NCBI RefSeq assembly: GCF_003991155.1
Contig: NZ_CP031293.1
Direction: 5' to 3' (one strand)
DNA length: 64,000 nucleotides
Source: Escherichia coli
GTDB taxonomy: Bacteria > Pseudomonadota > Gammaproteobacteria > Enterobacterales > Enterobacteriaceae
In this document: positions 1 through 64,000 of the stretch, one piece after another
How positions within the stretch are numbered: the stretch's first letter is position 1
Layout of the letters: every line of letters begins with the position of its first letter
Translations under genes and position numbers: made by a program
The notes under the pieces: model-generated
The model's input: the letters and a program-made list of their open reading frames with translations, nothing else
Database searches by the model: none
What the model was told of the DNA's origin: nothing

Positions 1-206
1 AATTTGCCGCTCAGGCGGTAATGGGTTCCGCAAAAATGGTGCTGGAAACGGGAGAACATCCAGGGGCACTGAAAGATATGGTCTGCTCACCGGGAGGCAC
101 CACCATTGAGGCGGTACGCGTACTGGAAGAGAAAGGCTTCCGTGCCGCAGTGATCGAAGCGATGACGAAGTGTATGGAAAAATCAGAAAAACTCAGTAAA
201 TCCTGA
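1..206 (+). CDS. proC: pyrroline-5-carboxylate reductase, 3' end only (5' end upstream of window)
   Basis: Open frame runs to window start; C-terminus ...[39 protein letters not shown] matches ProC; stop TGA 204-206. Confidence 0.85.
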
Positions 207-214
207 TGACTTTT

Positions 215-262
215 GCCGGACGTCAGGCCGCCACTTCGGTGCGGTTACGTCCGGCTTTCTTT
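215..262. terminator. Convergent proC/dgcC hairpin followed by T-rich tract
   Basis: Inverted repeat gccggacgt (215-223) / acgtccggc (247-255), then tttctttgctttg on + strand; sits between convergent stop codons. Confidence 0.5.
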
Positions 263-1338
263 GCTTTGTAAAGCGCCAAATCTGCCGATTTCAACCACTC
301 ACGATAGTGACTCATTTGTGGGTTCAGCGGCGCAACCCCAACACTAATCCGTAAAGTTACCTGTGGCGTATTCGGCAGACGTAATGTATTTAGCCCTTCA
401 TGCACTCGTAACATGGCGGTAATGGCGCTCTCAGCTGGCGTACCGGACATGATTACCGCAAACTCATCGCCGCCAAACCGACCAATCACATCGCTACCGC
501 GCAGGGTTATTTGTAACTGTCGGGTAAGCGCCACAATCGCTTCATCGCCCACATCATGGCCCCAGGTATCGTTGATGCTCTTGAAATGGTCGATATCGAT
601 AATCAGTAATGTCGCATCGCGGTTATGCCGCCGACAGTTATCAAATTCATTGCGTAACATAGTTTCCCAATGACGTCGGTTATACACGCCCGTCATACCG
701 TCGCGGGTACTCATGACCTGCAACCTGCGTTTATGTTCCGCCAGTTTAGTCGCCGTCTGGTAGCTGACCCAGCCAAACAGCAGAGGATAAATGACGATAA
801 TGGGAAGGGAGAGCCACCATTCCAGCGGCGCACTATTGAACGACACGGTGATGCCCGTCAGTTCGAGGGTGACAAGGCAGGAAACCACCATCAACAATAG
901 ACCCGCGACAAACAGACGGGGGCCGCCTGCCCCCATCAAATTCAGACACATAATCATCAACATCGCGGTGGAAGGCAGCACGTTTACGCCCATTACGCCT
1001 ACCCACATTCCCGCTAATACTGCATCGGTTTTTAAGTTGTAAATTTCCCGGCTAAGCGGATCGACGGCCCTGCTCGCTATCTGCCAGGCTAAATGCGGCC
1101 AGACGAACGCCCAGCCGACCAACACCAGCCACCACCAGCCCGGCGGCGGGTGCGAAACCAGCGTTGAAGCAATCGGTAAGAACATGCCAGCCAGGCCAAC
1201 CGCGCGGGGTAGTCTGACGCGACGGGCGAAGCGCAGCCCGGATCGCTGATGTTCGTTTTGAGGAGTTAAAGGAGGTTCCTCCCCATGCGCCGCCGCTTTT
1301 TTGAAAAAGTTTTCATCATTCATTATTTTTGGGAACAT
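223..1338 (-). CDS. dgcC: Diguanylate cyclase (GGDEF domain), membrane-anchored
   Basis: 371 aa ORF; hydrophobic N-terminal half, C-terminal GGDEF motif (RFGGDEFAV); matches DgcC/AdrA (YaiC). Confidence 0.9.
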   Translation of the reverse strand: MFPKIMNDENFFKKAAAHGEEPPLTPQNEHQRSGLRFARRVRLPRAVGLAGMFLPIASTLVSHPPPGWWWLVLVGWAFVWPHLAWQIASRAVDPLSREIYNLKTDAVLAGMWVGVMGVNVLPSTAMLMIMCLNLMGAGGPRLFVAGLLLMVVSCLVTLELTGITVSFNSAPLEWWLSLPIIVIYPLLFGWVSYQTATKLAEHKRRLQVMSTRDGMTGVYNRRHWETMLRNEFDNCRRHNRDATLLIIDIDHFKSINDTWGHDVGDEAIVALTRQLQITLRGSDVIGRFGGDEFAVIMSGTPAESAITAMLRVHEGLNTLRLPNTPQVTLRISVGVAPLNPQMSHYREWLKSADLALYKAKKAGRNRTEVAA

Positions 1339-1439
1339 TCAGAAACAATTTTCCCAAATTATAGAGACGGGGCTAAAGGCAGAAGTATGAAATTTCGGGT
1401 GAGCCATTTTCGTAGCTCACCCGTTAGCACTATCAGGTA

Positions 1440-1760
1440 TCAGGCGGCTTTCTTGAGGCAGGCGCTCATAAACTTATTACGATCATCCCCTTTCAGAGAT
1501 TGTTGCGTTGCTTGATTATTACATTCGCGCATCTTTTGCTGCTGTGGCGTCAAACTTTTTTCACCAGGCGCAGACTTGCTGTTCTTCAGGCAATCACTCA
1601 TGTAGGTCTTACGAGCATCCCCTTTCAACGCCTGCGCCGTCGCCTGCTGATTACAGGAGGTCATACGCTGTTGTTGCGGGGTTAAGGTTCTCTCGGCAGC
1701 GCCGACGGTGGTTAAAAAAACCAGTCCGAAAAGCAAGGTAACCAGTAATGTTATTTTCAT
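1440..1760 (-). CDS. psiF: Phosphate-starvation-inducible protein PsiF (signal peptide, two internal repeats)
   Basis: ORF-track frame 1440..1778; internal start MKITLLVTLLFGLVFL at 1760 is preceded by AAGAGGGA Shine-Dalgarno; 106 aa; downstream of phoA on same strand. Confidence 0.85.
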   Translation of the reverse strand: MKITLLVTLLFGLVFLTTVGAAERTLTPQQQRMTSCNQQATAQALKGDARKTYMSDCLKNSKSAPGEKSLTPQQQKMRECNNQATQQSLKGDDRNKFMSACLKKAA

Positions 1761-1878
1761 AGCACCATCCCTCTTCATGTTTTAACCATGAGCGTTTGCG
1801 CCCGTGATCTGCCATTAAGTCTGGTTGCTAACAGCAAAAAAACCACCCGACAGCGAAAATTCACCGCCGGGCGCGGTT

Positions 1879-3294
1879 TTATTTCAGCCCCAGGGCGGCT
1901 TTCATGGTGTAGAAGAGATCGGTCTGGTCGGTCAGTCCAACGACATTGGCGGCATGTGGGCCATACGCTGCAATACGCAACTGACTGCCGGTATGTTCTT
2001 GTGAATCCTCTTCGGAGTTCCCGTAACTCATCACCATCACTGCGCCATCTTTGGTATTTAGCGCCTGGGTGAGGCCCGGCGCTTTGGTGTCCGGCGCGAC
2101 AATCTGGCTGGCGTGGGCGTGATCAGCGGTGACTATGACCAGCGTGTTGCCATCCTTTTTAGCGAATTCCAGCGCACGTTGTACGGCTTCATCGAGATCG
2201 ACCGTCTCGCCAATTTGCCCACAAGGATTCGCAGCGTGATCCTGTTTATCGATTGATGCACCTTCAACTTGCAGGAAAAAGCCTTTCTCATTTTTACTCA
2301 ACAATTCAATGGCTTTGTCGGTCATCTGCGCCAGGGTCGGTACGCTGTCATTACGTTGCGGATTAGGTGTACAGGTGACTGCGGACTTATCTATATTACC
2401 GTGGTACGTTGCTTTCGGTCCTTGCCAGCGCACTGGCATATTGCCGTCAGCAAACAGTCCTAATAGGGGTTTTTGCTGATTCGCTTCCGTCACCGCATTT
2501 AGCGAGGCAGCATCGCTCACCAACTGATAACCACGCGCCAGTGCCTGTTCACGCAGCGTTTTTCCCTGCCATTCACCGGCGGTTGCCGTTTCAGCAAAGG
2601 TTTTTGCACCGCCGCCAAGCGTAACATCGGCACGGGCGTTAAGCAGCTGTTCGGTAATCGATCCTTTTCCGCCTTTTTCCAGAGCGTTACCCGGACATTT
2701 TTCACTGGTCGCACTCGGACCGTAGCATTTGCGCGAGGTCACATGCGCCACCAGCGCAGCGGGCGTGGCATCCTGCAACTCTGCGGTAGAAACGTTACCG
2801 GTCGCCAGACCTGCGGCTTTTGCCATTTCCAGAATCGTTGGGTGATCTTTTTCGTGAATATCGACGCCCAGCGCGCCGTTATAGGTTTTGACACCAGTTG
2901 ACCAGGCGGTTGCTGATGCAGCCGAGTCGGTGACGTAGTCCGGTTTGCCGGTTTTTTTATTCAGCGCATAGTGTGTGTATTGTCCGGTAAGCGGTAAGGC
3001 ATCGATACCTTTAAAAAAGCCGCCCGCACCTTCGGCATAATTGCGTGCGGCAGTAATTTCCGAGTCCCCCATCCCATCGCCAATCAGCAAAATAATATTT
3101 TTTGCAGGTTTATCGCTAAGAGAATCACGCAGAGCGGCGGTCTGATCACCCGTTAAGCGGCGAGCACCGCCGGGCGCAGTAATATCGCCCTGAGCAGCCC
3201 GGTTTTCCAGAACAGGCATTTCTGGTGTCCGGGCTTTTGTCACAGGGGAAAACAGTAACGGTAAGAGTGCCAGTGCAATAGTGCTTTGTTTCAC
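1879..3294 (-). CDS. phoA: Alkaline phosphatase
   Basis: 471 aa; GTG start (cac at 3292-3294 on + strand); signal peptide [20 protein letters not shown]; full-length match to PhoA. Confidence 0.97.
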
Positions 3295-3355
3295 TTTATT
3301 TTCTCCATGTACAAATACATTAAAAATAAAAACAAAGCGACTATAAGTCTCGGCC

Positions 3356-3373
3356 GTGACAGCTTTATGACAG
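3356..3373 (-). promoter_or_regulatory. Pho box (PhoB binding site) of the phoA promoter
   Basis: Minus strand reads CTGTCATAAAGCTGTCAC, two direct CTGTCA-type half sites, about 60-80 bp upstream of the phoA GTG. Confidence 0.7.
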
Positions 3374-3393
3374 CTGTTGAAAAGATTAACTTT

Positions 3394-3654
3394 TTACTGA
3401 CGAGGATGCTTCAATAACTTCTTTACATAATTGCGCAGCAGCTCCGTATCGTCGTCAGGAATGCTGGCATCGGGCTTTACCTCGTACAGCGCCCCCTCTA
3501 CCTGATCAATCAACCTCTGTTGGTCATTTTGCGCCATATTGCGAAGCATTGCCGTGACGATAATCTCCAAAGCTTCTACCTGCGCACACAGTTCTTTCGA
3601 CTCTTCTTCTTTTTGGGCAAGCTTAAATAACAACTCAGCAATGAGATTTTTCAT
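3394..3654 (-). CDS. iraP: Anti-adaptor protein IraP (RpoS stabiliser under phosphate starvation)
   Basis: 86 aa [35 protein letters not shown]..., coiled-coil-like; position upstream of phoA. Confidence 0.85.
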
Positions 3655-4116
3655 GTCTGTATTTCCTTATCCAAAGTATGGAGAAGTTAACATTATGTTT
3701 CACAACTTCATAGTGTCTGGAAGTATTATTTTTATGACAAAGGAAATACTTTGCGCAAATATTTTTTGTTTGATTACCAGCGAAACGTTTCTCTTATTTT
3801 AATAATTACCCACACAAAATATAGGCTTTTAATTATCAACCTTTATTATAAATAAAAGTTATGAAATATATTCTCTTCGTTAACTTATAATTAAGAGAAA
3901 AAAACTCACTGCATGGCCATACAAGCCAGGAATAAATTAGCTTCCCGTTCATCATTTTTGTGATCTTGCGCACATCATTGAGATAACGCACTTTCTTCAC
4001 CAGTACGTTGCACGCTTTGTCAGCAGAAGATTGCAACATTCTGTCAGAAGGCCGCGAATCCCCCGTTTTGTCGTGGTAATGTATGCACTTTGTGTTAGAC
4101 GGGATAGGTTTTTAAG

Positions 4117-5211
4117 ATGGAAAAACTGCGGGTAGGAATCGTTTTTGGTGGTAAATCAGCGGAACATGAAGTGTCTCTGCAATCGGCAAAAAACATTGTC
4201 GATGCCATTGATAAAAGTCGCTTCGACGTTGTGCTGCTGGGCATTGATAAACAAGGGCAATGGCACGTCAGCGATGCCAGCAATTATCTGCTAAATGCAG
4301 ACGATCCTGCCCATATTGCGTTGCGCCCTTCGGCGACCAGCCTTGCGCAGGTGCCTGGTAAACATGAACATCAGCTTATCGACGCGCAAAACGGTCAGCC
4401 GTTGCCGACGGTGGATGTCATTTTCCCGATTGTCCACGGTACGCTGGGCGAAGATGGTTCCTTGCAGGGAATGCTGCGGGTCGCCAATTTACCGTTTGTA
4501 GGTTCTGATGTTCTGGCTTCAGCGGCCTGTATGGATAAAGATGTCACCAAACGTCTGCTGCGCGATGCCGGGCTGAACATTGCGCCATTTATTACCCTGA
4601 CGCGCGCTAATCGTCACAACATCAGTTTTGCCGAAGTGGAGTCTAAACTGGGGTTACCGCTGTTTGTAAAACCGGCTAATCAGGGCTCTTCTGTTGGTGT
4701 CAGCAAAGTAACCAGTGAAGAACAGTACGCAATTGCCGTCGATCTGGCGTTCGAGTTCGACCATAAAGTGATCGTTGAGCAAGGGATCAAAGGTCGTGAG
4801 ATCGAATGCGCAGTTCTGGGCAACGACAATCCGCAAGCCAGCACCTGTGGCGAGATCGTACTAACCAGCGATTTTTATGCCTACGACACCAAGTACATTG
4901 ACGAAGATGGCGCGAAAGTGGTTGTTCCGGCAGCCATTGCGCCAGAAATCAACGATAAGATCCGGGCGATTGCCGTTCAGGCCTATCAAACGTTGGGATG
5001 CGCAGGCATGGCGCGTGTAGACGTGTTTTTAACCCCAGAGAACGAAGTGGTGATCAACGAGATCAACACCCTGCCTGGCTTCACCAACATCAGTATGTAT
5101 CCGAAGTTGTGGCAAGCCAGCGGTCTGGGTTACACCGACCTGATCACGCGTTTGATTGAGCTGGCGCTGGAGCGTCACGCTGCAGATAACGCACTGAAAA
5201 CCACAATGTAA
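4117..5211 (+). CDS. ddlA: D-alanine--D-alanine ligase A
   Basis: 364 aa; N-terminus [30 protein letters not shown]-grasp family. Confidence 0.95.
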
Positions 5212-5216
5212 TATTC

Positions 5217-5247
5217 AAACGCCCGGTAATATTCTTATTGGGCGTTT
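5217..5247. terminator. Hairpin at convergent ddlA/yaiZ 3' ends
   Basis: aaacgccc (5217-5224) / gggcgttt (5240-5247), 15-nt loop, followed by T-rich sequence on + strand. Confidence 0.45.
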
Positions 5248-5447
5248 TCAGTTTCTTCATCGCGACGACGAATAATCAACCCCGCCAGCCAGAAACTAAT
5301 CACCCACGTCACCAGACCGACGGCATAGGTCTGCCAACCTTTTGCTTCAAATCCCAGTAACCCCACCACGCCATTAAGAATGAATATAAGGCCAATGGCG
5401 AACGCATAGTAGTGCCAGTCACGGCGGATTTTTACAGGCAAGTTCAT
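5235..5447 (-). CDS. yaiZ: Small inner-membrane protein YaiZ (two predicted TM helices)
   Basis: ORF-track frame 5235..5579; internal ATG at 5447 gives 70 aa MNLPVKIRRDWHYYAFAIGLIFILNGVV... Confidence 0.6.
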   Translation of the reverse strand: MNLPVKIRRDWHYYAFAIGLIFILNGVVGLLGFEAKGWQTYAVGLVTWVISFWLAGLIIRRRDEETENAQ

Positions 5448-5706
5448 GGCAGCTCCGTTAACGAAAAACAACATCCTTGCATATTCTGTAACAACTGTCT
5501 GTGGGGTAGACAACACTTTCGCATTTGTTAATAAATTTAACTTAAGGTTGCCATTTTGTGACTCACAACGAAGATTCACGCTTCGGGAATATTCCCAACA
5601 TCAATTTACCATGATTCTGATATTGACAATCTTAATGACCTGTCAGACTTGCCATAAGCCGCTGGTATCACACCAGAAGAGAAGCAGATGACTTCCGGAG
5701 GTTTTT

Positions 5707-6015
5707 ATGGCTGATTTCACCCTGTCAAAATCGCTGTTTAGCGGAAAATATCGCAATGCCTCTTCAACGCCTGGCAATATTGCCTATGCGTTGTTTGTGC
5801 TGTTTTGCTTTTGGGCTGGGGCGCAATTGCTGAACCTGCTAGTGCATGCGCCCGGCGTCTATGAGCGTTTAATGCAGGTCCAGGAAACAGGTCGCCCACG
5901 GGTGGAAATTGGTTTAGGTGTCGGCACCATTTTCGGGCTGATCCCGTTTTTAGTTGGCTGCCTCATTTTTGCAGTAGTGGCGCTATGGCTGCACTGGCGA
6001 CATCGCCGCCAGTAA
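5707..6015 (+). CDS. yaiY: Inner-membrane protein YaiY
   Basis: 102 aa ORF with hydrophobic segments ([13 protein letters not shown]..., [21 protein letters not shown]). Confidence 0.7.
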
Positions 6016-6072
6016 GATTTACTTGCCAGATAGGACCTAAAACGCTTTATCTGGCATGACATTCCTGTTTGA

Positions 6073-7167
6073 TCACTGTTTCATACAACGCGCCCGCCGT
6101 TCGTCTACGCGCTTCGCAAACCAGGCCGTAGTCAGGTTGCGGGTGATTTTCGGGCTTTCCAGTTGAATGCCAGGCAACATTTCGCGGGGTAGTGATTTAC
6201 CCGTTTTCGCTTCGGCAAGTTGATAAACTTTCTTGTACAGCGCCGTCTCCTCAAAAGAGAAGCTGTCCCCTTTCTCTAACTGGCGGCGAATTTCACTGTC
6301 GCTCATCCCCAGTTTTCCCGCCAGTTTGCGCGTTGCCAGTTCGGTTTTCCCGGGCTCTTTACTGTCGTAACGAATTAAATCACCGTCCAGTGCCAGCTTC
6401 ACGCCGCTGACCTTACTGACCGCGTTCTGAAACGCGGCATTACGGCTGGCGTACCAGCCAGCGTTAAAATCAGCAAAACGGTATATCGGCGCGCTATAGC
6501 TGGCGGGATAATTCAGTAAATGGTAAGTACCAAACCACAACCCGCCGCGACGACTGAAGACTTCCTGACGGACTGTACCGTCCATTTTCCACGGATACCC
6601 TTTGGTATGCTGTTCGGCAAAGGCAATGCTGACCTGCATCGGCCCACCGGTGCGCACCGGATTAAGCGAACCAAACAACGTCTGCCCCATTGGCACCATG
6701 CTGATCAGATCGTCAAAAATCGCGCTCAATTGCTTTTCAGTACGCACCGAATCTAACCGTTCGCTATAGCTTTTGCCGTTTGGCGATTTGATTTTTAGCG
6801 CGGTATGCACCAGAAAAGCAGGAATGTGCATCCGTTCAGCACGACGGTCAATCTCTTGCCAGGCGATCTTGCTTAAGCCCGGAACAGCCGGATCTGCCTG
6901 ATAATTTGACTCCTGCTGCGCCACCGCCAGCACCGAGCAGACGTTTTCCAGCGTCGGTGCCAGCCCCTGACTTTCAAACGTGGTGGCGAGATCTTTCGCC
7001 CAGGCATCGCGGTCTTTCACGCTCGCAGGCATCTTCTGCCGCACGACGCTCGCCACATCTATCGCTTTTTCGCCCTTTTTCAACGGTTGCGGAGCCTGAC
7101 TACTACACCCCGCTAAAACCAGAACCGCCAACAATGACAGCGAAGATAGATGATTGACGCGCGACAT
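6073..7167 (-). CDS. yaiW: Lipoprotein YaiW (co-transcribed with sbmA)
   Basis: 364 aa; lipobox LAGC in signal peptide MSRVNHLSSLSLLAVLVLAGCSS; 12 bp downstream of sbmA on same strand. Confidence 0.85.
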   Translation of the reverse strand: MSRVNHLSSLSLLAVLVLAGCSSQAPQPLKKGEKAIDVASVVRQKMPASVKDRDAWAKDLATTFESQGLAPTLENVCSVLAVAQQESNYQADPAVPGLSKIAWQEIDRRAERMHIPAFLVHTALKIKSPNGKSYSERLDSVRTEKQLSAIFDDLISMVPMGQTLFGSLNPVRTGGPMQVSIAFAEQHTKGYPWKMDGTVRQEVFSRRGGLWFGTYHLLNYPASYSAPIYRFADFNAGWYASRNAAFQNAVSKVSGVKLALDGDLIRYDSKEPGKTELATRKLAGKLGMSDSEIRRQLEKGDSFSFEETALYKKVYQLAEAKTGKSLPREMLPGIQLESPKITRNLTTAWFAKRVDERRARCMKQ

Positions 7168-7179
7168 TACTTCTCCTTT

Positions 7180-8400
7180 TTAGCTCAAGGTATGGGTTAC
7201 TTCCTGAATTTTGTCACCATCCAGCTCATGTTCAAAGCTGCGCAGACGTTTGTAGATAGACATCAACTCAACCAGTGTGGTCCATGAGTTAATCAGGTAC
7301 TGGAAAGCTCCGCGAACCTGACCAAAAACGTTGGTAATCTGCGTCATCAGGCCGAGCGTAATCGTACCGGCAACAATTGACGGAAACAGCAAGAACAAAC
7401 CGAAAACGTTATCGACCTGCAAATAGAGAATGCGGGCGATATTGAAATACATATAGTGAAAATAGAGGCGGAAATAGTTTTTCCGTACGGCGCTAAAAAG
7501 CTCGCGTACCGTAGGCGGCGTCGCGCGCGTGGCATCGTCTTCACCATAAACCAGCTCTTTACGGTAGGCAGCCTCTACACGCTGGTTTTTAAACTCCAGC
7601 CCCGGCAGTTTGATCCCTACCACTGCCAGTAATCCGGTCCCCATCAGCGACCAGACGATAGCGGCAATCACCAGACCATACGGAATGTGCCCGACAATCG
7701 GCAGCTCCGGCACATGCGCGGAGAGCGTGACCAGCACCGGCAGGAAGGCGATCAACGTCATGATGGCGTTGATAAAACTGACGCCCATATTCTCCAGCGT
7801 TGAAGCAAAACGCATGGTGTCTTCCTGCACACGCTGTGCGGCACCTTCGATATGACGCAGTTGTTGCCAGTTCGCCATGTAATATTCGTTCATCGCTGTA
7901 CGCCAGCGGAACACGTAGTGACTGACAAAGAAGTTGTTCAGCACACTGATCACTACCGCGATCAGCGCAATCCCCAGAAAGACGCCCACTTCGCGGTAAA
8001 ATTGTTCGATGGTGACTTTATGCGGCGAACTTAGCGCGGTTTGAATCAGATCATAGAACGGCGCATACCAGGCGTTGACGGCGACCCCGACTTCCACCAA
8101 AAACCAGGTGACGAAGATGATCAGTGCAGTACCGAGTATTGACCAATATTGCCAACGATGCGGGCTATAGATAAACCAGAACAATGCAAAAAGTCCTACG
8201 CAAACAATGTAGTAAGCGTAAAAAATCAGGAAATCCAACGACCAGAAACGCGCGGCGCTAATCGGGATCTGCCCGGAAGCTCCGGTGATACGCGCCACCC
8301 AGTCACCCCCACCGGCTTGCCAGAAGATAACGGCAATCAATGCCCAAACAAAGGCCGAGAGAAAAAACGTTCCCGGCTTTGGGAAAAAAGACTTAAACAT
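7180..8400 (-). CDS. sbmA: Peptide antibiotic/antimicrobial-peptide inner-membrane transporter SbmA
   Basis: ORF-track frame 7180..8406; ATG at 8400 gives 406 aa [24 protein letters not shown]..., multi-TM. Confidence 0.9.
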
Positions 8401-8751
8401 ATGCACTCCTGCTAACTTCTTATCGTTTTAACAACTGCTGTGTATTAACCGCATGACCGCTACAAAGCGTCAGCCAAATGAAACCGCCCATTGTGACCCA
8501 TAGCAAGGCGCTTAGTTCGCCAGCCTGAGCATAAGAATTGTTTCGACGGATTTCACAAACCAAAGATTGTTTACATAAGCGGATTAACACGCGCAGGATC
8601 ACAAATGCAGGCATTGGTGAGCAGGAAAAAGATCGTGTTTACGCGCCGTTACGTTTTTAACACTATTATTGCACTAATTCGCCCTTTGCAATCCATCAAT
8701 GAGTAGTATAAATACGCTCAGTTACCTTCATTCAATTTATGGACACCACCG

Positions 8752-9909
8752 TTGAAACGTAGTCTGCTTTTTTCTGCCGTGCTGTGTGCGGCGTCATTGA
8801 CCTCCGTCCATGCGGCGCAGCCGATCACTGAACCGGAGTTTGCCTCTGATATTGTCGATCGTTATGCCGATCATATTTTTTACGGCAGCGGTGCCACGGG
8901 GATGGCGCTGGTTGTTATCGACGGTAACCAGCGCGTCTTTCGCAGTTATGGCGAAACGCGACCTGGTAATAACGTTCGCCCGCAGCTGGATTCGGTCGTG
9001 CGTATTGCTTCCCTCACCAAGCTAATGACCAGTGAAATGCTGGTGAAATTGCTCGACCAGGGGACCGTGAAGTTAAACGATCCGCTAAGTAAATATGCTC
9101 CGCCAGGCGCACGCGTGCCAACCTACAATGGGACGCCCATTACGCTGGTGAATCTAGCAACCCATACCAGCGCCCTGCCCCGTGAACAGCCCGGTGGCGC
9201 GGCACATCGTCCGGTATTTGTCTGGCCAACGCGCGAGCAACGCTGGAAATACCTTTCCACTGCCAAACTAAAAGCCGCGCCAGGCAGTCAGGCGGCGTAC
9301 TCTAACCTTGCGTTCGACCTGCTGGCAGATGCACTGGCGAATGCGTCCGGCAAGCCTTATACCCAGTTGTTTGAAGAGCAGATTACCCGTCCATTGGGGA
9401 TGAAAGACACCACCTACACCCCCTCACCGGATCAGTGCCGCCGTTTAATGGTTGCTGAGCGCGGTGCCAGTCCGTGCAATAACACGCTGGCGGCAATTGG
9501 CAGCGGCGGCGTCTATTCCACGCCTGGCGATATGATGCGCTGGATGCAGCAGTATTTGTCATCTGATTTTTATCAGCGCAGTAATCAGGCAGATCGCATG
9601 CAGACGTTGATTTATCAGCGCGCGCAGTTTACGAAAGTGATTGGCATGGATGTCCCCGGCAAAGCGGATGCGCTTGGTTTAGGCTGGGTATATATGGCCC
9701 CGAAAGAGGGTCGTCCGGGGATTATTCAGAAGACAGGCGGTGGTGGCGGTTTCATTACCTATATGGCGATGATCCCGCAGAAGAATATTGGCGCATTTGT
9801 GGTGGTCACTCGTTCGCCATTGACGCGCTTTAAAAATATGAGCGATGGCATCAATGACCTGGTGACCGAACTGAGCGGGAATAAGCCGTTGGTCATCCCC
9901 GCGTCCTGA
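8752..9909 (+). CDS. ampH: Penicillin-binding protein AmpH (class C beta-lactamase fold)
   Basis: 385 aa; signal peptide; SxxK-type motif context (RIASLTKLMTSE); apparent TTG start at 8752. Confidence 0.9.
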   Translation: MKRSLLFSAVLCAASLTSVHAAQPITEPEFASDIVDRYADHIFYGSGATGMALVVIDGNQRVFRSYGETRPGNNVRPQLDSVVRIASLTKLMTSEMLVKLLDQGTVKLNDPLSKYAPPGARVPTYNGTPITLVNLATHTSALPREQPGGAAHRPVFVWPTREQRWKYLSTAKLKAAPGSQAAYSNLAFDLLADALANASGKPYTQLFEEQITRPLGMKDTTYTPSPDQCRRLMVAERGASPCNNTLAAIGSGGVYSTPGDMMRWMQQYLSSDFYQRSNQADRMQTLIYQRAQFTKVIGMDVPGKADALGLGWVYMAPKEGRPGIIQKTGGGGGFITYMAMIPQKNIGAFVVVTRSPLTRFKNMSDGINDLVTELSGNKPLVIPAS

Positions 9910-10592
<683 letters not shown>

Positions 10593-10606
10593 AACCTATT
10601 TCTTCA

Positions 10607-13570
<2,964 letters not shown>

Positions 13571-14095
13571 TTGTCATCCCTCCTCAGGGACGTAATAAGT
13601 TGATCCATCAATTATCAATGCATAGAAAACATATTATGTTTCGCGTTTACGATTATGCGGCGTTATAGAGGAATGGTTCAATTATTCTTTCCTCTAAGTC
13701 CGATTGCGGACATATATAAAGCACGTGAACACACACAAAGAAAGAAATAACAAAAACACAATATTTCAATACGTTAATGAAAGCGTTAATTTTAAAATAT
13801 AGACCATGAAAATACAAAACACACAAAACAGACAAATAATGTATCAATAAGCAATGAACTTTAAGTCATTCACTTTTTGAAAACGTCACCAAATCTCCAA
13901 AAACAATAATCTATAGCTATAAATAAAAATTAAAAATATTTTCAATGAATATAAATTTATTGCTATTTCTATTACAAAGATGTCCTGACCTCTCATTCAT
14001 TCTCTTCTTGTCAACATCGCGACAACTTTCGTAAAACATCCCCACCCTGCTTCAGGTATACTATGCCCCTCGATTCCACAAACATCAGGCAGACC

Positions 14096-15070
14096 ATGAC
14101 CGACTTAATCCAACGCCCTCGTCGCCTGCGCAAATCTCCTGCGCTGCGCGCTATGTTTGAAGAGACAACACTTAGCCTTAACGACCTGGTGTTGCCGATC
14201 TTTGTTGAAGAAGAAATTGACGACTACAAAGCCGTTGAAGCCATGCCAGGCGTGATGCGCATTCCAGAGAAACATCTGGCACGCGAAATTGAACGCATCG
14301 CCAACGCCGGTATTCGTTCCGTGATGACTTTCGGCATTTCCCACCATACCGATGAAACCGGCAGCGATGCCTGGCGGGAAGATGGACTGGTGGCGCGGAT
14401 GTCGCGCATCTGCAAGCAGACTGTGCCAGAAATGATCGTTATGTCAGACACCTGCTTCTGTGAATACACATCTCACGGTCACTGCGGTGTTCTGTGCGAG
14501 CATGGCGTCGACAACGACGCGACTCTGGAAAATTTAGGCAAGCAAGCTGTGGTTGCAGCTGCTGCAGGCGCAGATTTCATCGCCCCTTCCGCTGCGATGG
14601 ATGGTCAGGTACAGGCGATTCGCCAGGCGCTGGACGCTGCGGGCTTTAAAGATACGGCGATTATGTCGTATTCGACCAAGTTCGCCTCCTCCTTTTATGG
14701 CCCGTTCCGTGAAGCTGCTGGAAGCGCATTAAAAGGCGACCGCAAAAGCTATCAGATGAACCCAATGAACCGTCGTGAGGCGATTCGTGAGTCACTGCTG
14801 GATGAAGCCCAGGGCGCAGACTGCCTGATGGTTAAACCTGCTGGAGCGTACCTCGACATCGTGCGTGAGCTGCGTGAACGTACTGAATTGCCGATTGGCG
14901 CGTATCAGGTGAGCGGTGAGTACGCGATGATTAAGTTCGCCGCGCTGGCGGGTGCTATAGATGAAGAGAAAGTTGTGCTCGAAAGCTTAGGTTCGATTAA
15001 GCGTGCGGGTGCGGATCTGATTTTCAGCTACTTTGCGCTGGATTTGGCTGAGAAGAAGATTCTGCGTTAA
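14096..15070 (+). CDS. hemB: Porphobilinogen synthase (delta-aminolevulinic acid dehydratase)
   Basis: ORF-track frame from 14063; ATG at 14096 gives 324 aa [23 protein letters not shown]... Confidence 0.95.
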
Positions 15071-15080
15071 TGATCATTAT

Positions 15081-15108
15081 GCCGGGTTATCCAACCCGGC
15101 ATTTCTCC
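15081..15108 (+). terminator. Intrinsic terminator after hemB
   Basis: gccgggtt-atcc-aacccggc hairpin (15081-15100) followed by atttctcc. Confidence 0.55.
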
Positions 15109-15109
15109 C

Positions 15110-15961
15110 TTACCCCGCCCGATAAAACGGTTTATCCCCAAGAATCGTCGCCCGATGCATAATCCGCCGCTGTGGCAGGTAATCCGCATTGGCATAGTGC
15201 TGGGTCACGCGGTTATCCCAAATCGCGATATCATTTGGCTGCCAGCGCCAGCGCACCTGAAACTCCGGTTTGGTGATATGGGCAAACAAAAAACCTAACA
15301 AGGCTTCGCTCTCTTTCTCGCTGACATCAACAATTCGCGTGGTAAAGCCTTCATTCACAAACAGCGCCTGTTTACCGCTCACCGGATGCGTTCGCACCAC
15401 CGGATGTAGCAACGGCGGATTTTTCGCGACCGCCTCGCGCCAGCGTTGATGCTCCTCCTCGGTTTTGCGGTATTTGTATTCCGGGAACGATTTACGGAAA
15501 TCATGCTCCGCACGCAACCCGCTCAGCAGCTGGCGGAAGGGAACAGAGAGCGCCTCATAGGCCGCAATACCGCTGGTCCAGAGCGTATCGCCGCCGGTCG
15601 AGGGTAACTCTTTTGCCGCCAGAATCGCCCCTGCGGGTGGCGTTTCAATAAATGTCACATCGGTATGCCAGTTGTCGTTATCCGGCGGATTATCGTTATG
15701 AGTATCCAGGACGATGATCTCGTCAACCCCTTCGGCATGAGGGTAAACAGGATGAATATGCAGTTCGCCAAAACGTTGGGCCAGCGCGCGTTGCTGCTGC
15801 GGCGTAATAGCTTGATCGCGCAGAAACACCACCTGATGGCGCAGCACCGCATGGTAAAGCTGTTCAAACTGATTATCGCTTAACGGGCGCGTCAGGTCGG
15901 CACCCGAAATTTGTGCGCCAATATACGGCCCCAGCGGGGTAATGCTCAGACGTTCACTCAT
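15110..15961 (-). CDS. tauD: Taurine dioxygenase (Fe/2-oxoglutarate-dependent)
   Basis: 283 aa [50 protein letters not shown]... Confidence 0.95.
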
Positions 15962-16785
15962 TGTACTTCTCCATGCCAGGGCGTCAGGCGGCGCTGTAAC
16001 GCGCGCAAACCCAGTTCTAAAAGAAAAGCGATAATCGCAATCACCGCGATCCCCGCCAGCACCACGTCAGTCGCGAGAAATTCACCCGCTGACTGAACCA
16101 TAAATCCTAAACCGCGCGTCGCGGCAATCAGCTCCGCCGCTACCAGCGTAGACCAGCCCACACCCAGACCAATGCGTAATCCGGTGAGGATTTCCGGCAG
16201 CGCACCGGGCAAAATAACAAACCACAGCACCTGCGCACGACTGGCACCCAGCGACTGGGCGGCACGAATGCGAACCTGCTGCGCGCTTTTCACCCCCGCC
16301 AGCGCCGACATCGCCACAGGTGCAAAAATCGCTAAATAGATCAGTAAGATCTTCGAGGTTTCGCCAATACCAAACCAGATCACCATCAGCGGCAAATAAG
16401 CCAGCGGCGGCACCGGACGATAAAGCTCGATTATCGGATCCAGAATGCCGCGCACCGTCGGGCTTAGCCCCATGGCGATCCCGACCGGAATACCGATCAA
16501 CACCGCCGCGAGTAGCGCCAGCAAAATGCGCGTCAGGCTGGCTGCCAGATGCTGCCACAGCGTGGCGTCCATAAATCCCTGCGGTCCGGCAATGGTGAGC
16601 AGTTTTGCCAGGACCTGTTGCGGTGGCGGCAAAAACAGCGGGCTAATCAGTTGCAGCGCCGCCACCGCCCACCATACAGTGAGTAAAACCGCTAACGTGC
16701 CAATGCTTAAGGTCACCTGACGCGAGAGCGGCCAGCGCCATTTCAGCCGATGCGAATGCAGTTTTTCATTAATGAGCACACTCAT
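15958..16785 (-). CDS. tauC: Taurine ABC transporter permease
   Basis: 275 aa multi-TM ABC permease; 4-bp overlaps with tauB and tauD. Confidence 0.93.
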
Positions 16786-17549
16786 GAGAATGCCTCCCGT
16801 TGCTCAAATACGCGGCTTAAAACATATTCGCGCATGGCGATGAATTGTGGATCGGACTTGATGCTGCGGCTCGGTTCCCCGGCAACAAAGCGGCGAGCAA
16901 AGTTGAGCGGCAGCCGCTCCAGCACGCGGCCAGGGCCGGATGAAAGCAGAACCAGTTCAGTCGCCATAAACACCGCTTCTTCTATATCGTGGGTAATCAA
17001 CAGCACCTGCTTGCCCGTCTCCTGCCAGAGTTTCAGCAGCAGGGTTTGCATCTGATCGCGGGTGAAGGCGTCCAGCGCGCCAAACGGTTCGTCGAGTAAT
17101 AACAGCTGGGGATTCGCCGCCAGCGCGCGGGCAATCCCTACCCGCTGACGTTGACCGCCGGAAAGCTGCCAGATATAGCGTTTTTCTGCGCCTTCCAGCC
17201 CCACTTTTTTCAGCATCTGGTGCGCGATTTCCAGTCGCTGTACTTTCTCTACACCTGCCAGTTGCAGGCCGAATGCCACGTTGTCCTGTACATTGCGCCA
17301 CGGTAGTAGCCCTTCATTCTGAAAAACTACGCCACGCTCTGCTCCCGGTCCCTCAATACGCTTACCCGCCAGTTGAATGCTGCCATGCTGATAAGGCACA
17401 AAACCGGCAATCAGATTCAGCAAGGTGGTTTTGCCGCAGCCAGACGGCCCCAGCACCACCAGTAGCTCGCCGCTTTCCAGCGTCAGGTTGATATCTTCCA
17501 GTGCCGGTTTGCCGCCATAATCGGCGTAAAGATGAGAGATTTGCAGCAT
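16782..17549 (-). CDS. tauB: Taurine ABC transporter ATP-binding protein
   Basis: 255 aa; Walker [10 protein letters not shown], signature LSGGQRQRV. Confidence 0.93.
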
Positions 17550-17561
17550 CTGCGCCTCCTT

Positions 17562-18524
17562 TTATTGCACGAAGCGCGAGGTCACGTACTGGCTGTAATC
17601 ATTCGCCACGGCAGGGACTTTGCCCTGATCTTTCAAAAACTGCGCGGTGTCGATGATCGCTTTGTTCACCGATCCGGTCAGTTCTGCCGTTTGCTGCTGC
17701 GGCGTCAGATAGGTATTCCCCTTCACCAGCCCCGGAACGTCACCTTCAGGCACGCCGCTTAACCGCGCCAGTTTGCTGATGTTTTCCGGCTGTTTCAGCC
17801 ACGCGTCTGGGTTAGCAATGTACGGTTGCTGAGCATCGATGGCGCTTTTAGCGAACGCTTTCACGACCTCAGGATGTTTCTCGGCAAAATCTTTGCGCAC
17901 TACCCAGACATCCAGCGTCGGCGCACCCCACTGCCCGACCTGTTCAGAATCGGTCAGCACCTTGCCGTCTTTTTCCAGGGCGTTAACCGCCGGTGCCCAG
18001 ACATAAGCACCATCAATGTCTCCCCGCTGCCATGCAGCGATAATCGCGGGCGGCTGCAGGTTCACAATCTCCACTTGCCCGGGTTTAATACCCCAGTGTT
18101 TCAGCGCCGCCAGCAGGCTGTAGTGGGTGGTGGAGATAAACGGTACGGCGATGCGCTTGCCAATCAGATCTTCCGGTTTGCTGATAGTTTTCTTCACCAC
18201 CAGCGCTTCGGAGTTACCCAGTTTTGACGCCAGCAAGAAGACTTCAATCGGCACCTGTTGGCTGGCTGCAACCGCTAACGGGCTGGAACCGAGGTTACCG
18301 ATTTGGACATCGCCTGAAGCCAGCGCCCGCACGATGCTGGCTCCGCTGTCAAACTTACGCCAGTCCACGGTTGCTCCGCTTTCTTTAGCAAAGGTGTTGT
18401 CGGCCTGAGCCACTTTCGCCGGTTCGGCTGAGGTTTGATAGGCCACGGTGACGTTCACCGCCTGTGCCTGAAAAGCGATGAATGCCAGTGCGGCAAGAAG
18501 TGTGTTACGCGATGAAATTGCCAT
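17562..18524 (-). CDS. tauA: Taurine ABC transporter periplasmic binding protein
   Basis: ORF-track frame to 18581; ATG at 18524 gives 320 aa with signal peptide MAISSRNTLLAALAFIAFQAQA. Confidence 0.9.
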   Translation of the reverse strand: MAISSRNTLLAALAFIAFQAQAVNVTVAYQTSAEPAKVAQADNTFAKESGATVDWRKFDSGASIVRALASGDVQIGNLGSSPLAVAASQQVPIEVFLLASKLGNSEALVVKKTISKPEDLIGKRIAVPFISTTHYSLLAALKHWGIKPGQVEIVNLQPPAIIAAWQRGDIDGAYVWAPAVNALEKDGKVLTDSEQVGQWGAPTLDVWVVRKDFAEKHPEVVKAFAKSAIDAQQPYIANPDAWLKQPENISKLARLSGVPEGDVPGLVKGNTYLTPQQQTAELTGSVNKAIIDTAQFLKDQGKVPAVANDYSQYVTSRFVQ

Positions 18525-18890
18525 GATTGTCTGCTCCCCTGTCTTGTTATGGGAGCAGTATTCAGGAATAAAAACATTCATTAAAAGAATTAGTCGTTAT
18601 CGCACAGATGATTTTATTCTTAGCAAAAAAACGGCAAAGGAAAGATTAAATATGCAATGACTCCGTTCTAACAATTGGGAAAATTACTACACTTCATTTT
18701 AGTGATGCATAAACAACCACATTACGAGATTTATTACTTCATTATTTCTATCAATATCAATACATATAATAAAACTATTATATTCGCATTATATATATCA
18801 CTGTATCATTCTCAATCACTCGCATATTACATTCACATAATGTATATAAACAATACTTGTTCACAGAACATATTTTTTAAATGCAATTAA

Positions 18891-18920
18891 TTGACAAACT
18901 AAATCACATCTAAATACAAT
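18891..18920 (+). promoter_or_regulatory. Candidate sigma70 promoter (TTGACA-N18-TACAAT) in the AT-rich tauA/yaiS intergenic region
   Basis: ttgaca 18891-18896, 18-bp spacer, tacaat 18915-18920; about 210 bp upstream of the yaiS start; sequence-only prediction. Confidence 0.3.
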
Positions 18921-19139
18921 GTATAAAACAAAATAACTATACATACCAAACACACAAACACTTAACATATGAATTGCATAAAAACATTAACCAGTCGCCC
19001 CCCCGGATCTGAAAGCCCTGGCTTTTCAATTATTAGCAACATTTAACACTTATAAATTAGCATCTGGCTGCGCCAGAGATTACGTCTCTGAGTGCATCGT
19101 TGTGCTTGTAGTATAATAAATAAAATGGAGTGTCATTAA

Positions 19140-19811
19140 GTGGATAAGGTTTTAGATTCAGCCCTCCTTTCTTCGGCAAATAAAAGAAAGGGTATCCTTG
19201 CTATTGGCGCACATCCTGACGATATAGAATTAGGCTGTGGCGCATCGCTTGCTCGTCTTGCGCAAAAAGGAATTTATATCGCAGCCGTGGTGATGACTAC
19301 CGGCAACTCTGGCACAGATGGAATAATCGATCGCCATGAAGAATCGCGCAACGCCCTAAAGATATTAGGGTGCCACCAAACTATTCATCTTAATTTTGCT
19401 GACACCCGCGCTCATTTACAGCTCAATGATATGATTTCCGCCCTGGAAGACATCATTAAAAATCAAATTCCGTCTGATGTAGAAATCATTCGTGTATACA
19501 CCATGCATGATGCTGACCGCCATCAGGATCATCTTGCAGTCTATCAAGCCTCAATGGTTGCCTGCCGAACTATTCCACAAATTCTCGGCTACGAAACCCC
19601 AAGTACCTGGCTTTCATTTATGCCTCAGGTTTTTGAATCCGTTAAAGAAGAATATTTCACAGTCAAACTTGCTGCATTAAAAAAACATAAAAGCCAGGAA
19701 CGACGCGATTATATGCGTCATGATCGCCTGCGTGCAGTTGCACAATTTCGCGGGCAACAGGTCAATAGCGATCTGGGTGAAGGCTTTGTAATTCATAAAA
19801 TGATTCTTTGA
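19140..19811 (+). CDS. yaiS: PIG-L/LmbE-family N-acetylglucosaminyl deacetylase-like protein
   Basis: 223 aa from GTG 19140; N-terminal ILAIGAHPDDIELGCG (PIG-L signature region); TATAAT at 19112-19117 and GGAG at 19127-19130 upstream; no signal peptide. Confidence 0.8.
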   Translation: MDKVLDSALLSSANKRKGILAIGAHPDDIELGCGASLARLAQKGIYIAAVVMTTGNSGTDGIIDRHEESRNALKILGCHQTIHLNFADTRAHLQLNDMISALEDIIKNQIPSDVEIIRVYTMHDADRHQDHLAVYQASMVACRTIPQILGYETPSTWLSFMPQVFESVKEEYFTVKLAALKKHKSQERRDYMRHDRLRAVAQFRGQQVNSDLGEGFVIHKMIL

Positions 19812-19820
19812 GCAAATTGC

Positions 19821-21017
19821 ATGAAAACCTGGATATTTATCTGTATGGCCGTAGCAATATTGCTATGGTTCCTGAGTACGTTAAGGCGTAAGCCCAGCCA
19901 AAAAAAAGGCTGTATTGACGCCATTATACCTGCGTATAACGAAGGCCCGTGTCTGGCGCAGTCACTGGATAATCTGCTGCGTAACCCTTATTTTTGCCGG
20001 GTAATTTGCGTTAACGACGGCTCCACGGACAATACCGAAGCGGTCATGGCGGAAGTCAAACGCAAATGGGGCGACCGCTTTATTGCCGTCACGCAAAAAA
20101 ATACCGGTAAAGGTGGTGCGCTGATGAATGGCCTCAATTACGCCACCTGCGACCAGGTTTTTTTAAGTGATGCCGACACCTATGTTCCGCCCGATCAAGA
20201 CGGAATGGGCTATATGCTGGCAGAAATAGAGCGCGGTGCTGATGCCGTAGGCGGCATTCCCTCTACTGCGTTGAAAGGCGCGGGTCTGTTACCGCACATC
20301 CGCGCGACCGTAAAGTTGCCGATGATTGTTATGAAGCGCACGCTACAGCAGCTCCTGGGCGGCGCACCGTTTATTATCAGCGGTGCCTGCGGGATGTTCC
20401 GTACTGATGTATTGCGTAAGTTCGGTTTCTCTGATCGTACTAAAGTCGAAGACCTTGATCTCACCTGGACATTGGTGGCAAACGGCTATCGTATTCGGCA
20501 GGCGAATCGCTGCATCGTATACCCACAGGAATGCAACAGCCCGCGTGAGGAATGGCGTCGCTGGCGGCGTTGGATTGTGGGCTACGCGGTCTGTATGCGC
20601 CTGCATAAAAGACTTTTATTTAGCCGCTTCGGTATCTTCAGTATATTTCCTATGCTGTTGGTTGTGCTTTATGGCGTTGGGATTTATCTCACTACCTGGT
20701 TTAATGAATTCATCACCACCGGGCCGCATAGTGTGGTGTTGGCAATGTTTCCGCTTATCTGGGTCGGCGTAGTTTGTGTTATTGGTGCTTTTAGCGCCTG
20801 GTTTCATCGTTGCTGGTTGTTGGTGCCTTTAGCGCCGCTTTCCGTTGTGTATGTATTATTAGCTTATGCCATCTGGATTATTTATGGACTTATTGCCTTT
20901 TTTACTGGACGCGAACCTCAGCGCGACAAACCCACCCGCTATTCCGCACTGGTGGAAGCGTCAACCGCTTATTCCCAACCTTCTGTCACAGGAACTGAAA
21001 AACTTTCTGAAGCTTAA
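19821..21017 (+). CDS. yaiP: Family-2 glycosyltransferase with N-terminal TM helix and C-terminal multi-TM region (synthase-like)
   Basis: 398 aa; N-terminal TM WIFICMAVAILLWFL, GT-A core with SDAD, EEWRRWRRW (QxxRW-like), hydrophobic C-terminal helices. Confidence 0.85.
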   Translation: MKTWIFICMAVAILLWFLSTLRRKPSQKKGCIDAIIPAYNEGPCLAQSLDNLLRNPYFCRVICVNDGSTDNTEAVMAEVKRKWGDRFIAVTQKNTGKGGALMNGLNYATCDQVFLSDADTYVPPDQDGMGYMLAEIERGADAVGGIPSTALKGAGLLPHIRATVKLPMIVMKRTLQQLLGGAPFIISGACGMFRTDVLRKFGFSDRTKVEDLDLTWTLVANGYRIRQANRCIVYPQECNSPREEWRRWRRWIVGYAVCMRLHKRLLFSRFGIFSIFPMLLVVLYGVGIYLTTWFNEFITTGPHSVVLAMFPLIWVGVVCVIGAFSAWFHRCWLLVPLAPLSVVYVLLAYAIWIIYGLIAFFTGREPQRDKPTRYSALVEASTAYSQPSVTGTEKLSEA

Positions 21018-21576
21018 TGTTAAAGAGAAAAATATTCAGATTGCAGACCAGGTAATTATTGATGAAACTGCAGGTGAAGTTGTTATCGGCGCGAATACCC
21101 GTATTTGTCACGGTGCCGTTATTCAGGGTCCGGTAGTGATTGGCGCAAACTGCCTGATAGGTAATTATGCGTTTATTCGTCCTGGCACAATAATCAGCAA
21201 TGGCGTAAAAATTGGTTTCGCCACCGAAATTAAAAATGCGGTTATTGAAGCGGAAGCAACGATTGGTCCGCAATGTTTTATTGCCGACTCGGTAGTCGCA
21301 AACCAGGCATATTTGGGCGCACAAGTACGTACCAGTAATCATCGTCTGGATGAACAGCCCGTGTCTGTTCGAACTCCAGAGGGAATTATCGCTACCGGAT
21401 GCGATAAATTAGGTTGTTATATCGGACAGCGTTCACGCCTTGGCGTACAAGTTATTATTTTGCCTGGGCGAATTATTTCCCCGAACACGCAACTTGGCCC
21501 GCGCGTGATTGTAGAACGTAATTTACCTACCGGAACTTATTCACTCCGACAAGAACTTATCCGTACAGGAGATTAA
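20866..21576 (+). CDS. yaiX: Hexapeptide-repeat (left-handed beta-helix) acyltransferase; intact; true start uncertain
   Basis: Repeats VIGANTRICHGAVIQGPVVIGANCLIGNYAFIRPGTIISNGVKIG; ATG-defined frame overlaps yaiP 3' end by about 150 nt; split by IS2 in MG1655 (from memory). Confidence 0.7.
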   Translation: MPSGLFMDLLPFLLDANLSATNPPAIPHWWKRQPLIPNLLSQELKNFLKLNVKEKNIQIADQVIIDETAGEVVIGANTRICHGAVIQGPVVIGANCLIGNYAFIRPGTIISNGVKIGFATEIKNAVIEAEATIGPQCFIADSVVANQAYLGAQVRTSNHRLDEQPVSVRTPEGIIATGCDKLGCYIGQRSRLGVQVIILPGRIISPNTQLGPRVIVERNLPTGTYSLRQELIRTGD

Positions 21577-21577
21577 A

Positions 21578-22351
21578 ATGATAAAACGGACGTTATTAGC
21601 GGCGGCCATTTTTAGCACATTGCCCGCTTATGCCGGGTTAACTTCCATTACCGCGGGCTACGATTTTACCGATTATTCTGGCGATCATGGCAATCGTAAT
21701 TTAGCGTATGCTGAACTGGTGGCGAAAGTTGAAAACGCAACGCTGCTTTTTAATCTTTCCCAGGGGCGTCGTGATTATGAAACTGAACATTTCAATGCCA
21801 CTCGCGGTCAGGGTGCGGTCTGGTATAAATGGAATAACTGGCTGACAACCCGAACGGGTATTGCCTTTGCGGATAATACGCCGGTCTTTGCCCGCCAGGA
21901 TTTTCGTCAGGATATTAACCTGGCACTGTTGCCAAAAACGCTTTTCACGACCGGTTATCGCTACACTAAATATTACGATGATGTCGAAGTCGATGCCTGG
22001 CAAGGCGGCGTATCCCTCTATACTGGCCCGGTGATCTCCAGCTACCGCTATACCCATTATGACTCCAGCGATGCAGGTGGTAGTTACAGCAATATGATTT
22101 CCGTGCGTCTGAATGACCCGCGCGGCACTGGTTATACGCAACTATGGCTAAGCCGCGGAACAGGCGCTTACACCTATGACTGGACGCCAGAAACACGCTA
22201 CGGCAGCATGAAGAGCGTCAGTTTGCAACGTATTCAACCGCTGACTGAGCAACTTAATCTCGGGCTGACGGCAGGTAAAGTGTGGTACGACACCCCAACC
22301 GATGATTATAACGGTCTGCAACTTGCAGCCCATCTGACCTGGAAATTCTAA
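21578..22351 (+). CDS. yaiO: Outer-membrane beta-barrel protein YaiO
   Basis: 257 aa; signal peptide MIKRTLLAAAIFSTLPAYA; alternating aromatic/hydrophilic pattern; C-terminal ...AAHLTWKF; starts 1 bp after yaiX stop. Confidence 0.8.
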   Translation: MIKRTLLAAAIFSTLPAYAGLTSITAGYDFTDYSGDHGNRNLAYAELVAKVENATLLFNLSQGRRDYETEHFNATRGQGAVWYKWNNWLTTRTGIAFADNTPVFARQDFRQDINLALLPKTLFTTGYRYTKYYDDVEVDAWQGGVSLYTGPVISSYRYTHYDSSDAGGSYSNMISVRLNDPRGTGYTQLWLSRGTGAYTYDWTPETRYGSMKSVSLQRIQPLTEQLNLGLTAGKVWYDTPTDDYNGLQLAAHLTWKF

Positions 22352-22460
22352 TTCCTTCTGCCGCCCGCTATCCGGGGCGGCCTTCCCTGCCGATTAGCCC
22401 CCCCTTTCCTCTTTGTTTTCCGACCACATTCACCGGATAAATTTTATTCTCCAGTGTTAT

Positions 22461-22510
22461 ATACTATAGGGGGGTATGCATTGACATATAGCATACCCCC
22501 CTATAGTATA
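22461..22510 (+). promoter_or_regulatory. frmRAB promoter embedded in FrmR operator palindrome
   Basis: Perfect 19-bp inverted repeat atactataggggggtatgc (22461-22479) / gcatacccccctatagtat (22491-22509) with G6/C6 tracts, flanking TTGACA at 22481-22486. Confidence 0.7.
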
Positions 22511-22535
22511 TTGCGTGCAGATGATGAGGTGCGAA

Positions 22536-22811
22536 ATGCCCAGTACTCCGGAAGAGAAGAAAAAGGTCCTTACTCGAGTTCGTCGTATTCGGGGGCAAAT
22601 TGATGCTCTGGAACGGTCGCTGGAGGGTGATGCCGAATGCCGTGCCATACTCCAACAGATCGCTGCCGTTCGGGGCGCGGCTAACGGGCTGATGGCAGAA
22701 GTGCTTGAAAGCCATATCCGGGAAACGTTTGACCGAAATGACTGCTACAGCCGCGAAGTCAGCCAATCCGTTGACGACACTATTGAACTGGTTCGTGCCT
22801 ATCTTAAATAG
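22536..22811 (+). CDS. frmR: Formaldehyde-responsive repressor FrmR (CsoR/RcnR family)
   Basis: ATG at 22536 gives 91 aa [41 protein letters not shown]... Confidence 0.9.
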
Positions 22812-22815
22812 CTGA

Positions 22816-23955
<1,140 letters not shown>

Positions 23956-24046
23956 TTTCCCGCAGGTTTACCCGTCCAGTTCAGACGGGGTTCTTAATAC
24001 TCTCCCCGGGCAGCCGCCCGGGGGATTAACCGTGAGATAATGACTG

Positions 24047-24880
24047 ATGGAACTCATTGAAAAACATGCTAGCTTTGGCGGCTGGCAAAATGTGTATCGG
24101 CATTATTCCCAATCACTGAAATGTGAAATGAATGTCGGCGTCTATCTCCCACCAAAAGCCGGGAATGAAAAATTACCGGTGCTGTACTGGCTTTCGGGCC
24201 TGACCTGCAACGAGCAGAATTTCATTACTAAATCGGGGATGCAACGTTACGCGGCGGAGCACAACATTATTGTTGTTGCGCCAGACACCAGTCCGCGAGG
24301 CAGTCATGTCGCAGATGCCGACCGTTACGATCTCGGGCAAGGTGCCGGGTTTTACCTGAACGCAACGCAAGCGCCGTGGAATGAACATTACAAAATGTAT
24401 GATTATATCCACAACGAGCTGCCGGATTTAGTGATGCAACATTTTCCGGCAACGACCAGAAAGTCTATCTCAGGTCATTCTATGGGCGGGCTGGGCGCGC
24501 TGGTGCTGGCGTTACGTAATCCAGATGAATATGTCAGCGTCTCGGCATTTTCGCCCATTGTCTCCCCATCGCAAGTACCGTGGGGACAGCAAGCCTTTGC
24601 CGCATATCTTGGTGAAAATAAAGAGGCCTGGTTGGATTACGATCCGGTGAGCCTTATTTCACAAGGTCAACGCGTTGCGGAAATCATGGTTGATCAGGGG
24701 TTGAGTGATGATTTTTACGCAGAACAGCTGCGGACTCCAAATCTTGAAAAGATCTGCCAGGAGATGAATATCAAGACGTTAATCCGTTATCACGAGGGTT
24801 ACGACCACAGCTATTATTTTGTCTCCAGTTTTATTGGCGAGCATATTGCGTACCACGCCAATAAACTGAATATGCGTTGA
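24047..24880 (+). CDS. frmB: S-formylglutathione hydrolase
   Basis: 277 aa; esterase D family, GHSMGG nucleophile elbow. Confidence 0.95.
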   Translation: MELIEKHASFGGWQNVYRHYSQSLKCEMNVGVYLPPKAGNEKLPVLYWLSGLTCNEQNFITKSGMQRYAAEHNIIVVAPDTSPRGSHVADADRYDLGQGAGFYLNATQAPWNEHYKMYDYIHNELPDLVMQHFPATTRKSISGHSMGGLGALVLALRNPDEYVSVSAFSPIVSPSQVPWGQQAFAAYLGENKEAWLDYDPVSLISQGQRVAEIMVDQGLSDDFYAEQLRTPNLEKICQEMNIKTLIRYHEGYDHSYYFVSSFIGEHIAYHANKLNMR

Positions 24881-24884
24881 TAAT

Positions 24885-24972
24885 GCCGGATGCGGCGTGA
24901 ACGCCTTATCCGCCTACATTTCGCCTGGAAACCGTAGGCATGATAAGACTCGCAAAGCGTCGCATCAGGCAT
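24885..24972. repeat. REP/BIME element between frmB and yaiL
   Basis: gccggatgcggcgtgaacgccttatccgcctac ... gtaggcatgataagactcgcaaagcgtcgcatcaggcat, two inverted REP-like units. Confidence 0.7.
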
Positions 24973-24993
24973 CTGCACATGATTTATCAATGT

Positions 24994-25533
24994 TTACCAC
25001 ATCAAATCATCAGGCACTTTGAAGTCAGCATACGGATCGTCTTCATCCTGCTCTTCGGCGCTGAGCGCGCTGTGCAACACAATACTGCTGGCATCACGCT
25101 GAGCAATTTTATCGGCAACGCTGGCGGGAATAATGGCGTATTCACCCTCACTATTGTTATCGACCAACAAGCGGGCAATAGCCAGACGACCATTAATCAA
25201 CTGCGTTTGCGTGAGCTTATCGACAAAAATCTTCTTAATCAGATTGCCGTCAGTGAAGTTAAAACCAATATCGCCATTGGCAATGGTAATTCGGTTCATT
25301 TCAATGAGCTGCTTCACCTGGGCTTTATATTCTTTCGCCAACGCCGCTTGTTTTTGTTGCTCGCTAAGCTGTTTATCACGCTCAAGCTGTGCCTTTTTAT
25401 TTTCTTCTACCGCCGCCCGAGCTTCACGCGCCTGAACACGCGATTTTTTCGCCGTTCTCTCGACCTTCGCCGCTTTTTTGCTGGTGACTAATCCTGCTTT
25501 GAGCAACTGCTCTTGTAAGGTAAGTTTTGCCAT
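24994..25533 (-). CDS. yaiL: DUF2058-family protein YaiL
   Basis: ORF-track frame to 25650; ATG at 25533 gives 179 aa MAKLTLQEQLLKAGLVTSKKAAKVERTAKKSRVQAREARAA..., lysine-rich N-terminus. Confidence 0.75.
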   Translation of the reverse strand: MAKLTLQEQLLKAGLVTSKKAAKVERTAKKSRVQAREARAAVEENKKAQLERDKQLSEQQKQAALAKEYKAQVKQLIEMNRITIANGDIGFNFTDGNLIKKIFVDKLTQTQLINGRLAIARLLVDNNSEGEYAIIPASVADKIAQRDASSIVLHSALSAEEQDEDDPYADFKVPDDLMW

Positions 25534-25634
25534 CTTTGTTTCCAAACCCGCTGAATAATTTTTAGCGAGTATACCTGTAAACGCCGTAGGTGTATTGGGG
25601 GGAAGTCCCTTTCGCCCCTGCTTAATAAGGCGCG

Positions 25635-26846
25635 TCAGGCATCTGCACACGGCTGCATTCGTGATCTCCGGCTCATCAAAATAAACACTGCCAGGCCGGC
25701 AACAAGAATACCCGGCGCAGAAGCGGCCATTACGCCAACCGTGCCAGTGCCTAATGCCAGCATTTTCCCGGCCAGTAACGGACCGCTCATAGCCCCCAGA
25801 CGCCCTACCGCCACGGCTGTTCCCACACCTGTTGCGCGGATCTGCGAGCTGTAAAACAACGGTGCCAATGCATACAAAACGCTTTGCCCACCTGTCGCAA
25901 ACAACCCCGCGACGAATCCCGCCAGCAACATACCGTTAAATGACGACACCGTTCCCAGCGCCAGCAGCGAAGCTAACATGTCGCTATAAATCAGTAGCGA
26001 CATGGTTACTGGACGCAGCTTATCCATCAATGCGCCCAACATTAACGTCCCGCTTGCCGCCCCCATTTGCAGTGCAAACATCACCCCTGCCGCCTGCGAT
26101 GGCTGGAATCCTTGCTCCACCAAAAGCAGCGGTAGCCAGTTGATCAACATGTAGACCACCAGCAGAGTGAAGAAATAACACAACCACAGCAGCAGCGTCG
26201 CGGTGGCCGTTTCTGGCGCAAATAACGCACGCAGTGGTGGCGCAGCCTGTTTTTCGCCAGCGAACACCGCCGACTCCGGCAGCCAGCGCATTAATAGCGG
26301 CACCAGAATCAACGGCACCACACCACCTACCCAAAACACCGTTTGCCATGCTAAGTTTGCCCCCGCGAAACCCAGTGTCGCCGCCAGCGCCGCGCCAATG
26401 GGAACACCGCAATACATCAGGCTCACTGCCGTCCCACGAAAACGTGGACCCGCGGCTTCAGACGTCAGGGCGATCAGATTCGGCAACGCCGCCCCCAGCC
26501 CGACACCGGTCATCAGCCGCGCAAAGACCAGTGAGGGGAAATCCCAGGCAATCGCCGTTGCCAGTGAGAACAAACCAAACAGCGCAACTGAGCCAATCAA
26601 AATGCGCTTGCGACCATAACGGTCCGCCAGCATTCCGCCAACCAACGCGCCGGGTAGCAAACCGAGTATTCCGGCGCTGAATATCCAGCCCATTTGCATT
26701 TTATCGAGTGCAAAAGCCTGGGCGATGCCACCCGCCGCAATGCCAGCCGCCTGAAGATCCAGCCCTTCCATCAGAGCGACCAAAAAACAAAGCCCGATGG
26801 TCAGCATCAGGCGGGATGAAGATGATGAAGGGGTACGAGTCGACAT
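25635..26846 (-). CDS. mhpT: 3-hydroxyphenylpropionate/3-hydroxycinnamate MFS transporter
   Basis: ORF-track frame to 26915; ATG at 26846 gives 403 aa MSTRTPSSSSSRLMLTIGLCFLVALMEGLDLQAAG..., 12-TM MFS. Confidence 0.85.
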   Translation of the reverse strand: MSTRTPSSSSSRLMLTIGLCFLVALMEGLDLQAAGIAAGGIAQAFALDKMQMGWIFSAGILGLLPGALVGGMLADRYGRKRILIGSVALFGLFSLATAIAWDFPSLVFARLMTGVGLGAALPNLIALTSEAAGPRFRGTAVSLMYCGVPIGAALAATLGFAGANLAWQTVFWVGGVVPLILVPLLMRWLPESAVFAGEKQAAPPLRALFAPETATATLLLWLCYFFTLLVVYMLINWLPLLLVEQGFQPSQAAGVMFALQMGAASGTLMLGALMDKLRPVTMSLLIYSDMLASLLALGTVSSFNGMLLAGFVAGLFATGGQSVLYALAPLFYSSQIRATGVGTAVAVGRLGAMSGPLLAGKMLALGTGTVGVMAASAPGILVAGLAVFILMSRRSRMQPCADA

Positions 26847-26924
26847 AAGATGAACCTCGTTGCGAGTACAGGTGAGTCGCGGCTGATACATTGCCAGCCG
26901 CGTAATCAGAACCATTTAATGACT

Positions 26925-26975
<51 letters not shown>

Positions 26976-27021
26976 TCGTGCTGGGATGGGCATACAAAAT
27001 GCACGTTCTCGGCAGTCATCA

Positions 27022-28031
27022 TTATTTGTTGTTGCGCAGATCCAGCGCCACGTCGACGATCATATCCTCCTGGCCGCCAACCATCCGGCGTTTGCCCAGC
27101 TCAACGAGAATATCCACCGCGCTTAAGCCATAACGCGCCGCCGCCGTTTCACAGTGACGCAGGAAGCTGGAGTAAACACCAGCGTATCCCAGCGCCAGCG
27201 TTTCGCGATCGACTCGTACCGGTCGATCCTGCAACGGACGCACCAGGTCGTCAGCGGCATCCATTAACGCATAGAGATCGGTCCCATGCTGCCAACCCAG
27301 TTTATCCGCGGCAGCAATAAACACTTCCAGCGGCGCGTTACCTGCGCCCGCCCCCATTCCCGCGAGACTGGCATCGATGCGGTCACAGCCCTCTTCCACC
27401 GCCGCGATAGAGTTCGCCACACCAAGACTCAGGTTATGGTGAGCATGCATGCCAGTTTGCGTTTCCGGTTTCAGCACCGCTTTCAGGGCGCGGAAACGGT
27501 CACGGATATCGCTCATGTTCATCGCTCCGCCAGAATCCACCACATAAATACAGGTCGCACCGTAGCCTTCCATCAGCTTTGCCTGCTTTGCGAGATTCTC
27601 CGGCGTGGTCATATGGCTCATCATCAGAAAACCAACGGTGTCCATTCCGAGCTCGCGGGCATACTGAATATGCTGGGCGGAAACATCAGCTTCGGTACAG
27701 TGCGTTGCCACACGAACCACCCGCGCGCCAGCCTGCCAGGCATTTTTCAAATCGTGAATAGTGCCGATTCCTGGCAGCAACAACGTCGCGATTTTGGCGT
27801 GCTTCACCACATCCGCCGCCGCTTCAATCCATTCAAGGTCGCTATGTGCGCCGAAACCATAGTTAAAGCTGGAACCCTGCAAACCGTCGCCGTGGGCCAC
27901 TTCAATCGAATCCACGCGGGCATCGTCCAGTGCTTTGGCAACCTGGCGAACGTTTTCCAATGAATACTGATGACGAATGGCGTGCATACCATCACGCAAC
28001 GTGACGTCCGAGATATAAAGTTTTTTATCGT

Positions 28032-28035
<4 letters not shown>
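27022..28035 (-). CDS. mhpE: 4-hydroxy-2-oxovalerate aldolase
   Basis: 337 aa [25 protein letters not shown]... Confidence 0.95.
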
Positions 28036-29797
<1,762 letters not shown>

Positions 29798-30664
29798 TTA
29801 AGGGCGTGCGAGGAAATTCAGCACCAGTTGATTGAAAGCGTCGGCATGTTCCCACTGCGCCCAGTGACCACAGTCGCGGAAGATATGCAGTTCAGAACCG
29901 GCAATGCCGGACAGCAGACGCAGACCCGCATCCATCGGCACAAAGCGGTCGTTGCGCCCCCAGACAATCAGGGTTTGCGCTTTGATTTCCGCCAGACGTG
30001 GGCCAAAATCCGGGAACTGTTTCGGATTGGCTTCCAGGCTCTTAACGAAGTTTTCCAGGTGATCGCGGCGCGACAGCATATTATTCAGGCGCGCTTCAAA
30101 CAGGGCGTCGGTCAAATCGCTGGTATCAAAAACGAAGATATCCATCATCAGCTTCAGGTTTTCGATAGTCGGCTGACGATAAAGCTGATTCAGTCGCTTA
30201 ATACCTTCGGTTGGCATCGGCGTAAACAAACTCATGCCGCCCGTACCGCCGCCCATCAGCACCAGTTTGCCGACGCGCTCCGGCCAGTTAAGGGTGAACG
30301 CCACAGAACTGTGGCCGCCCATCGAGTTGCCCAGCAGGTGGATTTTGGCGATATCCAGTTGATCCACCACGCTTTTCAGGATTTGCGCATTAAGATCCGA
30401 TCGCGAACCACTATTAACGATCGAATCGCTCTTACCCCAACCCGGACAATCCAGCAGGATCACCCGATAGCCCGCCTCTACCAGCGGATCGATATTGCGG
30501 CTGAAGTTCGCCCAGCCAGTAGCACCCGGGCCGGAACCATGCAGCAGGACAACAGTTTCGTCGCCTTGTCCGCAGTCATTAAAATGGATGCGCAGCGTTT
30601 TACCCGCTTCTTCTACATTCAGAAAACGGCTGGTGGCGGCTTCGGTTTGTGGCTGATAACTCAT
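29798..30664 (-). CDS. mhpC: 2-hydroxy-6-oxonona-dienedioate hydrolase (alpha/beta hydrolase)
   Basis: ORF-track frame to 30727 would overlap mhpB; ATG at 30664 gives 288 aa [21 protein letters not shown]...; GNSMGG motif. Confidence 0.9.
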
Positions 30665-30681
30665 CATCTTCTCCTGCATAT

Positions 30682-31626
30682 TCAGTTCTCTGTTCTGGCG
30701 CTTAACGAGCCAAATCCGGCAATCCACTCCGGGATTGGGCGGTAATAACGCCCTTCGCTACGCCAGTTGCCAAACGCAGAAATAGCGGCAAAAGCGGCGA
30801 CCCAGGTTTTGATTTCATGTGTCGACTTTCCGGCAATGGCGGAAAGCTCTTCGTTACTGACGGCATCCAGTTCCTGTATGCGTCCCTGCTCCAGCAAAGT
30901 CATGAACTGGTTATCCCAAATCGGGTTGAGCGGATGCAGCGTTCTCTGATCCTCAACAAACTTCTCAGCGGCGCTAATCACCCGTTGCTGACGCAATTCG
31001 CGCTCACTGGCGGGTAAATCTTTCCCGCTCCCCAATAGACGGTCGCGCATATGGGCATCGGCTTTCGCCAGTTCTGGCACCGGCGGCTGATGGGAAAGCC
31101 CACCGGACCCAAGGAACAGCACGCGTTTATTGAGAGTGCTGGTGAAACGTCCAATGGCTTCCCCCAACATGCGGGTACGCTGGAAACCGGGCAGCGGCGT
31201 GGCGACACCGTTGATGAACACCGGCAGTACTGGCACCTTATCCAGCCCGCCGAGCAGGAACTCCAGCGGCTGGGCGAACCCGTGGTCCACCTGCATACAG
31301 TAAGAAACGGCAAGATCGATCCCGCTCTTCATGACGGCATGCGCACAGGCCTCCGCCAGCTCCACAGGCACGGGCAGCTCACCTGCCGCACTGCCGAAAT
31401 CACCAATTGCCGTCGCTCCAACGCCTAAACAGAACGGTGGCATCACGTCATAGAAAAAGCCGTTGTAGTGATCTGGCGCAAACAGCACCACCAGTTCAGG
31501 GGAGAAAGCCGCAATACGCTCGCGGGCGCTGGCAATCACACCATTGACCTCATCGAGTACCTCTTGCGCCGGGTCGACATATCCCACCAGCGGCGAGTGG
31601 GAAAGACAGTGAAGATAAGCGTGCAT
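30682..31626 (-). CDS. mhpB: 3-(2,3-dihydroxyphenyl)propionate extradiol dioxygenase
   Basis: 314 aa [27 protein letters not shown]... Confidence 0.93.
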
Positions 31627-31627
31627 A

Positions 31628-33292
31628 TCAGGCTACCTTTTCGACAGAAACGTCGGCATCAGGGCGGGTCAGCGTCATCACCGACGCCAGTTTATTCAGG
31701 GTCTTGCCCAGGGTTTGCGGAATGGCGGTGGCGGCAACAAAGCGATCCGGGCGCATCACCACCAGCGAAGCATTGTGTTGCGCGAACCAGCTACGCAGGC
31801 GACCTTGCGTATCCCCCACGCGTAGTACGCCGTCGTGGTTATCCTGTGCGGTATGAATTTGCACTTCCGGCACCACCTGAATGAAGCGTGTGCCCAACGC
31901 GCGCCACTGCTGGATTTGCTCGTCGCTCATCCCCCACAGTGGATTGCATCCCCAGCCAATTACCGCGAAGTTCGCGCCGATCGCGTTATCGAGCAGCGTC
32001 ACGTCGCCGTTTTCCAGCGTGACTTTCGGCTGAATAAACATCTTGCCGACCGGAGAGTGCTTCGCTTCGCCCTCACGCACCAGCGCACCGCCGTAATATT
32101 GCGGCATCGGCTTGAAGCGCATTTCAAGGAAGTAGCGTTTTACTGGCGGCAGATAATTCAACAGCCAGGAAACGCCGTCACGTAATGTACCCTGCCAGCG
32201 TTTCGGCGGAGCCAGCACGTTGCCCGCCGTCACGGACAGGTCAATCATCGCTTTGGCGTGATCGCGACGTTCTTGTTGATAGGTATCGAGCAGCGCATCG
32301 CGGGCTTTCCCCTGGATAACCAACGCCAGTTTCCATGCGAGGTTAAAGGCGTCGCGCATACCACTGTTATAGCCCTGCCCCTGCCACACCGGCATGATGT
32401 GTGCGGCATCGCCCGCCAGCAGTACGCGATCAATACGAAAACGTTGCGCCAGTCGCGCGTTGTGGGTGTAGACACGCTGGCGAATCAATTCAACATTGTC
32501 CGGATTAGGCAGCACTTTGCTTAACAGCTTGCGCATATTTTGCGGCTCACGCAGCTGTTCTTCGGTTTCTCCCGGCATCACCATAAATTCAAAGCGACGT
32601 ACCGCATGAGGCAGCGCGGCAGAAACATACGGGCGCACCGGATCACAACACAAATAGATATGCGGCGTACTTAACGGATCGTTGGCGATATCTACCACAA
32701 TCCACTGATTTGGCGCAGTTTTACCTTCAAACGGCACATTCAGGGTGCGACGGACAAAACTTGCCCCACCATCACAGGCCACCAGCCACTGGGCTTTGAC
32801 CGTTTCCCGCTGCCCTTCTTCCGTTTTTAGGTGCAAGGTCACTTCGTCATCTTGCTGGCTGAAGGCCTCCAGCTCGCGGGAAAACAGGCAGCGCACATTC
32901 GGAAAACGCGACAATCCTTCCAGCATCACCGCATCGACCTGAGGCTGAATAAAGGCGTTACGGCGCGGCCAGCCAAATTCATCGGTCATTGGCTGAATAT
33001 CAGCAAAACAGCGACCTTTTGGGGTGAGAAAACGCATCGCGTGCCACGGCGTAGTGTGCGGCAGAACATTATCGACCAGGCCAACCGACTGCATGGTGCG
33101 CAGCGCCTCGTCATCAATACCAATCGCACGCGGGTAGTCGATCAACTTATCGAGTTTCTCCACCACCAGCACGTCAATGCCCATCTGGCCGAGATAGTTC
33201 GCCATCATCAGCCCGACCGGACCGGCACCAGCGATCGCCACCTGAACGCTATGGTTAACAGCAGGCTGGATGTCAGGGTGTTGTATTGCCAT
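31628..33292 (-). CDS. mhpA: 3-(3-hydroxyphenyl)propionate hydroxylase (FAD monooxygenase)
   Basis: 554 aa; FAD-binding [29 protein letters not shown]. Confidence 0.95.
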
Positions 33293-33433
33293 TTCAGTAC
33301 CTCACGACTCGGACAAAATGCCGTTGCGCGCACAGTACAGCGCAACTTGTTTTGTTAAAAACATGTAAATGATTTTTTATTGTGCGCTCAGTATAGGAAG
33401 GGTGTTTTCGGCTACAATCAAAACATGCCCGAA

Positions 33434-33450
33434 TGTGCACCAGGTGCACA
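33434..33450. promoter_or_regulatory. MhpR operator palindrome in mhpR/mhpA divergent region
   Basis: tgtgcaccaggtgcaca, perfect 8-bp inverted repeat around a central a, between divergent mhpA and mhpR. Confidence 0.6.
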
Positions 33451-33470
33451 ACGTTGTTTTAACTATATAA

Positions 33471-34316
33471 ATGTCAATTAATATGCAGAACAATGAGCAG
33501 ACGGAATACAAAACCGTGCGCGGCTTAACCCGCGGTCTAATGTTATTAAATATGTTAAATAAACTTGACGGCGGTGCCAGCGTCGGGCTGCTGGCGGAAC
33601 TCAGCGGCCTGCATCGCACCACTGTGCGGCGACTGCTGGAGACGCTGCAGGAAGAGGGATATGTCCGGCGTAGTCCCTCCGATGATAGTTTCCGTTTGAC
33701 CATCAAAGTGCGGCAATTAAGCGAAGGATTTCGTGACGAACAGTGGATTTCTGCACTGGCTGCCCCACTGCTGGGCGATCTGTTGCGCGAAGTGGTATGG
33801 CCGACAGATGTGTCCACGCTGGATGTTGATGCAATGGTGGTACGCGAAACCACCCATCGTTTCAGCCGATTATCCTTTCACCGGGCAATGGTCGGGCGAC
33901 GGTTACCGCTTCTGAAAACCGCCTCGGGCCTGACCTGGCTGGCCTTTTGCCCGGAACAAGAACGCAAGGAATTAATCGAGATGTTAGCCTCCCGCCCCGG
34001 TGATGACTATCAACTGGCACGAGAACCGTTAAAGCTGGAAGCCATTCTGGCGCGCGCGCGCAAAGAGGGGTACGGACAGAACTACCGCGGCTGGGATCAG
34101 GAGGAGAAGATCGCCTCTATCGCCGTACCGCTGCGCAGTGAACAACGGGTGATTGGCTGTCTGAATCTGGTGTATATGGCGAGCGCAATGACCATCGAAC
34201 AGGCAGCGGAAAAGCATCTTCCGGCGCTGCAACGGGTGGCAAAACAGATCGAAGAAGGGGTTGAATCGCAGGCTATTCTGGTAGCGGGAAGGCGAAGCGG
34301 CGTGCATTTACGCTGA
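33471..34316 (+). CDS. mhpR: IclR-family activator of mhp operon
   Basis: 281 aa from ATG 33471 (alternative ATG 33483, MQNNEQTEYKTV...). Confidence 0.9.
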   Translation: MSINMQNNEQTEYKTVRGLTRGLMLLNMLNKLDGGASVGLLAELSGLHRTTVRRLLETLQEEGYVRRSPSDDSFRLTIKVRQLSEGFRDEQWISALAAPLLGDLLREVVWPTDVSTLDVDAMVVRETTHRFSRLSFHRAMVGRRLPLLKTASGLTWLAFCPEQERKELIEMLASRPGDDYQLAREPLKLEAILARARKEGYGQNYRGWDQEEKIASIAVPLRSEQRVIGCLNLVYMASAMTIEQAAEKHLPALQRVAKQIEEGVESQAILVAGRRSGVHLR

Positions 34317-34392
34317 CACCATCGAATGGCGCAAAACCTTTCGTGGTATGGCATGATAGCGCCCGGAAGAGAGTCAATTCAGGGTGGTGAAT

Positions 34393-35475
34393 GTGAAACC
34401 AGTAACGCTATACGATGTCGCAGAGTATGCCGGTGTCTCTTATCAGACCGTTTCCCGCGTGGTGAACCAGGCCAGCCACGTTTCTGCGAAAACGCGGGAA
34501 AAAGTGGAAGCGGCGATGGCGGAGCTGAATTACATTCCCAACCGCGTGGCACAACAACTGGCAGGCAAACAGTCGTTGCTGATTGGCGTTGCCACCTCCA
34601 GTCTGGCCCTGCACGCGCCGTCGCAAATTGTCGCGGCGATTAAATCTCGCGCCGATCAACTGGGTGCCAGCGTGGTGGTGTCGATGGTAGAACGAAGCGG
34701 CGTCGAAGCCTGTAAAGCGGCGGTGCACAATCTTCTCGCGCAACGCGTCAGTGGGCTGATCATTAACTATCCGCTGGATGACCAGGATGCCATTGCTGTG
34801 GAAGCTGCCTGCGCTAATGTTCCGGCGTTATTTCTTGATGTCTCTGACCAGACACCCATCAACAGTATTATTTTCTCCCATGAAGACGGTACGCGACTGG
34901 GCGTGGAGCATCTGGTCGCATTGGGTCACCAGCAAATCGCGCTGTTAGCAGGTCCATTAAGTTCTGTCTCGGCGCGTCTGCGTCTGGCGGGCTGGCATAA
35001 ATATCTCACACGCAATCAAATTCAGCCGATAGCGGAACGGGAAGGCGACTGGAGTGCCATGTCCGGTTTTCAACAAACCATGCAAATGCTGAATGAGGGC
35101 ATCGTCCCCACTGCGATGCTGGTTGCCAACGATCAGATGGCGCTGGGCGCAATGCGCGCCATTACCGAGTCCGGGCTGCGCGTTGGTGCGGATATCTCGG
35201 TAGTGGGATACGACGATACCGAAGACAGCTCGTGTTATATCCCGCCGTTAACCACCATCAAACAGGATTTTCGCCTGCTGGGGCAAACCAGCGTGGACCG
35301 CTTGCTGCAACTCTCTCAGGGCCAGGCGGTGAAGAGCAATCAGCTGTTGCCCGTCTCACTGGTGAAAAGAAAAACCACCCTTCCGCCCAATACGCAAACC
35401 GCTTCTCCCCAGGCGTTGGCAGATTCTTTAATGCAGCTGGCGCGACAAATTTCCCGACTGGAAAGCGGGCAGTGA
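34393..35475 (+). CDS. lacI: Lactose operon repressor
   Basis: GTG start at 34393 (VKPVTLYDVAEYAGVSYQTVSRVVNQ); 360 aa; stop TGA 35473-35475. Confidence 0.97.
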   Translation: MKPVTLYDVAEYAGVSYQTVSRVVNQASHVSAKTREKVEAAMAELNYIPNRVAQQLAGKQSLLIGVATSSLALHAPSQIVAAIKSRADQLGASVVVSMVERSGVEACKAAVHNLLAQRVSGLIINYPLDDQDAIAVEAACANVPALFLDVSDQTPINSIIFSHEDGTRLGVEHLVALGHQQIALLAGPLSSVSARLRLAGWHKYLTRNQIQPIAEREGDWSAMSGFQQTMQMLNEGIVPTAMLVANDQMALGAMRAITESGLRVGADISVVGYDDTEDSSCYIPPLTTIKQDFRLLGQTSVDRLLQLSQGQAVKSNQLLPVSLVKRKTTLPPNTQTASPQALADSLMQLARQISRLESGQ

Positions 35476-35488
35476 GCGCAACGCAATT
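35468..35488. promoter_or_regulatory. lac operator O3
   Basis: ggcagtgagcgcaacgcaatt overlapping the lacI stop. Confidence 0.8.
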
Positions 35489-35510
35489 AATGTGAGTCAG
35501 CTCACTCATT
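35488..35510. promoter_or_regulatory. CRP (CAP) binding site of lac promoter
   Basis: taatgtgagtcagctcactcatt (TGTGA...TCACT). Confidence 0.85.
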
Positions 35511-35523
35511 AGGCACCCCAGGC

Positions 35524-35553
35524 TTTACACTTTATGCGTCCGGCTCGTATGTT
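35524..35553 (+). promoter_or_regulatory. lac promoter -35/-10
   Basis: tttaca (35524-35529), 18-bp spacer, tatgtt (35548-35553). Confidence 0.9.
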
Positions 35554-35559
35554 GTGTGG

Positions 35560-38672
<3,113 letters not shown>

Positions 38673-38678
38673 TAATAA

Positions 38679-39977
<1,299 letters not shown>

Positions 39978-39987
39978 GCAATCAATG

Positions 39988-40018
39988 TCGGATGCGGCGC
40001 GAGCGCCTTATCCGACCA
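39988..40018. repeat. REP element between lacY and lacA
   Basis: gtcggatgcggcgcgagcgccttatccgacc. Confidence 0.7.
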
Positions 40019-40042
40019 ACATATCAGGGCGGAATGATCGCA

Positions 40043-40654
40043 ATGAACATGTCGATGACAGAAAGAATAAAAGCAGGCAAGCTATTTACCGATATGTGCG
40101 AAGGCTTACCTGAAAAAAGACTTCGTGGGAAAACGTTAATGTATGAGTTTAATCACTCGCATCCATCAGAAGTTGATAAAAGAGAAAGCCTGATTAAAGA
40201 AATGTTTGCCACGGTAGGGGAAAACGCCTGGGTAGAACCCCCCGTCTATTTCTCTTACGGTTCCAACATCCATATAGGCCGCAATTTTTATGCAAATTTC
40301 AATTTAACCATTGTCGACGACTACACGGTAACGATCGGTGATAACGTATTGATTGCACCCAACGTTACTCTTTCCGTTACGGGACACCCGGTACACCATG
40401 AATTGAGAAAAAACGGAGAGATGTACTCTTTTCCGATAACGATTGGCAATAACGTCTGGATCGGAAGTCATGTGGTCATTAATCCAGGCGTCACCATCGG
40501 GGATAATTCTGTTATTGGCGCGGGTAGTGTCGTCATAAAAGACATTCCACCAAACGTCGTGGCTGCTGGCGTTCCTTGCCGGGTTATTCGCGAAATAAAC
40601 GACCGGGATAAGCAATATTATTTCAGAGATTACAAAGTTGAATCGTCAGTTTAA
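40043..40654 (+). CDS. lacA: Galactoside O-acetyltransferase (hexapeptide repeat)
   Basis: ORF-track frame from 39992 overlaps REP; ATG at 40043 gives 203 aa MNMSMTERIKAGKLFTDMCEGLPEKRLRGK... Confidence 0.95.
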   Translation: MNMSMTERIKAGKLFTDMCEGLPEKRLRGKTLMYEFNHSHPSEVDKRESLIKEMFATVGENAWVEPPVYFSYGSNIHIGRNFYANFNLTIVDDYTVTIGDNVLIAPNVTLSVTGHPVHHELRKNGEMYSFPITIGNNVWIGSHVVINPGVTIGDNSVIGAGSVVIKDIPPNVVAAGVPCRVIREINDRDKQYYFRDYKVESSV

Positions 40655-40662
40655 ATTATAAA

Positions 40663-40735
40663 AATTGCCTGATGCGCTTCGCTTATCAGGCCTACAAGTT
40701 CAGTGATCTACGTAGGCCGCATCCGGCGTGAACAA
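40663..40735. repeat. BIME (two inverted REP units) between lacA and cynX
   Basis: aattgcctgatgcgcttcgcttatcaggcctac ... gtaggccgcatccggcgtgaac. Confidence 0.75.
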
Positions 40736-40756
40736 AGCGCAGGAACAAGCGTCGCA

Positions 40757-41911
40757 TCATGCCTCTTTGACCCACAGCTGCGGAAAACGTGCTGGTGCAA
40801 AACGCAGGGTTATGATCATCAGCCCAACGACGCACAGCACATGAAACGCCCAGTCCATCAAGTAATTGCCACTGATACTACGCAGCACACCAGAAAACCA
40901 GGGAGCAAGCCCGGCGATGATAAAACCGCTCCCCTGCATAAACGCCACCAGTTTGCCAGCAATAGCCGGTTGCGCAGAGTGATCGAGCGCCAGCAGCAAA
41001 CAGAGCGGAAATGCGCCGCCCAGACCTAAACCACACACCATCGCCCAGAAGACCGGCAATTGCAGCGGCAGCCAGATAAAGCCGCAGAAACCCACCAGTT
41101 GTAACGCCAGCGCCAGCATCAAAAGTTTGCGCCGATCCTGATGGCGAGCCATAGCAGGCATCAGCAATGCCCCTGCAGCTTGCCCAAGCGTCATCAACGC
41201 CAGCAAGGAACCGCTGTACTGCGCGCTGGCACCAATCTCAATATAGAAAGCGGGTAACCAGGCAATCAGGCTGGCGTAACCACCGTTAATCAGACCGAAG
41301 TAAACACCCAGCGTCCACGCGCGGGGAGTGAATACCACGCGAACCGGAGTGGTTGTTGTCTTGTGAGAAGAGGCGACCTCGCGGGCGCTTTGCCACCACC
41401 AGGCAAAGAGCGCAACAACGGCAGGCAGCGCCCACCAGGCGAGTGTTTGATACCAGGTTTCGCTATGTTGAACTAACCAGGGCGTAATGGCGGCACCAAG
41501 TCCACCGCCGCCCATCAGAGCCGCGGACCACAGCCCCATCACCAGTGGCGTACGGTGCTGAAACCGCCGCTTAATTACCGAAGGCATCACTGCCTGAATG
41601 ATGCCGATCCCCACTCCACCAAGCAGTGCGCTGCTAAGCAACAGCGCACTTTGGGGGTAAAGCTCACGCATCAATGCACCGACGGCAATCAGTAACAAAC
41701 TGATGGCGACGCTGCGACGTTCGCTGACATGCTGATGAAGCCAGCTTCCGGCCAGCGCCAGCCCGCCCATGGTAACCACCGGCAGAGCGGTCAACAGGGC
41801 AGCCACGCTAAAGCTCATTCCGCTTGCCTGGCGCAATTGCGGTAGCAGTGGCCCGACGGAGGTGAGCAGTGGTCGCATATTAAGACCAATCAGCACCAGA
41901 ACCAGCAGCAT
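40757..41911 (-). CDS. cynX: Cyanate transporter (MFS)
   Basis: ORF-track frame to 41938; ATG at 41911 gives 384 aa MLLVLVLIGLNMRPLLTSVGPLLPQL... Confidence 0.9.
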   Translation of the reverse strand: MLLVLVLIGLNMRPLLTSVGPLLPQLRQASGMSFSVAALLTALPVVTMGGLALAGSWLHQHVSERRSVAISLLLIAVGALMRELYPQSALLLSSALLGGVGIGIIQAVMPSVIKRRFQHRTPLVMGLWSAALMGGGGLGAAITPWLVQHSETWYQTLAWWALPAVVALFAWWWQSAREVASSHKTTTTPVRVVFTPRAWTLGVYFGLINGGYASLIAWLPAFYIEIGASAQYSGSLLALMTLGQAAGALLMPAMARHQDRRKLLMLALALQLVGFCGFIWLPLQLPVFWAMVCGLGLGGAFPLCLLLALDHSAQPAIAGKLVAFMQGSGFIIAGLAPWFSGVLRSISGNYLMDWAFHVLCVVGLMIITLRFAPARFPQLWVKEA

Positions 41912-41943
41912 CGTGAACGTCTTTTGATGGTTACGCATGGCTG

Positions 41944-42432
<489 letters not shown>

Positions 42433-42444
42433 TTAAAAATAAGG

Positions 42445-43104
42445 TTACGCTGCGGTCGGTTGGCGTAGCGGTATGGCACAAACGCGAGGATTAGCGGCCA
42501 GTGGCACAAACTGGCGGGTTGCGCCGTCAAAAGCTGCGATGCTGCCGCTTGCAATGTCGTAGACCCAGCCGTGCAGGGCGATCCGCCCCTCTTCGAGCGC
42601 CAGGCGCACCGATGGATGAGTTTGCAAATTAGCCAACTGAGCAATGACGTTTTCACGTACCATCGCCGCAGCTTTTGACGGTAAATCGGGATGCGGGCGC
42701 GCCTCATTAACGACGCGGGCTGAATCGGCATAACGCAGCCAGTGGGAGACGGCAGGCATATGGTCCATGCACTGACAGCTGGCAATGGCGGTCATCGCGC
42801 CACAGTTGGAATGACCGCAAATCACAATGTCAGATACCCGAAGCGCAGCGACGGCGTACTCCACCGAAGCAGAAACGCCACCGGGTTCCGGCCCGTAGGA
42901 AGGGACGATATTGCCCGCGTTGCGAATAACGAACAGATCGCCAGGCTCACGTTGCGTCACCAGCTCAGGGACCAGACGGCTGTCGGAGCAGGAGATAAAA
43001 AGTGTGCGCGGGCTTTGCTGTGTCGCCAGCTGTTTAAACAAGGCTTCCCGCTTCGGAAATGCCTCGCGCTGGAATTTAAGGAATCCATCAATAATCTCTT
43101 TCAC
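42445..43104 (-). CDS. cynT: Carbonic anhydrase (beta class)
   Basis: 219 aa; beta-CA motifs CSDSR, HSNCGA. Confidence 0.95.
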
Positions 43105-43213
43105 CGTTAACCTCTGTCTGTCTCTGGAATGAGAGGCAGACTACTCGCCGATTGTCATAAGGTAAAAGTCTCATTTATGATGAGTTCTATTGGATTTACT
43201 TATAGGTTGGCGA

Positions 43214-44113
43214 ATGCTCTCTCGACATATCAATTATTTTCTTGCCGTGGCTGAACATGGCAGCTTTACCCGTGCCGCCAGTGCGTTGCACGTCTCCCAG
43301 CCTGCGCTTTCCCAGCAGATTCGCCAGTTAGAGGAGAGTTTAGGCGTGCCGCTGTTTGACCGTAGCGGGCGAACGATTCGTCTCACTGATGCGGGAGAAG
43401 TCTGGCGACAGTACGCCAGCCGGGCGTTACAGGAACTGGGGGCGGGTAAACGGGCGATTCATGATGTTGCCGATCTGACGCGAGGATCGCTGCGTATCGC
43501 CGTCACTCCCACCTTTACAAGCTACTTTATCGGCCCTTTAATGGCGGATTTCTATGCGCGCTACCCCGGCATCACGCTCCAGCTACAGGAAATGTCGCAG
43601 GAGAAAATCGAAGATCTGCTTTGTCGCGACGAGCTGGACGTTGGGATTGCCTTCGCGCCTGCGCATTCGCCGGAGCTGGAGGCAATTCCTTTACTGACAG
43701 AAAGTTTAGCGTTAGTCGTGGCGCAACATCATCCGCTGGCTGCCTGTGAACAGGTGGCGTTGAGTCGCTTGCATGATGAAAAACTGGTCCTGCTCAGCGC
43801 GGAATTTGCCACCAGAGAGCAAATTGACCACTACTGCGAGAAAGCGGGGCTACATCCACAGGTGGTCATTGAGGCGAACTCAATTAGCGCGGTTCTGGAG
43901 CTGATTCGCCGCACTTCCCTTTCCACATTGTTGCCAGCAGCGATTGCCACACAACATGACGGGCTTAAAGCGATTTCTCTTGCCCCACCGTTACTGGAGA
44001 GAACGGCGGTTTTGTTGCGGCGGAAAAATAGCTGGCAGACAGCCGCCGCGAAGGCATTTTTACACATGGCGTTGGATAAATGCGCGGTTGTTGGCGGAAA
44101 TGAATCGCGGTAA
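43214..44113 (+). CDS. cynR: LysR-family activator of cyn operon
   Basis: ATG at 43214 gives 299 aa [40 protein letters not shown]...; divergent from cynT. Confidence 0.93.
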
Positions 44114-44123
44114 CCACTGACAC

Positions 44124-44207
44124 AATTGCCTGATGCGCTACGCTTATCAGGCCTACGAGTTCAGTGCTCTACGTAGGCCGGATAAGGCGTTCACGCCGCA
44201 TCCGGCA
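44124..44207. repeat. BIME between cynR and codA
   Basis: aattgcctgatgcgctacgcttatcaggcctac ... gtaggccggataaggcgttcacgccgcatccggca. Confidence 0.75.
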
Positions 44208-44245
44208 TAAACTACGCTCGCTTTGTCAACACACAGCCCAGCCGA

Positions 44246-45529
44246 TCACCGTTTGTAATCGATGGCTTCTGGCTGCTCCAGATATACGGTGGTTTGTGCC
44301 GGTTGTGTGCTGGCAATCACCTTGCCGCCACGTACCGAATAACGTACCGGAACCTGACGGCGCAGCGCATCAAACCCATTTTCAGCCGGCAGGATAATCA
44401 GGTTGGCGCTGTTTCCGGCGGCAATGCCGTAATCCTGCAAATTCAACGTCCTGGCACTGTGGTGGGTGATTAAATTCAGGCCATCGTTAATCTGCCCGTA
44501 GCCCATCAGCTGGCAAACATGCAGCCCCATATGCAGCACTTGCAGCATATTCGCCGTTCCCAGCGGATACCACGGATCGAAGACATCATCGTGACCAAAG
44601 CAGACGTTAATGCCGGACTCCAGCATCTCTTTAACGCGCGTGATGCCGCGACGTTTTGGATAGGTATCGAAACGTCCTTGCAGATGGATATTGACCAGCG
44701 GGTTGGCGACAAAGTTAATACCGGACATTTTCAGCAAGCGGAACAGGCGCGAGGTATACGCCCCGTTATAGGAGTGCATTGCCGTAGTGTGGCTGGCGCT
44801 GACTCGCGCGCCCATGCCTTCACGGTGCGCCAGGGCGGCAACGGTTTCAACAAAGCGCGACTGTTCGTCATCAATCTCATCACAGTGAACATCGATGAGA
44901 CGGTCGTATTTTTGCGCCAGGGCGAAGGTTTTATGCAGCGACTCCACGCCATATTCACGGGTAAATTCAAAATGCGGAATCGCCCCCACTACGTCTGCCC
45001 CTAAGCGTAACGCCTCTTCCAGCAACGCTTCACCGTTGGGATACGACAAAATCCCTTCCTGCGGGAAGGCGACGATTTGCAGATCAATCCACGGCGCAAC
45101 TTCCTGTTTCACTTCCAGCATCGCTTTCAACGCAGTCAGCGTTGCGTCGGAGACATCGACATGGGTACGCACATGCTGAATGCCGTTGGCAATCTGCCAT
45201 TTCAGCGTTTGCCAGGCGCGTTGTTTCACATCGTCATGGGTTAATAACGCTTTGCGCTCGGCCCAGCGTTCAATGCCTTCAAACAGCGTGCCGGACTGAT
45301 TCCAGTTCGGTTGTCCTGCGGTTTGCGTGGTGTCCAGGTGAATATGCGGCTCCACAAACGGCGGTATAACTAAACCTTGTTCGGCATCCAGGCTGTTTTC
45401 AGTTATGGGCATCACGCCGGATTGCGCATCAATGGCGCTGATTTTTCCGTCCTGCAGATAAATCTGCCACAGCCCCTCTTTGCCAGGTAACCGGGCGTTA
45501 ATAATTGTTTGTAAAGCGTTATTCGACAC
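44246..45529 (-). CDS. codA: Cytosine deaminase
   Basis: GTG start (cac at 45527-45529 on + strand) gives 427 aa [16 protein letters not shown]...; overlaps codB stop by 11 nt. Confidence 0.95.
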
Positions 45530-46778
45530 TGTTAGCCTCCACATGCGTCATTGCTGCTGTCGTTTTACGATTCAAAATCGGGTTAAGGATCAGATAGCTC
45601 AGCGCGCCACCTAATACCGCGTTGACCGGAACAATTCCCGGTAACCAGTGGCCTGCGGCAATCCCCAAGGCGACCGCCAGAATCGCCACCCAATTGACAC
45701 TCATCATACGCGTGGTCGCAAAGTGCTCATAGCGGCGACGGTTCATCAGATAGTCAGCGATGATCACGCCCCCTACCGGAGGAATAGCTGCCGAAAGGAA
45801 GGTCAGCCAGCCGACAAAATTGTTATACAGCCATAATGCGCAGACCGTACCGATAATACCGTTGATTACCGAAAGGGTTTTGCTCGACATCCCGGTAATG
45901 TTGGCGAAACCTAAGCCCGACGCATAGAGCGCGTTATCGTTGGTGGTCCAGATATTCAGCCCCAGCACCACAATCGCAGGCAGCAGCAGACCCTGAGCAA
46001 TCATCACATCAGAGATATCCGCCATCCCCAGTGCCGCCGCGCCCGCTGCACCGAAAATAAACATCAACGAGTTGCCGAGGAAAAAGGCCACCATCGCCAC
46101 CAGCACCGCCAGTTTGGCATTACGACCAAACCGGACAAAGTCAGCGGTGAGCGTGCCCGCACTGATAAATGACCCCACAACCAGCGCCAGCGCGACATTG
46201 AAATCTAACGGTTGTGCGGGAACGACCGCTTTTAATGCGTCCAGGCCGCCCATGCCGTTAACGGCCAACCACACGGAATAACCGCCAAGACAGGCGATAG
46301 CCGGAACTGCAATCACCGAAAGAACCGTCAGCGCCGAAATGCCAAAGAAGACGGTTACGGTCATCAGTAAACCGGAAACGGCAATCAGCAAATTAATATC
46401 CAGCCCGGTTGCCTTGCCCACCGGAATAGCAAACATCGCCACGCCAACGCCAAACCAGCCAACCTGAGTTCCGCCCAGTAGCAGTGAAGGCAGCCATGAG
46501 CCTTTAACACCAAAAGAGAAGCGAGCAAGAAGATGAGTGGTCAGGCCGGTTTTTGCGCCAATGTAACCAAGAAATGAAGTGTAAATACCGAGGAGAAGAT
46601 TACCGATGAGGACTGCGAGGAAGAAATCATGATAGCTAAGACCGGTTCCGAGAGTGCCGCCGGTCCACATACTGGCGGAAAAGAAGGTTAATCCCAGCAT
46701 GACGAACGTCAATGCCAACACCCCTTTCCGCGCCGACTGCGGGACTGGCCCCTGGCTAAAGTTGTTATCTTGCGACAC
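45519..46778 (-). CDS. codB: Cytosine permease
   Basis: 419 aa multi-[35 protein letters not shown]... Confidence 0.93.
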
Positions 46779-46845
46779 GAAATTCCCCCTTTTTGCTGTT
46801 TGAAACCCAAAAAATCCGCCGCATTCTATTCATCTGAAGATAAAA

Positions 46846-46860
46846 AGCAATCGTTTTCGT
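46846..46860 (-). promoter_or_regulatory. Candidate PurR box upstream of codBA
   Basis: Minus strand reads ACGAAAACGATTGCT, resembling the PurR consensus; about 70-80 bp upstream of codB start; from memory of consensus. Confidence 0.4.
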
Positions 46861-46930
46861 GGGGAAATATATTTTTTATATGAATGAGTGCAAAAAGGTG
46901 GGGGAAAAATTATCGGTGTAAAAACAGTGG

Positions 46931-47018
46931 GTAGGCATAATAAGACGCGGTAAACGTCGCATCAGGCATCGGCGCATGGTGTCGGATGCGCCAGGCGACG
47001 CATCCGACAATAACCTAC
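46931..47018. repeat. BIME between codB and prpE
   Basis: gtaggcataataagacgcggtaaacgtcgcatcaggcat ... gtcggatgcgccaggcgacgcatccgac. Confidence 0.7.
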
Positions 47019-48901
47019 TCTTCCATCGCCTGGCGGATCTGATCCAACGACGCTGGATCATCAATGGTCGTCAGATCTCCAGGATCGCGTCCTTCGCAAA
47101 TCGCCTGGATCGTGCGGCGCAGCATTTTTCCGGATCGCGTTTTTGGCAATTGCGAGACAAACCAGACGTGCGCCGGGCGGCCAAAGTTGCCAATCTGGCT
47201 GTCCACCAGCGCCATAATCGCCTTCTCTTGCGAATGCGCCACCTCACGATCTTCCAGACTGTCGCTCTCTTTCGGAATGACAAACGCCACCGCCACCTGC
47301 CCTTTCAGCGCATCTTTCACCCCAACCACCGCCACTTCGGCAACGCCCGGATGACTGGAGATACTCTCTTCAATCTCGCGCGTCCCCAGCCGATGCCCGG
47401 CAACGTTAATTACATCGTCAGTGCGCCCGAGAATAAAGTGATAACCGTCAACGTCACGGATGCCCCAGTCAAAGGTGGCGTACACCGGGCGGGAAAACAG
47501 CGACCAGTACGTCTTCACAAAGCGGTCGTCGTCGCCCCAGATGGTCTGAATACACCCCGGCGGCAGCGGCCCTTCCACCACCAGCATCCCTTTCTCGTTG
47601 ACGCCACACGGTTCGCCGGTGACTTCATTAAGCAACTGCACGTTATAGCCATACATCGGCACGCCGGGGCTTCCCAGACGCGTCTGCCTGTCGTCCAGAC
47701 CGCGAGCAATCGCCATAATCGGCCAGCCGGATTCGGTCTGCCAGTAGTTGTCGATGACCGGCACATCCAGCGTATTGCTCACCCAACTGGCGGTCGGCTC
47801 GTCCAGCGGTTCTCCAGCCAGATAGAGCACTTCCAGCGACGAGAGATCGTGTTTGCGAATTTCAGCGGTAGGGAATTTTTTCAGCACGCGAATGGCGGTC
47901 GGCGCTGAGAACATCCGGCTAACCTGATATTTCTCGACGATTTTCCACCACACACCGCAGTCCGGCCAGATCGGTAATCCTTCGTAAACGATAGTCGCCA
48001 TCCCCGCCAGCAGCGGCGCGTAGACGATATACGAATGCCCCACCACCCAGCCGATATCCGAAGCACAAAAGAACACACCGCCCGCTTTGCCGCCAAAAAT
48101 GGTGTCCATCGAGGTCGCCAGCGCCACCGCATATCCGCCGACGTCACGCTGCACGCCTTTAGGTTTGCCGGTCGTGCCGGAGGTGTAGAGAATGCAGGAG
48201 GTTTCGTTGGATTCCAGCCACGCTACCGGCACCCGCGCGCCGATGTGTTGATGGCGCAATGACGCGAAATCGACATCCCGCCCGCTGACGCGCGCCATTT
48301 TCGCCAGCCCGCGATCCACCAGCAAAACGTGGCGCGGCTGATGCTGCGCCTGACTTATCGCATCGTCGAGCAATTTTTTATAAGGAATGATTTTGCCACC
48401 GCGCGCTCCGGCATCTGCCGAGACAATCAGCACCGGTTTAGCGTCATCAATCCGCGCCGCCACGCTGTGCGAGGCAAATCCACCAAACACCACCGAGTGA
48501 ATAGCGCCAATGCGCGCGCAGGCCAGCAGAGTAATATGCGCTTCGGCAATCATCGGCATATACACCAGCACCCGATCGCCACGCTGCACGCCCAGTGAGC
48601 GCAGCATTGACGCCACTGCGTTCACTTCGTCATGCAGCTGACGAAAGGTAAAGGTGCGCTCTTCTTCTGTTTCCGAAGAGACGGCAATCAGCGCCAGCGC
48701 CTCTGGCTGTTTCTCCAGCCAGCGGTCGATAGCGTTGTGACACAAGTTGGTTCGGCCTTCACAAAACCAACGGGCAAACGGCGGATTGCTGTGATCAAGC
48801 GTTTGCGTAAAGGGCGTCTGCCAGTCAATACGCCGGGCCTGCTCGGCCCAGAACTTCTCCGGTTCGTTAATCGAACGCTGATAAAATTCGCTAAAAGACA
48901 T
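47015..48901 (-). CDS. prpE: Propionyl-CoA synthetase
   Basis: 628 aa MSFSEFYQRSINEPEKFWAEQARRIDWQTPF...; AMP-forming acyl-CoA synthetase. Confidence 0.95.
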   Translation of the reverse strand: MSFSEFYQRSINEPEKFWAEQARRIDWQTPFTQTLDHSNPPFARWFCEGRTNLCHNAIDRWLEKQPEALALIAVSSETEEERTFTFRQLHDEVNAVASMLRSLGVQRGDRVLVYMPMIAEAHITLLACARIGAIHSVVFGGFASHSVAARIDDAKPVLIVSADAGARGGKIIPYKKLLDDAISQAQHQPRHVLLVDRGLAKMARVSGRDVDFASLRHQHIGARVPVAWLESNETSCILYTSGTTGKPKGVQRDVGGYAVALATSMDTIFGGKAGGVFFCASDIGWVVGHSYIVYAPLLAGMATIVYEGLPIWPDCGVWWKIVEKYQVSRMFSAPTAIRVLKKFPTAEIRKHDLSSLEVLYLAGEPLDEPTASWVSNTLDVPVIDNYWQTESGWPIMAIARGLDDRQTRLGSPGVPMYGYNVQLLNEVTGEPCGVNEKGMLVVEGPLPPGCIQTIWGDDDRFVKTYWSLFSRPVYATFDWGIRDVDGYHFILGRTDDVINVAGHRLGTREIEESISSHPGVAEVAVVGVKDALKGQVAVAFVIPKESDSLEDREVAHSQEKAIMALVDSQIGNFGRPAHVWFVSQLPKTRSGKMLRRTIQAICEGRDPGDLTTIDDPASLDQIRQAMEE

Positions 48902-48940
48902 AATGCTCTCCTGTTGAACTTACGCCTTACCGCTGTTTGC

Positions 48941-50392
48941 TTAAATGACGTACAGGTCGAGATACTCATTGACCGGCATCTGTTCCAGGCGAGTTCTGTC
49001 GAGAGAAACCTCCAGAATGCGCTGCTGTTGGCGAGTCGGGAACTGGCGCGCGAGATTGATTTTGAATTTATCGACCAGCTTCGGAATTCCATCCTGACGG
49101 CGGCGAGCATGACCAATGGGGTACTCCACCACCACTTCTTCAAAGCGCGTGCCGTCGGTGAACTCAAGGGTTATGGCATTGGCGATGGCGCGTTTTTCCG
49201 GGTCGTGGTAGTCAGCGGTAAACGCCGGATCTTCAAAGCAATTGATCTTCTCGCGCAGGGCGTCGATGCGTTTATCTTGCGCAACGTTGTCCTCGTAATC
49301 TGCCGCCGTTAAGCGCCCGAACAGCAGCGGGATCGCCACCATGTACTGAATGCAGTGGTCGCGGTCAGCCGGGTTATTGAGCGGCCCTTTTTTGTCGATG
49401 ATGCGAATACAGGCTTCGTGGGTGCGAATGGTCACTTTTTCGATATCCGCCGCCGTTTTGCCTGCTGCCTGCATCTGTTCATAGAGCGTCATCGCCGCTT
49501 CAACTGCCGCCTGGGAGTGGAACTCCGCCGGGAAGGAGATTTTGAACAGCACATTTTCCATGACGTAGGAACCGTACGGACGCTGGAAGCGGAATGACTC
49601 ACCTTTAAAGGAGACGTCGTAGAAACCCCACACCGGCGCGGTCAGGGCTGACGGGTAACCCATTTCGCCCGTTTTCGCCATCAGCGCCAGACGTACCGCG
49701 CGGGATGTAGCATCGCCCGCCGCCCAGGATTTACGCGTGCCGGTGTTCGGCGCATGGCGGTAGGTGCGCAGCGACTGTCCGTCTACCCATGCCAGCGAAA
49801 CGGCGTTGAGGATTTCATCACGGGTCAGGCCAAGCATTTCGGCGACCACGGCGGTGGAAGCCACTTTCACTAACAGAACGTGGTCAAGGCCGACGCGATT
49901 AAAGGAGTTTTCCAGCGCGATGCAGCCCTGAATTTCATGGGCTTTAATCATTGCGGTCAGCACCTGTTTCATGGTCAACGGGGCTTTGCCGCTGGCGACC
50001 GCGTTGCGTGAAAGCCAGTCTGCCGTTGCCAAAATACCGCCGAGGTTGTCGGAAGGATGCCCCCACTCCGCCGCCAGCCAGGTATCGTTGAAATCGAGCC
50101 AACGGATCATCGCGCCGATGTTAAATGCCGCCTGGACGGGGTCGAGCTGGAACTGAGTTCCGGGGACGCGCACGCCGTTAGGTACGACGGTGCCGGGGAC
50201 AATTGGCCCCAGCAGTTTTTTACAGGCTGGGTATTCGAGAGCTTCAAGACCGCAGCCGAGCGTGTCGAGCAGGCAGTAATGTGCGGTGTCGTAGGCTACT
50301 CTGGAGCTGATTTCGTAGTTCATCACGTAATCGACGATATCAACGATTTCACGATCAAATTCCGGGCGGATGTTGTTGATTTGAGCTGACAT
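48941..50392 (-). CDS. prpD: 2-methylcitrate dehydratase
   Basis: 483 aa [30 protein letters not shown]... Confidence 0.95.
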
Positions 50393-50425
50393 TGGGTACG
50401 TTTCCTTATTGTTATTCGTAGAGGT

Positions 50426-51595
50426 TTACTGGCGCTTATCCAGCGCGACAAACGGGCGGTCTTCCGGTCCAACATAATTGGCGGAAGGACGGATAATTTT
50501 GTTGTCCTGACGTTGTTCGATAATGTGCGCCGCCCAGCCGGTGACGCGGGCGATAACAAACAGTGGTGTGAACATCTCGGTGGGAACGCCCATCATGTTG
50601 TAGGAAACAGCGGAGAACCAGTCGAGATTGGGGAACATCTTTTTGCTCTCCCACATCACCGTTTCCAGGCGATCGGCGATGTTGTACATCTTCAGCGAAC
50701 CGCCTTCCTGCGAGAGCTGCTTCGCCACGCGTTTGATCACCTGATGACGCGGGTCAGCGATGGTATAAACCGGATGTCCAAAACCAATCACCACTTCTTT
50801 GTTTTCCACGCGCTTGCGGATATCGGCTTCGGCTTCGTCCGGCGTTTCGTAGCGTTGCTGGATCTCCAGCGACACTTCATTCGCCCCGCCGTGCTTCGGC
50901 CCGCGCAGTGCACCAATCGCGCCAATAATGGCGGAATACATATCAGAGCCGGTGCCCGCAATCACCCGGCTGGTAAAGGTGGAGGCGTTAAACTCGTGTT
51001 CGGCGTACAGCACCAGCGAAATATGCATCGCCTTTTCCCAGCTTTGCGACGGCTTTTCGCCATGCAGCAGATGCAGGAAGTGACCGCCGATGGAGTCGTC
51101 ATCGGTTTCCGGCTGAATGCGTTCGCCGTTGTGGCTGTAGTGATACCAGTAGAGAAGAATCGAGCTAAGTGACGCCAGCAGTTTGTCGGCAATATCCCGC
51201 GCACCAGATACAGTGTGCCCCTCTTTTTCCGGCAGTGTGCAGCCGAGCGCGGAAACGCCGGTGCGCATAACATCCATCGGGTGTGACGCCGCCGGTAAGG
51301 CTTCCAGCACGGTACGCACGTTAGCCGGTAAACCACGCAGGGCTTTCAGTTTCGTTTTGTAAGCGGCGAGTTCGTCACGGGTTGGCAGTTTGCCGTGGAT
51401 CAGCAGGTGCGCCACTTCTTCAAATTCACAATGTTCCGCCAGATCAAGAATATCGTAGCCACGGTAATGCAGGTCGTTGCCGCTTTTACCCACGGTGCAG
51501 AGCGCCGTATTGCCCGCCGGAACGCCGGAAAGTGCCACCGATTTTTTCGGTTTAATGACATGGGTACTGTTTTGCAGGATCGTTGTGTCGCTCAT
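50426..51595 (-). CDS. prpC: 2-methylcitrate synthase
   Basis: 389 aa; citrate synthase family. Confidence 0.95.
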
Positions 51596-51635
51596 ATTGT
51601 CCTCGTCATTGTTATCATTTGTAGGGTCGAGATTG

Positions 51636-51726
51636 TTGTCGGATGCGACGCTATGCGTCTTATCCGACCTACAGTTCAGTTCACCTCGTAGGCCTGATAA
51701 GTCGCGTCAGCGGCGCATCAGGCATC
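51636..51726. repeat. BIME in prpB-prpC intergenic region
   Basis: ttgtcggatgcgacgctatgcgtcttatccgacctac ... gtaggcctgataagtcgcgtcagcggcgcatcaggcat. Confidence 0.75.
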
Positions 51727-51754
51727 GGTTGTCGAATACAACCAACGGGCGTTT

Positions 51755-52645
51755 TTATTTCACCTGACCACGGGCAAACAGGTCGTCGAGCTTCTCTTCG
51801 TACTGGTAGTAGTTGATGCTTTCGTACAGCTCGTTGCGGGTCTGCATGGTGTCGATGACGCTTTTCTGCGTGCCTTCCTGACGCAGGACGTTGTAGACAT
51901 GTTCAGCGGCGCGGTTCATGGCACGGAACGCTGAAAGCGGGTACAGCGCCATTGCGACATGGGCGCTGCGTAATTCGTCGGTGGTAAACAGCGGTGTTGC
52001 GCCAAATTCGGTGATGTTGGCGAGGATCGGCACCTGCACCGCATCGGCAAACTGGCGGTACATGGCGAGTTCGGTAATCGCCTCCGGGAACAACATCTCG
52101 GCACCCGCTTCAACATAGGCCTGCGCGCGCTCGATCGCGGCGTCCAGCCCCTCTACCGCCAGCGCATCGGTGCGCGCCATGATCACAAAATCAGGATCGG
52201 TTTTCGCATCCACCGCCGCGCGGATCCGATCCACCATCTCCTCTTTCGAGACAATCGCTTTGTTCGGACGATGACCGCAGCGTTTCGCACCAACCTGATC
52301 TTCAATATGCAATCCTGCCGCACCGGCTTTAATCATCGATTTCACGGTGCGCGCCACGTTAAAGGCCGAAGAACCAAAACCGATATCCGCATCCACCAGC
52401 AGCGGCAGCGAACAAACGTCGGTAATACGGCGAATATCTGTCAGCACGTCATCAAGAGTAGAAATACCGAGATCCGGCAGCCCCAGCGACCCTGCCGCCA
52501 CGCCACCGCCGGAAAGATAAATCGCCTGATATCCGGCACGCCGCGCCAGCAGCGCATGGTTAGCGTTGATGGTGCCAACAATCTGCAATGGATTTTCTTT
52601 AGTCAGTGCAGCGCGAAACGCTTTACCTGGAGAGTGTAGAGACAT
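51755..52645 (-). CDS. prpB: 2-methylisocitrate lyase
   Basis: 296 aa [34 protein letters not shown]... Confidence 0.95.
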
Positions 52646-52690
52646 AGCCCATCCTTTGTTATCAACTTGTTATTTGCGTTAATAAACACA

Positions 52691-52708
52691 AAGCAAGGGG
52701 TGTGCCAC
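52691..52708 (-). promoter_or_regulatory. Sigma54 (-24/-12) promoter of prpBCDE
   Basis: Minus strand reads TGGCAC-ACCCC-TTGCT (TGGCAC-N5-TTGCW); about 45-60 bp upstream of prpB ATG; divergent from prpR. Confidence 0.7.
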
Positions 52709-52883
52709 AATTGACTGAATAAAATTAAATGTTTAATTTCAATTTGTTAGAGATAAAGTCATGAAGTAATCCGCAAATATGTGTTTCAGTTAACGTTTCA
52801 GGCAATGTTTCACCGCGTTTCATTGCAACAATTATGAAACAAGGCTAAACCCAATATTCGGTTTCTTAACTTTGCGGTGCGCT

Positions 52884-54470
52884 ATGGCACATCCACCACG
52901 GCTGAATGACGACAAACCGGTTATCTGGACGGTATCGGTGACGCGCCTGTTCGAGCTGTTTCGCGATATCAGCCTCGAGTTTGATCACCTGGCGAACATT
53001 ACCCCTATTCAGCTTGGCTTTGAAAAAGCAGTGACCTATATCCGCAAGAAACTGGCAAACGAACGCTGCGACGCCATCATCGCCGCTGGCTCTAACGGCG
53101 CATATCTTAAAAGCCGCCTGTCAGTGCCAGTTATTTTGATTAAACCGAGCGGCTACGATGTGTTACAGGCACTGGCAAAAGCCGGAAAACTCACCTCTTC
53201 TATCGGCGTTGTCACTTATCAGGAAACTATTCCGGCACTGGTGGCGTTTCAAAAAACCTTTAATTTGCGCCTCGACCAACGTAGCTACATTACCGAAGAA
53301 GACGCGCGCGGGCAGATTAACGAGCTGAAAGCTAACGGCACCGAAGCGGTGGTCGGCGCGGGGCTGATTACCGATCTGGCAGAAGAAGCCGGAATGACCG
53401 GAATTTTTATCTATTCCGCCGCCACCGTGCGCCAGGCATTCAGCGATGCGCTGGATATGACGCGCATGTCGTTACGCCATAACACTCACGATGCCACCCG
53501 CAACGCTCTGCGTACTCGTTACGTGCTGGGCGATATGCTCGGTCAATCACCACAGATGGAACAGGTACGGCAGACTATTTTGCTGTATGCCCGCTCCAGT
53601 GCGGCGGTGTTGATTGAGGGGGAAACGGGGACGGGCAAAGAGCTGGCGGCCCAGGCGATTCATCGGGAATATTTTGCCCGCCACGATGCGCGACAGGGCA
53701 AAAAGTCGCATCCGTTTGTTGCCGTCAACTGCGGGGCGATTGCCGAATCGCTGCTGGAAGCGGAGCTGTTTGGCTATGAGGAAGGAGCGTTTACCGGCTC
53801 GCGACGTGGAGGTCGCGCCGGGCTGTTCGAAATTGCCCACGGCGGTACGCTGTTTCTGGATGAGATTGGCGAAATGCCGCTACCTTTGCAGACTCGCCTG
53901 TTACGGGTGCTGGAAGAAAAAGAGGTCACCCGCGTCGGCGGGCATCAGCCTGTTCCGGTGGATGTGCGAGTCATTAGCGCCACTCACTGCAATCTGGAAG
54001 AAGATATGCGGCAAGGGGAGTTTCGCCGTGATCTGTTTTATCGGCTGAGTATTTTGCGTCTGCAATTGCCACCACTGCGCGAGCGGGTGACGGATATTCT
54101 GCCGCTGGCGGAAAGCTTTTTGAAAGTGTCTCTGGCGGCGCTCTCCGCCCCGTTTTCTGCCGCATTACGCCAGGGGTTACAGGCAAGCGAAACCGTGCTG
54201 GTGCACTACGACTGGCCGGGAAATATTCGTGAACTGCGCAATATGATGGAGCGACTGGCGCTGTTTTTAAGTGTGGAACCGACGCCGGATTTAACGCCGC
54301 AATTTTTGCAGCTGCTACTGCCGGAACTGGCGCGCGAGTCGGCGAAAACTCCCGCTCCACGCTTACTGACACCACAACAGGCACTGGAGAAATTTAAAGG
54401 CGATAAAACAGCAGCGGCGAATTATTTAGGTATCAGCCGGACGACGTTCTGGCGGCGGCTGAAAAGCTGA
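52884..54470 (+). CDS. prpR: Sigma54-dependent activator of prp operon
   Basis: ATG at 52884 gives 528 aa [15 protein letters not shown]...; AAA+ motifs [13 protein letters not shown]; C-terminal HTH. Confidence 0.93.
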
Positions 54471-54472
54471 AC

Positions 54473-54505
54473 TGCCGAATGCAGCGCGAACGCTTTATCC
54501 GGCAT
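54473..54505. repeat. REP-like element after prpR
   Basis: tgccgaatgcagcgcgaacgctttatccggcat. Confidence 0.5.
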
Positions 54506-54567
54506 AAATTTCAATAGATGATCGCCGATAAACTTACGCATCGGGGATGTTTATATAGGGTTCAGAA

Positions 54568-54843
54568 TTACTTCTTCTTATAAATATCCGCCGTGCCGTG
54601 GATCTTATTGTCAGTCTGACCAGAGGTCAGCACCAACACATCAGCCCCTTTTTCATCCGCTTTTTTGATCAGATCTTCTTTCGCATCTGCGGTCGACATT
54701 TCATTACTGGTTGAAATATCACCTATTTTTTCATATTGCGATGCAACCTTTTCAAATTCCGCTTTGGTCATTAATTCTGCGGCATAGACATTGGTAACGG
54801 CAAACGCTAACGCACCGACTAACATTTTAGAGATTATTTTCAT
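54568..54843 (-). CDS. yahO: Periplasmic DUF1471-family stress protein YahO
   Basis: 91 aa; signal peptide [21 protein letters not shown]. Confidence 0.8.
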
Positions 54844-54989
54844 ATTACGGCTCCAGAGTTGTTATCACACTATCACCCACCCACATTATTGGGTTGATTA
54901 ATAATTAGTTCAGTCAGGGCATAAACGCCAGTAACCGGAAATAAGACACTTTGTGATCTCTCTCGCACCCGATTATTTTTGGTAGAAAT

Positions 54990-55661
54990 ATGATGAAGTT
55001 ACTTCACTTATTTATGGATGAAATCACTATGGATCCTTTGCACGCCGTTTATCTGACCGTAGGACTGTTCGTGATTACTTTTTTTAATCCGGGAGCCAAT
55101 CTCTTTGTGGTAGTACAAACCAGCCTGGCTTCCGGTCGACGCGCAGGAGTGCTGACCGGACTGGGCGTGGCGCTGGGCGATGCATTTTATTCCGGGTTGG
55201 GTTTGTTTGGTCTTGCAACGCTAATTACGCAGTGTGAGGAGATTTTTTCGCTTATCAGAATCGTCGGCGGCGCTTATCTCTTATGGTTTGCGTGGTGCAG
55301 CATGCGCCGCCAGTCAACACCGCAAATGAGCACACTACAACAACCGATTAACGCCCCCTGGTATGTCTTTTTTCGCCGCGGATTAATTACCGATCTCTCT
55401 AACCCGCAAACCGTGTTATTTTTTATCAGTATTTTCTCAGTAACATTAAATGCCGAAACACCAACATGGGCACGTTTAATGGCCTGGGCGGGGATTGTGC
55501 TCGCATCAGTTATCTGGCGAGTCTTTCTTAGTCAGGCGTTTTCTTTGCCTGCTGTGCGTCGTGCTTATGGGCGTATGCAACGCGTTGCCAGTCGGGTTAT
55601 TGGTGCAATTATTGGTGTATTCGCGCTACGCCTGATTTACGAAGGGGTGACGCAGCGGTGA
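54990..55661 (+). CDS. yahN: LysE/RhtB-family amino-acid exporter
   Basis: 223 aa; multi-TM. Confidence 0.8.
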   Translation: MMKLLHLFMDEITMDPLHAVYLTVGLFVITFFNPGANLFVVVQTSLASGRRAGVLTGLGVALGDAFYSGLGLFGLATLITQCEEIFSLIRIVGGAYLLWFAWCSMRRQSTPQMSTLQQPINAPWYVFFRRGLITDLSNPQTVLFFISIFSVTLNAETPTWARLMAWAGIVLASVIWRVFLSQAFSLPAVRRAYGRMQRVASRVIGAIIGVFALRLIYEGVTQR

Positions 55662-55677
55662 GCAGATAATTTACTCT

Positions 55678-55923
55678 CTACGTAATCAACCTGATTTGCC
55701 GGATCCCGACCATCGGCGATGATAGCCCCCGTAATGCGTGGTCCTTATTTCCGATAAGTTTACTTGAGTCTTTAGCTTCCCATTTCAGCCCACTCTCCCC
55801 TGTGTGGGCTTTTTTCATTGCTTTGACCCGTCCTGAATAGCCAAACAATGGCAATGTTTCACTTTGCAGGGATGATAATAAGGGGATCTGATTCAGAAGA
55901 GTTATGAAAAGTTGGACCGCCAT
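55678..55923 (-). CDS. yahM: Small uncharacterised protein YahM
   Basis: ORF-track frame to 55953; ATG at 55923 gives 81 aa MAVQLFITLLNQIPLL...; convergent with yahN (16-bp gap). Confidence 0.5.
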   Translation of the reverse strand: MAVQLFITLLNQIPLLSSLQSETLPLFGYSGRVKAMKKAHTGESGLKWEAKDSSKLIGNKDHALRGLSSPMVGIRQIRLIT

Positions 55924-56336
55924 CGAGGCCTCGAACCCCGTACCATACAACAATCCTGGTTGTCGTCTGCTCTTCCTGATGAGCTAATGGCGGTTTTTGA
56001 TATGAGCCTTACAGCATATTTTCTGTCAGGCTTGAGTGCGATACGTAAGATACAGAAAAGACCCCACACAAACATGATGGAATTATGATTTTTTTCATAT
56101 GAATGTCAACCCACACATTCACAAAACATCTGCATGAGATCATTTTTTTATACACCGTATAGCTGCGAAACCACTGCTGATGCTTTTTTAAGCGAAGCGT
56201 CGCCGATCACAACAAAATATCGGCGAAAAAGGCGGTGGAATGCCATTTGGCATACGGATATACAGATGAAATGATCACCTGCTTTGCGATTCACTCTCTG
56301 GTGGAATAACAACTCGCAGGTGGAACCCTTTCTGAA

Positions 56337-57152
56337 CTAAAGAGTGTAGCGGATTTTAACGTGCTTATTTACAGGATAATATCTGTCACCTAATTCCTGC
56401 ACTCTATTAGATATCCATTCATTTAATCGCGCATCATCTCTGTATGTTTTTACGTCCAGAACAGAGAGCAATAACCTCACCAGTGATTCAGGAAAAACAG
56501 GGTAGATATTTTTTAAGTGTAATAATAATCCATGCGCAAGCGCCTGCTTAATGGGCGCGTCGGTCTCCGGGATAGACGACATTTCGCGAAGCCATTTTTC
56601 CACATGCATACACTCTTTCCCTTTAGGGAAAAGTCTCAGCAAAGGCATATGGTGTTCAAGAAGAATACATTTGCAATCTGTTCGCACTGAATCGATAAAC
56701 TGCACTAATTTCTTAAGCCCGGTAAAGCGTCCAGCCTGCACATTTGCTTTAATATCAAGAAACGCATCATCCTGGTCATATACCCAAACTGTCCCTTTTT
56801 GATTTTCAAGTATGCGAAAAACAAACTTAACCGGGTGATCAGGGTAATCCATCCAGTCATAAAATCCAGGGAAATCATTAAACTGCACATTTATGGTGAG
56901 TGCGTTATCGTCTGACCACTCACAGTCTCGCACGGCTGCCATAAGATGAATGAGTTTGTCATCATCGACTAAATCATCACGACAATCATAAGGATAATCA
57001 TAATATTGTTTAATCAAAACCTTGAATATATCGACACAGGAAACCAGAGAGCTTTTGATATCCTCCGGTAACTGGTTGTTTTTAACCGTATTAAGTATGC
57101 TTTGTTGCGTATATGGCATCAAATTATTGTGTGGAGCTTTTAATGATATCAT
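56337..57152 (-). CDS. yahL: Uncharacterised acidic protein YahL (low-GC gene)
   Basis: 271 aa ORF with no recognisable motif; visibly AT-rich coding sequence. Confidence 0.7.
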   Translation of the reverse strand: MISLKAPHNNLMPYTQQSILNTVKNNQLPEDIKSSLVSCVDIFKVLIKQYYDYPYDCRDDLVDDDKLIHLMAAVRDCEWSDDNALTINVQFNDFPGFYDWMDYPDHPVKFVFRILENQKGTVWVYDQDDAFLDIKANVQAGRFTGLKKLVQFIDSVRTDCKCILLEHHMPLLRLFPKGKECMHVEKWLREMSSIPETDAPIKQALAHGLLLHLKNIYPVFPESLVRLLLSVLDVKTYRDDARLNEWISNRVQELGDRYYPVNKHVKIRYTL

Positions 57153-57394
57153 CGCGATCTCTCTTAAATAAAAATAAACGTCGCAGATAATAAAGCTCTG
57201 ATTAAACCAGGCACTATCAGAAATCGCTCATAACTAACGTGTGAAGTATTGTGTCCTGGAGGGAGTTAATTTAACAATTTGAATTTACGTTATAGGTTTT
57301 ACTGCTACTTTGATATTATTTCGCTCTCCTTAACTAAAAAGTTAAGTGGAGAGCGAAGTTAATATGTTAAACCACAGGATATTTATTAATTGTT

Positions 57395-58444
57395 TCAGTC
57401 TGTTAGTGTGCGATTATCGATAACAAAACGATATTTCACATCTCCTCGCAGCATTCGCTCATAGGCTTCATTAATTTGATCGGCCCGAATCATCTCTATA
57501 TCAGCCACGATGCCATGTTCGGCGCAAAAATCGAGCATCTCCTGAGTTTCTGGAATGCCGCCAATCATAGAACCGGCTATCGCACGGCGTTTCATGATCA
57601 GGTTGAAAACTTCCGGCGATTTATGCGGTGTCGCAGGCGCACCAACCAGCGTCATGGTGCCATCGCGCTTCAGCAAGGTGGTAAAATCGTCGAGATTATG
57701 TGGCGCAGCTACTGTATTCAAAATGAAATCGAAACTCTTCAGATGAGTCGCCATCTCATCGGCATTGCGTGAGTTAACAACTTCATCGGCCCCCAGGGCT
57801 TTTGCCGCTTCGCGTTTTGACTCAGACGTGGTAAACGCCACCACATGCGCCCCCATCGCGTGGGCCAGCTTGATCCCCATATGTCCCAGACCGCCGATGC
57901 CAACCACGCCCACTTTTTTACCCGGCCCGGCCTGCCAGTGACGTAGCGGCGAATACGTGGTGATCCCTGCACACAACAAAGGAGCCACCGCCGCCAGCTG
58001 CTCTTGCGGGTGACGAATACGCAAAACATATCGCTCATGAACGACGATCTGTTGTGAGTAGCCGCCCAGAGTATGGCCCGGTTCGTCCGGCGTCGGCGAG
58101 TTATAGGTGCCGGTCATGTGATCACAGTAGTTTTCCAGCCCGTCTTCACACTCTTCACAATGTTTACAACTGTCGACAATACAGCCGACACCGACCAGAT
58201 CGCCCGGCGCATGTTTTTCTACCTGATCACCAACGGCTACCACACGCCCCACAATTTCATGACCCGGCACGCAGGGGTAAACCGTCCCCGCCCACTCGGA
58301 ACGGACCTGGTGGATATCGGAATGGCAGACGCCACAGTAAGCGATTTCAATTTTGACATCATGCGGTCCCGGTTCACGCCGGGTAATATCCATCGGTTCC
58401 AGCGGTTGTTTAGCGGAATATGCACCAACAGCTCTGATCTTCAT
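57395..58444 (-). CDS. yahK: NADPH-dependent aldehyde reductase (Zn-dependent ADH family)
   Basis: 349 aa; CGVCHSDIH, GHEIVGRVVAVG; Rossmann GVVGIGGLGH. Confidence 0.9.
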   Translation of the reverse strand: MKIRAVGAYSAKQPLEPMDITRREPGPHDVKIEIAYCGVCHSDIHQVRSEWAGTVYPCVPGHEIVGRVVAVGDQVEKHAPGDLVGVGCIVDSCKHCEECEDGLENYCDHMTGTYNSPTPDEPGHTLGGYSQQIVVHERYVLRIRHPQEQLAAVAPLLCAGITTYSPLRHWQAGPGKKVGVVGIGGLGHMGIKLAHAMGAHVVAFTTSESKREAAKALGADEVVNSRNADEMATHLKSFDFILNTVAAPHNLDDFTTLLKRDGTMTLVGAPATPHKSPEVFNLIMKRRAIAGSMIGGIPETQEMLDFCAEHGIVADIEMIRADQINEAYERMLRGDVKYRFVIDNRTLTD

Positions 58445-58820
58445 TGTGTTTACTCCTGATTAGCTATGTGTATTTGGCGATGCCTGATATGTCATCGCGG
58501 CAAAACGCGTCCATTGAATATAGCCAATATTTAAACCACCCGATCCAGCCCCAACATGCCGCGAGCCTGAATGAAACAGAGCAGCAACGTTCCCCATAAG
58601 GCGAGCGCCTATAAGTGTGATATTTGCTATCCGTAAAAGACAAAAATCGGCAAAACTGATGATATTTTCACGTAGACAAATAGTTATCTACACAACGTCA
58701 ATAAGGGCATATTCTTCAAAGATAATGTCCATTTCTGCCGACACACTCATACTCAGGCCGCCCCACTCCCTGGGGCTTAAATCTCTTACTGTTCACCGTT
58801 GCAGATATATCAAGTTCGTA

Positions 58821-60203
58821 TCAACCTGCCACACTCCCCCACACCAGTTGCCCTTTATGGAACGTTGCGGTTCTCGGCGAGATACGCGCCACCGCCTCGG
58901 CGGAACAGGAGGCGTCCACCAGCACAAAGCTGGCGTCATCCTGCGCTTTGGGCCACACGCGCTCGCCTTTTTCGTTGAGCGGCAATACATCGCCAGTGGC
59001 TAAAAACAGCGAACGGGACAAATTCTGTTCGTTAGGACGAATATAGAGCTGCGCGTAGAGATTGGCTTTTTCCAGCATGTCGCCCAGGCCGTAGGGAGAC
59101 CAGTGGTCGATAACGCTGTCGGTGCCGGTCATGACTTGTACGCCTTTGTCGTGCAACTGTTTGAGCGGCATATGCAGCGTGCCAATCGGCACCGTCGAGG
59201 CGATAGAAATTTGCTGCGCCGCCATCCGGTGCGCCAGTTCATCTACCTGTTGCTCATTGAGCGTTGCCAACGCAAAGGCGTGACTGATGGTCAGCTTGCC
59301 CTTCAGCTGTGGCGTTTTCTCTACCGTTTCAACCATATAATTGATGGCTGCCACGCCCGACGGAGTGGTTTCGTGCAGGTGAATATCGACGCCTTTGTCG
59401 TAGTCCAGCGCAATCTGGAACATGGTGTCGAGGGATTTTTCCATCGCGCCATCGACACTGGTCGGGTCCAGTCCGCCGACGTAATGCGCACCCGCCTGCA
59501 TCGCTTCGCGCATTAAGGGTTCTGATTTCGACAGCAGCAAACCGTGCTGCGGGAAGGCGACAATTTCACACTCGAAGCCCGCCTGACGTCGCGCCAGAAC
59601 CGCCTGCAAATTTTGCAGATTTTTCAGGCCGGAAACCGGTTCGATATTGCAGTGGCTGCGGGCAATGGTGGTGCCTTTCGACTGCAATAAATCGATCAGT
59701 TTTTCCGCCCGCTCCTGCGTGTACGGTTGTAACTCCGGCAGCATTTTCTGCTCGAGTTTGATCATGTCCTGGATGGTGGTGCCTGCCGGGCGATTGAGCG
59801 AGCGCCACGGCCCGCCGTAGAAAGTTTTGTCGAGATGAATATGCATGTCGCGGGTGGTGGGCAGCATCAACTTACCGCCTGCGTCATAGTGCGGCAGCGT
59901 GGCCTCCGGATGCTGCTTGTTCTCGCGCAGGGCAACAATTTTGCCGTTCTGAATCTCTACGGTCTGGTGCGCCGTGCGGGTCTGCACCGCCACACCGTTT
60001 TCGTAGTCAAAACCGGTTTCCAGCAGCACGTTGTCGAGATAGTAGTGCGGGTCAGTGATTTTCATGGTGTTATTTGCCTCGCAGTGGGTTGTGCCAGAGA
60101 CTGCCGCATGGGCGAGCGGCACTGAGGTACCAAACAGCGCGGCGGCGGTAACCATCTTACCGCTCTGGCTCAGAAATTCACGGCGGCTATTGTTTTCTTT
60201 CAT
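58821..60203 (-). CDS. yahJ: Amidohydrolase/deaminase-family protein with twin-arginine (Tat) signal peptide
   Basis: 460 aa; N-terminus MKENNSRREFLSQSGKMVTAAALFGTSVPLAHAAVSG (SRREFL Tat motif); metal-dependent hydrolase motifs (HIHLD). Confidence 0.85.
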   Translation of the reverse strand: MKENNSRREFLSQSGKMVTAAALFGTSVPLAHAAVSGTTHCEANNTMKITDPHYYLDNVLLETGFDYENGVAVQTRTAHQTVEIQNGKIVALRENKQHPEATLPHYDAGGKLMLPTTRDMHIHLDKTFYGGPWRSLNRPAGTTIQDMIKLEQKMLPELQPYTQERAEKLIDLLQSKGTTIARSHCNIEPVSGLKNLQNLQAVLARRQAGFECEIVAFPQHGLLLSKSEPLMREAMQAGAHYVGGLDPTSVDGAMEKSLDTMFQIALDYDKGVDIHLHETTPSGVAAINYMVETVEKTPQLKGKLTISHAFALATLNEQQVDELAHRMAAQQISIASTVPIGTLHMPLKQLHDKGVQVMTGTDSVIDHWSPYGLGDMLEKANLYAQLYIRPNEQNLSRSLFLATGDVLPLNEKGERVWPKAQDDASFVLVDASCSAEAVARISPRTATFHKGQLVWGSVAG

Positions 60204-60212
60204 CTTACGTCC

Positions 60213-61163
60213 TTAGGTTTTAATAATATGGGTGCCCGTTTCGCCGCGTAGCGCCGCAGGCAGGCATTCCGGCGTGGTGATAATCACTTTTTTACCGCCC
60301 TGCTCCAGGAACGTCAGGCTGGCGATGATTTTTGGCAACATGCTGCCGGGTGGGAAATGCCCTTCCTGCATATAGCGGGTCATGGTGGCAATATCCACCC
60401 GATCCAGCACCTGCTGCTGCGGTTTGCCAAAGTGAATACACACTTTTTCGACGCCAGTGGTGATCACCAGAATGTCGGCGTGAATTTCACGGGCCAATAG
60501 CGCGGTAGAGAGATCTTTGTCGATAACCGCGTCCACGCTTTGATAATCTCCCGCTTCGGTGCGCACCACAGGAATTCCACCGCCGCCCGCGCCAATCACC
60601 ACAAAGCCTTGTTGGATCAGCGCCTTAATGGCAGGTGCTTCGACAATACGTTTCGGTTCCGGCGAGGCGACCACGCGGCGATAGCCCCGTCCGGCATCTT
60701 CAACAAAACGCCAGTCAGGGTTTGCCTTTTGTAGTTCGTCACGCTGGCTTTCACTAAAGAATGCGCCGATGGGCTTGGTGGGATGGGCAAACCCCGGATC
60801 GTTTTTATCCACTTCCACCTGAGTCACCACGGTGACGGCTTTTTTCTCGCCGTGACGCGCCAGCCGGTTATTCAGCGCCTGCTGGATCAGATAGCCAATG
60901 CCGCCTTGCGTATCCGCCACACAGTTCGCCAGCGGCGTTAAGGGCAGCCCTTCGCGCTCGTGGGCAATCTCCGCGCGGCGTAAATCCAAACCGACCTGCG
61001 GTCCGTTGCCGTGGGTCAGCACAATGTCGTAATCGGAAGCCAGCATTTCCAGCACCGTATCGGCGACGGCCTTCACCGCCTCCGCCTGATGCTCAATCGA
61101 CTGGCTGGCGTTATCTTTGATAATGCTGTTGCCACCAATGGCAACGACCACAAGTTCTTTCAT
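60213..61163 (-). CDS. yahI: Carbamate kinase-like protein
   Basis: ORF-track frame to 61280 would overlap yahG; ATG at 61163 gives 316 aa MKELVVVAIGGNSIIKDNASQ... Confidence 0.85.
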   Translation of the reverse strand: MKELVVVAIGGNSIIKDNASQSIEHQAEAVKAVADTVLEMLASDYDIVLTHGNGPQVGLDLRRAEIAHEREGLPLTPLANCVADTQGGIGYLIQQALNNRLARHGEKKAVTVVTQVEVDKNDPGFAHPTKPIGAFFSESQRDELQKANPDWRFVEDAGRGYRRVVASPEPKRIVEAPAIKALIQQGFVVIGAGGGGIPVVRTEAGDYQSVDAVIDKDLSTALLAREIHADILVITTGVEKVCIHFGKPQQQVLDRVDIATMTRYMQEGHFPPGSMLPKIIASLTFLEQGGKKVIITTPECLPAALRGETGTHIIKT

Positions 61164-61258
61164 GTTGTTATGTCCGCTACAGAGGGTGATGGGGTTATGA
61201 GAGTGAGGTTGCCCTTCTCCCCAAAAGGGAGAAGGTATCGTAAGGTGCGGTTGGAGGG

Positions 61259-62677
61259 TCAGACGCCGTAACGTTCGCACCAGCCAAGAATGGCTTTCTC
61301 GAAGCAGGCGAAGGGTGGATGCACAATGCCCGCGCCAATCATGCCGACGCCCGCATCTTTATGGGCAATGGCGGTGTTGATCACCGGCAGAATGCCGCTG
61401 CTACCCACGCGGGTGATGTCGATTGCCGACGGCACGCCCATAAAACCGAGCAGCGGAATGGTCACGTTGGGGTTTTCGCCGAGAGTGATTTCGCGCATCT
61501 GACGGGAGAAATCGATAGCCTCTTCCACCGTACCGCCCACCAGCGCGACGATTGCAGGCGCGGTCGCCATAGCAAATCCGCCAATGCCGTAGGTTTCGGT
61601 GATGGCGCTGTCGCCGATATCCAGCCCCGAATCTTCCGGCTTATAACCGGCAAACATCGGGCCGATCACCTGCTGCGCCGGACCGGTAAACCATTGCCCC
61701 GGTAATCCGCTGACCCGCAGACCGAACTCGACGCCGTTACGCGCCATGGTGGTCACCACAGTGCTGTATTCGATGCCGTGCGCCGCATCCATCGCCGCTT
61801 TACACATCGCCATCCACGTCGGGCCGGAGAAGTAGTCACTGCTGGCGACAAACTCAAACACTTCGCGCTGTTGCTCGACGGAGTAGCCCGCCTGAATAAT
61901 CCCCGGCGTCAGCGCCTGAATCAGCAGCGTCGTCCCGGCGTTATTGCGGTTATGGCACTCATCGCCCATATGCAGCGCCTGCGCCAGCATTAAGCGCAGA
62001 TCGATTTCGCCGATAATTTTCATCGCGTCGCGCAGCATGGGTCCCTGCACATCGCGCATCCAGTTGAGGCGGTCGATCACGCTCTGGTCATTAGCGCCCA
62101 TACGCAAAATCTTCGCCATCTGCTCGCTCATGTTGGTATAAGCGATGTTGCCGTAGGTTTTGTTTTTCACGATGTGCATAAACATCGAGGCCGAGGTGAC
62201 GCCCGCCATCGATCCCACACAGTCGTGCTCGTGGCACGGCGAGAAAGTGATCTCACCGGAAGCCGCCAGTTCAGCCGCCTCGTCGAGATCTTTCGCCAGC
62301 CCTTCGAACACCAGCGCCCCGGTGACCGCGCCTTTCATCGCGCCGCACATTTTTTCCCAGGTGACCGGCGGCCCGGCGTGAAGAATGGTTTTCGGCGTCA
62401 TGCCCGGCACCACGTTAATCGCCTGATCAAAACCAATCAGCACCGGATGTGACTGAATAATGCGTTCCAGCGCCTGCTGGTTAGCGGCGGCGATTTTGTC
62501 TGCCAGCGGCGAATCGGCAATGTTGTCCAGCGCCTGCACCACCTGCATATTGCCCTGCCCCGGCGGCGTCCAGTCGAGTTGAGTCACTTCTACATGCTGC
62601 TTTTTCAAATCATCGCTAAACATGGCGATGCCGACGTTAATAACGTTCAACGGTTGGCTAAACAGTGACGGGCTCAT
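61259..62677 (-). CDS. yahG: DUF1116-family protein YahG
   Basis: 472 aa; start ATG overlaps yahF stop (ATGA), implying translational coupling. Confidence 0.8.
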   Translation of the reverse strand: MSPSLFSQPLNVINVGIAMFSDDLKKQHVEVTQLDWTPPGQGNMQVVQALDNIADSPLADKIAAANQQALERIIQSHPVLIGFDQAINVVPGMTPKTILHAGPPVTWEKMCGAMKGAVTGALVFEGLAKDLDEAAELAASGEITFSPCHEHDCVGSMAGVTSASMFMHIVKNKTYGNIAYTNMSEQMAKILRMGANDQSVIDRLNWMRDVQGPMLRDAMKIIGEIDLRLMLAQALHMGDECHNRNNAGTTLLIQALTPGIIQAGYSVEQQREVFEFVASSDYFSGPTWMAMCKAAMDAAHGIEYSTVVTTMARNGVEFGLRVSGLPGQWFTGPAQQVIGPMFAGYKPEDSGLDIGDSAITETYGIGGFAMATAPAIVALVGGTVEEAIDFSRQMREITLGENPNVTIPLLGFMGVPSAIDITRVGSSGILPVINTAIAHKDAGVGMIGAGIVHPPFACFEKAILGWCERYGV

Positions 62678-64000
62678 CAGGCTTCCTCCCCTTTGCAGAT
62701 AAATTCACGCGCCAGCAATCCGGTATTGGTGCTGCTGCTCGCCAGAATCACTCCGGCATCAAGCAGCATCTGGCTTTGTTGTTCTAATGATGGCGTATCA
62801 AGATCGGTACCCAGCACATAGGCGAGAATGATCAACTCGCGTCCTTCGGCAGCGGCGATCGCTTTCGCCTCTTTGATCGCCTCGATGGTGGAACCGACCG
62901 GATCTTCATGCGATCCAAACCCGAGCACAAAATCCATCACGATCACCGCCACTTCTGGATCGCGCGCTTCTTCGATCAACCGGCTGATGCGGTTGGTCGG
63001 GTCAATCATTGGATGCGGCTTGCCGTTGGTAAAATCGTCATCGCCAAAGTCGAGGAAGGTATGTTTGACGCAGCGGTTGATATCTTTCAGGCGGAATTCA
63101 GGATCGGGCTGGATGTTGCTGTAGACATCGCCGTGTTTTTCCATCACCGCGAACATGGTTTCGTCACACAGCGTACCGCCGCAGAACAGGCCACGAATGT
63201 ATTTCTGTTGTGGCTTCAGGCGAGCGCGCACGTCAGCAATCAATGGCTGGTTCAGGGTATGCAGATCGAGATGTTCCTGTTTCACGCCGGAGAGCATTAC
63301 CGCTTTCAGCGCCGCTTCTTTGCTGCCGCGAGCAAACTGTAGCCCCTGCTCATCCACTGGCGTTTCGCCACGACCGAGGAAGCAGACCACCACCGGCTTG
63401 CGGCAGGCACGTGCGCGTTCCAGCACTTTGCGGGCCACCGCAGGCGCAGGCGGTTTGGAGATAAGCACAATGATTTCAGTTTGCGGATCGTTTTCCAGCA
63501 TCCCGATGGCATCGAGCATCATCAGACCGCCGATTTTCTCGCTCAGGTCGCGCCCGCCGGTGCCAATCAGTTGCGAAACGCCGCCGCAAAATTCATGGAT
63601 ACGGACGCTCAGTTCCTGGCTGCCGGTGCCAGATGCGCCAACAATGCCGATGTTGCCGCGACGCACGGCGTTACCAAAGCAGAGCGCCGCGCCGTTGATA
63701 ATCGCCGTACCGCAGTCTGGCCCCATCATCAGCAGCCCTTTTTCGTGGGCCAACTGTTTGAGCGCCAGTTCATCTTCAACTGAGACGTTATCGGAAAACA
63801 GCATCACGTTAAGATCGTTTTGCAGCGCCTGACGCGCTTCGCGAGCGGCAAACAGACCGTTGACCGAAATCACCGCCAGGTTACTTTCCGGGATATGCTT
63901 TTTGGCGCTGGCAATAGTGGCATAGCGTGCTTCATGTGAACCAGTTTGAGCTTTGGTGTTGAACAGTTCTTCAATCTCCACCAGCAACTGCTCGTTGTCT
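62677..64000 (-). CDS. yahF: FdrA-like (CoA-binding, succinyl-CoA-synthetase-like) protein, 3' part only (5' end beyond window end)
   Basis: Frame open to window end; track 'start' at 63987 is an in-frame TTG, not the true start. Confidence 0.8.
   Translation of the reverse strand, partial: DNEQLLVEIEELFNTKAQTGSHEARYATIASAKKHIPESNLAVISVNGLFAAREARQALQNDLNVMLFSDNVSVEDELALKQLAHEKGLLMMGPDCGTAIINGAALCFGNAVRRGNIGIVGASGTGSQELSVRIHEFCGGVSQLIGTGGRDLSEKIGGLMMLDAIGMLENDPQTEIIVLISKPPAPAVARKVLERARACRKPVVVCFLGRGETPVDEQGLQFARGSKEAALKAVMLSGVKQEHLDLHTLNQPLIADVRARLKPQQKYIRGLFCGGTLCDETMFAVMEKHGDVYSNIQPDPEFRLKDINRCVKHTFLDFGDDDFTNGKPHPMIDPTNRISRLIEEARDPEVAVIVMDFVLGFGSHEDPVGSTIEAIKEAKAIAAAEGRELIILAYVLGTDLDTPSLEQQSQMLLDAGVILASSSTNTGLLAREFICKGEEA

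Follow-up and report, generated by a model that had tools for sequence, protein, structure and literature searches.

Next to the alkaline phosphatase gene phoA, close to the start of the 64-kb stretch of Escherichia coli DNA analyzed here (hereafter the window), lies the small gene psiF. An initial annotation, made by reading this DNA, described its product as two tandem repeats of about 40 residues, each with two cysteines, placed behind a signal peptide and suggesting a duplicated, disulfide-stabilized periplasmic module that is co-expressed with phoA. This raises the question of what kind of module the repeat is, and whether its link to phoA tells us what it does. The features of the locus are collected in Table 1.

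Table 1. Features of the psiF locus, with positions counted along the window
Feature	Positions	Strand	Description and evidence
Hairpin with weak U tract	1396..1423	minus	17 nt after the psiF stop; -20.1 kcal/mol, z = -4.9
psiF CDS	1440..1760	minus	106 aa plus TGA stop, ATG at 1760; ORF list and translation, NCBIfam, genome annotation
PsiF repeat 2	1452..1562	minus	Residues 67-103; Pfam PF07769, BLASTP, AlphaFold
Helices and cysteines of repeat 2	Cys80 at 1521-1523, Cys101 at 1458-1460	minus	Predicted helices 72-86 and 91-104
Linker (KNSKSAPG region)	1563..1583	minus	Residues 60-66; low complexity
PsiF repeat 1	1584..1694	minus	Residues 23-59, Pfam core 27-59; Pfam PF07769, BLASTP self-alignment, AlphaFold
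Helices and cysteines of repeat 1	Cys36 at 1653-1655, Cys57 at 1590-1592	minus	Predicted helices 28-42 and 47-62
Predicted Sec signal peptide MKITLLVTLLFGLVFLTTVGA	1698..1760	minus	Residues 1-21; cleavage after VGA or one residue later
Shine-Dalgarno GAGGGA	1768..1773	minus	7 nt before the ATG at 1760; read from the sequence
Candidate sigma-S-type -10 CCAGACTTA	1816..1824	minus	Upstream of psiF; C at -13, CAGACT, TAA; predicted transcription start near 1810
Intrinsic-terminator-like hairpin	1837..1873	minus	13-bp GC-rich stem and U7 run, directly after the phoA stop and before psiF; terminator scan
phoA (alkaline phosphatase)	1879..3294	minus	Upstream gene of the reported phoA-psiF operon; ORF, annotation
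Pho box CTGTCATAAAGCTGTCAC	3356..3373	minus	Upstream of phoA; pattern search, 1 mismatch to the consensus, 0.16 chance matches expected

The tandem repeat of PsiF and its family

The genes at the start of the window follow the order proC - adrA(dgcC) - psiF - phoA - iraP, and over the 601 bases around the ORF the sequence matches with 100% identity several E. coli chromosomes in which psiF is annotated between phoA and adrA. The NCBIfam PsiF equivalog model NF008560 matched residues 1-106 over its complete length (positions 1-106 of 106), with 234.5 bits against a cut-off of 165. The E. coli protein is b0384, and psiF is a core gene of the species, with a match in 5425 of 5426 complete genomes. 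An alternative in-frame ATG at 1778, which would give an ORF of 112 aa, lacks conservation in other genera, unlike AAGGATGGTGCNATG, and the block AAGGATGGTGC-ATG was kept across genera when the intergenic regions of enterobacterial loci were compared.

The two halves of the mature protein, residues 23-59 and 67-103, align without gaps with 24 identities and 29 similarities over 37 positions (E = 8e-18 in a compositionally adjusted BLASTP). Their Smith-Waterman score was 131, against 24.5 +/- 5.0 in 5000 composition-preserving shuffles, which corresponds to a z of 21. The Pfam model PF07769 (PsiF_repeat) matches the protein twice (E = 8.7e-34; 115.5 bits against a gathering threshold of 21), the best stretch being residues 27-59 on profile positions 2-34 of 34. 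The biased composition of mature PsiF, with 12 Q, 10 A and 10 K in 85 residues, could in principle make two unrelated halves look alike by chance or through a Gln/Lys-rich low-complexity resemblance, but no shuffle scored above 61, the BLASTP value already allows for composition, a curated repeat model recognizes both halves, and the invariant columns are common to 325 repeat instances from 150 diverse proteins, in such a way that a chance similarity was excluded and we leave it practically no probability.

Two tandem repeats and a duplicated module were thus correctly recognized at the outset, as were the two cysteines of each copy, C36/C57 and C80/C101, which are 21 residues apart in both cases (C-x20-C). 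The repeat period is 44 residues (E23 to E67), the aligned segments have 37 residues and the conserved core about 32-34. Each repeat opens with LTPQQ. At the DNA level the two copies are 65% identical when aligned in register, with matches at 15 of 37 third codon positions against 30 of 37 first positions, and this low third-position match points to an ancient duplication that selection has maintained at the level of the protein, and not to a recent DNA repeat. A tblastn search of the 64-kb window found no further copies beyond these two.

The repeat is already catalogued, as Pfam PF07769 and NCBIfam NF008560, and many database entries carry the name "PsiF repeat-containing protein", so the observation is correct and ordinary; PsiF itself is the protein of these records, which list the repeat without a structure, a disulfide or a function. 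When 1.84 billion representatives were searched exhaustively with HMMER, 1204 clusters at 50% identity were retrieved at E up to 1e-3. Among the best 150 relatives, in which copies were counted with an iterated repeat HMM, 106 proteins had two repeats, 31 had three, and one each had four and five; eleven had a single repeat, and these single-repeat members are mostly fragments. The number of cysteines in the same 150 proteins is close to twice the number of repeats. Long homologues showed no extra domains in Pfam, being made of PsiF repeats alone. The 80 best genomic loci came from Comamonadaceae, Rhodoferax, methylotrophs, Thiobacillus, Accumulibacter, Pseudomonas, Paraburkholderia, Budvicia and Nitrospira, and the family was found here in beta- and gamma-proteobacteria and in Nitrospira. 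Sub-threshold matches to TIGR04453 Lepto_8Cys (21.5 bits against 34), to KinB_sensor and, in 12 of 70 members, to Sol_i_2 were judged to be noise or driven by the signal peptide.

From the 325 repeats of these 150 proteins we derived the consensus T-P-Q-Q-x-K-M-K-x-C-N-x-x-A-x-x-K-x-L-K-G-D-x-R-K-x-F-M-S-x-C-L, in which C10, A14, G21, R24 and C31 are conserved in at least 97%, L32 in 94%, M7 in 91%, N11, F27 and M28 in 87-88%, and L19 in 83% of the cases; cysteine occupies each of its two family columns in 99%. The spacing is C-x20-C in 276 of the 325 repeats and C-x18-C in 39, the latter with a loop shorter by two residues. The net charge is positive in 93% of the repeats (mean +2.6) and in 98% of the mature parts. 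Linker length ranges from 2 to 33 residues with a median of 11, and A, K, S, P and G are abundant in these segments. Repeats 1 and 2 show the same column consensus, and two repeats of one protein share more identity (0.60) than repeats of different proteins do, whatever their position (0.52), which indicates that the copies are equivalent and have been repeatedly homogenized or re-duplicated.

Predicted fold, cysteine pairing and export

In the AlphaFold2 model of the full-length protein, built on a 70-sequence alignment, helices were placed at residues 28-42/47-62 and 72-86/91-104 with pLDDT values above 90, whereas linker residues 61-70 had a pLDDT of about 59; the overall mean pLDDT was 81.5 and the pTM 0.41. 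A repeat modelled in isolation (residues 23-62, 81-sequence alignment) reached a pLDDT of 94 and a pTM of 0.67, with helices at its positions 6-20/25-38 and a pLDDT of at least 91.8 in all five models. In these models each PsiF repeat is an autonomous helix-turn-helix hairpin. Whether the repeats fold as independent units had been raised together with the original description, and in silico they do so, as judged from the confident hairpins, the behavior of the lone repeat, the low-confidence linker and the existence of natural proteins with 1-5 copies. We consider the two-repeat hairpin architecture and fold of PsiF to be highly probable. No related solved structure was found by sequence, the best match in the PDB having E = 0.46.

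A conserved non-polar stripe runs along the repeat, formed by M7, C10 and A14 (plus L19 at the turn) on helix one and by F27, M28, C31 and L32 on helix two. A reversal of the chain at K20/G21 would put A14 opposite F27 and C10 opposite C31, which is the geometry of a stapling disulfide, and in the register analysis of the PsiF model both cysteines would belong to the interface stripe, each at a distance of 10.5 residues from K46/G47 and on opposite sides of it. The loop assigned by DSSP, residues 43-46, would leave C36 and C57 offset by about 4 residues, unless the turn of the chain is at K46/G47. Both cysteines are kept in all 319 complete repeats, the six exceptions being truncated or frameshifted fragments, so the correlated loss of cysteines was uninformative as a test of pairing. 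Their invariance, the presence of two per repeat and the predicted oxidizing location lead us to infer that an intra-repeat disulfide is likely; the term "disulfide-stabilized" was in this sense a good inference, given two cysteines on the interface stripe and equidistant from the turn.

The oxidizing location is itself predicted from the leader. By visual inspection and a hydropathy rule, the N-terminus of PsiF, MKITLLVTLLFGLVFLTTVGA/AE, where the bar marks the cleavage point, resembles a typical Sec signal peptide in its n-, h- and c-regions and its V-G-A site, with K2, a hydrophobic core of 16 residues and VGA/A at its end. A hydrophobic N-terminus precedes the first repeat in 134 of the 137 family members with a full N-terminus. 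The signal peptide and the periplasmic location stand, accordingly, as predictions for PsiF, and the regulation by CpxQ described below is consistent with them. Our search of the literature found no experimental study of the localization, disulfides, ligand or deletion phenotype of PsiF.

A different arrangement, in which the two hairpins pack as a single four-helix bundle, or two PsiF molecules dimerize through exposed hydrophobic residues, perhaps with cysteines bridging repeats or subunits, would explain why the conserved hydrophobic residues of each hairpin (M7, A14, L19, F27, M28, L32) outnumber those strictly required by an interface of two helices and why two copies are by far the commonest architecture (106/150); the pTM of the full-length model, just 0.41, does not fix the relative orientation of the hairpins either. 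Natural proteins with one, three or five repeats, always with exactly two cysteines per repeat, do not fit such a bundle, nor do linkers that vary from 2 to 33 low-complexity residues and, in PsiF, are modelled with low confidence, nor the confident model of the repeat alone. We hold this packing to be unlikely, and independent hairpins, each with its own staple, are preferred.

As so defined, the PsiF module may have functional analogues in two groups of disulfide-stapled hairpins: the CHCH proteins and small Tims, which reside in the mitochondrial intermembrane space, and the plant alpha-hairpinins, which include the vicilin-buried peptides, luffin P1 and nigellin. However, CHCH proteins (twin Cx9C), small Tims (twin Cx3C) and alpha-hairpinins (CxxxC...CxxxC) carry paired CxnC motifs and two disulfides per hairpin, whereas PsiF has one cysteine per helix; with no significant sequence similarity and a structural likeness that is weak and generic, membership of PsiF in any of these families was rejected. 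A second likeness is with CpxP, Spy and ZraP, the LTXXQ-motif proteins, which are small, basic, stress-induced, all-helical hairpin proteins of the periplasm, as PsiF is predicted to be. The LTPQQ of PsiF fits LTXXQ, with family frequencies of 39% for L, 61% for T and 85-88% for Q. In contrast to PsiF, with its tandem mini-domains and cysteines, CpxP and Spy lack cysteines and form dimers of long hairpins; the LTXXQ/CpxP models of Pfam gave no match in 70 PsiF members at E up to 1, and hhalign of the PsiF alignment against a manually entered Spy sequence gave a probability of 0.4%. Kinship with CpxP/Spy was rejected on these grounds, and a helix N-capping box is the simplest reading of the motif that they share.

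The phoA link and the expression of psiF

Published ChIP-seq and RNA-seq data define phoA-psiF as an operon activated by PhoB, with a PhoB ChIP-seq site upstream and PhoB-dependent log2 fold changes of 5.4 for psiF and 7.6 for phoA, so the proposed co-expression with phoA holds in E. coli. RNA-seq counts in the wild type and the phoB deletion were about 32,600 and 755 for psiF, and about 310,000 and 1,550 for phoA; per base, these published counts place psiF at around half of phoA in the wild type and at around twice phoA in the phoB deletion. With a Pho box at its promoter and PhoB-dependent expression, phoA-psiF belongs to the Pho regulon. The Pho box at 3356..3373 is that of phoA, and none lies directly upstream of psiF.

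The hairpin between both genes has an RNA folding energy of -24.7 kcal/mol (z = -4.9), and given its terminator-like nature, transcription of psiF from the phoA promoter requires read-through. The second hairpin, downstream of psiF, is the probable 3' end or terminator of this gene.

Outside E. coli the association is different. The order iraP-psiF-(adrA)-proC, without phoA, was found in Salmonella, Enterobacter hormaechei and three other enterobacterial lineages, and the E. coli-like order iraP-phoA-psiF in one lineage at 58% identity. None of the 80 beta- and gamma-proteobacterial and Nitrospira loci had phoA within 6 kb of the psiF homologue. Pho-box-like sites upstream of the homologues were not enriched, with 1 in 26 kb against a background of 0.056 per kb, a result that is limited to the E. 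coli-type consensus and the threshold of 11/14 used in the scan. In these 80 loci the wider PsiF family shows neither linkage to phoA nor an enrichment of upstream Pho boxes, and the phoA link of psiF is a lineage-specific, local feature; phoA stands next to psiF in just some enterics.

No functional partner shared across lineages emerged from the gene context of the 80 loci, in which ORFs were called crudely and clustered. The neighbors were AmiC, TruA, CysE and IspF in Nitrospira; LysR, EamA, an Hsp70-like protein and an AI-2E transporter in Pseudomonas; and argS, a SPOR protein and dsbA in Comamonadaceae. These are lineage-specific housekeeping genes, and several of the neighbor clusters were antisense artefacts of high-GC DNA.

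Upstream of psiF, CCAGACTTA is invariant in six of seven enterobacterial loci, with or without phoA, while its flanks diverge, and a hairpin followed by a T-run precedes it even in relatives that lack phoA. The element fits the sigma-S consensus and is a candidate sigma-S-type -10. The transcription start of psiF mapped in Salmonella SL1344 puts an RcsB box (TGGGATATTTCCCA) at +7 to +21, and when this start was transferred to locus L090 it fell around 8 nt downstream of CCAGACTTA. In E. coli EDL933, psiF alone was reported to be 73-fold RpoS-dependent, and psiF is also listed in the Crl regulon. The Salmonella start and the dependence on RpoS and Crl agree with a psiF-specific, sigma-S-dependent promoter, and psiF probably has one of its own.

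CpxQ is a Cpx envelope-stress sRNA. It has been reported to pair near the Shine-Dalgarno sequence of psiF, and a chromosomal PsiF-3xFLAG protein was visible on western blots, increased in a cpxQ deletion and decreased upon CpxQ overexpression. The targeting of psiF by an sRNA of envelope stress fits an exported product, and the same published blots answer the doubt, raised with the first description of the repeats, that no protein might be detectable. In Pseudomonas fluorescens, PsiF was quantified by proteomics in a rimK mutant and its wild type. In E. coli, psiF appears in the list of ASKA clones whose overproduction gives H2O2 resistance, a weak phenotype, and its overproduction was also reported to raise persistence and persister waking, again weakly; the published psiF phenotypes come from overproduction only. 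Dictyostelium PsiF/DicA1, the "psifB" promoter of Salmonella sifB and the pseudogene "Psi-fixN" are name matches unrelated to psiF.

The expression data bear on two further explanations. In one of them, PsiF would be a dedicated accessory of phosphate scavenging that binds phosphate esters, polyphosphate or phosphorylated polymers and hands them to PhoA or Pst. Its neighbor in this window, iraP, which is a phosphate-starvation gene too, would suit this role, as would the induction by PhoB together with phoA, the Pho box upstream of the operon and a basic surface apt for phosphoryl groups. Yet the Pho connection may simply follow from the position of psiF downstream of phoA: linkage to phoA does not extend beyond a subset of enterics, Salmonella, Enterobacter and others retain iraP-psiF without it, and Pho-box-like sites are not enriched upstream of the homologues (1 in 26 kb). 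Moreover, psiF depends strongly on RpoS in the stationary phase, and the P. fluorescens homologue was detected in proteomes of a rimK mutant and its wild type, not in a study of phosphate starvation. A scavenging accessory is thus improbable in our view.

In the other explanation the cysteine pairs and the conserved methionines are metal ligands, for instance of Cu(I) or Zn, and PsiF is a periplasmic metal buffer, perhaps serving the Zn/Mg enzyme PhoA. The cysteines are invariant, two methionines per repeat are around 90% conserved, the E. coli gene adjoins and is co-expressed with that of a zinc enzyme, alkaline phosphatase, and psiF overproduction turned up in the H2O2-resistance screen. Against it, PsiF has no CxxC, His-rich or Met-rich motif, and its methionines and cysteines fall on the predicted buried stripe with A14, F27 and L32, an arrangement that suits a core and not a site. 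The periplasm is oxidizing, and DsbA is expected to oxidize thiols placed one per helix. The family is also kept where phoA is missing, as in the Salmonella and Enterobacter loci seen here and in all 80 distant loci (0/80 with phoA within 6 kb). We regard metal binding as very unlikely, below the scavenging role.

Proposed role of PsiF

PsiF is too small, and too devoid of motifs, for catalysis. In the explanation that we consider probable as a whole, Sec would export PsiF to the periplasm as two functionally equivalent copies of the repeat, which would bind an anionic ligand at times of stress and be supplied through a dual expression route. Each copy would fold as a hairpin with its turn at the invariant K-G-D, the helix-helix interface being made by the small hydrophobic stripe (M7, C10, A14, L19 against F27, M28, C31, L32), and the two invariant cysteines, around 10 residues either side of the turn, would face each other. 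This pair would most probably be oxidized by DsbA in the periplasm to give one staple per hairpin; a mini-domain of 32 residues needs one for stability. A flexible, low-complexity linker would join the hairpins in the manner of beads on a string, with a copy number of 1 to 5 in the relatives.

Every copy would expose the same basic surface, rich in Gln, Lys and Arg, and the most likely mode of action would therefore be non-enzymatic: under stress, the copies would bind in a multivalent manner to an anionic and probably repetitive ligand in the envelope or periplasm. Such multivalent binding, to a ligand that is anionic and probably polymeric, is suggested by the equivalence of the copies, their variable number and the conserved basic surface, and we put forward the anion-binding role as a tentative prediction. 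The basic surface could serve solubility instead. In E. coli, psiF would be expressed by partial read-through of the terminator from the PhoB-activated phoA, and probably also from its own sigma-S-type promoter, and its translation would be repressed by CpxQ; control by PhoB, by sigma-S/Crl, by CpxQ and, in Salmonella, by RcsB is consistent with a binding role at times of stress.

A more specific reading, which we offer as speculative and somewhat less secure than anion binding in general, is that the PsiF repeat is a distinct, structurally uncharacterized class of bacterial single-disulfide alpha-hairpin, whose tandem, equivalent and basic copies make it a multivalent binder of an envelope polyanion acting in sigma-S, Rcs and Cpx envelope stress and not in phosphate scavenging. 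LPS or phospholipid phosphates, polyphosphate and eDNA would be the candidate polyanions, and the "phosphate-starvation" label of the E. coli gene would have arisen as a side effect of transcripts leaking past the terminator after phoA.

Pfam, NCBIfam and the literature on the Pho regulon already contained the repeat with its two cysteines, as well as the phoA-psiF operon. The finding has a modest value as a reminder of an uncharacterized gene that is nearly universal in E. coli and belongs to a family of around 1,200 clusters. Its residual value lies in a widespread, uncharacterized mini-domain whose tie to phosphate starvation is local to some enterics. On comparative evidence, an autonomous module in 1-5 equivalent copies, with a basic surface, a persistence without phoA and a conserved sigma-S-like -10 that follows an internal terminator, makes envelope or stationary-phase stress, and not phosphate metabolism, the place to look for the role of PsiF.

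Putative transcription and translation signals around psiF

Features around psiF in the E. coli window and in the Salmonella locus L090
Feature	Position	Strand	Remarks
Stable hairpin	window 1396-1423	minus	-20.1 kcal/mol, z = -4.9
In-frame upstream ATG at 1778	window 1761-1778	minus	gives 112-aa ORF
CCAGACTTA	window 1816-1824	minus	upstream of psiF; related loci L083, L084, L090, L092 and L093
Intrinsic-terminator-like hairpin, strong	window 1837-1873	minus	-24.7 kcal/mol, U7 tail
TGGGATATTTCCCA palindrome	L090 about 2940-2975		Salmonella psiF 5' UTR

As shown in the table, two hairpins flank psiF. The phoA stop codon is directly followed by the terminator-like one, which lies within the reported phoA-psiF operon, and published RNA-seq counts suggest a per-base read-through of around 50% at this point. 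The other is found 17 nt past the psiF stop codon, before adrA on the same strand, and may act as a partial terminator or as an RNA-stability element, because its U tract is weak.

Between the phoA-psiF hairpin and psiF, the element CCAGACTTA is unchanged in six of the seven enterobacterial loci, amid flanking DNA that diverges. Its sequence fits a candidate sigma-S-type -10 element, and the published transcription start site of Salmonella psiF is located around 8 nt downstream of it. An RcsB ChIP-seq site has been reported at +7 to +21 of the Salmonella gene, at the palindrome TGGGATATTTCCCA, which is not present in the E. coli psiF leader (window about 1790-1810). Regarding translation, the longer ORF starting at the ATG at 1778 is annotated in some records (e.g., P0002); this codon lacks a Shine-Dalgarno (SD) sequence, and its conservation does not extend to other genera.

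Variant architectures and relatives of PsiF

Among the PsiF homologues, P0206, P0256, P0229 and P0233 have two to three PsiF repeats followed by a long Ala/Pro/Thr-rich spacer and an extra conserved C-terminal module of around 60 residues (CGxDxVVWVNxxSxIYHxxxxxxYGKTKxGxYMCExDA), for which there is no Pfam model. The homologue P0145 (62 aa) is a natural variant that has a single repeat behind a signal peptide resembling that of E. coli PsiF; it shows 89% identity to the E. coli query across the aligned stretches and looks like the product of an in-frame loss of one repeat through recombination between copies. Residues 5-61 of PsiF also gave a sub-threshold match to the Cys-rich protein model TIGR04453 (NCBIfam 'Lepto_8Cys'; E 2.4e-4, 21.5 bits, cut-off 34), for which the signal peptide may be responsible.

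Genomic neighbours of psiF

In Comamonadaceae/Rhodoferax loci (e.g., L031 845-4066 and L011 3411-4139), the psiF homologue adjoins argS and genes encoding a SPOR-domain protein and, in opposite orientation, a DsbA-like protein; the proximity of a thiol oxidase gene to that of a two-Cys, predicted periplasmic protein may be a coincidence.

The order iraP-psiF-(adrA)-proC, with no phoA in the gap between iraP and psiF, was found in Salmonella, Enterobacter hormaechei and other enterics (L083, L087-L089, L090-L093), in contrast to the E. coli locus, which has phoA at window 1879-3294. As several enterics have none there, phoA was either gained by insertion or lost between both genes, and psiF is kept independently of phoA.

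Follow-up and report, generated by a model that had tools for sequence, protein, structure and literature searches.

The tauA–yaiS spacer of Escherichia coli is a known H-NS-silenced promoter island and holds a conserved promoter-like block

The spacer between tauA and yaiS is an H-NS-silenced promoter island that is already known; it represents neither a novel RNA gene nor a novel switch. In the 64-kb stretch of E. coli DNA analysed here (the window), it occupies positions 18525-19139 (615 bp), between the start codon of tauA, the end of which is at 18524 (minus strand), and the GTG of yaiS at 19140. Very probably, this spacer combines several parts into one divergent control region that borders a horizontally acquired cluster; the key properties of the region have been published before. 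As such, it represents textbook xenogeneic silencing at the junction of a core operon and an acquired cluster and no new kind of element, the strong conservation of one block inside the known island being the one mildly new item. The spacer is 100% identical to that of E. coli strain 2016C-3878. Its K-12 equivalent (384617-385231) is of equal length and differs at 14 of the 615 positions, nine of which fall into 18976-19052; the K-12 annotation contains no feature between yaiS and tauA. The GC content of the whole spacer amounts to 31%, that of 18681-18990 to 23%. Sequence anatomy and conservation pattern were observed directly, as were, in K-12, the transcription start site (TSS) of tauA, the binding of RNA polymerase (RNAP) to the spacer in vitro, the binding of H-NS and the H-NS-dependent repression of yaiS and yaiP. 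All experimental data cited for the spacer come from K-12, not from this strain; coordinates were converted between U00096.2 and U00096.3 with an offset of 776 bp. The features named in an original prediction for this region were all found where it had placed them when read from the sequence (Table 1). The "CA-repeat" among them is present as a CA-rich tract and not as a microsatellite, since no tandem repeat was found.

Table 1. Features of the tauA–yaiS spacer and its borders (window positions)
Feature	Position	Strand	Description
tauA regulatory region	18525..18662	-	26-nt 5' UTR; TSS 18550; -10 AATACT 18562..18557; weak -35 TTTAAT 18585..18580; upstream activator-site region
24-bp motif TTCTTAGCAAAAAAACGGCAAAGG	18617..18640 (-67 to -90 of tauA)		probable core of a Cbl (LysR-type activator) site
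Published promoter island (U00096.2 383994, 309 bp)	18678..18986		H-NS-bound AT-rich core, about 23% GC
TTGAGA-N16-TATAAT, 11/12 sigma-70-like, facing tauA	18815..18788	-	promoter scan
Hydrophobic 35-codon ORF (30 codons in the other haplogroup), MLSVCVFGMYSYFVLYIVFRCDLVCQLIAFKKYVL	18861..18968	-	coincides with the conserved block
Conserved block	18883..18975 (93 bp)	+	UP-like A/T tract, TTGACA, N18, TACAAT, predicted +1 at ~18927, first ~49 nt of CA-rich transcript
TTGACA-N18-TACAAT, 11/12	TTGACA 18891-18896, TACAAT 18915-18920	+	sequence read and promoter scan
CA-rich tract ccaaacacacaaacac	18946..18961	+	inside the most C-rich, G-poor 78 nt of the window (18927-19004: C 23, G 4)
Hypervariable GC-richer patch, mosaic junction	18976..19052		K-12-like to its left, CE10-like to its right
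C7 run	18998..19004		lineage-specific substitution allele
Local hairpin UGCGCCAGAGAU-UAC-GUCUCUGAGUGCA	19069..19096	+	on an AGAGA/TCTCT inverted repeat; z = -2.1 for 19050-19145
Perfect TATAAT, candidate yaiS-proximal -10	19112..19117	+	22 nt before the yaiS GTG; invariant in 9 strains
Mini-uORF ATG GAG TGT CAT TAA	19125..19139	+	abuts the yaiS GTG; contains the GGAG Shine-Dalgarno sequence 19127-19130
yaiS	19140..19811	+	PIG-L family deacetylase, first gene of yaiS-yaiP-yaiX-yaiO; PF02585, E = 4e-25

The central part of the spacer is listed as entry 383994_309, yaiS(-)/tauA(+), among the 78 promoter islands of K-12 MG1655, and is associated there with predicted foreign genes (Panyukov & Ozoline 2013, PMC3661553, Table 1). 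TANNNT hexamers occur 7-9 times per 100 bp in 18700-18999, compared to a window mean of 1.85 (SD 1.9). Loosely defined promoters are not enriched in the spacer (3 found, 3.5 expected). Sites matching the consensus at 11 or more of 12 positions were found twice, compared to 0.08 expected from 2000 dinucleotide shuffles (P ~0.08 for one or more such sites, 0.004 for two or more). The second of these, on the minus strand, was absent from the original prediction. Both are reported for K-12 as TTGACA-18-TACAAT for yaiS and TTGAGA-16-TACAAT for tauABCD (Shimada 2014, PMC3946193), and both the RpoD and the RpoS holoenzyme bind the spacer in vitro according to SELEX peaks (Shimada 2014, PMC3946193; Shimada 2017). 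The minus-strand site is apparently inactive: no TSS in tauA direction was found for K-12 384600-385199 in either wild type or Δhns (Forrest 2022) and none for U00096.2 383800-384399 in the data of Ettwiller 2016. The listed interval thus combines an extreme promoter-site density with RNAP binding and, in the K-12 literature, the absence of a wild-type TSS from either near-consensus site. The segment from about 18663 to 18990 is best seen as an AT-rich promoter island, full of -10-like hexamers, carrying two near-consensus sigma-70 sites and bound by RNAP in vitro. It resembles the 78 E. coli promoter islands (Shavkunov/Panyukov/Ozoline) in promoter-site density, RNAP binding, scant or absent productive transcription, H-NS occupancy and the neighbourhood of foreign genes. 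Nothing essential is different here; what is added is the conserved promoter-like block inside the island, and the private allele of this strain, including the C7 run, lies just outside.

The suggestion that the spacer is a site of H-NS action is borne out and was already in print. The spacer carries an H-NS mark from genomic SELEX (Shimada 2014, PMC3946193), and the island is scored as H-NS-bound "according to all studies" in a compilation of ChIP data (Panyukov & Ozoline 2013, PMC3661553). For the H-NS intervals at 383841-384686 (Forrest 2022, PMC8894471, Supplementary Data 3), the version of the coordinates is ambiguous: read as U00096.2 they correspond to window positions 18294-19139, read as U00096.3 only to 19070-19915. 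Both readings give an overlap with the spacer. In Δhns compared to wild type, yaiS is approximately 14-fold (log2FC 3.85, P = 6e-20) and yaiP 7-fold (log2FC 2.84, P = 9e-15) more abundant, with lower values for tauA (log2FC 1.46) and yaiO (1.06) (Forrest 2022, PMC8894471). The Lang-type high-affinity H-NS motif is not enriched in the spacer, with one match with two mismatches at 18894. Occupancy in the literature and derepression in Δhns are thus joined by the lower GC content of acquired DNA (41-50% in the yaiS-yaiO cluster, 55-60% in tauABCD). H-NS coats the island in vivo and thereby keeps yaiSPXO off, and its loss releases yaiS to the approximately 14-fold higher level. As in other cases of xenogeneic silencing, the region upstream is AT-rich, is bound by H-NS and has received IS insertions, and derepression in Δhns is strong. 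Unlike usual H-NS targets, however, the silenced region also contains a promoter of the core genome, that of tauA, which is detectably active; furthermore, neither a counter-silencer nor a condition that induces yaiSPXO is known, in contrast to other H-NS-silenced operons.

The tauA-proximal 138 bp belong to the core operon. The K-12 start site TSS_385206_+, which corresponds to window position 18550, is present in the wild-type, Δhns and Δhns pRok Cappable-seq lists (Forrest 2022, PMC8894471), and the -10 and -35 hexamers were identified by inspection of the sequence itself. Among yaiS-carrying lineages this region diverges by only 1.4-5%. In the O157-type haplotype, which lacks yaiSPXO, the sole stretch upstream of 18562 in common with the present sequence is the 24-bp motif, matching at 20 of 24 positions at an identical offset (local score 28; shuffles: mean 19.1, SD 2.2, maximum 26). 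The footprint of Cbl on tauA, as mapped by van der Ploeg and co-workers in 1997, reportedly extends from -112 to -68. The motif is probably the core of this Cbl site, judged from its position and conservation. The TSS 26 nt before the ATG, the weak -35 and an upstream motif retained between otherwise unrelated haplotypes, at the position expected for a LysR-type activator, are as in the Cbl/CysB-controlled tauABCD promoter, with the Cbl site putative. This part of the spacer would then be a promoter activated by Cbl under sulfate starvation, which covers only the first ~22% of the interval. It offers a worked example of a core promoter usable less than ~130 bp from an H-NS-coated island. The junction of the two alternative accessory islands coincides exactly with the tauA -10 element, upstream of which the activator site alone is kept.

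The 93-bp block around the yaiS-facing near-consensus site shows 5.4% divergence between the deep haplogroups, compared to 20-24% in its flanks (Fisher P = 2e-4). It is found in 4267 genomes, in 96% of these at 95% identity or more; a control segment of the same length could be detected in no more than 3354. Neither hexamer varies among nine diverse strains. The consensus-like promoter of the original prediction is therefore real as a sequence, is invariant in these strains and lies in a spacer bound by RNAP in vitro, but the wild-type K-12 list of Kim 2012 contains no TSS at 18927, only one supported by two reads at 18506. As the block is far better conserved than its flanks, this suggests a functional, H-NS-silenced distal promoter of yaiS, or else a site at which RNAP is trapped. 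The predicted 213-nt leader is C-rich, G-poor and untranslated, which would favour Rho termination over a role as structured riboregulator. The plus-strand C/G ratio of 18891-18968 is 6.0, the highest in the window (99th percentile 2.3), and the region of the CA-rich tract is, by composition, a possible Rho-loading region. A further step, that the block is under purifying selection throughout E. coli as a dedicated silencing module, in which a strong promoter trapped by H-NS and a Rho-loading leader would gate the acquired yaiSPXO genes for glycan modification, inside an island of a kind usually considered unproductive, appears rather doubtful to us; a pair of antisense RNA and small ORF would be a less likely basis of such selection. 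Should the block turn out to be functional, this would point to selected promoters, and not only compositional noise, in at least some promoter islands.

A few observations on the block and its surroundings may be added. Its lower divergence could stem from a recombinational sweep, not from selection. A 21-nt imperfect inverted repeat flanking the block (18871-18891 and 18969-18989) might have been a MITE or have formed a long-range stem. Both ideas were rejected: at the composition of the spacer, we estimate that chance alone would produce approximately 11 perfect inverted repeats of 8 bp, and the minimum-energy folds omit the repeat; one co-change from C-G to T-A occurs in some strains and is not significant. 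Targeting of the CA tract by GcvB was likewise dropped, the 8-nt match being broken in K-12 (CACA to CATA).

The original prediction had also proposed that the near-consensus site produces a functional RNA, either a structured 5' leader of yaiS or a stand-alone sRNA starting at ~18927. The 11/12 match with its A/T-rich UP-like tract, the species-wide retention of -44 to +49 and the presence of a local hairpin (z = -2.1) in the 213-nt leader are in favour of such an RNA. The leader as a whole, however, folds with a z of only -0.5, and in the consensus fold of eight haplotypes 0 of 46 pairs are compensatory (covariation term -0.48); within the hairpin, too, only one-sided wobble changes and one disruptive change were found, with no compensatory pair. 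No intrinsic terminator is present on either strand of 18300-19400. At E <= 10, the only Rfam matches in 17500-20500 were two sub-threshold chance ones, both outside the spacer. Moreover, variation within the spacer is highest in the middle of the putative leader (18976-19052), conservation of the upstream region does not extend to Citrobacter, and neither the K-12 annotation nor the wild-type TSS list has an entry for such a transcript. The proposal did not hold up, and we consider a functional RNA very unlikely. A type I toxin-antitoxin-like pair, in which the minus strand of the conserved block codes for a small hydrophobic protein and the plus-strand promoter gives an antisense RNA to the 5' end of its ORF, is even less probable. 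The ORF is open in 10 of 10 sequences examined (30 or 35 aa), its limits approximate those of the block and the peptide has an 18-residue hydrophobic stretch; the near-consensus promoter opposes it, so that the transcripts would overlap at codons 1-14, and an upstream minus-strand TSS (19103) was recorded in one condition. Against this stand an ATG without an upstream Shine-Dalgarno sequence, a near neutral ratio of differences (2 synonymous, 7 non-synonymous), a premature stop in one haplogroup and the lack of Pfam or NCBIfam matches, paralogues or named relatives, with only sporadic "hypothetical protein" entries in the databases. Minus-strand RNA folding is not in excess (z = -0.02 and -1.06), no terminator was found, and apart from the tauA TSS no start in tauA direction was recorded in the spacer in wild type or Δhns. 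As open frames of this length are, by our estimate, not rare at the spacer composition, the ORF is probably spurious. Neither a constrained toxin ORF with a ribosome-binding site nor a structured, terminated antisense sRNA, as in type I systems, was found.

Two further alternatives concern the expression of yaiS. A sigma-54 promoter in the spacer is suggested by the inclusion of yaiS in a sigma-54 promoter set derived from RegulonDB (PMC3118216). Yet no GG-N10-GC site matching TGGCAC-N5-TTGCA was found on the yaiS strand of 18451-19250, here or in K-12, and the best relaxed match (18963, 8/11) is devoid of the -24 GG, which makes this explanation scarcely credible. Similarly close to negligible is the chance that the C7 run serves as a contingency tract, prone to slippage, by which yaiS expression varies in phase. 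The homopolymer does lie between the distal promoter and yaiS, and C6 was found in one genome. Seven bases are short for slippage, however, the run is outside any coding frame or promoter spacer, and the single C6 could be an assembly error. The length comparison across isolates called for in the original prediction speaks against a variable tract: the C7 allele is present in 135 of 5426 genomes, 131 of the 135 carriers are identical over 76 bp and the C6 is the one checked variant, which argues against slippage. All other lineages carry non-homopolymeric sequences of the same length (GAACCCACGGG, GAACCTCCGGG, GTATCCCCATA), so C7 arose by substitutions. The surrounding patch diverges by 11.7% from K-12 and by 23.7% from CE10, compared to 0-1% in the neighbouring segments. 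It would be an unconstrained, recombination-scarred part of the H-NS-silenced spacer, with C7 as the allele of one lineage.

The yaiS-proximal segment (19053-19139) appears as a conserved unit with a perfect TATAAT, a Shine-Dalgarno sequence and the GTG start, from which yaiS could be expressed. The yaiS mRNA derepressed in Δhns may start at 18927 or at about 19124. A SELEX peak of the RpoS holoenzyme at U00096.2 383868 corresponds to window position 19112 (Shimada 2017). The minus-strand TSS at 19103 (TSS_384653_+), 7 nt from a TATACT on the opposite strand, was found in the Δhns pRok list only (Forrest 2022, PMC8894471). The TATAAT is probably bidirectional, reading TATACT on the other strand with a divergent TSS recorded. 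Bidirectional promoters are said, in work that Warman and co-workers reportedly presented in 2021, to arise from such -10 symmetry; the present case differs in that its divergent TSS is recorded in that single list. In Citrobacter, a TAAAAT at similar distance is almost the sole similarity upstream, the region being unalignable except for ~40 nt beside the start codon, and the proximal TATAAT may represent the ancestral yaiS promoter. In strains A3bat and O25:H1, a change of the mini-uORF stop from TAA to AAA puts its ATG in frame, and PGAP places the gene start there.

Approximately 22% of the E. coli genomes are without the yaiS-yaiO cluster and carry a different island in its place. Among GTDB species representatives, a close homologue of yaiS (81%) was found only in Citrobacter sp. 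FP75, in another genomic context; the next match is at 48%. In the present strain yaiS is intact (223 aa), in K-12 it has a stop at codon 186. The products of yaiSPXO are a deacetylase, a GT2 glycosyltransferase, an acetyltransferase and an outer-membrane barrel.

The 901 bp around the spacer separating the divergent genes tauA (minus strand) and yaiS (plus strand) show 100% identity to E. coli strain 2016C-3878 and 98.2% to K-12, in which the orientation is reversed, and the sequence was assigned to E. coli. Since the tauA start codon ends at 18524 and the yaiS GTG lies at 19140 (the start of K-12 b0364, 384616), the spacer comprises 615 bp (18525-19139), as originally predicted; its length is the same in K-12, where no feature is annotated within it. 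K-12 coordinates (U00096.3) were converted as window = 403756 − K-12 coordinate; at this locus U00096.2 equals U00096.3 minus 776.

The sequence features described in the original prediction are accurate. The promoter-like site consists of TTGACA (18891-96), N18 and TACAAT (18915-20), a CA-rich tract is located at 18946-61 and a C7 run at 18998-19004, and the GC content is low (31% overall, 23% in 18681-18990). No tandem repeat was found in a search for such elements. A further 11/12 site, TTGAGA-N16-TATAAT, is present on the minus strand (18815..18788). Loosely defined promoters are no more frequent than expected by chance (3 versus 3.5), while matches of at least 11/12 are enriched (two seen versus 0.08 expected; P = 0.004 for at least two), and -10-like hexamers exceed the mean density of the window by 3-4 SD.

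An alignment of nine E. coli strains from two deep haplogroups divided the spacer into segments of different divergence between the window and CE10, a strain of the other haplogroup (see table). Divergence in the conserved block, which harbors the distal promoter-like site, is significantly lower than in the flanks (Fisher P = 2e-4), and neither hexamer varies among the nine strains. The block was detected in 4267 genomes, with at least 95% identity in 96% of these, compared to 3354 genomes for a control of equal length (18690-18782) and 3227 for 18970-19045.

Segments of the tauA-yaiS spacer and the haplotype boundary, with divergence between the window and CE10
Feature	Coordinates	Divergence
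tauA promoter	18525-18662	5.1%
AT island	18663-18882	20%, plus a 9-bp indel
Conserved block	18883-18975	5.4%
Hypervariable patch	18976-19052	24%
yaiS-proximal segment	19053-19139	0%
Boundary between yaiSPXO haplotype and alternative island	18562/18563; L002 6126-6427	

The spacer is among the RpoD-holoenzyme SELEX sites of Shimada et al. 2014 (PMC3946193), with exactly TTGACA-18-TACAAT listed for yaiS, TTGAGA-16-TACAAT for tauABCD, and an HNS mark. For the RpoS holoenzyme, a peak at 383868 (Shimada et al. 2017, PMC5493296) corresponds to window position 19112. Panyukov & Ozoline 2013 (PMC3661553) include 383994_309 yaiS/tauA (window 18678-18986) in their list of 78 "promoter islands", which bind RNA polymerase, yield hardly any long RNA and are covered by H-NS; this island is H-NS-bound "according to all studies" and linked with predicted foreign genes. 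In Δhns compared to wild type, log2 fold changes were 3.85 for yaiS (P = 6e-20), 2.84 for yaiP, 1.06 for yaiO and 1.46 for tauA (Forrest et al. 2022, PMC8894471). Whichever coordinate version applies, the H-NS intervals in the same study (383841-384686) overlap with the spacer; they would span it entirely if given in U00096.2, the version used for the source ChIP data. The proposed H-NS site is correct and already published (PMC3946193, PMC3661553, PMC8894471); the only mildly new point is that, within the island, the block with the distal promoter is selectively conserved.

For tauA, TSS_385206_+ (window 18550) was found in wild type, Δhns and Δhns pRok (Forrest et al. 2022, PMC8894471). It lies 26 nt upstream of the tauA ATG and is compatible with a -10 element AATACT at 18562..18557. 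No other start in the tauA direction is contained in the wild-type or Δhns lists between K-12 384600 and 385199 (same study), and none was found in U00096.2 383800-384399 (Ettwiller 2016), so that the minus-strand 11/12 site was not seen to fire. Only the Δhns pRok list (Forrest et al. 2022, PMC8894471) contains a minus-strand start at 19103, located 7 nt from TATACT, which is the yaiS-proximal TATAAT (19112-17) read on the opposite strand. Towards yaiS, Kim 2012 lists a single wild-type start, at 18506 (plus strand, 2 reads). This weak start is antisense to the first tauA codons and was assigned by Kim 2012 to yaiS with a 634-nt leader; it may represent pervasive transcription entering the island.

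The proposal that the region encodes a long structured leader or a small RNA was not supported. The 234-nt putative leader starting at about 18927 folds no better than shuffled sequences (z = -0.5), a local hairpin at 19069-96 being the sole modest signal (z = -2.1). Compensatory changes were found in none of 46 pairs of the consensus fold (8 haplotypes), and searches of the spacer yielded no terminator and no Rfam match. The first 78 nt of the leader contain 23 C and 4 G, the most extreme C/G ratio of the window. From this and the absence of translation across 213 nt, we infer a resemblance to a Rho-loading region. As an unlikely rival reading, a hydrophobic minus-strand ORF of 35 codons (18968..18861) coincides with the conserved block and is open in all strains. 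This ORF has no Shine-Dalgarno sequence, belongs to no family, is shorter in one haplogroup and has an unstructured mRNA, and its changes are 2 synonymous versus 7 non-synonymous. A sigma-54 promoter for yaiS, under which a database listing places the gene, is contradicted by the site search, in which no such site exists.

The conserved block is flanked by a 21-nt imperfect inverted repeat (18871-18891 / 18969-18989; perfect core ATGCAATT / AATTGCAT), whose arms show paired C->T and G->A substitutions in some strains. The repeat is expected by chance at the local composition and is unused in predicted folds.

The window is a mosaic that resembles K-12 up to about 18975 (about 1% divergence) and CE10 from 19053 across yaiS and yaiP (0.1%), with the intervening patch private to its lineage. 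The window strain is a recombinant, in which about 8 private substitutions cluster at the junction (18990-19029). At the C7 position, GAACCCACGGG is found in K-12, GAACCTCCGGG in O104:H4 and GTATCCCCATA or similar in the other haplogroup, all of equal length. The C7 allele was found in 135 of 5426 genomes; over 76 bp, 131 of these do not differ from one another, while four deviate at one position (C6 in the single one checked). The proposal on the C tract is not supported, and C7 is a substitution allele rather than a slippage tract.

The cluster yaiS-yaiP-yaiX-yaiO (19140-22400) encodes a PIG-L deacetylase, a GT2 glycosyltransferase, a hexapeptide acyltransferase (these three confirmed by Pfam) and an outer-membrane beta-barrel protein, and looks like a small module for surface-glycan synthesis and export. 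It is absent from about 22% of E. coli genomes. In O157:H7 its place is taken by genes for a response regulator, a MASE1 kinase, a UhpC-like protein and an ABC transporter, an alternative island also found in other strains. Identity with this haplotype does not extend beyond 18562, the upstream limit of the tauA -10; further out, the only shared stretch is a 24-bp motif (18617-18640, 20/24, same offset) at -67 to -90 of tauA, a position that we take to be that of the Cbl footprint. Among GTDB species representatives, a close yaiS (81%) was found only in Citrobacter sp. FP75, the next match being 48% (Stenotrophomonas), so that the distribution is narrow, covering E. coli and one Citrobacter species. 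Citrobacter sp. FP75 carries the same four genes in a different context. Since similarity of its AT-rich, otherwise unrelated upstream region to E. coli is confined to the last ~40 nt, with TAAAAT at the place of TATAAT, the comparison favours an ancestral proximal -10 and a distal promoter specific to E. coli.

In many lineages, the cluster is undergoing decay. In K-12, yaiS is truncated to 185 aa (codon 186, window 19695, CAA->TAA) and IS2 is inserted within yaiX. IS1 is found at the identical point (18748, between TTACTTCATTATTTC and GGTGATGCTGCC) in two unrelated-looking strains, as a simple insertion in 167 and accompanied in PEC389 by a deletion that extends across yaiS and yaiP into yaiX; strain 1506 shows an IS1-mediated loss from within tauA into yaiS. 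In the window, yaiS is intact with 223 aa, the length of the Citrobacter homologue, despite being called a pseudogene ("missing C-terminus") by PGAP in this and many other strains. A mini-uORF (ATG GAG TGT CAT TAA) ends immediately before the yaiS GTG (19125-19142). In strains A3 and O25:H1, T->A at 19137 removes its stop and turns the ATG into an in-frame start, annotated as such by PGAP; Citrobacter has a different 8-codon uORF overlapping a TTG start. The small-protein gene ykiC (39 aa, 19677-19796, minus strand), validated in K-12 by VanOrsdel 2018 (PMC6001520), is antisense to the yaiS 3' end and differs in the window by one amino acid (S15P).

Follow-up and report, generated by a model that had tools for sequence, protein, structure and literature searches.

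The yaiS-yaiP-yaiX-yaiO locus of Escherichia coli lies within a stretch of 64,000 nucleotides of contig NZ_CP031293.1, here called the window, and comprises four co-directional genes spanning positions 19140-22351, all of which are intact (Table 1). The tight packing reported in the initial annotation was confirmed at every coordinate: yaiS and yaiP are separated by 9 bp (19812-19820) and yaiX and yaiO by 1 bp (21577), while the last 152 nt of yaiP are also open in the +1 frame, which is that of yaiX. The module is indeed continuous here, as had been claimed, and the low dN/dS values of the four open reading frames together with their identical order in distant taxa show that they are not chance frames.

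Table 1 Features of the yaiS-yaiP-yaiX-yaiO locus (positions refer to the window)
Feature	Position	Strand	Description
AT-rich tauA/yaiS intergenic region	18525-19139		Probable regulatory and silencing region
yaiS	19140-19811	+	GTG start, 223 aa, uninterrupted in the window
ykiC-like ORF, 39 codons	19677-19796	-	Antisense inside the 3' end of yaiS
yaiP	19821-21017	+	398 aa; predicted inner-membrane family-2 glycosyltransferase with synthase architecture
yaiX ORF	20866-21576	+	236 aa counted from the first ATG; 5' end overlaps yaiP
yaiO	21578-22351	+	257 aa; Sec signal, predicted outer-membrane beta-barrel
GC-rich hairpin	22360-22381	+	Directly after yaiO; no U-tract; possible weak terminator or RNA end

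The window is 100% identical to E. coli 2016C-3878. There, yaiS is automatically annotated as a truncated pseudogene (19140-19502). We regard this call as an annotation artefact, because the reading frame is uninterrupted and can be aligned with PIG-L relatives over its whole length; the small antisense ORF ykiC probably gave rise to the miscall. The ykiC-like ORF of the window shares 38 of its 39 residues with K-12 YkiC (PMC6001520) and, in the identical genome, carries the annotation 'hypothetical protein'. The hairpin behind yaiO has a minimum free energy of -17.1 kcal/mol with a z-score of only -1.26 and was not called in the terminator scan; further downstream, the frmR promoter lies at 22481.

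The AT-rich region of 615 bp in front of the module, a length that holds when measured up to the annotated tauA start (18524), has a G+C content of 25-33% versus about 55% in the flanks and contains a sigma-70-like site graded as strong (TTGACA-18-TACAAT, 18891-18920, plus strand, 11 of 12 positions matched). Its K-12 equivalent is listed as a 'promoter island' in a table of the section on H-NS binding in PMC3661553, a row that we read as H-NS association. The K-12 operon is broken in two places: IS2 splits yaiX (found in strain C600), in agreement with the earlier statement that this element breaks the module in MG1655, and yaiS carries a TAG nonsense codon at position 186 (Q186*), a second lesion that had been missed. 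The sole phenotype on record for the operon, taken from a meeting abstract as cited in EcoGene 3.0 (PMC3531124), is a YaiP-dependent clumping of K-12 cells after repair of yaiX, and it still holds for the searchable literature that no product has been assigned to the cluster.

YaiS is a predicted cytoplasmic zinc de-N-acetylase of the PIG-L/LmbE family, as initially proposed: it matches Pfam PF02585 (E 6e-25), has no signal peptide and retains all zinc and base residues of PIG-L enzymes, with H25-P-D27-D28 and H128-Q-D-H131 being invariant in an alignment of 20 family members. The nearest curated family is BshB1 (80 bits, under the family cut-off), and the nearest solved structure is the diacetylchitobiose deacetylase 8bgn, which aligns over the full length (E 4e-12). 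The closest relatives of YaiS de-N-acetylate GlcNAc glycosides.

YaiP is composed of an N-terminal transmembrane (TM) helix, a cytoplasmic GT-A domain, an interface helix bearing R247-W-R-R-W251, and three C-terminal TM helices, i.e. about four TM helices in all, and it has a conserved C-terminal motif FTGREPxRDKPTRY. Invariant residues are D66, D117xD119, E210-D211 and R250-W251. Both SDAD (DAD at 117-119) and EEWRRWRRW, which the initial annotation had pointed out, are present; the proposed likeness of the latter to QxxRW stands for the xxRW part, whereas the first residue is R (R-x-x-R-W). YaiP matches Pfam families of GT2 enzymes, among these Glyco_transf_21 (E 1e-7). Its best curated family is PgaC_IcaA, with 100.7 bits versus a cut-off of 422, and YaiP is therefore not an orthologue of PgaC/IcaA; the NodC family model reaches 29.5 bits versus a cut-off of 550 and covers the N-terminal part only. 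The synthase-like architecture is borne out by the AF2 model (pLDDT 86), for which the best Foldseek matches in the PDB are whole hyaluronan synthases from Xenopus and Chlorella virus (TMq 0.67-0.68 over about 420 columns); BcsA also matches, and TMq is only 0.35-0.39 for GtrB and ArnC, which are polyprenyl-phosphate transferases. The neighbours in the AlphaFold database include entries named 'beta-monoglucosyldiacylglycerol synthase' (TM 0.73-0.74) alongside PNAG- and cellulose-synthase-like proteins, and the fold thus does not tell whether the enzyme makes a polymer or glycosylates a lipid.

YaiX is predicted to be a cytoplasmic acyltransferase-like protein with a left-handed beta-helix of the hexapeptide type. 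It matches the Pfam Hexapep and LbH families, its best family is the C-terminal domain of archaeal GlmU (130 bits, E 9e-38), its nearest solved structure is ST0452 (PDB 5z09, E 9e-23), and it is closest to GlcN-1-P N-acetyltransferase domains. The former designation as a hexapeptide-repeat acyltransferase fits these GlmU-type matches, but the catalytic histidine of GlmU/ST0452 is absent, and the aligned relatives have no invariant histidine at any position. The annotated yaiX starts, CTG at 20995 and, in B2 strains, GTG at 21052, are probably wrong, because they would cut off a family-conserved N-terminal WW motif; the motif (M/V-WW) is also kept in YaiX relatives that do not overlap a glycosyltransferase gene. 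The actual start codon is probably the ATG at 20866 or the one at 20884, both of which lie ahead of the conserved W29-W30 codons (20950-20955). In codons 377-398 of the YaiP tail, pS (0.17) is lower than pN (0.23) because the yaiX frame constrains them. No Shine-Dalgarno sequence is found in front of yaiX (PMC13058169).

YaiO belongs to TIGR04390 (183.9 bits versus a cut-off of 32) and ends in Phe. What had been a candidate outer-membrane barrel with a signal peptide is modelled by AF2 as a barrel of 14 strands (pLDDT 89). OmpG gives the best TM-score (0.68), CymA is among the better matches, and the PgaA barrel 4y25 ranks ninth (0.57), all solved barrels being generic matches with 8-14% identity. 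In the structure comparison, neither a hatch domain nor a detectable relation to FadL was found, and a search for TPR-fused relatives of YaiO returned none.

The new evidence on the four genes is comparative. The YaiP family is tiny: a scan of species-representative genomes yielded 13 loci encoding a protein at least 40% identical to YaiP. The order yaiS-yaiP-yaiX-yaiO is kept in 11 of 11 proteobacterial loci, which range in G+C content from 0.39 to 0.68, are distributed across Gamma- and Alphaproteobacteria and are flanked by unrelated housekeeping genes each time (parE, eptA, ubiB, ettA, an aquaporin, an SDR). Conjugative IncF plasmids, a cnf2 plasmid among them, also bear copies, as do a second island of E. 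coli and plasmid-like contigs of Salmonella. The Clostridia loci (L030, L031, L016) contain yaiS-yaiP-yaiX without the barrel gene, whereas yaiO is present in every diderm locus found. Two of these three loci (L031, L016) add a membrane-anchored extracytoplasmic CE4 deacetylase with TFDDG and HTVHH motifs and a divergent GH16 endo-beta-glycanase, accessory enzymes typical of exopolysaccharide loci, an association confined to one Clostridia clade with YaiP proteins about 70% identical. Comparison of the flanks revealed no flippase, ABC transporter or partner that is co-inherited with the cassette, which itself encodes no c-di-GMP receptor and no TPR scaffold. The cassette is a rare, self-contained and horizontally mobile four-gene unit. 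It is present in 4800 of 5426 complete E. coli genomes and intact in 88%; about 9% lack the locus, and several genomes have insertions of IS1, IS2 or ISEc20. All four genes are under purifying selection, with dN/dS values of 0.06-0.10 in each relative to Citrobacter sp. FP75; relative to more distant relatives, synonymous sites are saturated.

We hold with moderate confidence that yaiS-yaiP-yaiX-yaiO constitute one mobile operon for an N-acetyl-hexosamine envelope glycan, most simply one of GlcNAc, and that the cassette most likely makes, modifies and exports this N-acetyl-sugar surface glycan. The module for synthesis, modification and export of a surface glycan or glycolipid that had been suggested initially is supported as a candidate by the co-travel of the genes, the barrel pattern, the YaiP model and the reported clumping. 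The AT-rich, H-NS-bound upstream region would normally silence the operon, H-NS control in this strain being what we infer from K-12. Once expressed, YaiP would polymerise a UDP-sugar in the inner membrane by its cytoplasmic GT-A domain, much as the synthases of hyaluronan, PNAG, chitin and cellulose do, and would probably also carry the product across the membrane, since the cassette travels with no flippase, ABC transporter or partner. YaiS and YaiX would act as a cytoplasmic pair which removes an N-acetyl group and re-acylates or otherwise caps the freed amine, either before polymerisation, when the target would be the donor or the primer sugar, or at the non-reducing end of the chain. YaiO would provide the way through the outer membrane, or the anchor in it, and the product would make cells stick together. 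The analysis itself establishes the anatomy and intactness of the genes, their domain families and conserved catalytic residues, the similarity of folds, the conservation of the cassette, the distribution of YaiO among taxa and the purifying selection; from these we infer the substrate, the processivity, the translocation, the order of YaiS and YaiX action and a pore function of YaiO. Against this reading stands the fact that a polymer extruded during synthesis cannot be reached by cytoplasmic YaiS and YaiX; a simple 'secrete, then modify' model leaves the location of both modifying enzymes unexplained. The small number of TM helices in YaiP, its R-first motif and the missing histidine of YaiX likewise count against it, as do the lack of a c-di-GMP receptor, a TPR scaffold and TPR-fused YaiO relatives, the generic nature of the YaiO matches, the restriction of the CE4/GH16 association to one clade, and a phenotype known from a meeting abstract only. 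BcsA and hyaluronan synthases have more TM helices, PgaC/IcaA, which are similarly small, depend on a small partner protein, and NodC is not known to export what it makes.

A serious rival, to which we nevertheless give a distinctly minor share of probability, is a glycolipid pathway in which YaiP transfers one GlcNAc residue onto a membrane lipid (diacylglycerol, polyprenyl phosphate or another), YaiS removes the N-acetyl group of this residue on the cytoplasmic side, YaiX N-acylates the amine and YaiO aids delivery to or insertion into the outer membrane. The typical substrate of PIG-L enzymes is a GlcNAc residue that has already been joined to a lipid or a small acceptor: PIG-L itself de-N-acetylates lipid-linked GlcNAc in GPI synthesis, and HpnK does likewise after the GT2 enzyme HpnI in hopanoid synthesis. 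The nearest relatives of YaiS fit such an acceptor, and a membrane-bound monosaccharide would suit two cytoplasmic modifying enzymes. The R-first motif, (Q/R)xxRW, is that of GT21 ceramide glucosyltransferases, and GT21 lipid glucosyltransferases are non-processive; the Glyco_transf_21 match, the monoglucosyldiacylglycerol synthases among the model's neighbours and the few TM helices of YaiP point the same way. However, processive synthases are the best structural matches and single-transfer polyprenyl-phosphate GT2 enzymes much worse ones, the extracytoplasmic CE4 and GH16 enzymes of Clostridia cassettes act on polymers, the cassette is not accompanied by a lipid flippase or an Lpt/Mla-like component, and a 14-strand barrel lacking a hatch and any relation to FadL is not an obvious lipid exporter.

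We judge it improbable that YaiP works as NodC does and builds a short GlcNAc oligomer kept at the cytoplasmic face, which YaiS would deacetylate at the non-reducing terminal residue (as do NodB and archaeal diacetylchitobiose deacetylase), YaiX would acylate in the role of NodA, and an OmpG-like YaiO channel would release. YaiP resembles NodC rather than BcsA in size and topology, the closest solved relative of YaiS is a diacetylchitobiose deacetylase, and oligosaccharides pass through monomeric barrels of 14 strands such as OmpG and CymA, which are the best and one of the better matches of YaiO, respectively; a cytoplasmic deacetylase with an acyltransferase also follows the tailoring logic of Nod factors and teicoplanin. 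The low and partial NodC score, the lack of a co-inherited inner-membrane exporter equivalent to NodIJ, and clumping and GH16/CE4 partners that suit a surface polymer over a diffusible signal argue to the contrary. Very improbable is a silenced, horizontally acquired remnant that has no current function in E. coli and whose gene juxtaposition tells nothing of activity: the upstream region, which is AT-rich and in K-12 associated with H-NS, the two K-12 lesions, the insertions and absences in other genomes and the missing Shine-Dalgarno sequence of yaiX fit such decay, but the low dN/dS of all four genes, the synonymous saturation, the high proportion of intact loci, the invariant catalytic residues and re-acquisition on plasmids and in a second island do not.

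Among the closest known systems are PgaABCD/IcaADBC (poly-beta-1,6-GlcNAc, PNAG), which share with the yai cassette a small membrane GT2 synthase (PgaC/IcaA being the top curated match of YaiP), a GlcNAc-based product that is de-N-acetylated, an outer-membrane beta-barrel in the same operon (PgaA being among the structural matches of YaiO) and an aggregation phenotype. Unlike these, the yai cassette has no PgaD/IcaD partner and no c-di-GMP element, its YaiP scores below the family cut-off, YaiS is a cytoplasmic PIG-L enzyme whereas PgaB is a periplasmic CE4 enzyme, YaiX is an extra cytoplasmic beta-helix acyltransferase-like protein, and YaiO is a 14-strand barrel lacking a TPR domain, whereas in PgaA 16 strands are combined with TPR repeats. 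Class I hyaluronan synthases (Chlorella virus HAS, Xenopus HAS1) and BcsA share with YaiP the D, DxD, ED and xxRW residues, the last on the interface helix, and combine synthesis and translocation in one protein, as is proposed for YaiP; the identity is 14-17%, and YaiP has R in place of the motif's Q. The logic proposed for YaiS and YaiX, cytoplasmic GlcNAc de-N-acetylation followed by re-acylation of the amine, is also that of NodC-NodB-NodA, LpxC-LpxD and teicoplanin Orf2*/Orf11*; NodC is a membrane GT2 enzyme of the size of YaiP, LpxD a beta-helix N-acyltransferase and Orf2* a PIG-L-family deacetylase. The enzyme families differ, however, since NodB belongs to CE4, NodA is not known to form a beta-helix and LpxC is not of the PIG-L type; the yai cassette contains no gene for an acyl donor or acyl carrier. 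With the C-terminal domain of ST0452/archaeal-type GlmU, YaiX shares the beta-helix fold and the N158-x-R160-x-D162 stretch, but it has an N-terminal WW segment instead of the nucleotidyltransferase domain, and H-L-S-Y with the catalytic histidine is replaced by P-Q-C-F. NfrB-NfrA-YbcH, the phage N4 receptor exopolysaccharide system, has to our knowledge no PIG-L or beta-helix enzymes; NfrB contains a domain that binds c-di-GMP, and NfrA is a large protein of the TPR-barrel type. The system can be likened to the yai cassette as another small E. coli combination of a GT2 synthase with an outer-membrane protein, which makes a long-overlooked N-acetyl-hexosamine polymer.

The genes yaiS, yaiP, yaiX and yaiO form a single unit across taxa, and this is the main new result of the present analysis. 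The YaiP family is very small: among 1.84 billion representative proteins, 46 were found below 1e-30, most of them fragments, followed by generic scores of family-2 glycosyltransferases (GT2). When one genome per bacterial and archaeal species was scanned for YaiP relatives of at least 40% identity, 13 loci were obtained. Genes for a PIG-L deacetylase, a GT2, a beta-helix protein and YaiO are present in the same order in all 11 proteobacterial loci, at a locus G+C content of 0.39 to 0.68. The hosts are two Citrobacter genomes (three loci), Superficieibacter, Candidatus Ignatzschineria, Lysobacter pythonis, Stenotrophomonas maltophilia, Pseudomonas viridiflava and, for the remaining loci, three metagenome-assembled genomes, one of which is alphaproteobacterial. 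A conserved additional partner (regulator, c-di-GMP enzyme or transporter) was considered and rejected, since five proteobacterial loci are flanked by housekeeping genes unrelated to each other (parE, eptA, ubiB, ettA, aquaporin and SDR genes). An upstream PapB-like or response-regulator gene was seen in certain plasmid or metagenome copies only. On metagenome and Salmonella contigs, the same four genes lie beside plasmid genes (Rep, CcdAB, resolvase), PapB-like regulators or fimbrial genes; on Salmonella plasmid-like contigs (L009, 3208-3498; L010, 1480-1782; L013, 9651-11803), a PapB-family regulator precedes the cassette or fimbrial-subunit, CcdAB or Rep genes are found nearby, which hints at co-regulation with adhesins on such replicons. 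At the locus of P0084, a metagenomic YaiP relative, the order is YaiO, PIG-L, GT2 and beta-helix protein.

The Clostridia relatives (Herbivorax, Anaerosolibacter and a metagenome contig of 32% G+C) comprise the PIG-L, GT2 and beta-helix genes and lack YaiO, which in the cassette loci scanned co-occurs only with diderm hosts. Possession of the barrel thus coincides exactly with possession of an outer membrane. In two of the three Clostridia loci (L016, L031), a gene for a membrane-anchored CE4 deacetylase with TFDDG and HTVHH motifs directly follows the beta-helix gene, and a secreted or anchored GH16 endo-beta-glycanase is encoded divergently upstream, which suggests that without an outer membrane extracytoplasmic enzymes for acetylated polysaccharides have been recruited. 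The YaiP proteins of the three Clostridia loci share about 70% identity, so that this CE4/GH16 pattern counts as one lineage.

In E. coli, the cassette was detected in 4800 of 5426 complete genomes (~88%) at a coverage of at least 80%. About 560 E. coli genomes match at 80-90% identity, and a second copy was found in all four that were examined. In strain G749 (L002, 7965-11171), this copy resides on an island near cobU/cobS, ibrA/ibrB-like genes and a TonB-dependent receptor gene. Compared with the tauA-linked copy in a sliding window, its yaiS is 60-75% identical and its yaiP-yaiX-yaiO stretch 95-99%, a mosaic suggestive of recombination between two E. coli loci. Strain 83972 also carries the cassette in two places, and Citrobacter braakii ATCC 51113 contains, on two contigs, two diverged copies whose nucleotide sequences are ~75% and ~66% identical to the window, a situation similar to that of the E. 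coli strains with two copies. Some 50 plasmid records, mostly of conjugative IncF plasmids, include the cassette; a few further records labelled as plasmids are in fact chromosomes. On an IncF plasmid from bovine E. coli (NZ_AP024124.1; L099, 6953-10151), the cassette has ~90% identity and is located about 4 kb from cnf2 (cytotoxic necrotizing factor).

The window region is 100% identical to that of E. coli strain 2016C-3878. The arrangement described in the initial annotation, i.e. four co-directional, packed genes behind a 615-bp AT-rich region, was found as stated: intergenic gaps amount to 9 bp and 1 bp, the yaiX ORF extends in the +1 frame over the final 152 nt of yaiP, and the upstream region has a G+C content of 25-33% versus about 55% in tauA. 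This region contains one near-consensus sigma-70-like site, and a promoter and terminator scan revealed no convincing promoter or terminator within the cassette. A hairpin 3' of yaiO was not called a terminator, because it is statistically ordinary (z = -1.26) and has no U-tract. A published section on H-NS binding includes the K-12 tauA/yaiS intergenic region in its table of "promoter islands" (PMC3661553), and we read the row concerned as H-NS association. Downstream of the cassette, a long perfect palindrome (TATACTATAGGGGGGTATGC ... GCATACCCCCCTATAGTATA) overlaps a promoter-like site of frmR and is presumably the FrmR operator.

Features of the yaiS-yaiP-yaiX-yaiO locus and its surroundings (window positions unless another locus is named)
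Feature	Position	Strand	Remarks
tauA	annotated start 18524	-	upstream neighbour of the cassette; frmR is the other neighbour
sigma-70-like site	18891-18920		TTGACA-18-TACAAT
yaiS	19140-19811	+	GTG start, 223 aa
yaiS as annotated automatically	19140-19502		truncated pseudogene
ykiC-like ORF	19677-19796	-	39 codons, antisense to the yaiS 3' end; 38/39 residues as in K-12 YkiC
K-12 yaiS stop	L003 (K-12 C600) 861-1418; equivalent window position 19695-19697		TAG versus CAG
yaiP	19821-21017	+	398 aa
yaiX ORF	20866-21576	+	open from ATG 20866, 236 aa
yaiX tryptophan codons	20950-20955		inside yaiP; preceding codon CAC
annotated yaiX starts	CTG 20995; GTG 21052 (B2 strains)		
yaiO	21578-22351	+	257 aa
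palindrome	22455-22512		presumably FrmR operator
frmR promoter-like site	22481-22509		overlapped by the palindrome

The operon is intact in the window and, as had been noted, broken by IS2 in K-12, where the insertion was confirmed within yaiX of strain C600. In addition, K-12 yaiS has a TAG nonsense codon at position 186 and encodes a protein of 185 residues, CAG being present in the window and in other strains; full-length YaiS is read through to 223 residues in the window, MB19 and 83972 and to 220 residues in the second-locus copy. With these two lesions, K-12 is a double mutant and unable to make the cassette product. The automatic annotation of the identical genome lists yaiS as a pseudogene and calls the antisense ORF in its place. 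As the yaiS ORF is complete and can be aligned with PIG-L relatives over its entire length, the pseudogene call is an artefact, and it appears that the annotation of ykiC, whose product is a small protein of K-12 (PMC6001520), led the pipeline to mark the intact gene as truncated. Independent IS insertions in the cassette were observed in the E. coli genomes H6 (ISEc20 plus IS1), H17 (IS1) and H11/H12 (IS2), so that the locus has been repeatedly inactivated as well as widely conserved.

YaiS has no signal peptide and belongs to the PIG-L/LmbE zinc de-N-acetylases, as evident from the PF02585 domain (E 6e-25) and the AHPDD and HxDH metal/base motifs. The residues H25, P26, D27, D28, H128, D130 and H131 (H25-P-D-D28 and H128-Q-D-H131) are invariant in 20 family sequences. 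None of the curated family models assigned YaiS to a specific PIG-L subfamily, the nearest being bacillithiol deacetylase BshB1 with 80 bits versus a cut-off of 182; the closest solved structure is that of an archaeal diacetylchitobiose deacetylase.

YaiX forms a left-handed beta-helix homologous to the C-terminal domain of GlmU and is matched by the Hexapep and LbH families of Pfam. Its closest family is the archaeal-type GlmU (TIGR03992, E 9e-38, acetyltransferase part only) and its closest structure Sulfolobus ST0452 (PDB 5z09, E 9e-23). In a gap-free pairwise alignment, the catalytic histidine of these enzymes is absent, P135-Q-C-F replacing H-L-S-Y, and 19 YaiX-family sequences share no invariant histidine. 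We take the histidine of the H-L-S-Y motif to be H308 of ST0452 and H363 of GlmU. Sugar N-acetyltransferases without a catalytic base exist, e.g. QdtC and WlbB, and both are among the weaker PDB matches to YaiX, so that YaiX may still be active without the histidine. Fourteen polar residues are invariant, namely R105, E121, K123, D141, S142, R155, T156, S157, N158, K181, R202, N219, Y225 and Q229.

All YaiX family members, including those not overlapping the GT gene, possess an N-terminal M/V-W-W or M-x-x-x-W-W motif. In E. coli, the tryptophan codons are not preceded by ATG, and ATG 20884 or ATG 20866, both located 5' of these codons, is therefore the probable start of yaiX translation; with the annotated starts, the conserved motif would be lost. 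An upstream start agrees with the substitution pattern in yaiP: compared with Citrobacter sp. FP75, codons 1-348 have a pS of 0.69 and a pN of 0.08, and codons 377-398 a pS of 0.17 and a pN of 0.23. The excess of pN over pS in this segment, which was found against both Citrobacter and Superficieibacter, is a signature expected of constraint from the yaiX frame. That the yaiP/yaiX overlap is 100% identical in two E. coli copies, the tauA-linked and the second one, was also considered as evidence for dual coding, but this argument fails because the second copy is a recombinant mosaic in which the whole yaiP-yaiX-yaiO stretch is 95-99% identical. Neither ATG 20866 nor ATG 20884 is preceded by a Shine-Dalgarno sequence, the absence of which was also noted in a 2026 study (PMC13058169). 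In the same study, overexpression of a 71-residue K-12 YaiX fragment caused multidrug tolerance and silkworm virulence, the full 236-residue form being weaker. As a clue to native YaiX function this phenotype was judged uninformative, since it stems from a plasmid-made truncated beta-helix fragment.

The best curated match of the GT2 enzyme YaiP is PgaC/IcaA (TIGR03937); because its score of 100.7 bits is far below the cut-off of 422.3, YaiP is a relative and not an orthologue of these proteins. The AF2 model (pLDDT 86) comprises an N-terminal transmembrane helix followed by a positively charged stretch, a GT-A domain and three hydrophobic C-terminal helices (about four transmembrane helices), with R247-W-R-R-W251 on helix 241-261 and a conserved FTGREPxRDKPTRY motif preceding a disordered tail. 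By the positive-inside rule, the charged stretch would place the GT domain in the cytoplasm. Of the processive-synthase signature, parts of which were recognized initially, the D, DxD, ED and xxRW elements are present, D66, D117-A-D119, E210-D211 and R250-W251 being invariant in alignments of 29 and 9 sequences, whereas the glutamine of QxxRW is replaced by R or K. The proposed synthase fold was reproduced by structure modelling: the top PDB matches of the model are whole hyaluronan synthases (Foldseek TMq 0.67-0.68, about 420 aligned columns), BcsA is also matched, and the single-transfer enzymes GtrB and ArnC match poorly (0.35-0.39). With its N-terminal transmembrane helix, interface and C-terminal transmembrane helices packed on the GT domain, the model has the overall fold of processive GT2 enzymes and establishes YaiP as a predicted membrane-integrated GT2 of synthase architecture. 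AlphaFold-database neighbours outside the YaiP family include PNAG- and cellulose-synthase-like proteins, GT2-CE4 fusions and monoglucosyl-diacylglycerol synthases; since both polymer synthases and single-transfer lipid glycosyltransferases are among them, the fold alone does not establish processivity.

A YaiP-YaiX fusion or frameshift was rejected: the 567-residue relative P0084 (L018, 1790-3493) has an unrelated extra C-terminal domain and is followed by a separate beta-helix gene, and relatives without any gene overlap also contradict it. The extra domain of ~180 residues is located after FTGREPxRDKPTRY and matches no recognised family. Another relative, the 379-residue P0091 (Logan), shows, throughout its comparison with YaiP, A>V, P>L, R>C/W, T>I/M, S>F/L and H>Y substitutions, as if every C were read as T; it is almost certainly an assembly from bisulfite-converted DNA and not a real variant.

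YaiO covers positions 1-230 of the 230-position profile TIGR04390/PF19413 with 183.9 bits (cut-off 32). The signal-peptide-bearing barrel suggested for this protein was recovered in modelling, with a Sec signal, a C-terminal Phe and 14 strands (pLDDT 89). The model is most similar to OmpG (TM 0.68) and also matches the PgaA barrel, at identities of only 8-14%, and a sequence search against solved structures gave nothing at E < 1. YaiO has no TPR domain, and no TPR-fused relatives were found by shared-word searches, a method that could miss distant members.

The initial interpretation of the cassette as a compact surface-glycan module is supported as a candidate by cassette conservation, the distribution of YaiO, the synthase-like fold of YaiP and a report on clumping. 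According to the passage concerned in EcoGene 3.0 (PMC3531124), which cites a 2011 meeting abstract, repaired K-12 yaiX "facilitates clumping during vegetative growth", and YaiP is required. In the searchable literature, no paper was found that assigns a product to the cassette. On balance we lean slightly towards the view that YaiP would polymerise HexNAc at the inner membrane and YaiO would serve for outer-membrane passage or anchoring, the outcome being a cell-cell adhesive glycan normally silenced by H-NS. Translocation of the product would probably also be performed by YaiP, since the cassette is not accompanied by a flippase, ABC transporter or partner protein.

The cytoplasmic pair YaiS and YaiX is universally conserved in the family and the least understood part of the system. 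PIG-L enzymes de-N-acetylate GlcNAc that is already attached to something, and YaiX resembles enzymes N-acylating GlcN-1-P or UDP-GlcN derivatives. Together, these properties make the pair look like an N-acyl exchange, which might involve either the donor or primer, prior to polymerisation, or the non-reducing end. A more far-reaching version of the adhesive-glycan reading, possible but doubtful, is that the cassette represents a synthase-type exopolysaccharide system of a fourth kind, so far not recognised, in E. coli and scattered other bacteria. A cytoplasmic PIG-L enzyme and a histidine-less beta-helix acyltransferase would swap the N-acyl group on the hexosamine unit or at the chain end ahead of export by a minimal GT2 synthase, and a stand-alone, TPR-less 14-strand barrel would provide the route across the outer membrane, yielding a chemically new N-acylated polyglucosamine adhesin. 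In that case, the double mutation of K-12 and the silencing of the operon by H-NS would explain why this adhesin went unnoticed for decades.

A glycolipid pathway, which we regard as unlikely, would better account for the cytoplasmic location of YaiS and YaiX and for the R-type motif and lipid-glycosyltransferase neighbours of YaiP, but is less compatible with the ranking of synthase-like folds and with the CE4/GH16 partners. Even less probable is a Nod-factor-like acylated oligosaccharide: such a product agrees with the size of YaiP, with the relatedness of YaiS to chitobiose deacetylase and with the resemblance of the barrel to OmpG, but an inner-membrane exporter is missing. That the cassette is merely decaying cargo is highly improbable, being contradicted by purifying selection on all four genes (dN/dS 0.06-0.10).

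The individual genes and a "yaiX operon" were already listed in databases, and a phenotype had been mentioned. New are the recognition of a rare, mobile, self-contained cassette that exists in a diderm and a monoderm form, the conserved pair of cytoplasmic editing enzymes and the corrected gene models of yaiS and yaiX. Found on virulence-type conjugative plasmids and in ~88% of complete E. coli genomes, the cassette gives most E. coli an orphan system amenable to experiments, with the surface glycan as its candidate product. If produced, such a glycan would represent a so far unstudied factor in how the best-studied bacterium aggregates, forms biofilms, is recognised by phages or the immune system and colonises. 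The intact four-gene unit, the probable yaiX start region, the residues and the natural variants (diderm with YaiO, monoderm with CE4/GH16) are now defined for testing, and the cytoplasmic deacetylase/acyltransferase pair and the minimal outer-membrane barrel would represent new design features for synthase-type glycan systems.

The cassette would work like synthase-dependent exopolysaccharide systems and is a member of no named one. It differs from the PNAG systems PgaABCD and IcaADBC in that YaiP does not reach the PgaC/IcaA family cut-off, YaiS differs from PgaB in deacetylase family and compartment, and neither a PgaD/IcaD partner nor an extracytoplasmic CE4 deacetylase (PgaB/IcaB) is encoded in the E. 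coli cassette, CE4 being found only in L016 and L031. No c-di-GMP receptor of the PilZ, PgaD, Alg44 or PelD type is present in the four proteins or the conserved neighbourhood. Gram-negative synthase-dependent systems combine an outer-membrane barrel exporter with a periplasmic TPR scaffold; in the cassette a predicted barrel is present and no TPR scaffold was detected. Orthologues of the Nod-factor core NodC/NodB/NodA are not present either: the NodC score of YaiP is 29.5 bits versus a cut-off of 550, the deacetylase is of the PIG-L and not the CE4 type, and the counterpart in the role of NodA, YaiX, is a beta-helix protein, which in turn differs from GlmU-type enzymes in the catalytic histidine. 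For the putative N-acyl exchange by YaiS and YaiX, pairs that first deacetylate and then re-acylate are LpxC/LpxD, NodB/NodA and Orf2*/Orf11* of teicoplanin.

Follow-up and report, generated by a model that had tools for sequence, protein, structure and literature searches.

A probable start for yaiX inside yaiP: comparative evidence on a long out-of-frame gene overlap in enterobacteria

Same-strand gene overlaps are known in several forms. Short overlaps of the ATGA or TAATG type join coupled genes of an operon, with the downstream start lying within a few nucleotides of the upstream stop. Long out-of-phase overlaps on one strand, arising through start or stop loss, have also been described, as has overprinting. 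Most annotated overlaps of more than 60 nt are start-codon mispredictions. Here we describe how the yaiP/yaiX junction of Escherichia coli is built, how it is conserved and how it evolved, based on a comparison of 34 related loci; species-representative genomes supplied 15 of these, exact-protein look-ups 8 and plasmids 5. The comparison indicates that yaiX is a functional gene that truly starts inside yaiP, and we consider it likely that it does so at the ATG at position 20884, which gives a protein of 230 aa and an overlap of 134 nt.

On the protein side, the closest described system is the acetyltransferase domain at the C-terminus of ST0452/GlmU, a bifunctional enzyme of archaeal type (PDB 5Z09, 2GGO), the best match of YaiX in both sequence and fold; for ST0452, the profile E-value is 2e-34 over chain residues 241-399, and Foldseek gave an E-value of 3e-12 at 34% identity. 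YaiX also matches Pfam Hexapep (5e-18) and LbH_EIF2B (2e-15), and an AF2 model of the 230-aa form (pLDDT 84) shows the regular ladder of short strands of a left-handed beta-helix. These matches and the model point to a stand-alone left-handed beta-helix protein, a predicted acetyltransferase of the ST0452/GlmU C-terminal-domain type. A bifunctional GlmU was considered and rejected, as YaiX has no nucleotidyltransferase domain and its match to NCBIfam Arch_glmU (TIGR03992; 9e-38) scores 130 bits against a cutoff of 292 and covers profile positions 233-393 only. Unlike ST0452 and GlmU, YaiX has as its N-terminus a short family-specific segment that begins with two tryptophans (W-W), and it lies in a putative exopolysaccharide cluster with a deacetylase, a GT2 synthase and an outer-membrane barrel, whereas GlmU serves UDP-GlcNAc synthesis. 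The acetyl-CoA-dependent transferase role of YaiX is putative.

The window analysed here, a stretch of 64,000 nt, contains the tauA-yaiS-yaiP-yaiX-yaiO-frmRAB region of E. coli. The genes of the cluster are as follows.

19140..19811, + strand: yaiS, PIG-L family deacetylase, first in the cluster (223-aa ORF)
19821..21017, + strand: yaiP, family-2 glycosyltransferase, PgaC-like and membrane-bound (398 aa; in the ORF list and in PGAP)
20884..21576, + strand: yaiX in the proposed model (230 aa; +1 out-of-frame overlap of 134 nt with yaiP)
21578..22351, + strand: yaiO, outer-membrane beta-barrel, starting 1 nt past the yaiX stop

The neighbouring junctions are tight (yaiS/yaiP, 9-nt gap; yaiX/yaiO, 1-nt gap), and the order PIG-L, GT2, left-handed beta-helix (LbH), YaiO is kept across homologous loci. 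YaiP matches Pfam Glycos_transf_2 (7e-28) and NCBIfam PgaC_IcaA (8e-29), the latter below that family's cutoff. Positions 20500-21700 are 100% identical to strain 2016C-3878, and of 5426 complete E. coli genomes about 4450 have the yaiP/yaiX stretch unbroken; in K-12 laboratory strains and other K-12 derivatives, yaiX is interrupted by IS2. Repair of the K-12 yaiX' is reported to produce vegetative clumping for which YaiP is also needed (EcoGene 3.0, PMC3531124), indicating that an intact operon is functional.

Read in the +1 frame of yaiP, yaiX has an open frame that runs from 20863, just after a TAG at 20860-20862, to its stop at 21574-21576; the yaiP stop lies at 21015-21017. The initial annotation placed the start of yaiX at ATG 20866, as the only ATG of the frame, with an overlap of about 150 nt. 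The frame and the overlap of 152 nt are correct for this ATG, but it is not the only one: three canonical in-frame starts lie inside yaiP, namely ATG 20866, ATG 20884 and TTG 20893. The same annotation stated that no ATG, GTG or TTG follows between the yaiP stop and the beta-helix repeats, and this holds. The two outermost canonical candidates are given below.

20866..20868, + strand: upstream in-frame ATG, the start first proposed (236 aa, 152-nt overlap; the form in KEGG and in a 2026 paper)
21136..21138, + strand: GTG, first canonical in-frame start past the yaiP stop, inside the beta-helix and implausible as a start

GTG 21136 corresponds to residue 91 of the 236-aa ORF, in which the Pfam LbH_EIF2B match begins at residue 53 and Hexapep at residue 72. 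The canonical in-frame starts nearest the yaiP stop are thus 125-152 nt upstream of it or 119 nt downstream. A TAATG does occur at the yaiP stop (ATG 21017-21019), in the third frame, where it opens an ORF of only 12 codons. An open extension of 50 codons in an alternative frame is not remarkable by itself and could be due to chance; we judge the overlap to be real because of the comparative evidence, not because of the length of the open frame.

Databases disagree on the N-terminus of YaiX, with at least five mutually conflicting models (236, 230, 197, 193 and 174 aa). PGAP alone uses the following starts.

20995..20997, + strand: CTG, 193 aa (WP_072146072.1), used in the genome of the window, AF57 and O111:H8
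20983: CTG, 197 aa, used in UTI89 and AHB3
21052: 174 aa, used in ZH193, where the codon is GTG (GTA in the window)
equivalent of 20884: ATG, 229 aa, used in Salmonella plasmid copies

ENA-derived gene calls give 230 aa with a start equal to 20884 (cluster P0001, 1737 members), and the clusters that follow from the PGAP starts are also large (P0009, 1845 members; P0017, 1174 members). The PGAP, KEGG and Prodigal models concern the identical locus; the model proposed here has the start of P0001, and the 236-aa model is the form of PMC13058169. That 2026 functional study used the 236-aa variant and a 71-aa K-12 fragment, noted that neither is preceded by a Shine-Dalgarno sequence (SD), and found the cloned 236-aa form to be biologically active when overexpressed from a vector (PMC13058169). 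The relevant literature on yaiX, yaiP, yaiO and yaiS comprised only EcoGene 3.0, a small-protein paper (ykiC) and the 2026 overexpression paper, and the search, which for yaiX covered full text, returned no start-site or proteomic data for the four genes and neither ribosome profiling nor an N-terminal peptide from a strain in which yaiX is intact.

Distant relatives still show the ancestral junction. The 236-aa ORF as a query retrieved 526 homologues, of which most of the distant ones (about 50% identity) have a length of about 206 aa and an N-terminus that reads MWW or VWW. In two alignments (A1 and A2), this beginning falls on the H-W-W encoded at 20947-20955 of the window. All eight distant loci with a yaiP homologue (Pseudomonas viridiflava, Acinetobacter, Sphingomonas and proteobacterial MAGs) carry ATG or GTG 3 nt before the W-W codons, and in all eight the yaiP stop ends 11 nt past the first W codon, so that the overlap is exactly 14 nt. 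The distant YaiP C-terminus reads TGREPxRDKPTRYxxVVx up to the stop, and its Val-Val codons (GTGGTG) share their bases with the Trp-Trp codons (TGGTGG) of YaiX. In an Acinetobacter locus (L017), the W-W-adjacent start is the only one possible after an upstream in-frame stop.

The arrangement differs at the enterobacterial-type loci, which come from Escherichia, Citrobacter, Superficieibacter, Enterobacter, Salmonella, a Candidatus Ignatzschineria MAG and IncF plasmids. Two features of the window mark the change.

20947..20955, + strand: relic of the ancestral yaiX start, with CAC (His) in place of ATG or GTG, followed by TGG TGG (W-W)
20958..21017, + strand: enterobacteria-specific C-terminal tail of YaiP (19 codons and the stop), overprinting the N-terminus of yaiX

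The W-W codons (20950-20955) sit 68 nt inside yaiP, and the position of the ancestral yaiP stop is occupied by GCG (20958-20960), the loss of that stop accounting for the 19-codon tail, which varies in length and sequence among enterobacterial loci. Both frames are open over the junction in 19 of 19 enterobacterial-type loci. The long overlap is thus derived: the enterobacterial lineage replaced the yaiX start and lost the yaiP stop. In the proposed model, the overlap expanded from 14 to 134 nt, YaiX has gained an N-terminal extension of 22 residues and YaiP a poorly conserved tail of about 19 residues.

The conserved candidate for the replacement of the ancestral start is ATG 20884. An ATG is found 66, 63 or 69 nt before the W-W codons, at the position of 20884, in all 19 enterobacterial-type loci, which include chromosomal and plasmid copies and span 53-99% protein identity, compared with only two of the eight distant loci. 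The ATG is kept even though TAC or CAC at the Tyr/His codon of yaiP would be synonymous and would abolish it. In three loci (L009, L024, L034), it is the first codon past an upstream in-frame stop. Additional ATGs lie 6-12 nt upstream of W-W in five loci (L008, L019, L021, L023, L035), which suggests that the upstream ATG is not the sole option in every enterobacterial lineage.

The overlap may also be real with a start at ATG 20866 (236 aa, 152 nt), or with both ATGs in use, which we consider unlikely. In E. coli and E. whittamii, the open frame has ATG 20866 as its first start codon, and this ATG does not vary among the compared seq­uences (seven from E. coli, one from E. whittamii), and the 236-aa form was active on overexpression (PMC13058169). 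That construct relied on initiation signals of the vector, however, and is therefore silent on the native start, and the invariance is shared by all candidate starts: about a dozen sites vary in the overlap among these sequences and none of them affects a candidate, so that intraspecies polymorphism cannot discriminate. Beyond these species, ATG 20866 is missing from most genera. Among 16 loci scored, equivalents occur only in the window, E. whittamii (L004) and L026, with one more in the plasmid locus L031; the ATG is absent from Citrobacter L005 and L006 and from L007, L009, L021, L022, L024 and L025, and in L009 and L024 a stop codon intervenes between this position and the conserved ATG. 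The yaiP codon beneath ATG 20866 varies synonymously at a normal rate (0.55), and no purine-rich or SD-like stretch lies upstream of it. Taken together, the sequence comparisons indicate that ATG 20866 is probably not the main start.

A start at ATG 20884 is further supported by the pattern of synonymous variation, for which 11-19 sequences that are not phylogenetically independent were used, with per-window averages taken from 11 enterobacterial loci. In these 11, the last 22 yaiP codons before W-W show a synonymous difference of 0.33 compared with 0.56 +/- 0.07 gene-wide, the lowest of 17 non-overlapping yaiP windows, whereas the equivalent window of the distant clade is normal (0.58 vs 0.61 +/- 0.05). 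Most of the reduction can be followed to a short block.

20874..20909, + strand: near-invariant block, TGG ATT ATT TAT GGA CTT ATT GCC TTT TTT ACT GGA in yaiP codons

Within these 12 codons, the synonymous difference drops to 0.082 (all 12-codon windows along yaiP: 0.558 +/- 0.093), and none of 5000 column shuffles of yaiP was as low. The block holds a weak SD-like GGA (20875-20877, 6-nt spacer), ATG 20884 itself and codons 2-9 of yaiX (peptide MDLLPFLLD). As the GGA derives from an invariant yaiP Trp codon, its conservation is uninformative. The invariance of the block could reflect selection on the peptide MDLLPFLLD instead of on initiation, but both would need translation from 20884. From 20910 to 20946, synonymous variation is back to normal. 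The initial annotation had named synonymous-site constraint as a check, and such constraint is indeed found in enterobacteria but not in the distant clade, where the overlap is short.

The frame under selection switches near the old start. Variation peaks at the third codon position of yaiP before W-W and at the third codon position of yaiX after it, and from W-W to +48 the amino-acid identity is 0.54 in the yaiX frame as against 0.30 in the yaiP frame. At 20940, yaiP encodes a Tyr by TAT without exception, so that Ile or Met is retained in yaiX, indicating that a codon upstream of the old start is read as yaiX. An ungapped comparison of the yaiX-only stretch (+84..+300) was distorted by indels and was left out. 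The constraint is therefore a mosaic, with YaiP dominant over 20884-20949, apart from the initiation region and codons 1-9 of YaiX, and YaiX dominant over 20950-21017; real double constraint is confined to about 36 nt around the start. True overlap, one of the two options left by the first reading of this DNA, is thus borne out by W-W being encoded inside yaiP and by purifying selection on the yaiX frame past W-W.

The other option was a non-canonical start, which in its broader form would place initiation downstream (CTG 20995, CTG 20983, ATT 20941 or GTG 21052), leave little overlap and make the upstream frame accidental. PGAP annotates such starts and the resulting clusters are large (P0009, P0017). 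CTG 20995 is preceded by AGGA and aligns with GTG, ATG or TTG in several relatives, and it is general knowledge that long same-strand overlaps are often mispredictions. Against this, PGAP uses three different codons across strains and calls the equivalent of the upstream ATG in Salmonella plasmid copies, and any start at or beyond 20983 removes the W-W segment, which is shared across the family and, read as yaiX, is subject to purifying selection. The AGGA is separated from CTG 20995 by only 1 nt, and this codon is residue 38 of the 230-aa form, within a modelled helix (36-41, pLDDT about 88) and among residues 31-50, partly encoded in the overlap, that are modelled with the same confidence (pLDDT about 88), whereas residues 1-23 have low confidence. 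The position equivalent to 20995 codes for V, L, M or I by varied codons among loci, and that of ATT 20941 is ATA in five loci. A downstream start would also leave the synonymous collapse around 20884 unexplained. We judge the CTG 20995 start to be an annotation artefact, and by the sequence alignments CTG 20995, CTG 20983 and GTG 21052 would all truncate the conserved N-terminus. Deleting a conserved, confidently modelled segment, at codons whose equivalents are not kept as starts, makes the non-canonical option improbable; the evidence favours the 230-aa model, and models of 197 aa or less are rejected.

In principle, yaiX might have no start of its own, being either expressed as a YaiP-YaiX fusion through a +1 frameshift on GCC TTT TTT ACT (20895-20906) or an untranslated, decaying gene. 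The loss of the ancestral start, the +1 position of yaiX relative to yaiP and the lack of a strong SD speak in favour of this explanation, as does the T6 run, which is suitably placed and invariant in 10 of 11 tabulated loci. The run is missing, however, in L019, L020, L023, L034 and L035, all of which keep the ATG, and it lies downstream of the ATG, where the constraint sets in; no GT2-LbH fusion protein occurs among the 120 homologues listed of the 526. Decay is inconsistent with a gene found intact not only in some 4450 of 5426 E. coli genomes but also on plasmids and in several genera, with many invariant residues, and whose repair restores a phenotype (PMC3531124). We therefore regard both forms of this explanation as very improbable.

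How ribosomes would reach ATG 20884 is a separate matter. The initial annotation had linked a true overlap, one of its two options, to strong coupling of the two genes, of which the comparison gave no sign. For the ancestral 14-nt junction, coupling by termination and reinitiation is plausible. The E. coli start, in contrast, is 134 nt upstream of the yaiP stop, which is incompatible with this mechanism, as termination-reinitiation cannot bring ribosomes there; a start within a few nucleotides of the upstream stop is found only in the distant homologues. With the ancestral start replaced and the yaiP stop lost, YaiX would have become dependent on the upstream ATG. De novo initiation at ATG 20884 may then take place on an A/U-rich, unstructured stretch of the polycistronic mRNA, presumably while other ribosomes read yaiP, and with the weak GGA as the only SD. 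Given this weak SD, the output of YaiX is probably low. The RNA at 20850-20920 is unusually unstructured (MFE -3.9 vs -8.7 +/- 2.2 for shuffles, z +2.2), the region around 20884 being less structured than 198 of 200 shuffles. Around the yaiX start, a promoter scan found no sigma-70-like site within yaiP and hence no indication that yaiX has a transcript of its own or a leaderless one, and a scan of the whole window against Rfam at gathering thresholds found no RNA family, leaving the conserved block unexplained by a known RNA element. A stem predicted at 20913-20983 (-16 kcal/mol, z -2.5) joins the codons for KPTR to those for W-W; since these codons vary synonymously at a normal rate, it was rejected as a functional element and treated as coincidental.

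The N-terminal extension of YaiX, which is specific to Enterobacterales, might have a meaning beyond that of a side effect of the relocated start. Its invariant first nine residues, MDLLPFLL(D/E), are written over the last transmembrane helix of YaiP, and they could represent a newly evolved functional peptide, for example a tag by which YaiX would dock to the YaiP synthase or to the membrane, a suggestion we make with considerable doubt. If it is true, 20874-20909 would be a doubly constrained coding segment and a datable birth of de novo sequence by overprinting.

The correction of the start matters in practice for anyone expressing or deleting yaiX or yaiP. Current RefSeq models of E. coli drop the conserved N-terminal segment of YaiX, and an indel anywhere in the final 134 nt of yaiP affects yaiX as well. 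The substitutions T20885C and T20867C are silent in yaiP and can cleanly abolish candidate yaiX starts, each turning a Tyr codon TAT of yaiP into TAC and an ATG of yaiX into ACG.

Compared with known systems, the yaiX result is an ordinary correction of a gene-start annotation; the phenomenon is already known, and no new kind of biology is involved. The distant yaiP/yaiX pairs have a junction like the short coupled overlaps of operons, 14 nt long (ATGTGGTGGnnnTGA), whereas E. coli yaiX starts 134 nt before the yaiP stop and the TAATG there is in the wrong frame. As in the known long same-strand, out-of-phase overlaps that arose by start or stop loss, two intact frames here run over 134 nt. As a case of overprinting, the new parts, residues 10-22 of YaiX and the tail of YaiP, are poorly conserved. 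The locus is a datable example of an overlap that grew from 14 to, most likely, 134 nt by paired start and stop loss, and, unlike typical long overlaps, it comes with frame-specific selection and with a clade whose short overlap makes it a natural control.

The deacetylase gene yaiS is intact in the window, and a second, small gene lies on the opposite strand within its 3' part:

19140-19811, + strand: yaiS, intact 223-aa PIG-L deacetylase ORF
L003:1641-2198: yaiS copy of K-12, 185 aa
19677-19796, - strand: ykiC, 39-aa small protein gene, antisense to yaiS

The length of the window's yaiS product is close to the 207-221 aa of its homologues, and the K-12 copy is shortened by a nonsense change, CAG to TAG, at the position corresponding to window position 19695. 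In strain 2016C-3878, which is identical to the window over 20500-21700, PGAP tags the yaiS copy as a pseudogene "missing C-terminus", a call that, on a full-length gene, looks like an annotation artefact. The antisense gene ykiC is entered in a small-protein annotation table (PMC6001520), and its product in the window differs from that of K-12 by a single residue, S to P. Given that it lies inside the 3' part of yaiS, ykiC is therefore an antisense overlapping ORF wherever yaiS is full-length.

Promoter-like sites were found upstream of yaiS and of frmR:

18891-18920, + strand: sigma-70 promoter-like site, TTGACA, 18 nt, TACAAT
about 22455-22512: long perfect inverted repeat TATACTATAGGGGGGTATGC ... 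GCATACCCCCCTATAGTATA, directly upstream of frmR

The first, near-consensus with 11 of 12 matches, lies in the AT-rich stretch between tauA and yaiS, at a distance of about 220 nt from the yaiS start on its upstream side, and is a candidate operon promoter. The inverted repeat overlaps a promoter-like site and presumably constitutes the operator and promoter of frmRAB.

Around the yaiP/yaiX overlap, RNA folding of 20913-20983 gave -16 kcal/mol (z -2.5), better than expected, with CCACC of the yaiP KPTR codons paired with GGUGG of the yaiX W-W codons. This stem is probably coincidental, because the paired codons differ synonymously among loci. Homologues of yaiX that also start with (M/V)WW occur in candidate-phyla-radiation genomes (L014 and L015, Candidatus Kaiserbacteria/Paceibacterota MAGs). 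No yaiP-type C-terminal motif was found adjacent to them, and the ORF upstream in L015 has a PIG-L-like protein end.

The cluster also occurs beyond the chromosome. When YaiX was used as a tblastn query, 55 plasmid records gave matches, with protein identities of 53-99%; an archaeal GlmU match is included in this count. Of the 55, 38 are typed conjugative, and in all five records inspected (L031-L035) the cluster genes sit on IncF replicons. Two diverged copies (L005, L007) are present in Citrobacter braakii ATCC 51113.

19140-22351: yaiS-yaiP-yaiX-yaiO, four-gene cluster; products: deacetylase, PgaC-like GT2 synthase, acetyltransferase, outer-membrane barrel

The cluster looks like a PGA-like system for exopolysaccharide synthesis and export.

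Follow-up and report, generated by a model that had tools for sequence, protein, structure and literature searches.

Type I operators bound by CsoR/RcnR-family repressors consist of a 3-8-bp G/C tract with short AT-rich inverted repeats on its two sides (PMC5146963). The palindrome in the E. coli promoter Pfrm was already described as a pair of tandem type I sites for FrmR (Denby et al. 2016, Sci Rep, PMC5146963). This description, which concerns the same DNA as the present analysis, places a large inverted repeat with two G/C-rich tracts, each flanked by ATAC and GTAT, at about -29. The box ATAC-N9-GTAT is named as the FrmR site there and also in PMC11127321. By bio-layer interferometry (BLItz), E. 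coli FrmR was found to bind Pfrm DNA with a Kd of ~220 nM, as compared to ~3,600 nM for unrelated DNA, and formaldehyde abolished the binding (PMC5146963). Thus, the experiment proposed in an earlier note on this DNA, FrmR binding with and without formaldehyde, has largely been done. Further, in an engineering study of 2024, ATAC-N9-GTAT boxes were put upstream of the -35 element and between the -35 and -10 elements of a constitutive promoter, which resulted in FrmR-dependent repression and more than 40-fold induction (PMC11127321). A truncated native promoter lost repression although both boxes were retained (PMC11127321), suggesting that DNA beside the boxes may also be required, for instance for a wrapping such as has been proposed for RcnR.

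Three related systems are useful for comparison. In the rcnR-rcnA region of E. coli K-12, the sequences TACTGGGGGGTAGTA and TACTGGGGGGGAGTA represent two TACT-G6/7-N-AGTA sites, which share their half-sites and their G-tract core with the FrmR box. According to what PMC5146963 relates of Iwig and Chivers (2009), the operator contains TACT-G6-N-AGTA twice, is bound by one tetramer per site and belongs to an autoregulated repressor of the same family. Whereas the two rcn sites point in the same direction, start 20 bp from each other and respond to Ni/Co, the frm boxes have inverted orientation at a distance of 32 bp, bracket the -35 element and respond to formaldehyde. The Salmonella frmRA operator (Osman et al. 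2015/2016, PMC4528141, PMC5016687) has a C6 tract with a T/A-rich inverted repeat which is needed for binding: mutation of one flanking T/A-rich repeat abolishes binding of Salmonella FrmR, two tetramers of which occupy the 33-bp site (PMC5016687). It is a single C6 site, in contrast to the double-box palindrome of E. coli; the operon has another genomic location, and its FrmR is only ~52% identical to the E. coli protein. Much closer is a second frmR operon, which we found on 270 plasmids, mostly conjugative, of Klebsiella, Enterobacter, Edwardsiella and others. Its promoter shows the double-box palindrome as in E. coli, again with TTGAC at the centre, and its FrmR is ~90% identical to that of E. 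coli. The core, however, is GTGGAG/CTCCAC instead of a homopolymer, one box starts 34 bp from the other, and each arm comprises 18 nt. Comparison of the plasmid copies reveals constant boxes and a constant TTGA, but a variable spacer between the boxes. Of the matches to the operator region in the E. coli genomes used below, two or three are plasmid-borne as well.

The palindrome analysed here is located in the yaiO-frmR intergenic region of E. coli, immediately 5' of frmR-frmA-frmB. The whole stretch of 64,000 nt which was analysed is referred to as the window. Its features relevant to frmRAB regulation are the following:

22459..22511, no strand assigned: perfect palindrome of 53 bp with 21-nt arms and an 11-nt centre (repeat finder)
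22461..22477, no strand assigned: distal FrmR box ATAC-TATAGGGGG-GTAT, a type I CsoR/RcnR site (ATAC-N9-GTAT pattern), which ends 3 bp before the -35 hexamer
22469..22474, plus strand: G6 tract, core of the distal FrmR box
22481..22486, plus strand: -35 hexamer TTGACA, 6/6 match (consensus scan), within the 15-bp gap between the boxes
22493..22509, no strand assigned: proximal FrmR box ATAC-CCCCCTATA-GTAT (ATAC-N9-GTAT pattern), holding the whole -10 hexamer
22496..22501, plus strand: C6 tract, core of the proximal FrmR box
22504..22509, plus strand: -10 hexamer TAGTAT after a 17-bp spacer (consensus scan), inside the proximal box
22514..22516, plus strand: predicted transcription start, 5-7 nt past the -10 hexamer
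22526..22529, plus strand: Shine-Dalgarno sequence GAGG of frmR, 6 nt 5' of the ATG (from the sequence)
22536..22811, plus strand: frmR coding sequence, 91 aa, start in agreement with K-12 b0357 (NCBIfam FrmR equivalog, 189 bits)
22846..23955, plus strand: frmA, S-(hydroxymethyl)glutathione dehydrogenase (TIGR02818, 743 bits)
24047..24880, plus strand: frmB (fghA), S-formylglutathione hydrolase (TIGR02821, 398 bits)

All four gene products, YaiO, FrmR, FrmA and FrmB, were matched to NCBIfam equivalog or domain models. The FrmR score compares to an equivalog cut-off of 133 bits and to 68 bits obtained with the RcnR model. An ORF of 98 aa with a GTG start at the same place is a mechanical upstream extension of the 91-aa ORF, and the frmR ATG at 22536 lies 24 nt downstream of the palindrome.

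According to the repeat finder, the left arm (22459-22479, ATATACTATAGGGGGGTATGC) and the right arm (22491-22511, GCATACCCCCCTATAGTATAT) are 100% complementary and enclose the 11-nt centre ATTGACATATA. The earlier note had described perfect 19-nt arms at 22461-22479 and 22491-22509. These are correct, but the match continues for 2 nt outward on each side, and the end which it gave for the feature, 22510, is one position off. Its placement of TTGACA inside the 11-nt centre and of the G6 and C6 tracts inside the arms holds at the positions listed above. The repeat is outstanding in its surroundings. A search of the whole 64-kb window for inverted repeats of 16 nt or more whose arms are separated by no more than 60 nt gave no second case, and the chance expectation for a perfect 21-nt repeat of such type is ~9e-7 per window. 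The two tracts also account for two of the six runs of at least six G or C in the 64 kb.

The two 17-bp boxes are in inverted orientation with a distance of 32 bp from centre to centre, corresponding to about three helical turns, and they are the only matches to ATAC-N9-GTAT when both strands of the window are scanned. In the yaiO-frmR intergenic region the consensus scan revealed one promoter-like site, TTGACA-17-TAGTAT, with 10/12 matches. The earlier note had the palindrome wrap the -35 element, and indeed this element lies between the boxes; the direct overlap, though, is with the -10 hexamer. For the transcription start of frmRAB, a literature search for a measured position gave nothing useful. 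In PMC5146963 the centre of the palindrome (22485) is put at -29 from a predicted start, which would place the latter at 22514, at the border of the interval listed above.

Each arm corresponds to the published definition of a type I operator (PMC5146963), as the earlier note had supposed when it compared the architecture to CsoR/RcnR-family operators. The G6 and C6 tracts fall within the range of 3-8 bp, each is surrounded by ATAC...GTAT, the promoter is that of an operon encoding a CsoR/RcnR-family repressor (FrmR), with boxes that overlap its -10 and bracket its -35 hexamer, and the box is conserved 5' of orthologous regulators (see below). We therefore consider the palindrome, with a probability of about 0.93, to be the operator of the autoregulated frmRAB promoter, composed of two inverted 17-bp FrmR boxes with a G/C-rich core. 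The unit of this operator is each 17-bp box and not the whole repeat of 19 or 21 bp. When formaldehyde is absent, one FrmR tetramer would occupy each box. The proximal tetramer would cover the -10 hexamer and the distal one would sit just upstream of the -35 hexamer, and sandwiching of the -35 element between the two would make the promoter unusable for RNA polymerase. Formaldehyde cross-links Pro2 of FrmR to Cys35 and FrmR comes off the DNA, whereupon frmR, frmA and frmB are transcribed. The proximal box, lying over the -10 hexamer, is the most important one for such an occlusion. The idea of the earlier note that FrmR occludes its own promoter is supported by the positions of the boxes on the -10 and around the -35 hexamer, which make occlusion the probable mechanism. 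Since neither a footprint nor a box-by-box mutagenesis of the E. coli frm operator was found in the literature accessible to us, the number of tetramers assigned to each E. coli box is a model. The note was also right to call this known biology, because the E. coli palindrome, FrmR binding and the release by formaldehyde are all published. The repeat is real and was interpreted correctly, but the literature on FrmR regulation gains nothing from its finding. New are the survey of the box across species and the survey of the E. coli population.

For the survey across species we used 80 frmR loci, one per species, and scanned 200 nt upstream of frmR for exact matches to ATAC-N9-GTAT. In 78 of the 80 loci frmA directly follows frmR. 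At least one box was found upstream of frmR in 64/80 loci, a single one in 53 and two in 11. The total of 75 boxes falls in 15.6 kb of upstream DNA, whereas the rest of these loci, 227 kb, has 0. The most frequent arrangement is one ATACTATCCCCCAGTAT located ~37 nt 5' of the ATG. Double boxes with starts 32-34 bp apart are present in Escherichia, Edwardsiella hoshinae, Serratia, Erwinia and Deefgea, and also on the plasmid-borne copy in Edwardsiella, Enterobacter and Klebsiella. The enterobacterial members and also the plasmid copy have TTGAC between the two boxes, and Deefgea has TTGCA. The portion which single-box and double-box promoters have in common is the proximal box with the end TATAGTAT.

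In contrast to the box, the symmetry between the boxes is variable. E. coli and the plasmid copy have 9-nt cores which are reverse complements of each other at 9/9 positions. The value is 8/9 for E. albertii and 7/9 for Edwardsiella hoshinae, and it drops to 5/9 for Serratia, 3/9 for Deefgea and 2/9 for Erwinia. The two Erwinia boxes are rather direct repeats, with 7/9 positions matching. Cores other than homopolymers, such as GTGGAG, TCCCA and TGGGG, occur in other loci. Since neither the complementarity of the arms nor the homopolymer is conserved, the comparison points to the 17-bp box as the conserved functional unit and to the perfect 53-bp dyad with G6/C6 as a peculiarity of the E. coli lineage. 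Accordingly worded, symmetry on the large scale and homopolymeric tracts would be features of the Escherichia lineage which are not needed for function.

Two entries met during this survey deserve mention. One is a contig labelled Bacillus subtilis (JAHREJ010000012.1) whose frmR-frmA resembles that of Stenotrophomonas and has the ATACTATCCCCCAGTAT box in its typical form. The other is a contig of 620 nt with the label Xanthomonas citri, and its FrmR shares 98% identity with that of E. coli. Both entries appear to reflect contaminated public assemblies.

The same data bear on the question whether the palindrome acts through nucleic-acid structure, as a DNA cruciform, as an RNA hairpin or as a terminator for read-through from yaiO. 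The 21-bp stem is perfect, with a folding energy of -21.5 kcal/mol (z = -7) when calculated as single-stranded DNA, and perfect arms exist in two lineages with different tracts, G6/C6 in E. coli and GTGGAG/CTCCAC on plasmids. On the other hand, no T-run follows the stem, and a terminator scan calls nothing at this place. The stem is upstream of the predicted frmR start and thus outside the frmR mRNA, and no Rfam family was found at threshold. The Rfam matches to miRNA hairpins were rejected as noise, being solely eukaryotic and sub-threshold. The properties of an intrinsic terminator or of a structured RNA are thus missing in the palindrome. Moreover, the complementarity of the arms decays in Serratia, Deefgea and Erwinia as described above, most species have a single box, and in K-12 itself one arm is imperfect. 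We regard a role of the structure as very improbable.

For the population survey, 5,426 complete genomes of E. coli were used. A region of 221 bp around the palindrome is present in 5,415 of them, annotated as yaiO/frmR every time. Somewhere within this region, several genomes show length differences of 1-4 nt (record spans of 222-225 nt). The 61 bp spanning the palindrome are identical to the window in 3,551 of 5,365 matching records, and the others differ at 1-3 bases. Position 22492 is C in the window, with its perfect 21-nt arms, but A in K-12, which creates a mismatch in the inner part of one arm, and T in a third allele. KBN10P04869 has TTGAAA as -35 hexamer, and 2009C_3689 combines an A-to-G exchange in the centre of the palindrome with T at 22492.

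The earlier note had asked for a comparison of tract length among isolates, and this comparison revealed a very stable length with rare variants of one nucleotide more or less. The left tract is G5 in 11/4,861 genomes and G7 in 9/4,958, strain 536 among the latter. The right tract is C7 in 10/4,503 genomes, plus 3 with an extra mismatch, and C5 in 8/4,507, these counts for the right arm being lower bounds, since only haplotypes having G at 22515 give clean counts and K-12-type C5 or C7 alleles would be hidden in ties. As a control we used a C6 tract in lacA (40238-40243), for which no exact C5 or C7 allele was detected in ~4,750 genomes (Fisher p = 2.6e-7 for the operator as compared to the lacA variants). 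A uniform rate of homopolymer errors in assemblies does not explain the operator variants in view of this contrast. However, lacA is under selection against frameshifts, and the contrast thus reflects the tolerance of the operator for variants and not faster mutation.

These numbers are relevant to the possibility that G6/C6 is a contingency locus, in which slipped-strand mispairing alters the geometry of the boxes and switches frmRAB regulation at appreciable frequency. The existence of G5, G7, C5 and C7 alleles, the invariance of the lacA control, which is nevertheless weakened by the frameshift selection just mentioned, and the occurrence of G7 in the Sanger-era genome of strain 536 are in line with it. 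Yet each variant is found in ~0.2% of the genomes, more than 99% keep G6/C6, and frequent polymorphism of tract length, as in contingency loci, was not observed. Six nucleotides make a short tract for a phase-variable locus; homologous operators function with cores which are no homopolymers, for instance GTGGAG or TCCCA; and some of the variants may be homopolymer sequencing errors. A contingency locus is therefore highly unlikely, and the statement of the earlier note that the tracts could be prone to slippage is borne out weakly, by the existence of the variants and not by their frequency.

In one strain, A7 (NZ_CP028767.1), both tracts are longer (G7/C7) and the arms stay perfectly complementary, now at 22 nt. 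C6 is found in the remaining eight genomes with G7. If the two changes were independent, the chance of at least one co-occurrence of G7 and C7 would be ~2.6%. We considered symmetric change of the tracts as a rule, but one of nine G7 genomes with C7 is too thin to build on.

A different rearrangement was found in FJ_Ec_21 (NZ_CP143627.1), in which the centre of the palindrome (corresponding to 22478-22492 of the window) is inverted and reads TATTCTATATGTCAATGCATA, as compared to TATGCATTGACATATAGAATA in K-12. The K-12-type allele has been flipped cleanly, between ends that lie inside the arms, and its -35 hexamer is now on the other strand. Owing to the symmetry of the arms, the full core promoter TTGACA-17-TAGTAT faces yaiO in this genome, and only a 9/12 match is directed toward frmR. 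The inverted allele is present in exactly 1 of about 4,900-5,400 genomes; in metagenome contigs it was found 0 times, as compared to 83 contigs with the standard junction. It represents either a rare mutation mediated by the inverted repeat or an assembly artefact.

Such an allele would be expected if the arms served as substrates of recombination or template switching which flips the 11-15-bp centre, so that the palindrome would work as a miniature invertible promoter directed toward frmRAB or yaiO. The clean inversion in FJ_Ec_21 with its core promoter toward yaiO is the kind of product which such a switch would generate. In an invertible promoter like fimS, both orientations are common and a recombinase gene is nearby; here, the neighbours are yaiO and frmR with no recombinase gene adjacent, and the inverted allele was seen in the one genome and in none of the metagenome contigs. 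In addition, the single assembly could be an artefact of resolving an inverted repeat of 19-21 nt. An invertible switch at the level of the population was rejected since the inverted allele is a singleton, and there is very little probability that the palindrome has this function.

Somewhat less improbable, although still unlikely, is the proposal that the perfect palindrome is maintained, and occasionally rearranged, by template switching from arm to arm. This would account for perfect arms with different tract sequences in two lineages, and also for the G7/C7 alleles of A7 and the flipped centre of FJ_Ec_21. If true, it would be a natural quasipalindrome mutation reversing the direction of a promoter.

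Finally, the genomic distribution was considered with respect to dispersed elements. The palindrome could be a copy of a dispersed extragenic palindrome or the remnant of a mobile-element end, in favour of which similarity breaks just 15-26 bp upstream of the palindrome in different E. coli lineages. Repetitive extragenic palindromes, however, are present in many copies per genome, while this one is found at a median of one place per genome and is single in the window. Furthermore, the palindrome region is conserved together with frmR across genera. This origin is the least probable of all those considered, being practically excluded by the single-copy status. Similarity ends at this distance, within 22352-22458 of the window, in about 1,130 genomes, and the frmR promoter module thus borders on a variable region. 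To the left of frmR, the neighbouring gene varies among E. coli lineages: it is yaiO in the window and in K-12, a block encoding the iron ABC transporter FbpC (fbpC) in strain 133, and tauA in AVS0967.

For users of Pfrm as a formaldehyde biosensor the survey is of modest practical value. The conserved element is the 17-bp box and not the palindrome or the homopolymer, and the promoter module which survives natural rearrangements begins at most 26 bp upstream of the distal box. Natural Pfrm alleles are available for testing, namely G5, G7, C5 and C7, altered -35 hexamers and the one flipped centre. Two minor observations concern the DNA between yaiO and the palindrome. A C7 tract is located at 22398-22404 in the yaiO-frmR intergenic region. 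Just past the yaiO stop codon, a GC-rich hairpin, GCCGCCCGCTATCCGGGGCGGC, is found at 22360-22381; although it is not followed by a T-run and is not called by the terminator scan, it may be a terminator or stabiliser of yaiO.

Follow-up and report, generated by a model that had tools for sequence, protein, structure and literature searches.

The window analysed here is a stretch of Escherichia coli DNA of 64,000 nucleotides. In it, yaiL lies between frmB and mhpT, and a short direct repeat brackets the gene. The genes, the spacer and the two repeat copies are as follows.

24047-24880, + strand: frmB/fghA, S-formylglutathione hydrolase, convergent with yaiL (ORF; Pfam Esterase; annotated as fghA in matching E. 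coli records)
24961-24980, + strand: repeat copy 1, CGCATCAGGCATCTGCACA(T)
24994-25533, - strand: yaiL, DUF2058, 179 aa (ORF and Pfam)
25534-25630, - strand: mhpT-yaiL spacer; besides a GGGG(C)…CCCC element it contains the part upstream of yaiL that is conserved (…tttacaggtatactcgc…) and a stretch, ccttattaagcagg, with weak, decayed likeness to a REP 3' arm
25631-25650, given in + strand reading: repeat copy 2, CGCGTCAGGCATCTGCACA(C)
25635-26846, - strand: mhpT, MFS 3-hydroxyphenylpropionate transporter, 403 aa

Positions 24961-24979 matched positions 25631-25649 in direct orientation at 18 of 19 bases (18 of 20 with the last base), with a start-to-start distance of 670 bp and yaiL enclosed. 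A preliminary description of this DNA had reported a direct repeat bracketing yaiL about 670 bp apart; the repeat is real, with coordinates, orientation and gene placement as claimed. The 19/20 identity that it gave is slightly too high, and its own consensus contained two degenerate positions (R and Y). When 20-mer matches with at most 3 mismatches were searched for in the window, 3 were found, against 0.01 expected from dinucleotide shuffles of the window. The third match, with 2 mismatches, lies in an unrelated BIME.

46958-46977, + strand: Z2-REP tail plus linker, CGCATCAGGCATCGGCGCAT

The identity of copy 1 to copy 2 varied by strain, from 12 to 18 of 19 among 20 Escherichia genomes. At locus L004 (13/19) the copies are alike at the REP head and little beyond it.

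Copy 1 belongs to an element that spans 24885-24983 and sits between the stop codons of frmB and yaiL, and is thus extragenic. Its parts are listed below.

24885-24917, + strand: Y-type REP, first half of the frmB-yaiL BIME, gccggatgcggcgtgaacgccttatccgcctac; forms a long hairpin together with the Z2 REP
24918-24933: inner 16-nt BIME linker, CTAC/GTAG side, atttcgcctggaaacc
24934-24970, + strand: Z2-type REP, gtaggcatgataagactcgcaaagcgtcgcatcaggc; copy 1 takes its REP portion from the final 10 nt
24971-24983: outer 13-nt BIME-2 linker, diverged, atctgcacatgat versus canonical atctgcgcacgac; source of the 8 nt beyond the REP in copy 1

In the BIME-2 layout, Y-type and Z2-type REP palindromes alternate in orientation with short linkers between them. 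The element showed this structure: its imperfect palindromes end in GTAG/CTAC, are about 33-38 nt long and form an inverted Y/Z2 pair, which folded into a single long hairpin (z=-4.6 for the + strand, z=-3.6 for the - strand). In L001 and L003 the inner linker has counterparts of the sequence acttcgcccgtaa(g/a)cc, and in most strains the outer-linker site reads taa-acatagataa-GTCGTGCGCAGAT-GCCTGATGCG. There is one Y/Z2 pair in the window and there are two in L001 and L003, joined by cgcatcaggca-TCTGCGCACGGCT-gccggatgcgg, which explains length classes differing by about 100 bp. Copy 1 thus forms the outer margin of a Y/Z2 pair that is intact and folds strongly. The preliminary description had called it the tail of a REP plus 8 nt of flank; the Z2-type REP tail was confirmed, while the 8 nt (TCTGCACA) are part of the BIME-2 linker and not a unique flank. 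Rfam matches to naRNA4 (RF02564, a REP325-derived RNA) at both frmB-yaiL REPs, spanning 24840-24915 (Y REP) and 24937-25003 (Z2 REP), stayed below the gathering threshold of 59.5 bits (29.5 and 20.4 bits); they indicate REP likeness, nothing more. A promoter and terminator consensus scan returned no promoter and nothing relevant at copy 1 or copy 2. The Y/Z2 pair presumably blocks RNA decay or modulates termination, as other REPs in 3' UTRs do.

We then compared the repeat unit with other REP loci. On the coding strand of yaiL and mhpT it begins with part of a 13-nt linker, GYCGTGYGCAGAT, and continues into a Z2 REP, of which it takes in the first 10 nt (GCCTGAYGCG); the unit can also be written GYCGTGYGCNNAT-GCCTGAYGCG. 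This linker normally connects a Y-REP to a Z2-REP within BIMEs, and a consensus, CCGCATCCGGCA-GTCGTGCGCAGAT-GCCTGATGCGACGC, was obtained from 16 canonical junctions within about 120 kb of Escherichia sequence. The 19-mer of copy 1, TGTGCAGATGCCTGATGCG, was found exactly in the mhpE-mhpT BIME of L003 (+4495) and of L002 (+6051); the K-12-like L003 spacer has at least four tandem BIME units, one of which holds this 19-mer. The mhpE-mhpT spacer of the window carries a related element.

26934-26981, + strand: Y-type REP, with the same 13-nt linker after it in truncated form, ccgcatccggca-GTCGTGC-tggg

A 43-nt query of REP, linker and REP returned at least 40 pieces per record, and a linker-centred 30-mer was used in its place. 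The 30-mer matched in 5383 of 5426 E. coli genomes, where the median number of places in a genome was 4 and the maximum 19; for REP-containing queries the median was 22 to at least 40 places. Linker frequency is thus an estimate from BLAST place counts and the roughly 120 kb of sequence. These results indicated that the repeat is a common genome-wide REP flank, a BIME junction sequence that recurs elsewhere.

The preliminary description had suggested that the repeats are a scar of REP-mediated insertion or rearrangement around yaiL. Under such an explanation, an insertion or transposition placed yaiL, either by itself or together with the BIME next to it, between frmB and mhpT, and left the repeats behind as a target duplication or a recombination scar. 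The direct orientation, the near-perfect identity in this strain and the exact bracketing of a single small gene fit this explanation. REPs are also described in PMC3333891 as targets and substrates of recombination and IS insertion, and in strain FXCREC004 IS621 is inserted in the frmB-yaiL REP itself. The distribution of yaiL speaks against it. YaiL showed 85-100% amino acid identity in 422 related loci across Enterobacterales, from Escherichia to Yersinia and Pantoea, and we found the gene in 5411 of the 5426 complete E. coli genomes; the sole truncation seen was an IS1-mediated deletion. We searched the E. coli genomes for a locus lacking yaiL with a single repeat copy left, using a 239-nt chimeric query at 80% coverage, and the repeat-to-repeat deletion junction was found in 0 of 5426. 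Strains without mhpT retain yaiL with copy 1 only, and the linker part of copy 1 is missing from L004 and from E. albertii. Outside Escherichia, relatives carry yaiL with non-repeated flanks: in the loci of 78 species, the yaiL flanks gave just 9-14-nt noise matches unrelated to REPs. Furthermore, the repeat is not specific to this locus, as judged by the same 19-mer in the mhpE-mhpT BIMEs of L002 and L003 and the copy at 46958. These results indicated that yaiL is an old, fixed core gene of Enterobacterales, vertically conserved and not mobile. The insertion of yaiL is already largely refuted, and we regard it as extremely improbable.

Copy 2 lies at the 3' end of mhpT, as the preliminary description had stated: it forms the last codons of the gene, the protein ends in ...MQPCADA, and the TGA is inside the copy. 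The TGA that ends mhpT (25635-25637) belongs to the REP head GCCTGA. Alignment to the junction consensus extended copy 2 into a longer fragment.

25631-25656, - strand: BIME-derived fragment, comprising the end of a Y-tail, the 13-nt linker and a Z2 REP head, GCAGCCGTGTGCAGATGCCTGACGCG; encodes QPCADA-stop and includes copy 2

The fragment matched the majority consensus of the 16 canonical junctions at 23 of 26 positions (25 of 26 when natural junction variants were allowed) and an internal junction of L001 at 24 of 26. This 26-nt match to BIME junctions exceeds the 19-nt match of copy 2 to copy 1, which is a further point against an insertion of yaiL. The fragment is not extragenic; it covers mhpT codons 398-403 and the stop.

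Alternatively, the mhpT 3' end could be ordinary coding sequence that resembles a REP tail and linker by coincidence, with nothing BIME-derived at copy 2. Beyond the initial 10 nt of the REP head, similarity to a REP 3' arm is weak and not significant in E. coli, the copy-2 region showed no excess structure relative to shuffles (z=-0.24 and z=-1.46) and no complete REP hairpin, and Rfam gave no naRNA4 match there. C-terminal tails of MFS proteins are variable anyway; those of MhpT orthologues generally are, and the homology break described next is by itself weak evidence. Against coincidence stand the 0.01 matches expected from shuffles and the 26-nt junction match at 23-25 of 26. The alignment of MhpT orthologues holds through ...LMSR(R/K)S(R/Q)M, after which the tails differ (QPCADA versus PIPASGA and others), and DNA homology with Citrobacter-type mhpT stops at ...ATGC, exactly where the BIME similarity starts. 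In E. albertii, a clear REP 3' arm, CGCGTTTTATCATGCCT, occupies the equivalent place upstream of yaiL (16/17; 0 of 2000 shuffles). We consider coincidence very improbable. Because MhpT homology ends exactly where BIME similarity starts, QPCADA-stop is, from the sequence, best read as captured BIME sequence. The earlier suggestion that the 3' end of mhpT is a captured REP remnant was thus supported, by the junction match and by orthologue homology ending at its start. Because the 3' arm of copy 2 is so decayed, the main support for reading it as a whole REP remnant is the linker-plus-head match of 26 nt. Copy 2 is a BIME remnant that stands as an orphan and does not fold, and not a functional REP.

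Two candidates in this region were rejected. A split REP 3' arm at ...ggcgtttacaggt upstream of yaiL was hinted at by an MFE fold; 17 of 200 shuffles folded as well, and other genera conserve this stretch as part of the sequence upstream of yaiL. MhpT-YaiL fusion proteins are not a regular product; they are rare frameshift or assembly variants.

We also examined whether gene conversion, between the two copies or within the local BIME family, keeps the copies more alike than independent decay allows. Some linker variants are shared by both copies: TGTGCA/TGTGCA in the window, L088 and L089, TGCGC/TGCGC in K-12-like strains, and the rare TGCAC/TGCAC in E. whittamii. Shared variants in three lineages could reflect some sequence exchange between the copies as opposed to fully independent descent. 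The comparison is a plain tally across the sampled genomes, and in 9 of 19 of them the two copies disagreed at the variable position. For sites 670 bp apart, concordance is explained by ordinary haplotype linkage, and the copy-2 differences are single synonymous third-position changes (tgt/tgc, gca/gcc/gct). Concerted evolution is improbable as the cause of the likeness. A combined reading, in which the mhpT tail is an exapted BIME linker and REP head and the coding and non-coding copies 670 bp apart still exchange by gene conversion, is equally improbable. If it were true, repeat homogenisation would leak into a protein C-terminus, for example in the Ala-to-Thr change of E. whittamii that matches its copy-1 variant.

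Given the repeat itself, the identity of its linker, the recurrence at several loci, the break in mhpT homology and the constancy of yaiL, all of which were observed directly, both copies are very probably fragments of one dispersed repeat family, BIME-2, and not a sign of yaiL insertion. The copies would be alike through shared family membership and not through an event involving yaiL, which would simply happen to sit between two BIME sites. Copy 2 would be a decayed BIME fragment at the mhpT/yaiL junction that has lost its hairpin. The mhpT frame appears to run into this fragment, so that the linker and REP head would encode the last six residues, QPCADA, and the REP's TGA would serve as the stop. 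A rearrangement at a BIME probably created the mhpT/yaiL junction, and it concerns the mhp cluster, which is variably present among strains, not yaiL. The likeliest origin of the fusion would be deletion or recombination at the BIME when the strain-variable mhp cluster came beside yaiL, and the fusion may have replaced about seven original tail codons of mhpT. Either the BIME or the mhp cluster may have come first.

The repeat pair is thus ordinary repeat-family biology. Where short direct repeats flank an E. coli gene, they should be compared with REP/BIME linkers before they are called insertion scars. mhpT is a clear added example of a decayed BIME fragment absorbed in the 3' end of a gene, with a REP TGA as the stop; REP catalogues and gene-boundary annotation could record it. 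The finding has little significance beyond annotation. The junction upstream of yaiL is a rearrangement hot spot, where the neighbour is, by lineage, the mhp cluster, a lacI/glxA fragment or lacZ.

We compared the locus with three known systems. As in target-site duplications and direct-repeat scars of mobile genes, two direct repeats bracket a single gene; unlike in those, yaiL has neither an empty site nor a patchy distribution, and the repeats belong to a genome-wide family with an identity of 12 to 18 of 19. According to PMC12306157, which summarises the work of Liang, Rudd and Deutscher (2015), about half of classical REPs lie within 15 nt of a stop codon and stall terminating ribosomes. 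mhpT resembles these cases in having REP-family sequence directly at its stop codon, and differs in that the REP head itself contains the stop and no hairpin is left. Ribosome stalling depends on a stable stem, and with the hairpin lost it probably does not take place at the mhpT stop. BIME-2 elements (bacterial interspersed mosaic elements of type 2), defined by Gilson and Bachellier as summarised in PMC3333891 (Ton-Hoang et al., 2012), consist of y and z2 REPs, also called palindromic units, with short linkers and vary in copy number between strains. Copy 2 departs from this pattern: it has no partner REP or hairpin, and it overlaps the last six mhpT codons and the stop. Otherwise the locus agrees with BIME-2. 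Copy 1 is in a canonical, strongly folding Y/Z2 inverted pair with GTAG/CTAC ends, a 16-nt inner and a 13-nt outer linker; the number of pairs varies, with one in the window and two in K-12-like strains; and copy 2 bears the same 13-nt linker with the first 10 nt of a Z2 REP.

Two direct repeats bracket yaiL on the plus strand, CGCATCAGGCATCTGCACA at 24961-24979 (copy 1) and CGCGTCAGGCATCTGCACA at 25631-25649 (copy 2), spaced 670 bp apart and identical at 18 of 19 positions. The preliminary description had called this a 19/20-bp repeat; the repeat was confirmed, but the exact identity is 18/20, because the copies differ (T or C) at base 20 as well. A search of the window with the degenerate 20-mer (up to 3 mismatches) found 3 matches, against 0.01 expected from dinucleotide-preserving shuffles. 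The ORF coordinates agreed with the earlier placement of the three genes:

24047-24880, + strand: frmB/fghA
24885-24917: Y-type REP, paired with the following Z2-type REP
24934-24970: Z2-type REP, gtaggcatgataagactcgcaaagcgtcgcatcaggc, whose end is copy 1
24994-25533, - strand: yaiL (DUF2058)
25635-26846, - strand: mhpT (MFS)

The mhpT stop codon TGA (25635-25637) lies within copy 2, and MhpT ends in ...SRRSRMQPCADA, so copy 2 does supply the last codons of mhpT, as had been proposed. The 24600-26000 region showed merely 95-96% identity to most E. coli genomes; identity of at least 99% was found to just 50 records (top, strain 2016C-3878, 99.2%), indicating that the window carries a minority haplotype at the frmB-mhpT locus.

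Together, the Y- and Z2-type REPs make up a BIME between the convergent genes frmB and yaiL. Copy 1 had been read as a REP tail plus 8 bp of flank; the REP tail stood, but the flank is not unique, since TCTGCACA opens a 13-nt BIME linker. This was evident from a K-12-like locus (L003) and ExPEC XM (L001), where the spacer contains two Y/Z2 pairs and the junction from the Z2 tail to the next Y head carries the linker (cgcatcaggca-TCTGCGCACGGCT-gccggatgcgg). The single pair of the window (24885-24983) and the two pairs of L001 (4290-4480) and L003 (2290-2480) differ by about 100 bp, which explains the two-piece BLAST hits at this spacer. The BIME folds strongly (z=-4.6 and -3.6). REPs in 3'-UTRs generally act as RNA decay barriers or termination modulators, and by analogy the BIME of copy 1 may act in this way on the frmB and yaiL transcripts. 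The general role of 3'-UTR REPs also appears in review statements of PMC12306157 and of a 2026 bioRxiv preprint. In E. coli FXCREC004 (L002 2830-3809), an IS621 element (IS110 family; transposase annotated as frameshifted) is inserted in this BIME at the equivalent of window ~24920-24935, and homology to the window picks up again at the start of the Z2 REP. REP targeting is known for the family of IS621, and this insertion fits it.

We catalogued all occurrences of GCCTGAYGCG in the window and in eight Escherichia loci. The sequence before a Z2 head was regularly ccgcatccggca-G(T/C)CGTG(C/T)GC(A/C)(G/A/C)AT, and sixteen such linker/Z2-head junctions gave the consensus CCGCATCCGGCAGTCGTGCGCAGATGCCTGATGCGACGC. 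The exact 19-mer of copy 1 (TGTGCAGATGCCTGATGCG on the gene strand) also occurred in the mhpE-mhpT BIME of L003 and L002, and the third match in the window, at 46958, was another Z2 tail plus linker. A linker-centred 30-mer was present in 5383 of 5426 complete E. coli genomes, at a median of 4 and a maximum of 19 places per genome. Both copies thus belong to the BIME-2 linker/Z2-head junction family, copy 1 within an intact BIME that folds and copy 2 as a non-folding fragment overlapping the mhpT stop. The mhpE-mhpT spacer has a single Y REP in the window (26934-26981) and four to five tandem BIME units in K-12-like strains and the E. coli representative genome (L003 4400-4900, L004 2050-2560).

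The coding-strand end of mhpT, GCAGCCGTGTGCAGATGCCTGACGCG, matched the junction consensus at 23 of 26 positions (25 when variants present in real junctions were allowed) and an internal junction of L001 at 24 of 26; copy 2 therefore shares a longer stretch with generic BIME junctions than with copy 1. When 19 MhpT orthologues were aligned, conservation extended up to ...F(x)LMSR. The E. coli and Citrobacter types are alike up to ...SR(R/K)S(R/Q)M, after which come QPCADA in E. coli and PIPASGA, RLAAG and the like in others. DNA homology between the two types stops at ...ATGC, precisely where the BIME similarity (gCAGCCGTG...) starts. The 26-nt junction match and the homology break at the same point support the earlier suggestion that a REP remnant was captured as the mhpT 3' end. 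Our conclusion is that E. coli mhpT has captured a BIME linker and REP head, which provide its last six codons and its stop, the REP's own TGA. The REP remainder 3' of the stop is badly decayed: in E. coli its similarity to a REP 3' arm (ccttattaagcagg) was not significant by itself, and the copy-2 region had no excess secondary structure (z=-0.24 and -1.46). A clear Z2 3' arm, CGCGTTTTATCATGCCT, lies at the equivalent site upstream of yaiL in E. albertii (16/17; 0/2000 shuffles). Copy 2 would seem to be a neutral fossil that has no function as a REP and provides a short cytoplasmic tail to MhpT.

Some E. coli-labelled records (L084-L086 3001-4173) carry a Citrobacter-type mhp cluster with a 390-aa MhpT ending in PIPASGA; there, mhpT has no REP at its 3' end and is followed by genes for an amino-acid permease and an S-methyltransferase, not by yaiL. 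In E. coli O145 RM12275-C1 (L094 1047-1412), mhpT is annotated as a frameshifted pseudogene. Upstream of the yaiL ATG, the reading frame of this gene stays open for 39 codons and passes through copy 2 (25534-25650, - strand). Rare MhpT-YaiL fusion ORFs of 579-617 aa (protein-database entries P0010, P0030 and P0004) arise when the frame shifts near codon 393 of mhpT or at its stop, and are probably sequencing errors or sporadic mutants.

Among 20 Escherichia genomes with both copies, identity between them ranged from 12 to 18 of 19, usually 16-17; the 18/19 of the window recurred in L088 and L089. At copy 2, most differences fell on third codon positions and were synonymous (tgt/tgc, Cys; gca/gcc/gct, Ala). 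L004 and E. albertii lack the copy-1 linker (cactgatgaatt-GCCTGATGCG), so that little past the REP head is shared by the two copies of L004 (13/19); copy 2 is missing from E. albertii. In three lineages both copies have the same linker variant, a weak hint of sequence exchange between them by gene conversion. The foremost case is E. whittamii (L006 3885-3903 and 4547-4565; 17/19), whose rare TGCAC at both copies, which at copy 2 turns the MhpT tail into QPCTDA, is a possible trace of conversion between them or with other BIMEs. However, 9 of 19 genomes were discordant at the linker variant, and haplotype linkage over 670 bp suffices to explain the concordance, making exchange between copies 1 and 2 quite improbable.

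The repeats had also been proposed as a possible scar of REP-mediated insertion or rearrangement. YaiL relatives were found at 422 loci, the best 80 of which had 85-100% aa identity and ranged from Escherichia to Yersinia, Serratia and Pantoea, and yaiL was present at 80% coverage or more in 5411 of 5426 complete E. coli genomes. The check proposed earlier was carried out directly, with a 239-nt query joining frmB, BIME, single repeat and mhpT, which found this junction in 0 of 5426 genomes at 80% coverage. The longest direct match (at most 1 mismatch) between the 250-nt flanks of yaiL at 78 species' loci was 9-12 nt in all but a few. REP-derived matches were confined to Escherichia loci with mhpT (longest 16 nt, L006); other high matches, in L050 (14 nt) and L060 (13 nt), were unrelated to REPs. 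On these four counts, the conserved relatives, the near-constant presence, the missing empty junction and the lack of REP-repeat flanks outside Escherichia, the insertion reading, with yaiL as cargo, was rejected. One truncated yaiL was seen, an IS1-mediated deletion reaching yahO: in E. coli AVS0756 (L087 3501-4378), IS1 replaces the yaiL interior through mhp and lac to yahO, leaving 48 nt of the yaiL 3' end, the sole yaiL loss open to inspection.

It is the mhp cluster, and not yaiL, that the rearrangement involves. The neighbour of yaiL is mhpT in most E. coli, in E. whittamii and in strain E1V33, and lacZ, directly adjoining, in E. albertii; in ExPEC XM and Escherichia sp. MOD1-EC7003, from which the entire mhp cluster is missing, it is a glxA-like gene fragment and lacI. 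The mhpT-BIME fusion probably arose when the mhp cluster came to adjoin yaiL, through a deletion or recombination at a BIME. The glxA-family regulator fragment in ExPEC XM and MOD1-EC7003 is N-terminally truncated. In these lineages, the yaiL-upstream junction (L001 5047-5250; L005, MOD1-EC7003, 3560-4000; L008 3790-4000) corresponds to window ~25598 onward, with breakpoints about 25 nt apart between lineages, which suggests a rearrangement hot spot. An inverted repeat at 25598-25620, GGGG(C)-gaaagggactt-(G)CCCC, separates the REP remnant from the yaiL upstream region; it is kept in MOD1-EC7003 (L005 ~3925-3950), which has no mhpT, and thus belongs to the yaiL side.

REPs and BIMEs as a kind are well known. 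A search of one REP paper for the names mhpT and yaiL found neither, so the BIME-derived mhpT tail is probably an unrecorded instance, a small point at the level of annotation. The repeat architecture fits the published description of BIME-2 as y and z2 REPs with short linkers and strain-variable copy number (PMC3333891). Liang et al. 2015 (as cited in PMC12306157) reportedly found that ribosomes stall at REPs at most 15 nt from a stop codon; that mechanism requires a stable stem, whereas copy 2 has none.
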